27,492 bases of DNA from an uncultured Bacteroidales bacterium (GTDB lineage Bacteria; Bacteroidota; Bacteroidia; Bacteroidales; AUK083): assembly GCA_964395505.1 (NCBI GenBank), contig CAYNBX010000001.1:1-27492 (forward strand), read 5' to 3'. Made by a program: the position numbers and the translations under genes. Every line of letters starts with the position of its first letter. The stretch's first letter is position 1. Under the pieces are notes generated by a model. It did not search any database, had not been told where the DNA came from, and worked only from the letters and a program-made list of their open reading frames with translations. Of the stretch, positions 1 through 27,492 are shown one piece after another.

Positions 1-13
1 GTAAGTTTTTTCC

Positions 14-41
14 CAATTTCTAATTTCTAATTTCCAATTTC
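14..41. repeat. Tandem heptamer repeat (C/T)AATTTC x4
   Basis: caatttc-taatttc-taatttc-caatttc at 14-41. Complementary gaaatta units occur at 177-190 and 27464-27491. Confidence 0.6.
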
Positions 42-691
42 ATTATATAATCATTTAAGTTAAGTGTCCAAATTAAATCTAAAATCTAAAATCCCTTTGG
101 TCATGTATGTTTAATCTTTTTATATTTTTATATTTATTTCACAGGGTAAATTTCAGTTATTTAAAATTAATGTTTGGAAATTAGAAATTAGCACCTAGTA
201 TTCGGAACTAAATTTCCATTTTATTCGTTTTAGTTGTTATTAATCTTTTTTACAAAAATATAATAATTCATTTAAATTTAAATTATAACAAATTTAAAAC
301 TTATTTTTTTACTTCACTTTTTTATTAACATTAGGAGAGTCTTTTATTTTTTTACTTTCTCTAAATTTCCCCTTATTAACAGTAGAATTCTACATTTAAG
401 CCTTCTATATTCTTATGGAATATTTTGAAGGGTAAAACAATAAATTATAAAAAAAATATTTTTAAGAATGCATAAATTTTTAAAAGCTCATAAAAATAAA
501 AGGTGGATTCAAGTCATAAATGCAACTTTTTTGTTAAATTTTATTAATATTGCAAAATAATAAAAAACAGTCGACTCATAAAAAAGGAGGTAAAAAAACA
601 AACAAAATTTTTAATCGTTTTAATTAACCAATTCATTTAATCATCAAAGAAATTCTAACTAAATTATTAATTAAATAAAAATAATAAAATT

Positions 692-1099
692 ATGAAATTG
701 TATAAATTATCAATATTATTTGTGACAGCTTCTTTATTTTTATTTTTAAGTTCTTGTTACGAAGAAAAAAACAGCACAAATAGTAAAACAAATAATAGTA
801 CAGTTAATATTCCGCCAACAGAAAATGAAGAAAATTATAATCTCAGCAAAGAAGTTCTTGCTCAAATAGAAAATTATGCACGACAAAAGGCTAAATTAGT
901 CTGTGAGATTAGAAAAAATGAAAAAAAGTTAGATGAGGTAAATAGCAAAGAAGAAGCTATAAAATACAAAGAAAAGATTAAAAAAACTAAAATTGAAATT
1001 GATGCACTCGCAAAAGAAATTAAGGTTTATCTGGATAGTCAAGAAAAAATAAATGCTTTTAACAATAAATTTTATCAATTTATTGCCAATTGCAAATAA
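692..1099 (+). CDS. Hypothetical lipoprotein
   Basis: Basic N-terminus, hydrophobic stretch and lipobox FLSS-C, followed by a low-complexity S/T/N linker and a helical, charged C-terminal part. No family recognised. Confidence 0.7.
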   Translation: MKLYKLSILFVTASLFLFLSSCYEEKNSTNSKTNNSTVNIPPTENEENYNLSKEVLAQIENYARQKAKLVCEIRKNEKKLDEVNSKEEAIKYKEKIKKTKIEIDALAKEIKVYLDSQEKINAFNNKFYQFIANCK

Positions 1100-1386
1100 A
1101 AAATCATTTTTTATATTTATAATCTTTTTGATTTACCTTAAATTCGCAAGGAATAATTTGTATAATTCGGTTAATTCGATGATATTAAAAAAAATAGTTT
1201 GCGTATTTAAGGATATATAATAACTCCTTGAATAAATATCAATTAAAACTATTAGATATAATTCATTTTTTAATAAATAATTTTATCCTAATTTGTAAGT
1301 TGTGGTAATTTATCCATCAGGCAATTATAAATTTTAAAAAATTGCTTACAATTTCTCAATTAGGGTTTTAAATAAAAACCTAAATC

Positions 1387-3198
1387 ATGAAATCATATCT
1401 TATAAGCTTAATAGTTTTATATTTATTTTCATTAAATGTCTTAACAGCTCAAGATAAAAATTTCACATCAATACATCAGGAGCAATCAGAATATTATAAA
1501 AGTTTAGGCTTTAAAACTGCAAAAGAGTATGACTCTTTGAATAATTTCAAATTAATGCCTAAAAATGAAAGAAACAAAAATTGCACACTTAACAAAATTG
1601 TATTTGGCTATCATCCTTATTGGATGGGCAGTGCTTTTTTGAACTATCAATGGAATTTATTGTCAGATTTATGTTATTTTTCTTATGAAGTAAATCCCCA
1701 GACAGGCAATCCTGTAACTACTCATAACTGGCTTAATGCTAAGGTTATTGACTCAGCACAGGCAAATGGAGTAAGGGTTCATCTTTGTGCAACGTTATTT
1801 TCTGACATTACAACTTTTTTAACAAACTCCTCAGCAAAACAAAATTTAATTAATAATTTAATTTCTTTGATTCAACAACATAATGCAGATGGAGTAAATA
1901 TTGATTTTGAAGGTATCCCATCATCACAAAGTGACAATTTTACAAACTTTTTAATAGATTTAAGTGAAAAAGTGCATAATGCAATTCAAGGTTCAATTGT
2001 CAGTATTGCTGTACCTGCTGTAGATTGGGGAAATGTTTTTAACACAGAGATTTTAAAAAATTATTTAGATTACTTTATAATTATGGGATATGATTATTAT
2101 TGTAATGGAAGCTCACAAGCCGGACCGGTAGATGGATTATATAGTATGACCATTGGTTATGATTATAATTTATCAAGGACAATTAGTAATTATTTATATA
2201 AGGGTATTCCTAATTCAAAATATATTTTAGGCTTGCCATATTATGGAAGAGAATGGGAAACAGAAAGTAACTCGGTTCCATCAAATACTATTGGTTGGGG
2301 CAGGGCACTCACTTACAGTAATGTAAGAAATAATTCAAGCGGACATTACACAAATGACAACAAATATTGGGAACAAAATAGTTTTACTCCATATTATTCT
2401 TACAATTCAGATGGTTGGTACCAGTGTTTTATTGATGACTCTTATAGTTTAGCTAAACGTTATGAAGTTGTTAATCAAAGAGGAATCGCAGGAATAGGCA
2501 TCTGGGCTTTGGGCTATGACAATGGATATACTGAGCTGTGGGATGACATAAGTAATAAATTTACAAACTGTGCCACTAGTCCTTGCTCAGATACTATTTA
2601 TGATTCTGGTGGCCCCGGCTTTGATTATTATGATAATGAAGATTATTGTTTTACTATTGCTCCTACTAATGCCATTTCAGTTTCTTTAAATTTTAGTTCA
2701 TTTGACCTGCAGTCCGGTTGTGATTCACTCTGGATTTATGATGGTCCAAATATCTATTCATCATTAATTGGAGGATATTCAGGAAATAATAATCCAGGTA
2801 TAATTAGCTCAACAGGAAATGCTTTAACATTAAGATTCTATTCAGATAATGCCAGGTCATATTCCGGCTGGCAAGCGATATGGGACTGCGCTCTCCAAAT
2901 TGATGATTCTTATAAAAACAGAAATAATTATTACATTAAAGTATTTCCAAATCCTTTTAAAAATAATACTATAATCTATTATACTTTGAAATCGGGGAAA
3001 AATGTAAAAATTACAATCACTGATTTGTCAGGTAATTTAATTAAAATTTTTAATGATGAGAAACAAATTCAGGGTACACATCAACTAACATTAAACTTAA
3101 AAACTTATGCACATTACTCTTCAGGAATTTATTTGTTAAATTTTTATATCAACAATCAATTGAAGAAAACTATTCGTCTAATCAATTATTCTAATTAG
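1387..3198 (+). CDS. Secreted GH18-family glycoside hydrolase with a CUB domain and a T9SS C-terminal sorting domain
   Basis: Signal peptide; GH18 motifs DGVNIDFE, MGYDY, LGLPYYG and GIGIWALGYD; CUB-like segment (DSGG..Y.DNEDYCFTI..FDLQSGCDSLWIYDG..LTLRFYSD..GW); CTD (VFPNPF...SGIYLL). Confidence 0.85.
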   Translation: MKSYLISLIVLYLFSLNVLTAQDKNFTSIHQEQSEYYKSLGFKTAKEYDSLNNFKLMPKNERNKNCTLNKIVFGYHPYWMGSAFLNYQWNLLSDLCYFSYEVNPQTGNPVTTHNWLNAKVIDSAQANGVRVHLCATLFSDITTFLTNSSAKQNLINNLISLIQQHNADGVNIDFEGIPSSQSDNFTNFLIDLSEKVHNAIQGSIVSIAVPAVDWGNVFNTEILKNYLDYFIIMGYDYYCNGSSQAGPVDGLYSMTIGYDYNLSRTISNYLYKGIPNSKYILGLPYYGREWETESNSVPSNTIGWGRALTYSNVRNNSSGHYTNDNKYWEQNSFTPYYSYNSDGWYQCFIDDSYSLAKRYEVVNQRGIAGIGIWALGYDNGYTELWDDISNKFTNCATSPCSDTIYDSGGPGFDYYDNEDYCFTIAPTNAISVSLNFSSFDLQSGCDSLWIYDGPNIYSSLIGGYSGNNNPGIISSTGNALTLRFYSDNARSYSGWQAIWDCALQIDDSYKNRNNYYIKVFPNPFKNNTIIYYTLKSGKNVKITITDLSGNLIKIFNDEKQIQGTHQLTLNLKTYAHYSSGIYLLNFYINNQLKKTIRLINYSN

Positions 3199-3200
3199 AT

Positions 3201-3253
3201 ACTGTTTTAAAGACGAGAATAACGAAGGAATCGGACATTATGGACAAACACTA
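3201..3253. mobile_element. Truncated right-end copy (53 bp) of the MITE-like element at 25222-25367
   Basis: actgttttaaagacgagaataacgaaggaatcggacattatggacaaacacta matches 25315-25367 at 51/53 positions. Confidence 0.8.
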
Positions 3254-3264
3254 ATTATAGAGAA

Positions 3265-3832
3265 TTGAAAAATAATAAAAATTTTAAAAAAATCAGTTTA
3301 GGAATTTATGCCCTTAAAGATTATAAAGAAGAAAATAAAAAAACAATTATAGAGGATAAAATTAGAATGCACTCATATATTGAAGGTGTTTGTATTGAAC
3401 TTGGTAATTTTGAAAAATATTTAACTTATACCGCAGATCCTTCAGCTAATTATAAAGATAACATATATTTAAAAAGACCTAATTACTTTAAATGAAATAC
3501 CACTTTTTACCTATAATGAAATTATTGATAGTGTAAAACGAATTGATGTTTTATGGTTTAATAGAAAAAGTTACAAATTTCCTAAAATAGCCTATGAAGT
3601 AATTGATAGTATTGGAACATTAGAAAATGCGTTTTCAAGGACCTTTCAATTATCTGATTTTGCAACTAATTTTTTCTTAATAGGGAAAAAAGAGTTTAGG
3701 AAAAAATTTGATAAAATAGTTAATAAGAAACCTTTTAACGAAATGCCTAATCGTTATAACTTTAAATCATACGAAGAAATTATTGATTTTTATGAAAAAA
3801 AAGTTGAAATTGAAAAAATAAAATTTTATTAA
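3265..3832 (+). pseudogene. Frameshifted PD-(D/E)XK-like, restriction-endonuclease-like gene, possibly 5'-truncated
   Basis: Removing one A from the A5 run at 3471-3475 joins ORF 3265-3495 to an open frame ending at TAA 3830-3832: ...IELGNFEKYLTYTADPS..YLKDLITLNEIPLFTY.EIIDSVKRIDVLWFN..AYEVIDS.... The ID(x)n(F/Y)EV pattern resembles a nuclease core. Family assignment is from memory. Confidence 0.6.
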
Positions 3833-3833
3833 G

Positions 3834-4752
3834 ATGAGAAGTGATTTTATATATTTAAAAATTGAAGTTCCTAAAAATGCCACAGATTGTAATAAAATTA
3901 GAGAACAAGGTTTGTTTTTTGAGTATATTTCAGAAATACTGAATTTAAATAGGGAAAATATTACTGAAATAGATAATGATAATTTTAAAAAAGAATTTGA
4001 TATATTTTTGAAAAATCAAAAGCTGATTTAATTTCAAAAGTTGCAAAATACCCAAACAGGTATATTGGATTATTTCGCCCTACAAAACCAAAAGAAAAAC
4101 TCTTGCAGAATTTATTGCAATCACATGAAATTCGATTTGGGGATGCTTTTGAGAAATTGATTGAAGAATACCTAATAGAAAACAATTTTACAATTTTAGA
4201 TAACAACTTTACTGACAGTGCTGGAAATAGGTTAAATGTTGACCAATTTTTTAAGAAGAATAATCATTATTATTTTATTGAGCAAAAAGTAAGAGATGAC
4301 CATGACTCAACAAAAAACGTGGACAAATCAATAATTTTGAAAAAAAATTAGAAATAATTATTAATAATTTTGGAGATAATAATTTAAGCGGTTTTTTCTA
4401 TTTTATCGATCCTGAATTAATTAATAACAAAAAATTCTATGAGGAAGAATTAAATATTATGTCACAAGATTATGGTGTAGATTTATATAATTGTTACGGT
4501 AAGGACTTGTTTGAAAGTTTAGAAATTGGTTTTGTTTGGGATGAAATTATATAATATCTAAAAAAATGGCGAGATGAATTACCTGATATGCCAGAAATAA
4601 ATTTTGATAAAGAATCAAAACAAAGTTTTAATGAAATAAAAGATTTATCACCAAGTATATTTAGAAAATTATTTTCAAATACTGAATTGTTTGAGCAAAT
4701 TGTAAAAACGATATTTCCTGAAAATAAGGTTTTGCTGCTGCTAATTGATTAA
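3834..4752 (+). pseudogene. HpyAIV-family type II restriction endonuclease pseudogene
   Basis: Reconstructed protein IFEKSKADLISKVAKYPNRYIGLFRPTKPKEKLLQNLLQSHEIRFGDAFE..VDQF..YYFIEQKVRDDHDSTK(K)RGQINNFEKKLE..YFIDP..DYGV..CYGKDLF..WDEI..KWRDELPDMPEINFD closely follows HpyAIV as I recall it. Lesions: -1 frameshift near 4001-4003, -1 frameshift in the A6 run at 4312-4317, and in-frame TAA at 4552-4554. Confidence 0.8.
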
Positions 4753-4840
4753 TATTTTTACTTTTTTATTTATTCTCTCTTTTATTTTGTCTTAGGTTAG
4801 CTGAAAAAACTCAACTGTTTTTCCATAGTAGGTAGATTGC

Positions 4841-4971
4841 GCCTAATGGTTAGTATATGGCTTGCAGCGTTTTTCGGAGCAATTTTCTTTCCTCGCGAAA
4901 CGGACTTGGCTAAGAGCTGAATACCTAAAATTTAACATTTCACCCGCCATAAACTATATGCATTATTACCC
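4841..4971 (-). other. attC-like recombination site (131 nt) downstream of the T9SS-cargo cassette gene
   Basis: Minus strand: GGGTAAT (R''-like), then GCATATAGTTTATGGCG, a central region, the partly complementary arm CGCTGCAAGCCATATAC, and ATTAGGC (R'-like). It starts 16 nt after the stop codon. Core AAC/GTT has decayed to AAT/ATT. Confidence 0.6.
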
Positions 4972-4987
4972 AATGTAATTCTTTAAT

Positions 4988-5596
4988 TCATTCCAGAATT
5001 ACAGCCTTCATCATTACTTTTTTATCAGTGTATGCTTTAATAAAATATACTCCCTTTGTTAAATTGCTTAAATCCAGCTCTGTTCTTTCCAGATTTCTTT
5101 TAATAACTTTACCTGATTGACTTATTATATCAATTCTTTTAATTTTTAATTTTGAATCTATTTTTAATTTACCTGTTGTAGGATTTGGATACAATTTCAA
5201 TTTTGACTGTATCTTTTCATCTATTCCAAGGGCAGAGCCATAACAATATGCAGAATCAATATAAATTGATTCCTGTTGAGTGTAATTATAGACTGCTGTA
5301 ACATGGATCCAGAAGGGTTGATCATTATACAATAAAAAGTCCTCACCGCAATTTCCACCACATTCATCATGATAAAGTGAGGTATCAGTTTGAAATCTAT
5401 ATAAGTCTGTTTCCCGATAAATATTATAACCAACCAGAGTGTCCTGTGATGGCTCAGGTAGGCCCCAAGATAAAATAAAATAATTATGTGGACAGACATA
5501 CCAATGACTCCACTTTAAATTATTAATTGGGTTTAATTGTCCGAATGCCGATTGGAAAAATGCTGAAATTACAATAATTATGATTGATTTTTTCAT
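4988..5596 (-). CDS. Small secreted protein with a T9SS C-terminal sorting domain and an Fn3-like beta domain (gene cassette 2)
   Basis: Signal peptide ending AFG-Q; LSWGLP...VGYNIYR...VTAVY pattern; CTD LYPNPTTG...DLSNLTKGVYFIK. Flanked by attC-like sites. Confidence 0.8.
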   Translation of the reverse strand: MKKSIIIIVISAFFQSAFGQLNPINNLKWSHWYVCPHNYFILSWGLPEPSQDTLVGYNIYRETDLYRFQTDTSLYHDECGGNCGEDFLLYNDQPFWIHVTAVYNYTQQESIYIDSAYCYGSALGIDEKIQSKLKLYPNPTTGKLKIDSKLKIKRIDIISQSGKVIKRNLERTELDLSNLTKGVYFIKAYTDKKVMMKAVILE

Positions 5597-5620
5597 ATCA
5601 TGGATTTTTTAATTTATGTT

Positions 5621-5751
5621 TGCCAACGGTGGTGGTATGTTTTAGTTGCCAGTTTCGGAGCATTACATTTTCAAGTTATGATGAACTTGATGCGAGCTAC
5701 ACCCTTTGAATTTACTACTATCTCAACAATTAAATATACTACGTGTTAGCA
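5621..5751 (-). other. attC-like recombination site (131 nt) downstream of the TA cassette
   Basis: Minus strand: TGCTAAC (R''), then GTATATTTAATTG, a central region, CAACTAAAACATAC, and GTTGGCA (R'). The arms pair with one extra base. It starts 5 nt after the antitoxin stop codon. Confidence 0.75.
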
Positions 5752-5756
5752 AGCGT

Positions 5757-6323
5757 TTAGATTGTTTCCTTGTCTGTTAGTTTCAATTTCATTTTAATTC
5801 CTCTGTTTTTTAATTCATCTAAAGTATGTTTAATATGATTTGTTATTTTAGTTTTTAAAAATGGCGGAACCAAATCTTTCAAATCAATATCAAAAAGTCT
5901 GTGAAGAACAATGATGTCATCACGAGAAAATGGTCGTACTCCATTCATCAATTCTGACATATAATTTGGTCTGTGTCCTAATATTTTCGCTAAATCTTGT
6001 TGCGAAATACCATTCTCTTTTAACTTAATTCTAATTAATTCCTTTCTTTTCTGAACAAAATCACTTTCAGAACTAACAATTCTTTCGGCTATGTCACTTT
6101 CCTTAATTTGCTTATCGCTTATTTTGGTTTCATCATTCCAATGAGTTTGCTCATAGAACTTAATTAATGATCTTAAATGCTGTTTAATCGGTTCTATAGA
6201 TTTATCCTTTTTAACCATCCATCTTAATTTCCCATAAATAGAAATGGCTTTCTCGTATTCCAATTCACCGTTAAGTTCATCTAATTTCAGTATATTGTCA
6301 ATTTCTAACCTTTCCATAATCAT
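5757..6323 (-). CDS. HigA-like antitoxin / XRE-family HTH regulator
   Basis: HTH motif ISQQDLAKILGHRPNYMSELMNGVRPFS; N-terminal LRSLIKFYE segment; directly downstream of a HigB-like gene. The start may be the second Met (6317). Confidence 0.75.
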   Translation of the reverse strand: MIMERLEIDNILKLDELNGELEYEKAISIYGKLRWMVKKDKSIEPIKQHLRSLIKFYEQTHWNDETKISDKQIKESDIAERIVSSESDFVQKRKELIRIKLKENGISQQDLAKILGHRPNYMSELMNGVRPFSRDDIIVLHRLFDIDLKDLVPPFLKTKITNHIKHTLDELKNRGIKMKLKLTDKETI

Positions 6324-6324
6324 A

Positions 6325-6666
6325 TTATTTAATTTTCCCTTGTTTTCTCAACCACTTTTCTATTGTCCTTTTATTCCCTTTAAAAACCTTATCGTATTCT
6401 GCATGATTTCCAACCCAGAGAACTTCTGCTTCTTGTTCTTCAAATACGATCAAAATCATTGTTCTGTGTATGTTAATATCAAAAAAGAAAAAATTATCAC
6501 TATGAACTCTGTCAGCGTCAGGTCGTAATTTAATAACATCCATTTTGTTTTTCCACTCTGAATTTTCTATTTCAGAAATCAATCGGTCAATTGCTTTTAA
6601 CAGCCTGATATTCCCCTGATTTTTTCTCTTTAATTTCAATAACTTGCTTTTGTGTATTATATACAA
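6325..6666 (-). CDS. HigB-like (RelE superfamily) toxin
   Basis: 113 aa with EIENSEWKN..D...RPDADRV...FFFDI..HRTMILIVF...VLWVGNHAEYDK, as in HigB-family toxins. TTG start; arranged toxin-then-antitoxin. Confidence 0.75.
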   Translation of the reverse strand: MYIIHKSKLLKLKRKNQGNIRLLKAIDRLISEIENSEWKNKMDVIKLRPDADRVHSDNFFFFDINIHRTMILIVFEEQEAEVLWVGNHAEYDKVFKGNKRTIEKWLRKQGKIK

Positions 6667-6687
6667 TTTATTCCTTTTAAATTTTTA

Positions 6688-6720
6688 CAAAGATACAAAA
6701 TTATTCCAAATAAAATGGAA
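6688..6720 (-). promoter_or_regulatory. Cassette-borne promoter (-7 TATCTTTG) and candidate operator palindrome TTCCA-N7-TGGAA
   Basis: TAnnTTTG match at 6688-6695 (minus strand), 21 nt before the toxin start. Inverted repeat at 6704-6708 / 6716-6720. Confidence 0.5.
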
Positions 6721-6765
6721 CTTTATATTTTTTTAATTCAAGTTGAAACAGTGGTCGAACCTAAT

Positions 6766-6840
6766 GCTTGCTAACTTGTGTGTATCACCTATTGTTGTTA
6801 TCCCTCTTATTTGGTGGGATAACAACAATTGTGTATATTT
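6766..6840 (-). other. attI-like region: perfect 14-bp inverted repeat followed by a GTTAGCA crossover core
   Basis: attgttgttatccc (6791-6804) / gggataacaacaat (6816-6829). The minus strand then reads GATACACACAA-GTTAGCAAGC (core at 6775-6766). Confidence 0.55.
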
Positions 6841-6867
6841 TTCTTTTATCATTTCTTAATCTCCTCT

Positions 6868-7421
6868 TTAAAAAAAATCATTCACAGGATTTTTTATTTT
6901 AGTAATTGCTTTCTTTGACACATGAGTATATATTTCAGTAGTTTTAGAACTATTATGACCTAATAATTCTTGTATATATCTTAAATTTGTTCCTTGTTCC
7001 ATCAAGTTAGCAGCAAATGAATTTCTTAGTGTGTGCATCGTAACCTTTTTCAAAATACCTGTCTTTGCTGCTGCTCGTTTTACTATTTTTTCCATGATAA
7101 CAGCACTGTAAGTCCCACCATCAATTCAATCAAATACCAACTCTTTCGGTTGAAATACAGTAAAATATTCTTACAAATATATAACAATTTTTTTACTTAA
7201 CAATGTTATCCTATTTTTTCCCTTTCGCACTTCTAATGTTTATGATATCCCTTTCAAAATTAATATTTTCCTTTTTAATTTTTTTATTTCACCCAATCGC
7301 AAACTACCGGAATAAGTTATCATTATCAAACATTTGCGTTTCAAATTATCTGTAACACCAATCATTCGTTCTATTTCTTCCTTACTCAGTACTTAGGTAA
7401 CACCTTTTCGGATTGGGGATT
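6868..7421 (-). pseudogene. Tyrosine recombinase/integrase pseudogene, 5'-truncated, with frameshifts and stops
   Basis: Manual translation: NPQSEKVLPK(V)LSKEEIERMI..NLKRKCLIMITYSGSLRLGEI..IRSAKGKK(D)RITLLS..L*EY..FD*IDGGTYS..KVTMHTLRNSFAANLMEQGTNLRYIQELLGHNSSKTTEIYTHV. The R, K, HxxR, H and Y motifs are visible. Only the last 75 codons are an open frame. Confidence 0.85.
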
Positions 7422-7915
7422 ATGGCAAAAAAATGACCATAATCAATTTAATTTTTTTTCAAATATATAAATTTTTATATTTCAATTGAAAAACCTGTGA
7501 AGAGCAAAGCCGAACCATGTTTTGAAATAAAACCTGAAATCTTTAAAGAAAATACATTGCAGTTTAAAAAGAAAATATTAAATTTGAAAATTAATAATAA
7601 TGCAAGTTGTAAACAACAACCTTGTGAAACTTAACACTTAATCGTACAATAGTAATTTCTTTTTAGATTCAATCTTTTTTGAACCTTAAACGTCAAAAAC
7701 ATGAATATAGAATTTTTTATTTTTTTTCTTTAGACCTTTCCCTTTCATTCAATCATTCCATTATTCCAATAAAAACATCTTTGCCATTAAAATAATAGTA
7801 GAACCATTTTTTTACTTTTTACTTTAGCCTTTTTTTTGAATCATTCAAAATAAGGACAAAGAAATTATGAGAACAAATTATGTCTTGTTTTTATATGTTA
7901 AGAAAAAAATTATTG

Positions 7916-7923
7916 TAATTTTG
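7916..7923 (+). promoter_or_regulatory. Bacteroidota sigma-A -7 element (TAATTTTG) upstream of mutA
   Basis: Matches TAnnTTTG, 60 nt before the ATG. The motif is short and the DNA is AT-rich. Confidence 0.4.
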
Positions 7924-7983
7924 TCACAATATTCTATAAGTGAATAAAAAATAACGATTAGAACATTTAAAGTTTCATAAAAA

Positions 7984-9879
7984 ATGGAGCAAAAAGAATC
8001 CCGAAAATCAAAGACTAAATTATTTAGTGAATTCCCTCCTGTTTCAACAGAAGAATGGGAGGGGAAGATCAAAAAAGACCTTAAAGGAACTAATTATGAG
8101 AAAAAACTTTTTTGGAAAACCAATGATGGCTTTAAAGTTAAGCCATATTACAGAAAAGAAGATTTAAAAGACCTTGATTATCTTAACTCTTATCCCGGAG
8201 ATTTTCCTTATGTTAGAGGTAACAAAAAAAACAATAACAACTGGCATATTCGTCAGGATATTGACGCAAAAGATATTGAGAAAGCAAATGAAAAGGCACA
8301 GGATATTTTAAATAAAGGTATTGATTCAATAGCCTTTATCTTAGATGAAGAAAAAAATATTAATAGAAATGATTTGGATAAATTATTAAAAAATATTAAT
8401 ATTAACAATGTTGAAATAAATTTTATCTGCGGGTACAATTCTCAAAAAATAATTGAGATATTATTAGAATTAAGTAAACAAAATAATTGGGATATTAAAA
8501 ACATTAAAGGATCTGTTGATTTTGACCCATTGGGCTATTTAACATTAAGAGGTAATTTTTATAATTCGGAAGAATACTCTATTACTCAATGCAAATCAAT
8601 GATTGAGGCTGCTGAAGAGCTGCGCAATTTTAGAGTAATTGCAGTAAATGGTAAAATATTTAACAACTCAGGTGCATCAATAATTGAGGAATTAGGATTT
8701 AGCCTGGCTGTGGGTAATGAATATATTTCACGATTAACAGATCATAATTTATTCATAGATAAAATTGCTCCTCGTATCAAGTTTAATTTTTCAGTAGGCT
8801 CTAATTATTTTTTGGAAATTGCTAAGCTAAGAGCTGCAAGGATTCTTTGGGCAAATATCGTTAAAGCTTATAAGCCGAGTAAAGATGCAATAACAGAAAT
8901 GAATATTCATTCCTCAACTTCAGAATGGAATAAAACAATTTATGATCCTTACATAAACATACTTCGTTCTGCAACAGAATCTATGTCATCAATCATTGGA
9001 GGTATTGATTCCTTAACTGTTAATCCTTTCAATAAACATTTTGAAAAAACTACTGATTTTTCTGAACGCATAGCAAGAAATCAACAAATAATATTAAAAG
9101 AAGAATCTTATTTTGATAAAATTGTTGATCCTTCAGCAGGTTCATATTACATCGAAAACTTAACAAATTCTATTGCTGAACATTCATGGGAGCTCTTTCT
9201 TGAAGTTGAAGAAAAGGGAGGATATACTGCTGCTTTCAAACAGGGATTTATTCAGAAAACAGTAAAAGAAACCATACAAAAAAGAGATATGGATATTGCA
9301 ACAAGAAAGGAGAATTTTGTAGGCACTAATCAATTCCCGAATTTTAAAGAACATATTGAAAAAGAAATTGATAATTCAAGACTTAATCCCATAGACCTGA
9401 CTGAAAAAAATGCAATAGCAGAGACTCTCAAACCTTACAGGGCAACCCAGGCTTTTGAAACTTTAAGATTAAAAACTGATAAATATTCTAAAGTGAATAA
9501 ATGTCCTAGAGTTTATATGCTGCCTTATGGTAATCTTTCTATGAGAAAAGCACGCTCGCAATTTGCTTGCAACTTTTTTGCTTGTGCAGGTTTTGAGGTA
9601 ATTGATAATAATGGATTTAAAACTATTGATCAAGGAGTTAAAGCAAGTATAGAAAACAAAGCTGATATTGTGGTTATCTGTAGTTCAGATGAAGAATATG
9701 CAGATATTGTCCCTGGTATTTATGAAAAACTTAAAGATAAAGCTATTGTTGTTGTAGCTGGTTATCCAAAAGCCATAATTGACAGGTTAAAATCAAAAGG
9801 CATAAATAATTTTATTCATCTTAAGTCAAATGTTTTAGAAACTTTAAGAAATTATCAGCAAAAACTTGGAATAATGTAA
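7984..9879 (+). CDS. mutA: Methylmalonyl-CoA mutase small (non-catalytic) subunit
   Basis: [41 protein letters not shown] and VDPSAGSYYIE motifs. The C-terminal B12-like domain lacks DxHxxG. Confidence 0.9.
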   Translation: MEQKESRKSKTKLFSEFPPVSTEEWEGKIKKDLKGTNYEKKLFWKTNDGFKVKPYYRKEDLKDLDYLNSYPGDFPYVRGNKKNNNNWHIRQDIDAKDIEKANEKAQDILNKGIDSIAFILDEEKNINRNDLDKLLKNININNVEINFICGYNSQKIIEILLELSKQNNWDIKNIKGSVDFDPLGYLTLRGNFYNSEEYSITQCKSMIEAAEELRNFRVIAVNGKIFNNSGASIIEELGFSLAVGNEYISRLTDHNLFIDKIAPRIKFNFSVGSNYFLEIAKLRAARILWANIVKAYKPSKDAITEMNIHSSTSEWNKTIYDPYINILRSATESMSSIIGGIDSLTVNPFNKHFEKTTDFSERIARNQQIILKEESYFDKIVDPSAGSYYIENLTNSIAEHSWELFLEVEEKGGYTAAFKQGFIQKTVKETIQKRDMDIATRKENFVGTNQFPNFKEHIEKEIDNSRLNPIDLTEKNAIAETLKPYRATQAFETLRLKTDKYSKVNKCPRVYMLPYGNLSMRKARSQFACNFFACAGFEVIDNNGFKTIDQGVKASIENKADIVVICSSDEEYADIVPGIYEKLKDKAIVVVAGYPKAIIDRLKSKGINNFIHLKSNVLETLRNYQQKLGIM

Positions 9880-10040
9880 TAAAACAGGTTTGAAGTTAAT
9901 TTAATAAGAAATATAAATAAATCTCTATTCTGATAAAGATACAAAAACAAAACAACAATTAAAACATTTAATTTGAAACAAAATAATGGAGTAAAAAACT
10001 CAAAAAATTATATAAATATTAATTTAACAACTTAATATAT

Positions 10041-12194
10041 ATGCGACCGGATTTTAAAAATATCAATTTTAAATCATACAATAAACAACAATTATCTGCA
10101 AAAAGGTGGGAAGAAAAGAATCATATAAAAGCAGATTGGCTAACACCTGAGCAGATTCCTGTAAAAAGAGTTTACACAAAAGATGATTTATTAGGCATGG
10201 AACATCTGAACTATGCAGCAGGTATTCCACCGTACCTTAGAGGTCCTTATTCAACGATGTATGTGGTGCGTCCATGGACGATACGACAATATGCCGGATT
10301 TTCAACTGCTGAAGAGTCTAATGCTTTTTACAGAAGAAACATTGCAGCTGGACAAAAAGGACTTTCTGTTGCATTTGACCTGGCAACACACAGAGGTTAT
10401 GATTCTGATCATCCCAGAGTTGTAGGTGACGTGGGTAAAGCTGGAGTAGCCATTGATTCTATACTTGACATGAAAATACTTTTTGACCAGATACCTTTAG
10501 ATAAAATGACTGTTTCAATGACTATGAATGGTGCAGTTTTGCCAATAATGGCATTTTATATTGTAGCAGGAATGGAACAAGGTGTACCCTTAGATAAAAT
10601 GGCTGGCACAATTCAAAATGACATACTTAAAGAATATATGGTACGTAATACATATATCTATCCTCCATTACAGTCAATGAGAATTATTGCTGATATTTTC
10701 AAGTTCACCTCCAAAAATATGCCTAAGTTTAATTCTATAAGTGTAAGTGGTTATCACATGCAAGAAGCAGGAGCAACAGCTGACATTGAATTGGCTTATA
10801 CGCTTGCAGATGGACTGGAATATGTACGTACTGGTGTTAATGCAGGACTGGATATTGATTCCTTTGCTCCACGTATATCTTTTTTTTGGGGTATTGGGAT
10901 GAATCATTTTATGGAAATTGCGAAATTACGAGCTGCAAGAATGTTATGGGCTAAAATAGTAAAACAATTTAACCCAAAGAATCCAAAATCTATGGCTTTG
11001 AGAACACATTGCCAAACCTCAGGCTGGAGTTTAACAGAGCAAGATCCATTTAACAATATCACCAGGACTTGTATTGAGGCAATGGCTGCTGCATTAGGGC
11101 ATACACAATCACTCCATACCAATGCTTTAGACGAAGCAATAGCTTTACCTACTGATTTTTCTGCCCGTATTGCTCGCAACACTCAAATATATATCCAACA
11201 AGAAACGAATATTATAAAGACAGTTGACCCCTGGGCAGGTTCTTATTATATTGAATTTTTAACTGATGCATTAGCTCATAAAGCCTGGCAATTAATTCAG
11301 GAAGTTGAAGACCTGGGAGGTATGGCTAAAGCTATTGAAACTGGTATCCCTAAAATGAGAATTGAAGAAGCTGCTGCCAAAAAGCAGGCAAGAATAGACT
11401 CTCATAAAGATACTATTGTTGGAATAAATAAATATTGTCTGGAAAAAGAAGAACCTATTGAGACTCTCGAAGTAGATAATACATCAGTTAGAGAAGCTCA
11501 GTTAAGAAGATTGAAAAAATTAAAAGCAGAAAGAAATAACGAACAAGTTAAAGAAGCATTAAATAAAATAACCAGAGCATGCGAAACACATAAAGGGAAT
11601 CTTTTAGAATTAGCAATAGAAGCTGCTAAAAAAAGAGCCACTTTAGGTGAAATATCTTTTGCATGTGAAAAAGTTTTTGGGAGGTATAAAGCAGTGACAC
11701 AAACAATTTCAGGTGTGTATTCTTCTGAATCAAAAGGAGATAAAAATTTTAAAAAAGCATGTGAGCTTGCTGATAAATTTGCAAAAATGGAAGGTAGAAG
11801 ACCGCGTATTATGGTTGCTAAAATGGGACAGGATGGCCATGACAGAGGTGCAAAAGTTATTGCTACAGGTTTTGCAGATATAGGATTCGATGTTGATATT
11901 GGACCCTTATTCCAAACTCCTGCTGAGGCAGCTAAACATGCTGTTGAAAATGACGTTCATATACTTGGAGTTTCAAGCCTTGCCGCAGGTCATAAAACTT
12001 TGGTCCCTCAAGTTATTAAAGAACTGAAAAAACTTGGAAGAGATGACATAATGGTAATTGTTGGAGGCGTGATACCTCCTCAGGATTTTGACTTTCTTTA
12101 CAAAGCTGGAGTAGTTGCAATATTTGGACCGGGAACTGTTGTTTCTGAGTGTGCAATTAAAATGCTCGAAATTTTAATTGATTCAAAAAAATAA
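10041..12194 (+). CDS. mutB: Methylmalonyl-CoA mutase large (catalytic, B12-binding) subunit
   Basis: [33 protein letters not shown] and [10 protein letters not shown] motifs; B12 motif GQDGHDRG; SSLAAGH. Confidence 0.95.
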
Positions 12195-12218
12195 TAAATT
12201 CCTTGTTTTTTTCTAAAA

Positions 12219-12249
12219 GCCAGTAAAAAAATATTCTTTTGACTGGCTC
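12219..12249 (+). terminator. Probable terminator hairpin after mutB
   Basis: agccagt-aaaaaaatattctttt-gactggct followed by T-rich sequence. Confidence 0.4.
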
Positions 12250-12645
12250 TTGTATGTTTTTGTTTATTAATTTTTTTAAACAACTATAAGTGCTTATACT
12301 CTATAAGGGTTTTATCTGAAAAAATGATAAAATATTCAAGTAAAAAATTGATTCTTAGAATGCCTTTAGATTTTTACCTCTATGGTTTAGTACAATTTGA
12401 TTTTATGAAAAATTCAAATTACCTGTTTTTCATAAATATTTTATTTTAAGAATTTTTTTGTTAATTTTTTTCTATATTTGAATTCCTATTAAAGATCTGC
12501 TTCATTGTGGCTAATAGCTTATATAAAATAATTTAGATAAAAAGAGTATTTTTTGCTTGAGGAATTAAATGCTTTTCAAATAGCATAATAGGGAATCTTT
12601 TGATAATACAAACAATTCCTTATTTTAGCATAAATATTTAGATAA

Positions 12646-13872
12646 ATGCAAAAGAAAAAATTTTATAAACATGGTCTGTTTAAGGGTAATAATAAATGGG
12701 ATTACAGCATAAAGCGATATAGTACTTTATATAAAAGAAGCGATGATATAAGAAGTGAATTCTGGAGAGATTATAATCGTATTTTACACTGCAAGGCATA
12801 CAGAAGATTGAAAAACAAAACACAAGTTTTTTTTGCAACTACTAATGATCATATATGTACAAGAATAGAGCATGTAAACCATGTGGCTTCTGTAAGTTAT
12901 ACAATATCAAGATATTTAGGACTAAATACTGAACTTACTAATGCTATTGCCATTGGTCATGATTTAGGACATACTCCTTTTGGTCATCAAGGTGAAGAAA
13001 TTTTAAATGATATTTCCATAAAATATTTGAATGAACCATTTTGGCATGAGAAAAACAGCCTTTTATTTGTTGACAAATTTGAAACATTAGAAGATACTTA
13101 TGGCAAACAAAAAAATCTTTCTTTAACTTATGCTGTTCGGGATGGGATAATTTCACATTGTGGTGAGGTAAACGAAAACTCTATTTTCCCCCGTAAAAAT
13201 AACATGAACCTATATGATATTGAAAGACCAAACCAATACCAACCTTATACATGGGAAGGCTGTGTAGTAAAAATTTCTGATAAAATATCCTTTTTAGGAA
13301 GAGATATTGAAGACGCTTTAAGGCTGAAGATATTATCATTGAATCAGCTGAGAGAACTTAAAAAAATACTGGAAAAAACTATTAATGTTCATATAAGAGC
13401 AATTAATAATACTGCTCTTATGCACAATTTTATTATTAATTTATGTAAAATGAGTTCCCCTGATGATGGAATCCGCTTTTCTAAAAAATATTTGCTTCTA
13501 ATCAATTTAATTAAAGAATTTAATTTCAAAAATATATATAAGCATCCAAGATTAAATTACTTTAATAAATATGCTGAGCTTATAATAAACTCTATTTTCG
13601 AAGCTTTAGTAAATTTATATCACAACAATAAAACTTTAGATGAATTATATAGATATAAAAAAACATATCCATTTTTAGTAGAATCATTTTCTGACTGGCT
13701 TATTAAGTATTCAGATATTGATAATAATTTAAGAAAACAAAATAAATATGAGAACACCATTATTTTCAACATAAATAGTAAAGAAGATTATTTAAGAGCA
13801 ATTATTGAATATATATCTTCTATGACAGATAATTATGCTATTAAAGTATTTAATGAATTAATAAAGTTTTAA
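12646..13872 (+). CDS. HD-domain dNTP triphosphohydrolase (dGTPase family)
   Basis: RSEFWRDYNRILH..AYRRLKNKTQVF, TRIEH, AIAIGHDLGHTPFGHQGE, DGIISH, EGCVVKISDKISF and YISSMTDNYA motifs. Confidence 0.88.
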   Translation: MQKKKFYKHGLFKGNNKWDYSIKRYSTLYKRSDDIRSEFWRDYNRILHCKAYRRLKNKTQVFFATTNDHICTRIEHVNHVASVSYTISRYLGLNTELTNAIAIGHDLGHTPFGHQGEEILNDISIKYLNEPFWHEKNSLLFVDKFETLEDTYGKQKNLSLTYAVRDGIISHCGEVNENSIFPRKNNMNLYDIERPNQYQPYTWEGCVVKISDKISFLGRDIEDALRLKILSLNQLRELKKILEKTINVHIRAINNTALMHNFIINLCKMSSPDDGIRFSKKYLLLINLIKEFNFKNIYKHPRLNYFNKYAELIINSIFEALVNLYHNNKTLDELYRYKKTYPFLVESFSDWLIKYSDIDNNLRKQNKYENTIIFNINSKEDYLRAIIEYISSMTDNYAIKVFNELIKF

Positions 13873-14104
13873 ACGGATTTTACCATAAAAAATCCAGTAC
13901 TGATGCAGGTTTGCTGAATATTTTTTTAAAATTCGTGGCTATATTTTCATCATTTTGCTTTACCCGGTTGGAAATTTGCAATTTATTCCCTCTCGTCATT
14001 ATCTTATACTGAAACGCTATCAAAATAAACAAATAAATTTTATTATAAAGCCGATGATTAGCATGTTAAGAAAACTTGTTTTATGTTAAATGATAACAGT
14101 TCGG

Positions 14105-14446
14105 TATTACCTATAATCATCAGCTTGATTATGTTAACCTTCCCTCGATAAGTTTTTCAAGTGTCTCGTCAATTTGCAGACGTTTCATTAGCGAGAGTAT
14201 AGTAAACACATAACCGAAATCTGCTTTGAACGATATCTTAATGTCCTTTGAATCTATTAGTTTGCCTTTTGTTTTATTAATAACCGTCTTAAGTCAGGTT
14301 ATTACATCATTAGAAAGTTTAAGTTTTATCAGGTTTAAAACCACTCATGTTTTAGCACCACCGTTTTCCCGGTACTTTTCGCAAAATAATACGGTACTGT
14401 ATATTTTCCCGTTTTAGCCTTTCTTATTGTTGAATTGTAAATACAT
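14105..14446 (-). mobile_element. IS transposase remnant (N-terminal part, IS1634-like)
   Basis: Manual translation MYLQFNNKKG*NGKIYSTVLFCEKYRENGGAKT*VVLNL..T*LKTVI..DSKDIKI..DFGYVF..LMKRLQIDETLEK, then a frameshift to NIIKLMIIG. It resembles IS1634-family N-termini as I recall them; three in-frame stops. Confidence 0.6.
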
Positions 14447-14634
14447 GCTGCAAAGAAAATAATTACTTTCTATAGAACAACATTTATCTAATTTTTATTT
14501 AATTTATTAAATGATAATATACGTTGCCGGAATTTCTAAAAAAAATCAGCCAACTACCTGATACTGTTGAAGACATCGATGTAAAACCCGTTAAAAAGCA
14601 GGGTAAGTCCATATATGTATAATTTTATAGATAT

Positions 14635-14665
14635 AAAAAAAGGAGGTAATTATATGTTACCTCCT
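14635..14665 (-). terminator. Rho-independent terminator of rpmH
   Basis: aggaggtaa (14641-14649) / ttacctcct (14657-14665), followed by a T-run on the minus strand. Confidence 0.75.
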
Positions 14666-14714
14666 GAATAGAATATATTAATAATGTAATTTATCAATAT
14701 TTATAATTAATTCA

Positions 14715-14873
14715 TCAATTTTTATCCAGTTTTTCGTCTGAAACAGTTAATTTCTTTCTACCTTTTGCTCTTCTGCGGGCTAATATTTTACGTCCATTAA
14801 CAGTTGACATTCTTTTTCTGAAGCCGTGTTTATTTCTTCTTTTTCTTACTGATGGTTGAAATGTTCTTTTCAT
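14715..14873 (-). CDS. rpmH: 50S ribosomal protein L34 (not in the ORF track)
   Basis: Manual translation: [52 protein letters not shown]. Confidence 0.95.
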
Positions 14874-14898
14874 CTTTCATTTAATTTTTTGAGGACTG

Positions 14899-14906
14899 CA
14901 AAAGTA
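14899..14906 (-). promoter_or_regulatory. -7 element (TACTTTTG) of the rpmH promoter
   Basis: TAnnTTTG match on the minus strand, followed by CAGTC, 25 nt upstream of the ATG. Confidence 0.55.
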
Positions 14907-15067
14907 AATTATTTTTTAGTTTTTACAAATATTTTTTGTGTTTTAATTAAAAATTGTTTCTCGGAAATAAATGAACAATTAATTTTAATGTATAAAAAAA
15001 TAAAGACGTTGGTAAATGTATTGAGGATCCAACGTCTCTATTAATAATTATTATGAAAAAAAACTAT

Positions 15068-16528
15068 TTATTTTACTGGAATTTCCTTTAAAGTTTCTAT
15101 CAAAAATTTCCAGAATTTACTAACGGTTTCGATATTTACTTTTTCGTCAGGAGAATGAGGGAAACGAATTGTAGGGCCAAATGATATCATATCCCAATTG
15201 GGATAAACGCCACCTAATAATCCACATTCCAGGCCAGCGTGAATAGCTTTTATTTCAGGAACTTTCCCGAATAAATTATTATAAATAATTTTCATTTCTT
15301 TAAGAATAGGGGATTTCATATTTGGTTTCCAACCGGGGTATGTACCTTCTAAAACAACATCTGCTCCAGCTAATTCAAATATACTGGTAATCATTTCGGC
15401 TAAGTCTTCTTTTGATGTATCTACTGAACTGCGTAATAAACATTGAACTTCAATTTTTCCATCACTTGATTTAATACTTGCTAAGTTGTTAGAGGTTTCA
15501 ACTAAACCTGGCATTGAATCGCTCATACGAATAATACCATTAGGACAACCATAAACAGCATTAATCAAGTTGTTTTGAGTTTTTTCATCAATTAATGAAT
15601 CAACCATATCAATGGTTAATGCTTTAAACGATAAATTAGGTTCAACAGCTGAGAGCTCATCTTTGAATATATTTTCATATTTTTTTACGCAAGCTAAAAA
15701 ATCTTTTTCATTTTTTTCAGGTATTGTAACAAAAGCAAATGCTTCTCGCGGGATAGCATTACGCAAGCTTCCTCCCTCAATACTTGCTAAGCGTAAATCG
15801 TATTTTTTTACAGCGTGTTTTAAAAAACGGTTTAAAATTTTATTTGAATTACCTCTTTGAAGTGCTATGTCAACTCCAGAATGACCGCCTTTTAATCCTG
15901 TTAAAGAAAGTTTATATGCAATAATATCAGAAGGAACTTCTGTTTCGTTATAATGAAATGTAATATTACAATTTGTACCACCGGCACACCCTACATATAA
16001 TTCTCCTTCATCTTCAGAATCAAGATTAATTAAAATATCTGCATCAATTAAGTCAGGCTTTAAACCAAATGCACCAGTCATACCTGTCTCTTCATCAATA
16101 GTAAATAAAGCTACTATTGGTCCGTGAGGAATATTTTTTGATTCAAGTACAGATAAAATAGCAGCAACGCCAATGCCATTATCTGCTCCAAGTGTGGTAC
16201 CTTTTGCAGTTACCCATTCACCATCAATATAAGCATCAATAGGGTCTTGCTCAAAATTGTGTTTAACATCACTATTTTTTTGAGGTACCATATCCAGATG
16301 TCCTTGTAAAACTACAGTTTTTCTGTTCTCCATTCCAGGTGTAGCTGGCTTTTTAATAATAACATTACCAACTTGGTCAACAAAAGTTTCTAAACCAAGA
16401 TTTTCACCAAATTCTTTTACGAATTTTATTACCTTTCCTTCTTTTTTTGATGGACGTGGTATCTGTGTTAAACTATAAAAGTTCTTCCAAATTGCTTTGG
16501 GCTCTAAATTAAGAATCTCTTTACTCAT
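15068..16528 (-). CDS. pepD: Aminoacyl-histidine dipeptidase (M20 family)
   Basis: LQGHLDMV, GTTLGADNGIG, FTIDEETG, INLDSED, GGHSG, IHAGLECG and HSPDE motifs. Confidence 0.92.
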   Translation of the reverse strand: MSKEILNLEPKAIWKNFYSLTQIPRPSKKEGKVIKFVKEFGENLGLETFVDQVGNVIIKKPATPGMENRKTVVLQGHLDMVPQKNSDVKHNFEQDPIDAYIDGEWVTAKGTTLGADNGIGVAAILSVLESKNIPHGPIVALFTIDEETGMTGAFGLKPDLIDADILINLDSEDEGELYVGCAGGTNCNITFHYNETEVPSDIIAYKLSLTGLKGGHSGVDIALQRGNSNKILNRFLKHAVKKYDLRLASIEGGSLRNAIPREAFAFVTIPEKNEKDFLACVKKYENIFKDELSAVEPNLSFKALTIDMVDSLIDEKTQNNLINAVYGCPNGIIRMSDSMPGLVETSNNLASIKSSDGKIEVQCLLRSSVDTSKEDLAEMITSIFELAGADVVLEGTYPGWKPNMKSPILKEMKIIYNNLFGKVPEIKAIHAGLECGLLGGVYPNWDMISFGPTIRFPHSPDEKVNIETVSKFWKFLIETLKEIPVK

Positions 16529-16637
16529 TTTTATCTCCTATATTTTTTGAATTATTATAAAGTTATTTAATATGATTTACAGTGGAAAATTATAACATAT
16601 TTTCTGAAAAGAACGTTAAATACAGGTAAATTATTTT

Positions 16638-17012
16638 TTATTCCAGTAGTTTTTTAAAAGAGATAAATCGTTGGTTATATAAGATAGTAAAAAATTTAGA
16701 AGTTCTTTCATCAACAGGTGTTATTTTTTCTCCAAATTTTTCAACTAAAAGATTACAAATATCCTGTACATTTTTTTCACCATCAATTAAGAGCCAGGTA
16801 GCAGAACCAATTTCATCCAATTTAACTTTAAAATATTTTGATTTAGTTTTTGGAATAAAAAAATTACTTATTTTTTCATTTTTGAATTTAGGTACAATCA
16901 AGTTTACATTACCCATTTCATTAATTTCATGTTTTTGCTTTCTAACAGGCACCATTTCCAATAAATTTGCACCTTTTAGAATTTTTCTTCTTTTAAAAAA
17001 ATTCAAACTCAC
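16638..17012 (-). CDS. Stand-alone PqqD-family (RRE-like) protein
   Basis: NLLEMVP...VPKF...VKLDEIGSATWLLIDGEKNVQDIC..L.EKFGE pattern typical of PqqD-like winged-helix proteins. Confidence 0.7.
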   Translation of the reverse strand: MSLNFFKRRKILKGANLLEMVPVRKQKHEINEMGNVNLIVPKFKNEKISNFFIPKTKSKYFKVKLDEIGSATWLLIDGEKNVQDICNLLVEKFGEKITPVDERTSKFFTILYNQRFISFKKLLE

Positions 17013-17080
17013 TTTCTAAATATCATAAATTTATGAGTGCTAAATTATAAATAAATATAATATCAAATAAATATAGGGAT

Positions 17081-17120
17081 AAAAAGTTGGGAAAATGAAT
17101 ATTCAATTTCCCAACTTTTT
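17081..17120 (-). terminator. Terminator-like hairpin after the OPT gene
   Basis: aaaaagttgggaaa (17081-17094) / tttcccaacttttt (17107-17120). Confidence 0.7.
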
Positions 17121-17161
17121 TATCATTTTAACATAAACAAATTAATGTTTATCATTTAAAC

Positions 17162-19324
17162 TTAAGCTGCACTAGGAGGAGCAGGTTCATCAGCTTTTCC
17201 AGCTTTTTTTAATGGTATATTAATTAAAGCATATCCGATTAATCCTAAAACTAAAAGGCCGACAATGTAAGAAGGATGTTTGAAAATTGCATGTGGGAAG
17301 ACATTGCCGACAGCAAACATAGCAAACACCAGACCCATTAAGGCTTCACCTGCAATAAGACCTGAAGCTATTAAAATACCAGTATTTTCAACTCTAGTTT
17401 CTTGAGCTTTATTAAATTTTCTTTTTTTATTGTATATTTGAACAATAGCTTTGAGCATACCGCCAATAAAAATTGCAAAAGTTGTTTCCAAAGGCAAGTA
17501 CATACCAACACAAACCAACATTGGACTTTTAACCTGCATAAGAATAAAGCCAAAGCCCATAAGAATACCTGTTATTATAAGAGGCCAGGCCATATTGCCT
17601 CCTACAATACCTTCTGAAAGTAAAGCCATTAAATTTGCTTGTGGAGCAGATAGTTTAGGGCTGCCAAAACCACCCTGATATCCTTCACGAAGACCGGTTG
17701 CAACATCACCTTCATTTAAGAACTTTAAAACAAAAAACATAGCAGCTCCAGCAAAGAATACTCCGATAATATCACCTATTTCCATTTTCCAGGGAGTACC
17801 TCCAAGTATATGTCCTGCTTTCAAATCTTGCAACATTTCACCGGCAACAGCAGCAGAAACACAGACAATGGCTGCAACACCAAGCGTAGTTGCAATGCCT
17901 TGCTGTCCATGAACACCAAGCAAAACCATTATTAAAGCAGTTACAACTAATGCAGTTAATGTTAAACCACTTATAGGGTTATTGCTTGATCCCATAAGAC
18001 CAACTAAATAGCCTGAGACAGCAGCAAAGAAAAATGCAAGAATTATCATAAGTGTTGCAGCGACAAATGAAATTAAAATGCTGGCATCAAAAATATAATA
18101 AGTTATCAAATATGTGGCAATAGCAACTAAAACAATGCCTACCATAATCCATGTAAAACTAATATCTTTTTCATTTCGTGGAGTTTTAACTTCTATTCCA
18201 GCAGCAGCTTTTTTCACATCACCAACAGAATGCGCTATACCTTCCATTAAGCTTTTCCTCATCATCCATAGAGTATATATAGCTCCTACTAACATACCTC
18301 CAATTGCAATAGGCCGCACAATAAATTTCCATACATCATAAGCAGAGTTGATCCAAGCTTTATCAATTGCAGTACCCATTGTTAATTTTGCCGGGGCTTC
18401 GGAACCGGAAGCTATTGCAGCAGAAATTTTATCTGCATTATCTGCTAATATGCTGTTCGCCATTGCGTGTATATCAATGCTTGGTGCAATAAAATATAGT
18501 ATCATTGGAGTTAATAAACCCCAGGCGAGCAAACTGCCGCTAAAGTTTAGAGAAGCCAGTTTAGGACCAATTATATATCCAACACCTGTATAAGCAGGAC
18601 TTATTCCAGGAGAACCAATTAATATACCTCCTTTACCTATTATACCTTTAGCTGTAATTCCTGTTGTTCCTTTCAATCCGATAAATGATTTAGTTCCTGT
18701 TATTGCCTGTTTTGTAAAAACAAAAAATTTTTCCCAGTAAACAGAAAATAGTTTAAATTCACCTAAGGTCTTAACTAATCCCCCAAAGATCATTGCTCCA
18801 AAGAGATATTTGGAATTACCACTTGTTGCTTGCCCTGCTTTATGAATTTCAGCAGCAGCAATTGATTCGGGAAAAGGAAGTTCTGCGTCTTCTACCATTA
18901 CTCTTCTAAGTAAAGCTACAAAAATAACCCCAAGTACACCTCCTGCAAAAATAATTGCTGTGCTAGTTCCATAAGTGAAAAAATTTTCTACTCTTTCCCC
19001 ACTTCTTTGTGCATCAAGATAAACAATATAAAAAGCAGGTAATGTAAAAATAGCTCCAGCAGCTACTGATTCTCCAATAGAACCAACAGTACGAGTGAAA
19101 TTTTCTTCTAAAATAGATCCTTTCATAGACTTTATTAAAGCCATTCCAATTACTGCCGCAGGATAAGTTGCAGCTATTGTCATACCAGCTTTTAATCCTA
19201 AATATGCGTTTGCAGCTCCTAAAACTACAGCTAATATGATACCAATGATTAATGCTCTGAAAGTGAACTCTCTCATTGTTGTCTCAGATGAGACAAAAGG
19301 TACGTATTTTTTTCTTTCTGCCAT
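17162..19324 (-). CDS. OPT-family oligopeptide transporter (likely start at 19324; ORF track extends to 19372)
   Basis: REFTFRAL..ANAYLGLKAGMTIAATYPAAV, ILEEN, LPFPESIAAAEI, SNNPISG, LQDLKAGHILGGTPW, LSAPQANLM and GMYLP motifs. Confidence 0.9.
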   Translation of the reverse strand: MAERKKYVPFVSSETTMREFTFRALIIGIILAVVLGAANAYLGLKAGMTIAATYPAAVIGMALIKSMKGSILEENFTRTVGSIGESVAAGAIFTLPAFYIVYLDAQRSGERVENFFTYGTSTAIIFAGGVLGVIFVALLRRVMVEDAELPFPESIAAAEIHKAGQATSGNSKYLFGAMIFGGLVKTLGEFKLFSVYWEKFFVFTKQAITGTKSFIGLKGTTGITAKGIIGKGGILIGSPGISPAYTGVGYIIGPKLASLNFSGSLLAWGLLTPMILYFIAPSIDIHAMANSILADNADKISAAIASGSEAPAKLTMGTAIDKAWINSAYDVWKFIVRPIAIGGMLVGAIYTLWMMRKSLMEGIAHSVGDVKKAAAGIEVKTPRNEKDISFTWIMVGIVLVAIATYLITYYIFDASILISFVAATLMIILAFFFAAVSGYLVGLMGSSNNPISGLTLTALVVTALIMVLLGVHGQQGIATTLGVAAIVCVSAAVAGEMLQDLKAGHILGGTPWKMEIGDIIGVFFAGAAMFFVLKFLNEGDVATGLREGYQGGFGSPKLSAPQANLMALLSEGIVGGNMAWPLIITGILMGFGFILMQVKSPMLVCVGMYLPLETTFAIFIGGMLKAIVQIYNKKRKFNKAQETRVENTGILIASGLIAGEALMGLVFAMFAVGNVFPHAIFKHPSYIVGLLVLGLIGYALINIPLKKAGKADEPAPPSAA

Positions 19325-19469
19325 ATTTATTTTTTTTATTATTAGTAAATTATTTATTTGAATATTTAGCAAATTAAAATAAAATCTTTAAGAAAGGCAA
19401 AGAAAATTTTAATAGATAAATAATTATTTGATTTATTTCAATGATTATAAGTATATTATAAGTTAATAA

Positions 19470-20087
19470 TTAATAAATATATACAATCTTCTTTGTCTTA
19501 TAAAAATCCTCTGTAAAATAATTACTTAATTCATAAATTTTATATTTTCTTTTTAACTTTTTAAGCTCTTCATCAATGTTTCCGCCTTTAAGATAAAATA
19601 TACCATTTGGGAGTTCGTTAAATCCATTTTTATGAATATTATTTTTTACTAGATTAAAAAATACAGGTAAATTTGTAACAGCTCTAGATACAATAAAATC
19701 AAAACTATGGTTTATTTCCTCTACTCTTATTTTTTTAGCTAAAACATTTTTTAATCCAAGTTCATCAGCAATGGTTTTTACAACTAAAATTTTTTTCCCT
19801 ATGGAATCAATTAAATAAAAGAGAGAATCAGGAAAGAGTATTGAGAGAGGAATTCCAGGGAAACCACCTCCAGTTCCCACATCCATAATATTTGTCCCTT
19901 TTTTAAAATGTATGACTTTTGCAATACTTAAGCTGTGTAATACATGTCGTTCGTAAAAATTATTAATATCTTTTCTTGAAATAAGATTTATTTTAGAGTT
20001 CCATTCTAAATAAAGTTCTTGTAATTGTTTTAAACGTGAAAGCTGTTCTTTTGATAGTTCAGGAAAATATTTGCAAATTATTTGCAT
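19470..20087 (-). CDS. rsmG: 16S rRNA m7G527 methyltransferase
   Basis: WNSKINLISR, HVLHSL, MDVGTGGGFPGIPL, SRAV and YLKGG motifs. Confidence 0.95.
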   Translation of the reverse strand: MQIICKYFPELSKEQLSRLKQLQELYLEWNSKINLISRKDINNFYERHVLHSLSIAKVIHFKKGTNIMDVGTGGGFPGIPLSILFPDSLFYLIDSIGKKILVVKTIADELGLKNVLAKKIRVEEINHSFDFIVSRAVTNLPVFFNLVKNNIHKNGFNELPNGIFYLKGGNIDEELKKLKRKYKIYELSNYFTEDFYKTKKIVYIY

Positions 20088-20149
20088 TTAAAATTATTTA
20101 ATTTAAAATAATAATTTTATGATTTTTTTTAAACATTTTTAATTAGGCA

Positions 20150-20157
20150 CAAAACTA
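20150..20157 (-). promoter_or_regulatory. -7 element (TAGTTTTG) upstream of rsmG
   Basis: TAnnTTTG match on the minus strand, about 60 nt before the ATG. Confidence 0.4.
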
Positions 20158-20319
20158 CAAACAAATTTTAGATAATTAATTAAAACCCATTGATTACGTA
20201 ATAATTATTGTATTTAAAGAGAATGATAAACAAGTAATATAATTTATAATAATTATAAATTATATTTTTATAAAACAAAAATATTCAAATCGAATAACAT
20301 ATTTCTATTAATTTTTTTT

Positions 20320-20327
20320 TAATTTTG
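20320..20327 (+). promoter_or_regulatory. -7 element (TAATTTTG) upstream of the oxidoreductase operon
   Basis: TAnnTTTG match 28 nt before the ATG, in very AT-rich DNA. Confidence 0.4.
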
Positions 20328-20355
20328 TAAAAAATTATAAAATAAACAAATAGAT

Positions 20356-20580
20356 ATGGCAAAAATAGTAGGTGCAATTAAGGTAGATATTGAAAGATGC
20401 AAGGGCTGCAAATTATGTGTAGAGGCATGTCCAAAAAATGTAATTGCTCTTTCAAAAAAAGTAAACAGTAAAGGATATAATTATGCATATATGGCAAATC
20501 CTGATGCTTGTATAGGTTGTGCTAATTGTGGACTTGTATGTCCTGACAGTGTTATAACCGTTTATAGGACAAAAATTTAA
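20356..20580 (+). CDS. 2x[4Fe-4S] ferredoxin / delta subunit of 2-oxoacid:ferredoxin oxidoreductase
   Basis: CKGCKLCVEACP and CIGCANCGLVCP motifs. Confidence 0.9.
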   Translation: MAKIVGAIKVDIERCKGCKLCVEACPKNVIALSKKVNSKGYNYAYMANPDACIGCANCGLVCPDSVITVYRTKI

Positions 20581-20619
20581 TTTATTAAAAATTTAATTAA
20601 AAAAATATTTTAAAAAATA

Positions 20620-21708
20620 ATGGGTGAATTAAGATTAATGAAAGGCAATGAGGTGGTAGCAGAAGCAGCTATTCGAAGTGGGGTAGACGGTTATTTTGGC
20701 TATCCTATTACACCTCAATCAGAAGTAATGGAAACCTTGATGGCTCTTAAACCCTGGGAAACAACAGGGATGGTTGTTTTACAGGCTGAGAGTGAAATTG
20801 CTGCTATAAACATGCTTTATGGTGGTGCTTCTTGTGGTAAAAAAGTAATGACCACATCATCAAGTCCTGGTATAAGTTTAATGCAGGAAGGCATCTCATA
20901 TATTGCTGGAGCAGAACTTCCTTGTTTAATTATGAACTGTGTACGTGGTGGTCCCGGATTAGGGACTATTCAACCTGCCCAATCAGATTATTTTCAGGCT
21001 TGTAAAGGTGGGGGACACGGTGATTATCATTTACTTGTCCTTGCTCCTGCTTCTGTCCAGGAAATGAATGATTTTGTTGACTTAGGTTTTCAACTTGCAT
21101 TCAAATACCGTAATCCTGTCATGATGTTATCTGATGGAGCTATTGGACAGATGATGGAGAAAGTTGAACTTAGCGAATATAAACCCAGATGGACTGACAA
21201 AGAAATTCAAAAAATATCTGGTGATTGGGCTGCGACAGGTAAGCCTCCTGATAGAGAAAGACATATACTTACTTCTCTGGAACTGGATCCTGAGGTTATG
21301 GAAAAATTAAACTTAAAAATTCAGGCTAAATATAGAAAAATGGAAGAGGAAGAAGTAAGATATGAAGAAATTCAATGTGATGACGCTGAATACTTATTAG
21401 TAGCTTATGGCTCATCAGCAAGAATTTGTCAAAAATCTGTTCAAATAGCAAGAGAGAAAGGAATTAAGCTAGGCTTACTTCGTCCTATTACTCTTTATCC
21501 TTTCCCTGTTAAACCTATTGAGAAATTAGCTGAGAATGTAAAGGGAATTCTTTCAGTTGAAATGAGTGCAGGTCAAATGGTAGAAGACGTAAGACTTGCA
21601 GCCAATGGAAAAGTGCCTGTTGCACATTATGGCAGATTTGGGGGTATAATTCCATCTCCAAATGAAATTGTTGAATTTTTACAAAAAAAAATAATAGGAG
21701 GTAAATAA
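20620..21708 (+). CDS. vorB: 2-oxoacid:ferredoxin oxidoreductase alpha subunit (VorB-like, 3-methyl-2-oxobutanoate dehydrogenase type)
   Basis: MKGNEVVAEAA..YFGYPITPQSE, QAESEIAA, TTSSSPGISL and RGGPGLGTIQPAQSDY motifs. Confidence 0.85.
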   Translation: MGELRLMKGNEVVAEAAIRSGVDGYFGYPITPQSEVMETLMALKPWETTGMVVLQAESEIAAINMLYGGASCGKKVMTTSSSPGISLMQEGISYIAGAELPCLIMNCVRGGPGLGTIQPAQSDYFQACKGGGHGDYHLLVLAPASVQEMNDFVDLGFQLAFKYRNPVMMLSDGAIGQMMEKVELSEYKPRWTDKEIQKISGDWAATGKPPDRERHILTSLELDPEVMEKLNLKIQAKYRKMEEEEVRYEEIQCDDAEYLLVAYGSSARICQKSVQIAREKGIKLGLLRPITLYPFPVKPIEKLAENVKGILSVEMSAGQMVEDVRLAANGKVPVAHYGRFGGIIPSPNEIVEFLQKKIIGGK

Positions 21709-21710
21709 TC

Positions 21711-22523
21711 ATGGCAGAAATAGATTTAAAAGACATAATGAAAGAAGAGAACATAGTTTATAAGAAATCTAAACTTCTTACTGACAATATAATGCACTAT
21801 TGTCCTGGTTGTAGCCATGGTGTAGTTCATAAATTAATATCTGAAGTTATAGAAGAAATGGGTATTCAGGATAAAACCATAGGTATTGCTCCTGTAGGTT
21901 GTTCTGTATTTGCCTATAATTACATTGATATTGACTGGCAGGAAGCTGCTCATGGTAGAGCACCGGCTAATGCAACAGCAACAAAAAGACTGATGCCTGA
22001 TAAATATGTTTTTACTTACCAGGGTGATGGGGATCTGGCTTCTATTGGCGCTTGTGAAATTTTACATGCTTGTAATAGAGGTGAAAATATTACTGTCATT
22101 TTTATAAATAATGGAGTATATGGTATGACAGGTGCACAAATGGCTCCGACTACTTTAGTTGGAATGAAATCTTCGACAACTCCTTATGGAAGAAATATAG
22201 ATTTAAATGGATATCCATTAAAAATGACTGAAATAGTTGCTCAATTGCCAGGTACTGCTTATGTTACACGACAATCTGTTCATACTGCTGCAGCTATTCG
22301 TAAATGTAAAAAAGCAATACGTAAAGGTTTTGAAAATCAGGCAAAAAAAATAGGAACATCATTTATTGAAGTTACTTCTACTTGTAACTCAGGATGGAAA
22401 ATCCCACCTGTTGAAGCTAACAAATGGCTGGAGAAACATATGTTCTCATTTTATCCTCAAGGGGATTTGAAAGATAGTGAAAGAAATAACCCTGATGACT
22501 ACAAAAAATATATAGAAGATTAA
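21711..22523 (+). CDS. 2-oxoacid:ferredoxin oxidoreductase beta (TPP-binding) subunit
   Basis: HYCPGCSHG, PVGCS, AHGRAPA, QGDGDLASIG..NNGVYGMTGAQMAPTT motifs. Confidence 0.9.
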   Translation: MAEIDLKDIMKEENIVYKKSKLLTDNIMHYCPGCSHGVVHKLISEVIEEMGIQDKTIGIAPVGCSVFAYNYIDIDWQEAAHGRAPANATATKRLMPDKYVFTYQGDGDLASIGACEILHACNRGENITVIFINNGVYGMTGAQMAPTTLVGMKSSTTPYGRNIDLNGYPLKMTEIVAQLPGTAYVTRQSVHTAAAIRKCKKAIRKGFENQAKKIGTSFIEVTSTCNSGWKIPPVEANKWLEKHMFSFYPQGDLKDSERNNPDDYKKYIED

Positions 22524-22578
22524 CTGATTTACTGATTAATTAAAATGAATTGTATTAATTATTTAAAAATATAAAATT

Positions 22579-23133
22579 ATGACAGAAGAAATTATAATTG
22601 CTGGTTTTGGTGGTCAAGGTGTTCTTTCTATGGGCAAAATTCTTGCTTATTCAGGAGTAATGCAAAATCAAGAAGTTACCTGGTTCCCTTCTTATGGACC
22701 TGAGATGCGGGGGGGAACAGCTAATGTTATTGTTATTTTAAGTGATGACAGAATCAGTTCGCCGATTATCAGTGAATACGATACTGCTATCATCTTAAAT
22801 CAACAGTCAATGGATAAATTTGAAAAAACTGTTAAACCTGGAGGCTTATTATTATATGATCCTAACGGAATCATAAAACCACCAACAAGGACTGATATTA
22901 ATATTTATAAAATTGAAGGAGTGGAAGAAGCAGGTAAAATGGGAAATGCTAAAATTTTTAATATGATTGTCCTGGGAGGATATTTAAAAGTTAAACCTGT
23001 TATAAAAATAGAAAATATTGAAAAAGGTTTAAATAAATCACTCCCTGTAAGACATCATAATTTAATCCCTCTTAACTTAAAGGCTATAAAAAAAGGGATG
23101 GAAGTAGTTCAAGAAGTTTCATTAGTTAAATAA
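22579..23133 (+). CDS. 2-oxoacid:ferredoxin oxidoreductase gamma subunit
   Basis: IAGFGGQGV, PSYGPEMRGG and NMIVLG motifs. Confidence 0.9.
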   Translation: MTEEIIIAGFGGQGVLSMGKILAYSGVMQNQEVTWFPSYGPEMRGGTANVIVILSDDRISSPIISEYDTAIILNQQSMDKFEKTVKPGGLLLYDPNGIIKPPTRTDINIYKIEGVEEAGKMGNAKIFNMIVLGGYLKVKPVIKIENIEKGLNKSLPVRHHNLIPLNLKAIKKGMEVVQEVSLVK

Positions 23134-23158
23134 TAAAACTTCCTTTATTAAATTTTAT

Positions 23159-23190
23159 AAGGCTGTCTTATTATTAAGATAGCCTTTATT
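23159..23190 (+). terminator. Terminator hairpin after the oxidoreductase operon
   Basis: aaggctgtctt / aagatagcctt followed by T-rich sequence. Confidence 0.6.
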
Positions 23191-23252
23191 ATTTGAAATA
23201 TTTAATAAATTGAATGTAAAATAACATTATAAACACATAAAAAACAAAAGGT

Positions 23253-24641
23253 ATGTTTAACAAAAAAGTTTATACAAATAGGAGAAAACATTTAAAAGAA
23301 AAAGTTCAAAGCGGAGTTGTCTTAATTTTAGGCAATGCAGAATCACCAATGAATTATCTTGACAATACATTTCATTTTCGTCAAGATAGTACTTTTCTTT
23401 ATTTTTTTGGATTAGATTATCCAAACCTGGCTGCAATAATGGATATAGATGAAAATAAAGATTATATTTTTGGTGATGATGTGGACCTTGATGATATTAT
23501 CTGGATGGGGCCTCAAGCTTCTTTAAAGGAGAAAGCTTATAAAGTAGGTATTGAAAATACAGGTCCTTTTAATGACATAGCTGTTTTTTTAAATAAAGTC
23601 ATAAGACAAGGGAGGAAAATTCATTTTCTGCCTCCTTATCGTGCAGAAAATATAATTCTTTTAGAAAACATTCTGGGAATACATTCTTCGCAGATAAAAA
23701 ATTATGTATCGGAGAAATTAATTAAAGCTATTGTCAGTTTACGCTCAATAAAAGATGAATATGAAATTGCAGAAATTGAAAAAGCAATAGATATAGGTTA
23801 CGAAATGCATGTAACAGCTATGAAGATGGCAAAGCCTGGAATTTATGAAAGGGAGATAGCAGGAGTTATTGAGGGTATCACTATTTCAAATGGAGGTATG
23901 CTTTCTTTTCCTGTGATATTATCACAGCATGGGGAAACATTGCATAATCATTATCACGGCGATATTCTTGAAGCAGGGAAATTGATGCTTACAGATGCAG
24001 GAGCTGAAACTGAGATGCACTATGCTTCTGACTTTACCAGAACAATTCCTGTTAATGGAAAATTTACCGAGAGACAAAAGGAAATTTATGAAATTGTATT
24101 AAAAGCTAATATGGCTGCAATAAAAGCAAGCAAACCAGGAATTCCTTATTTAGATATTCATCTTTTAGCATGTAAAACTATTGCAAGCGGCTTAAAAGAC
24201 TTAGGTCTAATAAAGGGTGATGTTGAAGAAGCAGTAAAACAGGGAGCTCATGCTATGTTTATGCCTCACGGTCTGGGACACATGTTGGGTATGGATGTTC
24301 ATGATATGGAAAACCTTGGCGAAGATTATGTTGGTTATAATGACGAGGTACACAGAATAGACCAGTTTGGAACTGCTTATCTCAGATTAGCAAGAAAACT
24401 CCAACCTAACTTTGTTATGACTGATGAACCTGGAATTTATTTCATCCCTTCATTAATTGATAAATGGAGAAATGAAAAAAAATTTACTGAGTTTATCAAT
24501 TACGAGAAATTAGAAACTTATAAAAATTTTGGAGGAATTAGAATTGAAGATGATCTTATAGTTACTGATAATGGCTGTCGTGTTTTAGGGAAACCTATAC
24601 CTAAAACTATTGCTGATATTGAAAAAACAATGGCAGAATAA
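23253..24641 (+). CDS. pepP: Xaa-Pro aminopeptidase (aminopeptidase P, M24B)
   Basis: FRQDSTFLY.FG, TLHN, LTDAGAE..YASDFTRT, PHGLGHMLGMDVHD, TDEPGIYF and GIRIEDD motifs. Confidence 0.88.
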   Translation: MFNKKVYTNRRKHLKEKVQSGVVLILGNAESPMNYLDNTFHFRQDSTFLYFFGLDYPNLAAIMDIDENKDYIFGDDVDLDDIIWMGPQASLKEKAYKVGIENTGPFNDIAVFLNKVIRQGRKIHFLPPYRAENIILLENILGIHSSQIKNYVSEKLIKAIVSLRSIKDEYEIAEIEKAIDIGYEMHVTAMKMAKPGIYEREIAGVIEGITISNGGMLSFPVILSQHGETLHNHYHGDILEAGKLMLTDAGAETEMHYASDFTRTIPVNGKFTERQKEIYEIVLKANMAAIKASKPGIPYLDIHLLACKTIASGLKDLGLIKGDVEEAVKQGAHAMFMPHGLGHMLGMDVHDMENLGEDYVGYNDEVHRIDQFGTAYLRLARKLQPNFVMTDEPGIYFIPSLIDKWRNEKKFTEFINYEKLETYKNFGGIRIEDDLIVTDNGCRVLGKPIPKTIADIEKTMAE

Positions 24642-24784
24642 ATAAAATGGTATTTTTATATACAGTATTAATTACCCTTAAGATGTATAGGGAATCTAAA
24701 TGCTTTGCAAAATAAAATCAATAATGTAATAATAAATCCCCTGTAATTGCATAAAGTAAATAACCATTAAATAGAATTTTTAAT

Positions 24785-24919
24785 CCCAGCCATAAATGGC
24801 TGGGCTATTGATATAAATGACTGGGCTTTGGCAGTATAGCTTTACGGTTGTTTTTGTTTTTATATTTTACAATCTTTGCACTTCATACTTAGTTATACAT
24901 TTTTAGTCCTTTCAGGACT
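24785..24919. repeat. REP-like palindromes
   Basis: cccagcca-taaa-tggctggg (24785-24804); direct repeat ataaatg(g/a)ctgggct at 24792 and 24814; agtcct-ttc-aggact (24905-24919). Confidence 0.45.
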
Positions 24920-25221
24920 GACATAAAGATTTTACAAAATATGCTTATTTCTAAAAGTATTTCAAGCAGATTAAACCTAATCTATCAATAATTTTTGTTT
25001 TTATTTAGTCGATTATTATTTACAGGGTTTAATTTGCGTTCAATCTTTGCTGTCTTTATATAACCTTAAATCCGCAAAATAAATCTACCCCAAAGCGGAA
25101 CTCCACGCTATTGTGGGGAATTATCGCTTAGAGTTTCTCACTGTATATAGTGCTATACCTGTGATGCTCTTTCGATGTGCTACACCCACAATGACTAACA
25201 TTTCAACTTTTAATAACGAAG

Positions 25222-25367
25222 TAGTGTCGGTCTATAAAGTCGGTGTTTGATTCAGAATGTTCGAGTTCGAGGCTTGCGAAGTCTTTAAAATCAGGGAGTT
25301 TACTTTTGTAAATGACTGTTTTAAAGACGAGCATAACGAAGAAATCGGACATTATGGACAAACACTA
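25222..25367. mobile_element. 146-bp MITE-like element with imperfect TIRs, TA at both ends and a central hairpin
   Basis: Left end tagtgtcggtctataaagtc; reverse complement of right end tagtgtttgtccataatgtc. Internal hairpin gtctttaaaatcag...tttac-tttt-gtaaa...ctgttttaaagac (25281-25328). A partial second copy lies at 3201-3253. Confidence 0.7.
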
Positions 25368-25467
25368 AGTAGTTTACGGATTTAAGATATAAGAGGAGTT
25401 AATTCAATATATCAAGAAATTATTTAGTCCTTTATATCACAATTTTAAAAATTAAATCATATTATCA

Positions 25468-25475
25468 TATCTTTG
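25468..25475 (+). promoter_or_regulatory. -7 element (TATCTTTG) of the ychF promoter
   Basis: TAnnTTTG match followed by CA, 24 nt before the ATG. Confidence 0.6.
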
Positions 25476-25499
25476 CAATATTAATATAATGAAATAAAA

Positions 25500-26597
25500 A
25501 TGGCTTTAAAGTGTGGAATCATAGGTTTGCCCAATGTAGGAAAATCAACCTTATTTAATTGTTTATCAAATGCTAAGGCACAGACTGCAAATTTTCCTTT
25601 TTGTACAATTGAGCCGAATATCGGGGTTATTTCTGTACCAGATGAACGTTTAGAAGTACTTGCAAAATTAGTAAATCCTGCACGAATAGTGCCGGCAACT
25701 ATTCAATTTGTTGATATTGCAGGTCTCGTTAAAGGTGCCAGCAAAGGTGAAGGTTTAGGAAATAGATTTTTAGCAAAAATAAGGGAAACGGATGCTTTAA
25801 TCCATATTATAAGATGTTTTGATGATGATAATGTAGTACATGTTGACGGCTCTGTTAACCCTGTTAGAGATAAAGAAGTTGTTGATTATGAATTAGAGAT
25901 AAAAGATCTGGAATCAATAGATAAGAAAATTCAAAAATACGAAAAGCTTGTTAAGCTTGGAGAAAAAGATGCTAGTAAAATATTGGAAGTTTTAAAAATC
26001 TACAAATCTCATCTTGAATTCGGTAAATTAGCTCATACAGTTGATGTGGATGCAGAAGATAAAAAATATGTAAAAGATTTATTTTTACTAACAGATAAGC
26101 CTGTATTGTACGTTTGTAATGTTGATGAATCTTCAGTTGTAAATGGCAATAAATATTCTGAACAGATAAAGGAAATTGTAAAAGATGAAAATACTGAAGT
26201 TTTAATTATTTCAGCTGAAATGGAAGCAGAGATAGCTGAATTAGAGAGCGTAGAAGACAGGAAGATGTTTTTAAATGATATAGGTTTAAAAGAATCAGCA
26301 GTTAACAAATTAATTAAATCAGCTTATAAATTATTAAATCTTTTAACATTTTTTACTGCTGGTCCTAAAGAAGTTAGAGCCTGGACTATTACAAATGGAA
26401 TGACAGCTCAACAAGCTGCTGGTGTTATCCACAGTGATTTTGAACGTGGATTTATTCGTGCAGAAGTTATTAAATATAAAGATTTTATTGAATTAGGCTC
26501 AGAACAGGCTTGCAAGGAGGCAGGGAAAATCGCTATTGAAGGCAAAGATTATATTGTGAAAAATGGTGATATTATGCACTTTAGATTCAATGTTTAG
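25500..26597 (+). CDS. ychF: Ribosome-binding ATPase YchF
   Basis: GLPNVGKST, NFPFCTIEPN, DIAGLVKGASKGEGLGN, FTAGPKEVRAW and HSDFERGFIRAE motifs. Confidence 0.97.
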   Translation: MALKCGIIGLPNVGKSTLFNCLSNAKAQTANFPFCTIEPNIGVISVPDERLEVLAKLVNPARIVPATIQFVDIAGLVKGASKGEGLGNRFLAKIRETDALIHIIRCFDDDNVVHVDGSVNPVRDKEVVDYELEIKDLESIDKKIQKYEKLVKLGEKDASKILEVLKIYKSHLEFGKLAHTVDVDAEDKKYVKDLFLLTDKPVLYVCNVDESSVVNGNKYSEQIKEIVKDENTEVLIISAEMEAEIAELESVEDRKMFLNDIGLKESAVNKLIKSAYKLLNLLTFFTAGPKEVRAWTITNGMTAQQAAGVIHSDFERGFIRAEVIKYKDFIELGSEQACKEAGKIAIEGKDYIVKNGDIMHFRFNV

Positions 26598-26646
26598 AAT
26601 TGTATGGTTTTTACGAGCTGATTTGTGATAAACAAAATATACTATA

Positions 26647-27396
26647 TTATTTTTTGTTCCAAATTTCCCACGACTTTTCTGCCTGTGTATAAAGCATCTT
26701 TAAACCATTTTGTGTTTTAGTTCCTCTTTCTTTCCCTAACTTTAAAAATAAAGTTTCAGCCGGATTATAAATTAAGTCATACAAAAAATTTACAGAAGAG
26801 AGAAATTTATATGGGATATCAGGATATTTATTTATATCAGGGAACATTCCTAATGGAGTAGTGTTGATTATCAATTTATATTTTCTTATCAATTGTGAAT
26901 CTAAATCTGTATAAGAAATTTCTTTATCATTTTTAGGCTTTCTCGATACATAAATAAAATTAATATTCATTTTTTTTAAAACATAAGCAACAGATTTAGA
27001 AGCTCCTCCTGTTCCTAAAATTAAAGCATTATTATAATGTGTTTTTTTAATGTTTTTTAAAGATTGTTTAAAAGCAAAAGCGTCAGTATTATATCCAGTT
27101 AAATAAATTTTATTTTTAGGTCTTAAAATTTTAATAGTATTAACTGCTGCAATTTGTTTTGCAGTAGGGTCAATCTCATCTAAATATTGCAAAACACTTT
27201 CTTTAAAAGGAGCAGTTACATTCAATCCAAATAAATTTGTATTATTTTTTATTAAATCTTTTATAAATTGTATTTTGGAAATAGGAAATAATTTGTATTG
27301 TGTATTTTTAATATTTTCTTTTTTGAATTTTTCCGAAAAATATTTATTAGAAAAAGAATGAATGAGAGGATAACCGATTAATCCATAAATTTTCAT
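26647..27396 (-). CDS. aroE: Shikimate dehydrogenase
   Basis: GYPLIHSFS, GLNVTAPFK, AVNT, GYNTD, LGTGGAS, NTTPLGM, DLIYNP and GLKML..QAE motifs. Confidence 0.93.
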   Translation of the reverse strand: MKIYGLIGYPLIHSFSNKYFSEKFKKENIKNTQYKLFPISKIQFIKDLIKNNTNLFGLNVTAPFKESVLQYLDEIDPTAKQIAAVNTIKILRPKNKIYLTGYNTDAFAFKQSLKNIKKTHYNNALILGTGGASKSVAYVLKKMNINFIYVSRKPKNDKEISYTDLDSQLIRKYKLIINTTPLGMFPDINKYPDIPYKFLSSVNFLYDLIYNPAETLFLKLGKERGTKTQNGLKMLYTQAEKSWEIWNKK

Positions 27397-27492
27397 ATGT
27401 TTATATTTTTTGTATATAACTCATTATTAAATATTTATCTTAAGAAAAATATTAGTAATGTTTGAAATTAGATATTAGATATTTGAAGTTAT

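Follow-up and report, generated by a model that had tools for sequence, protein, structure and literature searches.

Introduction

Canonical integrons combine a tyrosine recombinase beside an attI site with an array of mostly co-oriented, mostly single-gene cassettes, which are circularly permuted and enter at attI. Their attC sites are built from R'', L'', L' and R' boxes with a conserved AAC...GTT and a junction at the GTT, and chromosomal arrays include toxin-antitoxin (TA) cassettes among a highly diverse cargo that extends to defence genes. All of these features are shared by the loci described here. The order of the parts is known to vary, with co-oriented 'reverse' integrons in Treponema and with attI immediately downstream of intI in archaeal integrons (PMC3607928, PMC9668308). 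Integron recombination reportedly requires the additional domain of the integrase IntI (Messier and Roy 2001, cited in PMC9668308 and PMC2426708), and acquisition of its I2 helix is the current explanation (PMC7790495, PMC4792948) for the shift of integron integrases from double-strand to single-strand substrates. In integron surveys this domain defines the integrase, which is part of the reason for their verdict that there are almost no integrons in Bacteroidota (PMC9024848); such groups are described in a survey as 'clades previously found without any integrons'.

Close comparisons are also offered by the XerA, XerC and XerD recombinases, whose single dif target has a 6-8 bp spacer, by clusters of attC sites without IntI, and by the TA cassettes of sedentary chromosomal integrons (PMC13108822). 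Here we describe a locus from a Bacteroidales genome, together with its homologues, that combines an Xer-sized recombinase with the architecture of an integron.

Results

The window, by which we mean the whole 27,492-nucleotide stretch of DNA that was analysed, carries on its minus strand, in this order, a broken integrase gene, an attI-like site, a higBA cassette, an attC-like site, a cassette encoding a protein with a T9SS tail, and a second attC-like site. These are the elements listed in the original prediction, and all of them are present on that strand, close to where they had been placed. We read positions 4837-7419 with high confidence as the decayed chromosomal remains of a gene-capture platform of the integron type. 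In intact relatives the platform comprises a tyrosine recombinase of the Xer/IntI clade, about 278 aa long and without the 'additional domain' (I2 helix) of IntI; an attI-like site some 100 nt 3' of the integrase's own stop codon; and a co-oriented cassette array in which every cassette ends in an attC-like imperfect palindrome. The cassettes behave as separate, circularly permuted units, which enter at attI and are exchanged with their junction at a GTT triplet. As judged from the sequences, the adjacent short integrase is the likely enzyme moving them, and recombination at attC would pass through the folded single (bottom) strand.

This type of platform is common in Bacteroidota. On balance we favour the view that it constitutes an undescribed and widespread integron class in Bacteroidota and other groups, in which an integrase without the I2/additional domain captures and shuffles attC-type hairpin cassettes at GTT; a literature search returned no description of an integron class with so short an integrase. 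Within Bacteroidota the proposed class takes in Flavobacteriales, Bacteroidales, Cytophagales and Chitinophagales, and beyond this phylum it includes Ignavibacteriota, Chlorobiales and Nitrospirota and probably Cloacimonadota, Lentisphaerota and others. A separate lineage of cassette capture lacking the IntI insertion had been proposed from the window sequence, and it gains support from the family loci, from a signature at the cassette ends and from polymorphism at GTT.

The attC-like site of this family is usually about 138 nt long and consists of R'' (nnnnnnAAC), an L'' stem, a variable loop, an L' stem and R' (GTTnnnnnn). In 81 related loci the integrase strand carries all 95 model matches, and 92 of the 93 complete matches tallied are downstream of the integrase, even though the search took in 390 kb upstream of the integrases and 201 kb downstream; a site is present in 31 of the 38 loci with at least 1.5 kb of downstream sequence. 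Together with the varied cassette content given below, this bears out the expectation that homologues would be trailed by co-oriented attC-like sites and variable genes. Stem pairing is preserved through covariation: 89.2% of cells are paired, as compared with 58.3% for shuffles and no more than 36% for slid partners, and double changes occur in 16/16 L-stem pairs, counts which are inflated by the fitting of the alignments (A3 and A4) to the model. Of 94 family sites, 92 preserve the C:G pair of AAC/GTT. Like those of integrons, these sites are palindromes of the form R''-L''...L'-R' with AAC/GTT, whose structure is conserved more than their sequence; they differ from canonical attC sites in an asymmetric R-L spacer (1 nt on the 5' side versus 5 nt on the 3' side) and in a TCCGAAA motif conserved in many sites.

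The architecture of these sites bears on the strongest rival to our reading, which accepts the platform as described and has the short integrase act on double-stranded or cruciform sites by classical two-strand exchange, like the presumed ancestral activity. The short integrase has no I2, and acquisition of I2 has been proposed to mark the transition from double-strand to single-strand recombination (PMC7790495). However, the attC half-sites are about 100 nt apart in the duplex and are brought together solely by intrastrand pairing, what is conserved in the stem is pairing through covariation and not sequence, and in 75 of 93 sites the bottom strand forms the more stable fold. We consider the double-strand route unlikely, and a folded bottom strand remains the substrate that we prefer.

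The attI-like site of the window (6764..6832, minus strand) consists of a palindrome followed by the core GATACACACAA-GTT-AGCAAGC. The palindrome is 14-17 bp long (arms at 6832-6816 and 6804-6791, loop CCACCAAATAAGAGG) and folds as single-stranded DNA with a z of -4.9, while the core GATACACACAAGTTAGCAAGC occupies 6783-6764 and places its GTT at 6775-6773, 92 nt past the integrase stop. The same layout of palindrome and core follows the integrase stop in most of 80 homologous loci, where the core has the consensus T-9 A-8 Y-7 A-6 n A-4 nnn GTT and lies at a median of 101 nt past the stop. The R'' of the first attC finds a complement of at least 8/9 positions within the attI-like site in 33 of 36 loci. 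As in integrons, attI thus adjoins the integrase gene, although the long palindrome with its CCCAAAWTTGGG-like loop distinguishes it from canonical attI. An integrase co-oriented with its array and an entry site 3' of it were both found as predicted, but the arrangement is not unique to this family, since it has also been reported for archaeal integrons (PMC9668308).

Cassette movement has left a signature in these arrays, in that a cassette opens with the reverse complement of its own R'' (5.55/6 positions, perfect in 43 of 55), compared with 2.55/6 for the R' of the same site and 2.28/6 for R' boxes of other loci. In the window, cassette 1 begins with GTTAGCAAGC (6775-6766), the exact reverse complement, over 10/10 positions, of its own R'' GCTTGCTAAC (5754-5745); the start of cassette 2, GTTGGCAAAC, mismatches its own R'', with 3/6 variable positions in agreement. 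Turnover is directly visible among ten metagenome contigs that encode an identical integrase (P0055). They share at least 1,534 nt (2,400 nt in eight contigs) at 100% identity, after which they diverge right past the ...ACGTT of attI into five different first cassettes. One locus (L166) has the arrangement of another (L164) plus one cassette inserted at attI, and a further pair (L162 and L168) diverges right past the GTT of attC1. The contigs of a second identical-integrase lineage (P0029) end 101-199 nt past the stop and have the same first cassette, and therefore contribute no evidence of polymorphism. The cassettes are discrete, mobile and circularly permuted, with junctions that fall at the GTT triplet, in keeping with the G/TT crossover of integrons, and they are turning over now in at least one marine lineage.

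These observations also weigh on a second explanation, namely that the arrays are ordinary CALIN-like cassette clusters moved in trans by a canonical IntI encoded elsewhere, with the short recombinase having a different function, for instance Xer-like resolution or stabilisation of the array. In its favour, the R'' and R' boxes (nnnTAAC ... GTTRnnn) are similar to the canonical attC core, attC sites are used promiscuously by canonical IntIs and CALINs occur commonly (PMC4889954), and activity is held to depend on the additional domain (PMC9668308). Searches with IntI profiles would probably file the short-integrase loci with attC clusters that lack IntI, provided that the standard attC model detects their sites. 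Yet a dedicated recombinase and an attI head these arrays, unlike such clusters: the short integrase is the sole conserved gene at the array head and is always co-oriented with the cassettes, insertion falls within the conserved palindrome-plus-core site at a median of 101 nt past the integrase stop, cassettes turn over exactly at that site, and surveys report almost no IntI in Bacteroidetes (PMC9024848). Movement of the cassettes in trans by an IntI encoded elsewhere appears improbable to us.

The integrase pseudogene of the window (6868..7419, minus strand) retains only the catalytic C-terminal part of an Xer/IntI-clade tyrosine recombinase, which matches Pfam PF00589 with an E-value of 2e-31. 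In tblastn searches with two intact homologues (P0003 and P0057) it covers residues 103-277 of the ~278-aa family at 50-51% identity, so that the N-terminal domain (~100 codons) is absent from this copy. The remaining frame is interrupted by stops at 7393-7395, 7171-7173 and 7126-7128; the KGKK box is in another frame, within a frameshifted stretch at about 7270-7200 that has a stop at 7211-7213; and the RHSF motif has become RNSF. In locus L001 the integrase gene is likewise a pseudogene. Most of the homologous loci come from metagenome-assembled genomes or metagenome contigs, and several carriers are culturable strains of Flavobacterium and Polaribacter (e.g. Flavobacterium cheonanense JCM 17069 and Flavobacterium sp. 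NRK F7). Carrier genomes also include those of F. denitrificans DSM 15936, F. psychrophilum DSM 3660 and Polaribacter vadi B2M17.

The interval between KGKK and HxxR was correctly counted in the original prediction as about 60 codons, and the absence of the IntI insertion from the short integrase stood as well. The size assigned to that insertion did not: the deficit is about 42 residues, and the figure of about 100 corresponds to the whole KGKK-to-HxxR interval in IntI. The corresponding interval spans 22 residues (179-200) in the homologues and 64 (179-242) in VchIntIA, and an AlphaFold model of the short integrase has no helix between those at 170-183 and 200-213. Unlike canonical integron integrases, the family therefore lacks the additional domain (I2 helix, patch III region). 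Profile scores agree with this, in that intact homologues fall below the cut-off of the integron integrase model TIGR02249 (205-223 bits, cut-off 265), aligning in two stretches that skip model positions ~178-240, and far below that of NF011946 (121-145 bits, cut-off 435). The repaired window protein, too, proved to lack the insertion and scored below the TIGR02249 cut-off. Intact homologues pass the cut-off of NF040815 (XerA_Arch; 222-245 bits, cut-off 220). We note that NCBI gives the product name of NF040815 as 'site-specific tyrosine recombinase/integron integrase'.

In size, in two-domain architecture (SAM_4 plus catalytic) and in having no extra domain, the short integrase equals XerA, XerC and XerD, and XerA structures are among its best structural matches, its fold being equally near IntI4 (2a3v) and XerA. 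In contrast to the Xer-dif system, in which a conserved housekeeping gene serves one dif site, it belongs to a cassette array, has no conserved housekeeping context and is often a pseudogene. No conserved partner gene was found 5' of the integrase, and the upstream neighbourhoods are unrelated between loci. Given the reported need for the additional domain in integron recombination, activity in its absence is unexpected.

The damage to the window gene raises the question of whether it is the remnant of a canonical integron, an IntI whose additional domain was lost through decay in this copy alone. A deletion could be suspected in so badly damaged a gene, and TIGR02249 is the second-best NCBIfam match of the window fragment, again in two stretches, after NF040815 at 122 bits. 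This very improbable reading is refuted by the intact homologues, which share 70-85% mutual identity and are equally short in this interval, and with which the window fragment aligns without a gap.

Returning to the window, attC-like site 1 (5617..5753, minus strand) comprises R'' CTTGCTAAC, an L''/L' stem, a central GCTCCGAAA motif and R' GTTGGCAAAC, and attC-like site 2 (4837..4973, minus strand) has an R'' ending in GGGTAAT and the R' ATTAGGCGCAAT, with the C:G closing pair altered on both sides to AAT/ATT. A covariance model (R2) trained on 57 sites from other genomes matches both at full length on the minus strand, site 1 with 53.5 bits (E 3.8e-10; 19 of 20 modelled pairs standard) and site 2 with 40.1 bits (E 3.8e-7); the next-best match in the window reaches 9.4 bits (E 2.4). 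Another model (R1), likewise trained on sites from elsewhere, gives 36 bits (E 2e-6) and 18.3 bits (E 0.021), respectively, and with both models these two sites are the sole significant matches in the window. The hairpins thus have homologues elsewhere, as anticipated. In 1.03 Mb of unrelated control DNA, which included loci with mutase orthologues and no array, R2 had no match at E<=1, excluding composition artefacts as the source of the matches. The prediction of attC-like hairpins accordingly holds by homology and structure, with the correction that the folding of the two sites is unexceptional: relative to shuffles they give z values of +0.2 and -0.6 in one run and of -0.28 and -1.34 in another, and a repeat search (seed 7; 226 pairs) flagged neither hairpin nor the 10-nt inverted repeat between attI and R''. 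Because the window sites fold no better than shuffles, hairpin strength alone would reject a true feature, and it is homology and structure, not folding energy, that validate them.

Unexceptional folding and the silence of the repeat search could suggest that there is no cassette system at all, only the remnant of a phage, ICE or transposon integrase beside an unrelated TA module and secreted-protein gene, with hairpins that are chance or terminators, but the specificity of the covariance-model matches, the 10-nt complement between attI core and R'' and the family-wide constancy of the architecture leave this next to no probability. Rfam at gathering thresholds and ARAGORN detected no match and no tRNA gene, respectively, indicating that there is no tRNA-type integration site. 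The decayed platform that we recognise here is most likely immobile, a fossil, unless a recombinase acts in trans, given its truncated and multiply disrupted integrase and an attC2 without AAC/GTT triplets; the view that this copy is frozen is supported by the broken integrase.

Cassette 1 (5627..6774, minus strand; 1148 nt) runs from the TT of the attI core to the G of the first R' and contains higB (6666..6325; HigB_toxin PF09907, 2.9e-15), higA (6323..5757; HTH_3 PF01381, 6e-7) and attC-like site 1. With a HigB_toxin gene followed after 1 nt by an HTH antitoxin gene in one operon, this is a HigBA type II toxin-antitoxin pair; an exact look-up of the window's HigA sequence found no recorded copy. 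It may be transcribed from a promoter of its own, as suggested by a TAtcTTTG box at 6695-6688, and read-through from the co-oriented integrase gene is a possible source of transcription for the array. Cassette 2 (4847..5626, minus strand; 780 nt) contains attC-like site 2 and a gene (5596..4988) for a predicted secreted protein of 202 aa, with a signal peptide and a T9SS C-terminal sorting domain (Por_Secre_tail PF18962, 2.4e-13; TIGR04183, 1.5e-10, cut-off 23) that makes it a T9SS cargo protein. The window contains two T9SS sorting domains, which along with its gene content point to Bacteroidota. None of the three window cassette proteins identified a shared cassette when compared by tblastn with the 81 loci, and a metagenome search with the neighbouring methylmalonyl-CoA mutase subunit found no close relative of the window locus, the best orthologue being 64% identical and having no array beside it.

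Across the family, 113 cassette ORFs are co-oriented and 13 are opposed, and cassettes have a median length of 840 nt. Their content is highly varied: 109 cassette ORFs match 117 Pfam families, no family occurs in more than three ORFs, and the pool includes restriction-modification enzymes, a reverse transcriptase, hydrolases and beta-lactamase-fold proteins.

Discussion

Together these findings point to a cassette-capture platform in which a minimal, Xer-sized integrase is accompanied by all other hallmarks of an integron. It departs from canonical integrons in this enzyme, about 42 residues smaller and below integron-integrase HMM cut-offs, and in its hosts, which are mainly Bacteroidota and other non-Proteobacteria. 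If this reading is true, either the I2 helix is not needed for folded attC or the lineage keeps, or has reverted to, a pre-I2 integron state, and much integron diversity would have been missed by surveys based on IntI profiles. The finding bears on the open question of how the switch of integron integrases from double-strand to single-strand substrates came about, a question that becomes directly testable here because several carriers are culturable. It also opens a large and unexplored pool of cassettes.

The window copy itself is likely to have little functional consequence beyond its intact HigBA pair and secreted protein. Like the TA cassettes of sedentary chromosomal integrons, the HigBA-type pair resides in a cassette and has a likely promoter of its own, and it may have a stabilising role; it differs from them in being the first of just two cassettes in a dead array.

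Anatomy of the window segment

Between 7419 and 4837 on the minus strand of the window lie six consecutive elements, and Pfam together with R1 and R2, two covariance models of attC-like sites built from other genomes, bears out the original prediction's listing of a recombinase remnant, an attI-like site, higBA, a T9SS cassette and two attC-like sites. The catalytic C-terminal part of a tyrosine recombinase (7419..6868; Phage_integrase, E 2e-31) is followed by an attI-like palindrome (arms 6832-6816 and 6804-6791; ssDNA fold z -4.9), beside which stands the attI-like sequence GATACACACAAGTTAGCAAGC (6783-6764). Next come higB (6666..6325; HigB_toxin, 2.9e-15), higA (6323..5757; HTH_3), a 137-nt attC-like intergenic element (attC1, 5753..5617), a gene for a 202-aa protein with a T9SS sorting domain (5596..4988; Por_Secre_tail, 2.4e-13) and a second 137-nt attC-like element (attC2, 4973..4837), all on the minus strand. 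A TAtcTTTG box at 6695-6688, 21 nt 5' of the higB start, presumably matches the Bacteroidota -7 promoter motif and may serve as a promoter upstream of higB. Window GC is ~27%, and the segment is flanked by chromosomal housekeeping genes, including those for a GH18/CUB/T9SS protein, methylmalonyl-CoA mutase subunits, RsmG, an OPT transporter and 2-oxoacid:ferredoxin oxidoreductase.

An integrase family lacking the IntI insertion

With the repaired window fragment as query, thousands of ~278-aa proteins carrying SAM_4 and Phage_integrase domains were retrieved. Twenty-three aligned integrases were 68-85% identical to P0003, the first of the set, despite their named sources belonging to different phyla; such conservation is unusual in a recombinase of mobile elements and points to horizontal transfer or to tight constraint. 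The few source-named integrases among P0003-P0120 come from Lentisphaeria, Cloacimonadota, Deferribacteraceae, Calditrichaceae, Desulfuromonas and Desulfothermus.

When scored against IntI and generic profiles, intact homologues passed NF040815 (NCBIfam XerA_Arch, product name 'site-specific tyrosine recombinase/integron integrase'; 222-245 bits versus a cut-off of 220) and failed the integron-integrase models, with TIGR02249 giving 205-223 bits versus 265. TIGR02249 always matched in two stretches, skipping model positions ~178-240. Alignment with VchIntIA (IntI4, PDB 2a3v), a canonical integron integrase, pairs family residues 8-178 with 8-178 and 201-276 with 243-318, therefore leaving 22 family residues where IntI has 64; in an AlphaFold model (pLDDT 79.6) just a short strand segment lies between helices 170-183 and 200-213. 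Foldseek placed IntI4 (1.9e-16) and XerA (3.6e-16 and 1.2e-15) together as top matches. Profile, alignment and model results therefore indicate that the defining IntI insertion, which the original prediction proposed to be absent, is missing family-wide and not just from the broken window copy.

No other conserved neighbour gene was found beside the integrase across loci. The start of the P0055 integrase gene (L162-L171) is 3 nt from the end of rpiB, in an arrangement that resembles a tkt-rpiB operon, and the gene may therefore be co-transcribed with housekeeping genes, unlike the many intI genes that are stress-induced.

attC-like and attI-like sites

The two intergenic elements, previously described as hairpins, stand as attC-like sites and not as strong folds, since their folding energy does not exceed chance (z +0.2 for attC1 and -0.6 for attC2) and remains at background level with DNA parameters (z -0.28 and -1.34). 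With folding energy alone uninformative, the first lead toward real sites was a 10-nt pair, in which GTTAGCAAGC directly follows the window palindrome (6775-6766) and its exact reverse complement, GCTTGCTAAC, lies right after the higA stop (5754-5745). Textbook arrays were present in Flavobacterium sp. NRK F7 (L056) and F. cheonanense (L059), where co-oriented ORFs of 130-310 aa alternate with ~138-nt sites built as R''(nnnnnTAAC)-L''...L'-R'(GTTAnnnn), R'', L'', L' and R' being the boxes of the attC-like palindrome. RNAalifold detected compensatory changes in 13 of 16 stem pairs among ten sites of this type, the same ten from which R1 was built. An unfiltered R1 search of the entire window had attC1 (36 bits, E 2e-6) and attC2 (18.3 bits, E 0.021) as its top two hits, both full length and on the minus strand; across 81 loci it recovered 57 sites, every one on the integrase strand. 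R2, for which these 57 sites and no window sequence served as input, raised attC1 to 53.5 bits (E 3.8e-10) and attC2 to 40.1 bits (E 3.8e-7), the next hit scoring 9.4 bits, and both elements thus have homologues elsewhere.

The prediction that homologues are followed by co-oriented genes separated by such hairpins was likewise upheld. R2 identified 95 sites across the 81 loci, all on the integrase strand, and 92 of the 93 complete hits lay downstream of the integrase, with 390 kb of DNA searched upstream versus 201 kb downstream. Where 1.5 kb or more of downstream sequence was available (38 loci), 31 loci had a site, and several of the remaining seven carry shorter sites missed by R2. In a negative control, 1.03 Mb of metagenome sequence surrounding orthologues of the neighbouring mutase, R2 gave no hit at E<=1. 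Among the 95 sites, 89.2% of pair cells were standard versus 58.3% in shuffled controls and at most 36% with slid partners, and double changes occurred in all 16 L-stem pairs, in an alignment whose fit to the model inflates these pair counts. As ssDNA, family sites had a median fold z of -3.07, the bottom strand being more stable in 75 of 93.

By length, the sites form three classes, near 60-75, 138 and 200 nt (58-74 nt in L034, L039, L041, L047 and L058; ~194-203 nt in L018, L019, L037, L045 and L073), and arrays tend to be homogeneous in site length (L037, 5/5 about 200 nt; L041, 3/3 about 71 nt). In canonical integrons, attC sites are likewise more similar within arrays than across them. 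In site alignments A2 and A4 the R-L spacer is asymmetric, with 1 nt (A) on the 5' side and 5 nt (e.g. AAACC or GGAAC) on the 3' side; an A/C mismatch is conserved in CAAT/ACTG, which on the bottom strand would be a G-T wobble, and many loops carry a TCCGAAAWTT motif. These three features are candidate marks for strand choice or protein recognition, possibly replacing the extrahelical bases that I2, the IntI-specific additional-domain helix, recognises.

Scanning one genome per species gave 80 integrase loci, mostly from MAGs or metagenome contigs. In most, a palindrome whose loop resembles CCCAAAWTTGGG comes after the integrase stop, and beyond it lies a core, TAYAnAnnnGTT, at a median distance of 101 nt from the stop (92 nt in the window). 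In 33 of 36 loci a complement to the first cassette's R'' (8 or more of 9 bases) lies in the 300 nt that follow the stop of the integrase gene. L001 (P0077), the nearest homologue fragment, shares the order of integrase stop, hairpin, GTTAGCAGC, co-oriented genes and ..GCATAAC... In 34 of the 80 loci the contig runs out within 700 nt past the integrase, whereas only two loci have a contig end that close on the upstream side, an excess that a variable or repeated region beginning there would produce. In the P0029 lineage (L173-L178) most contigs end 101-199 nt after the integrase stop. A 32-nt 'empty' unit occurs at attI in L017 (6916-6990), reading GTTCAGAGC..GCTCTGAAC, a short GC-rich hairpin and GTTCAGAC, and may be an ORF-less mini-cassette or an excision footprint.

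Cassette content and turnover

R'' was complementary to the R' preceding its cassette at 5.55 of 6 variable positions (43 of 55 perfect), versus 2.55/6 for the R' of its own site and 2.28/6 for those of other loci; this is a signature of circular permutation, being expected with crossover at the GTT triplet. Cassettes had a median length of 840 nt, with 113 ORFs co-oriented versus 13 opposite. Gene content after the homologues proved as variable as anticipated: 109 cassette ORFs matched 117 Pfam families, none in more than three ORFs, including restriction-modification enzymes, reverse transcriptase, hydrolases and redoxins.

The exact P0055 integrase sequence occurs on 22 marine-metagenome contigs. 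Ten retrieved loci are 100.00% identical over 1,534-2,400 nt, spanning tkt-rpiB-integrase and the attI-like region; precisely at the end of ...ATATACACGTACGTT they part, with five different cassettes in first position. L166 carries one additional cassette at attI, whose attC ends GTT|ATTTGCAATAAATAAACC, and ATTTGCAATAAATAAACC is the start of the first cassette in L164, L167 and L169. L162 and L168 are identical for 1,311 nt and diverge immediately past the first attC's GTT, and the second cassette of L162 stands behind another cassette in L163; R2 confirmed the attC sites in these loci. At the level of sequence, this is comparative evidence of attI insertion and GTT cassette exchange in a background otherwise without differences.

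In L001 (848-6708), the gene most closely related to the window pseudogene is frameshifted too; it precedes a single 5.8-kb cassette encoding a Dcm methylase, an HATPase, an unknown protein, HNH and Vsr, with an attC-like site at its end (60 bits). It is a complete defence module packaged in one cassette.

Relation to known integrons

Judged by gene content and sequence, this platform appears to work like an integron. Among the features tested, attI, attC, permuted cassettes and a GTT junction are all shared with integrons, the single exception being the integrase, from which the defining additional domain is missing. Surveys have picked IntI by this domain (PMC2426708, PMC4889954, PMC9668308), and in Bacteroidetes IntegronFinder 2.0 reported only In0 elements and one complete integron, in Salinibacter ruber (PMC9024848). 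A classification of tyrosine recombinases describes the insertion as 'not fully conserved' in an integron-like subgroup, making no tie to cassettes (PMC8138268). Gain of the I2 helix has been proposed to mark the transition from recombining double strands to recombining single strands (PMC7790495). A full-text literature search, covering journals other than subscription titles, found no description of short-integrase cassette arrays. A canonical IntI acting in trans on the cassettes is a less likely alternative; catalysis by the short integrase, and a folded single strand as its substrate, are predicted. Our comparisons support the proposal of a separate cassette-capture lineage with a short integrase, and the class to which the window copy belongs appears to be a novel form of integron.

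Decay of the window copy

The copy is most likely frozen, as had been proposed from its broken integrase. Intact homologues align to it over their residues 103-277 only (tblastn), and therefore ~100 N-terminal codons are absent; three in-frame stops (7393-7395, 7171-7173 and 7126-7128) interrupt the remainder, and its KGKK box lies in another frame, followed by a stop at 7211-7213. The window integrase is a pseudogene. The complement between R'' and cassette start is perfect over 10 nt in cassette 1 (higBA) and extends to only 3 of 6 variable positions in cassette 2, and in attC2 AAT...ATT replaces the AAC...GTT kept in 92 of 94 family sites. In R2 model alignments, 19 of 20 modelled pairs are standard in attC1 and 18 of 20 in attC2, and R2 over the window found no third attC-like site after attC2. 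With its dead integrase, attI-like site and pair of cassettes, the segment is a fossil, a decayed member of the class.

The closing pair of the attC2 R box is altered on both sides (AAC to AAT, GTT to ATT), leaving pairing intact and the invariant triplets gone; the last site of L056 (12478-12646) has ATT without a matching change. Directly beyond attC2, window positions 3265-4752 (+) hold two decayed opposite-strand genes with frameshifts and stops and PD-(D/E)XK-like motifs (..RIDVLWF..AYEVIDS.. and ..VDQFF..IEQKVRDDHD..), one fragment matching UPF0102 weakly (E 0.0038); these may be restriction endonuclease remnants, or a third, inverted cassette without attC. A weak tblastn match to integrase-family residues 235-267 at 3903-4001 (+) (E 0.047, 42% identity) could be due to chance or to a much older second integrase remnant in opposite orientation.
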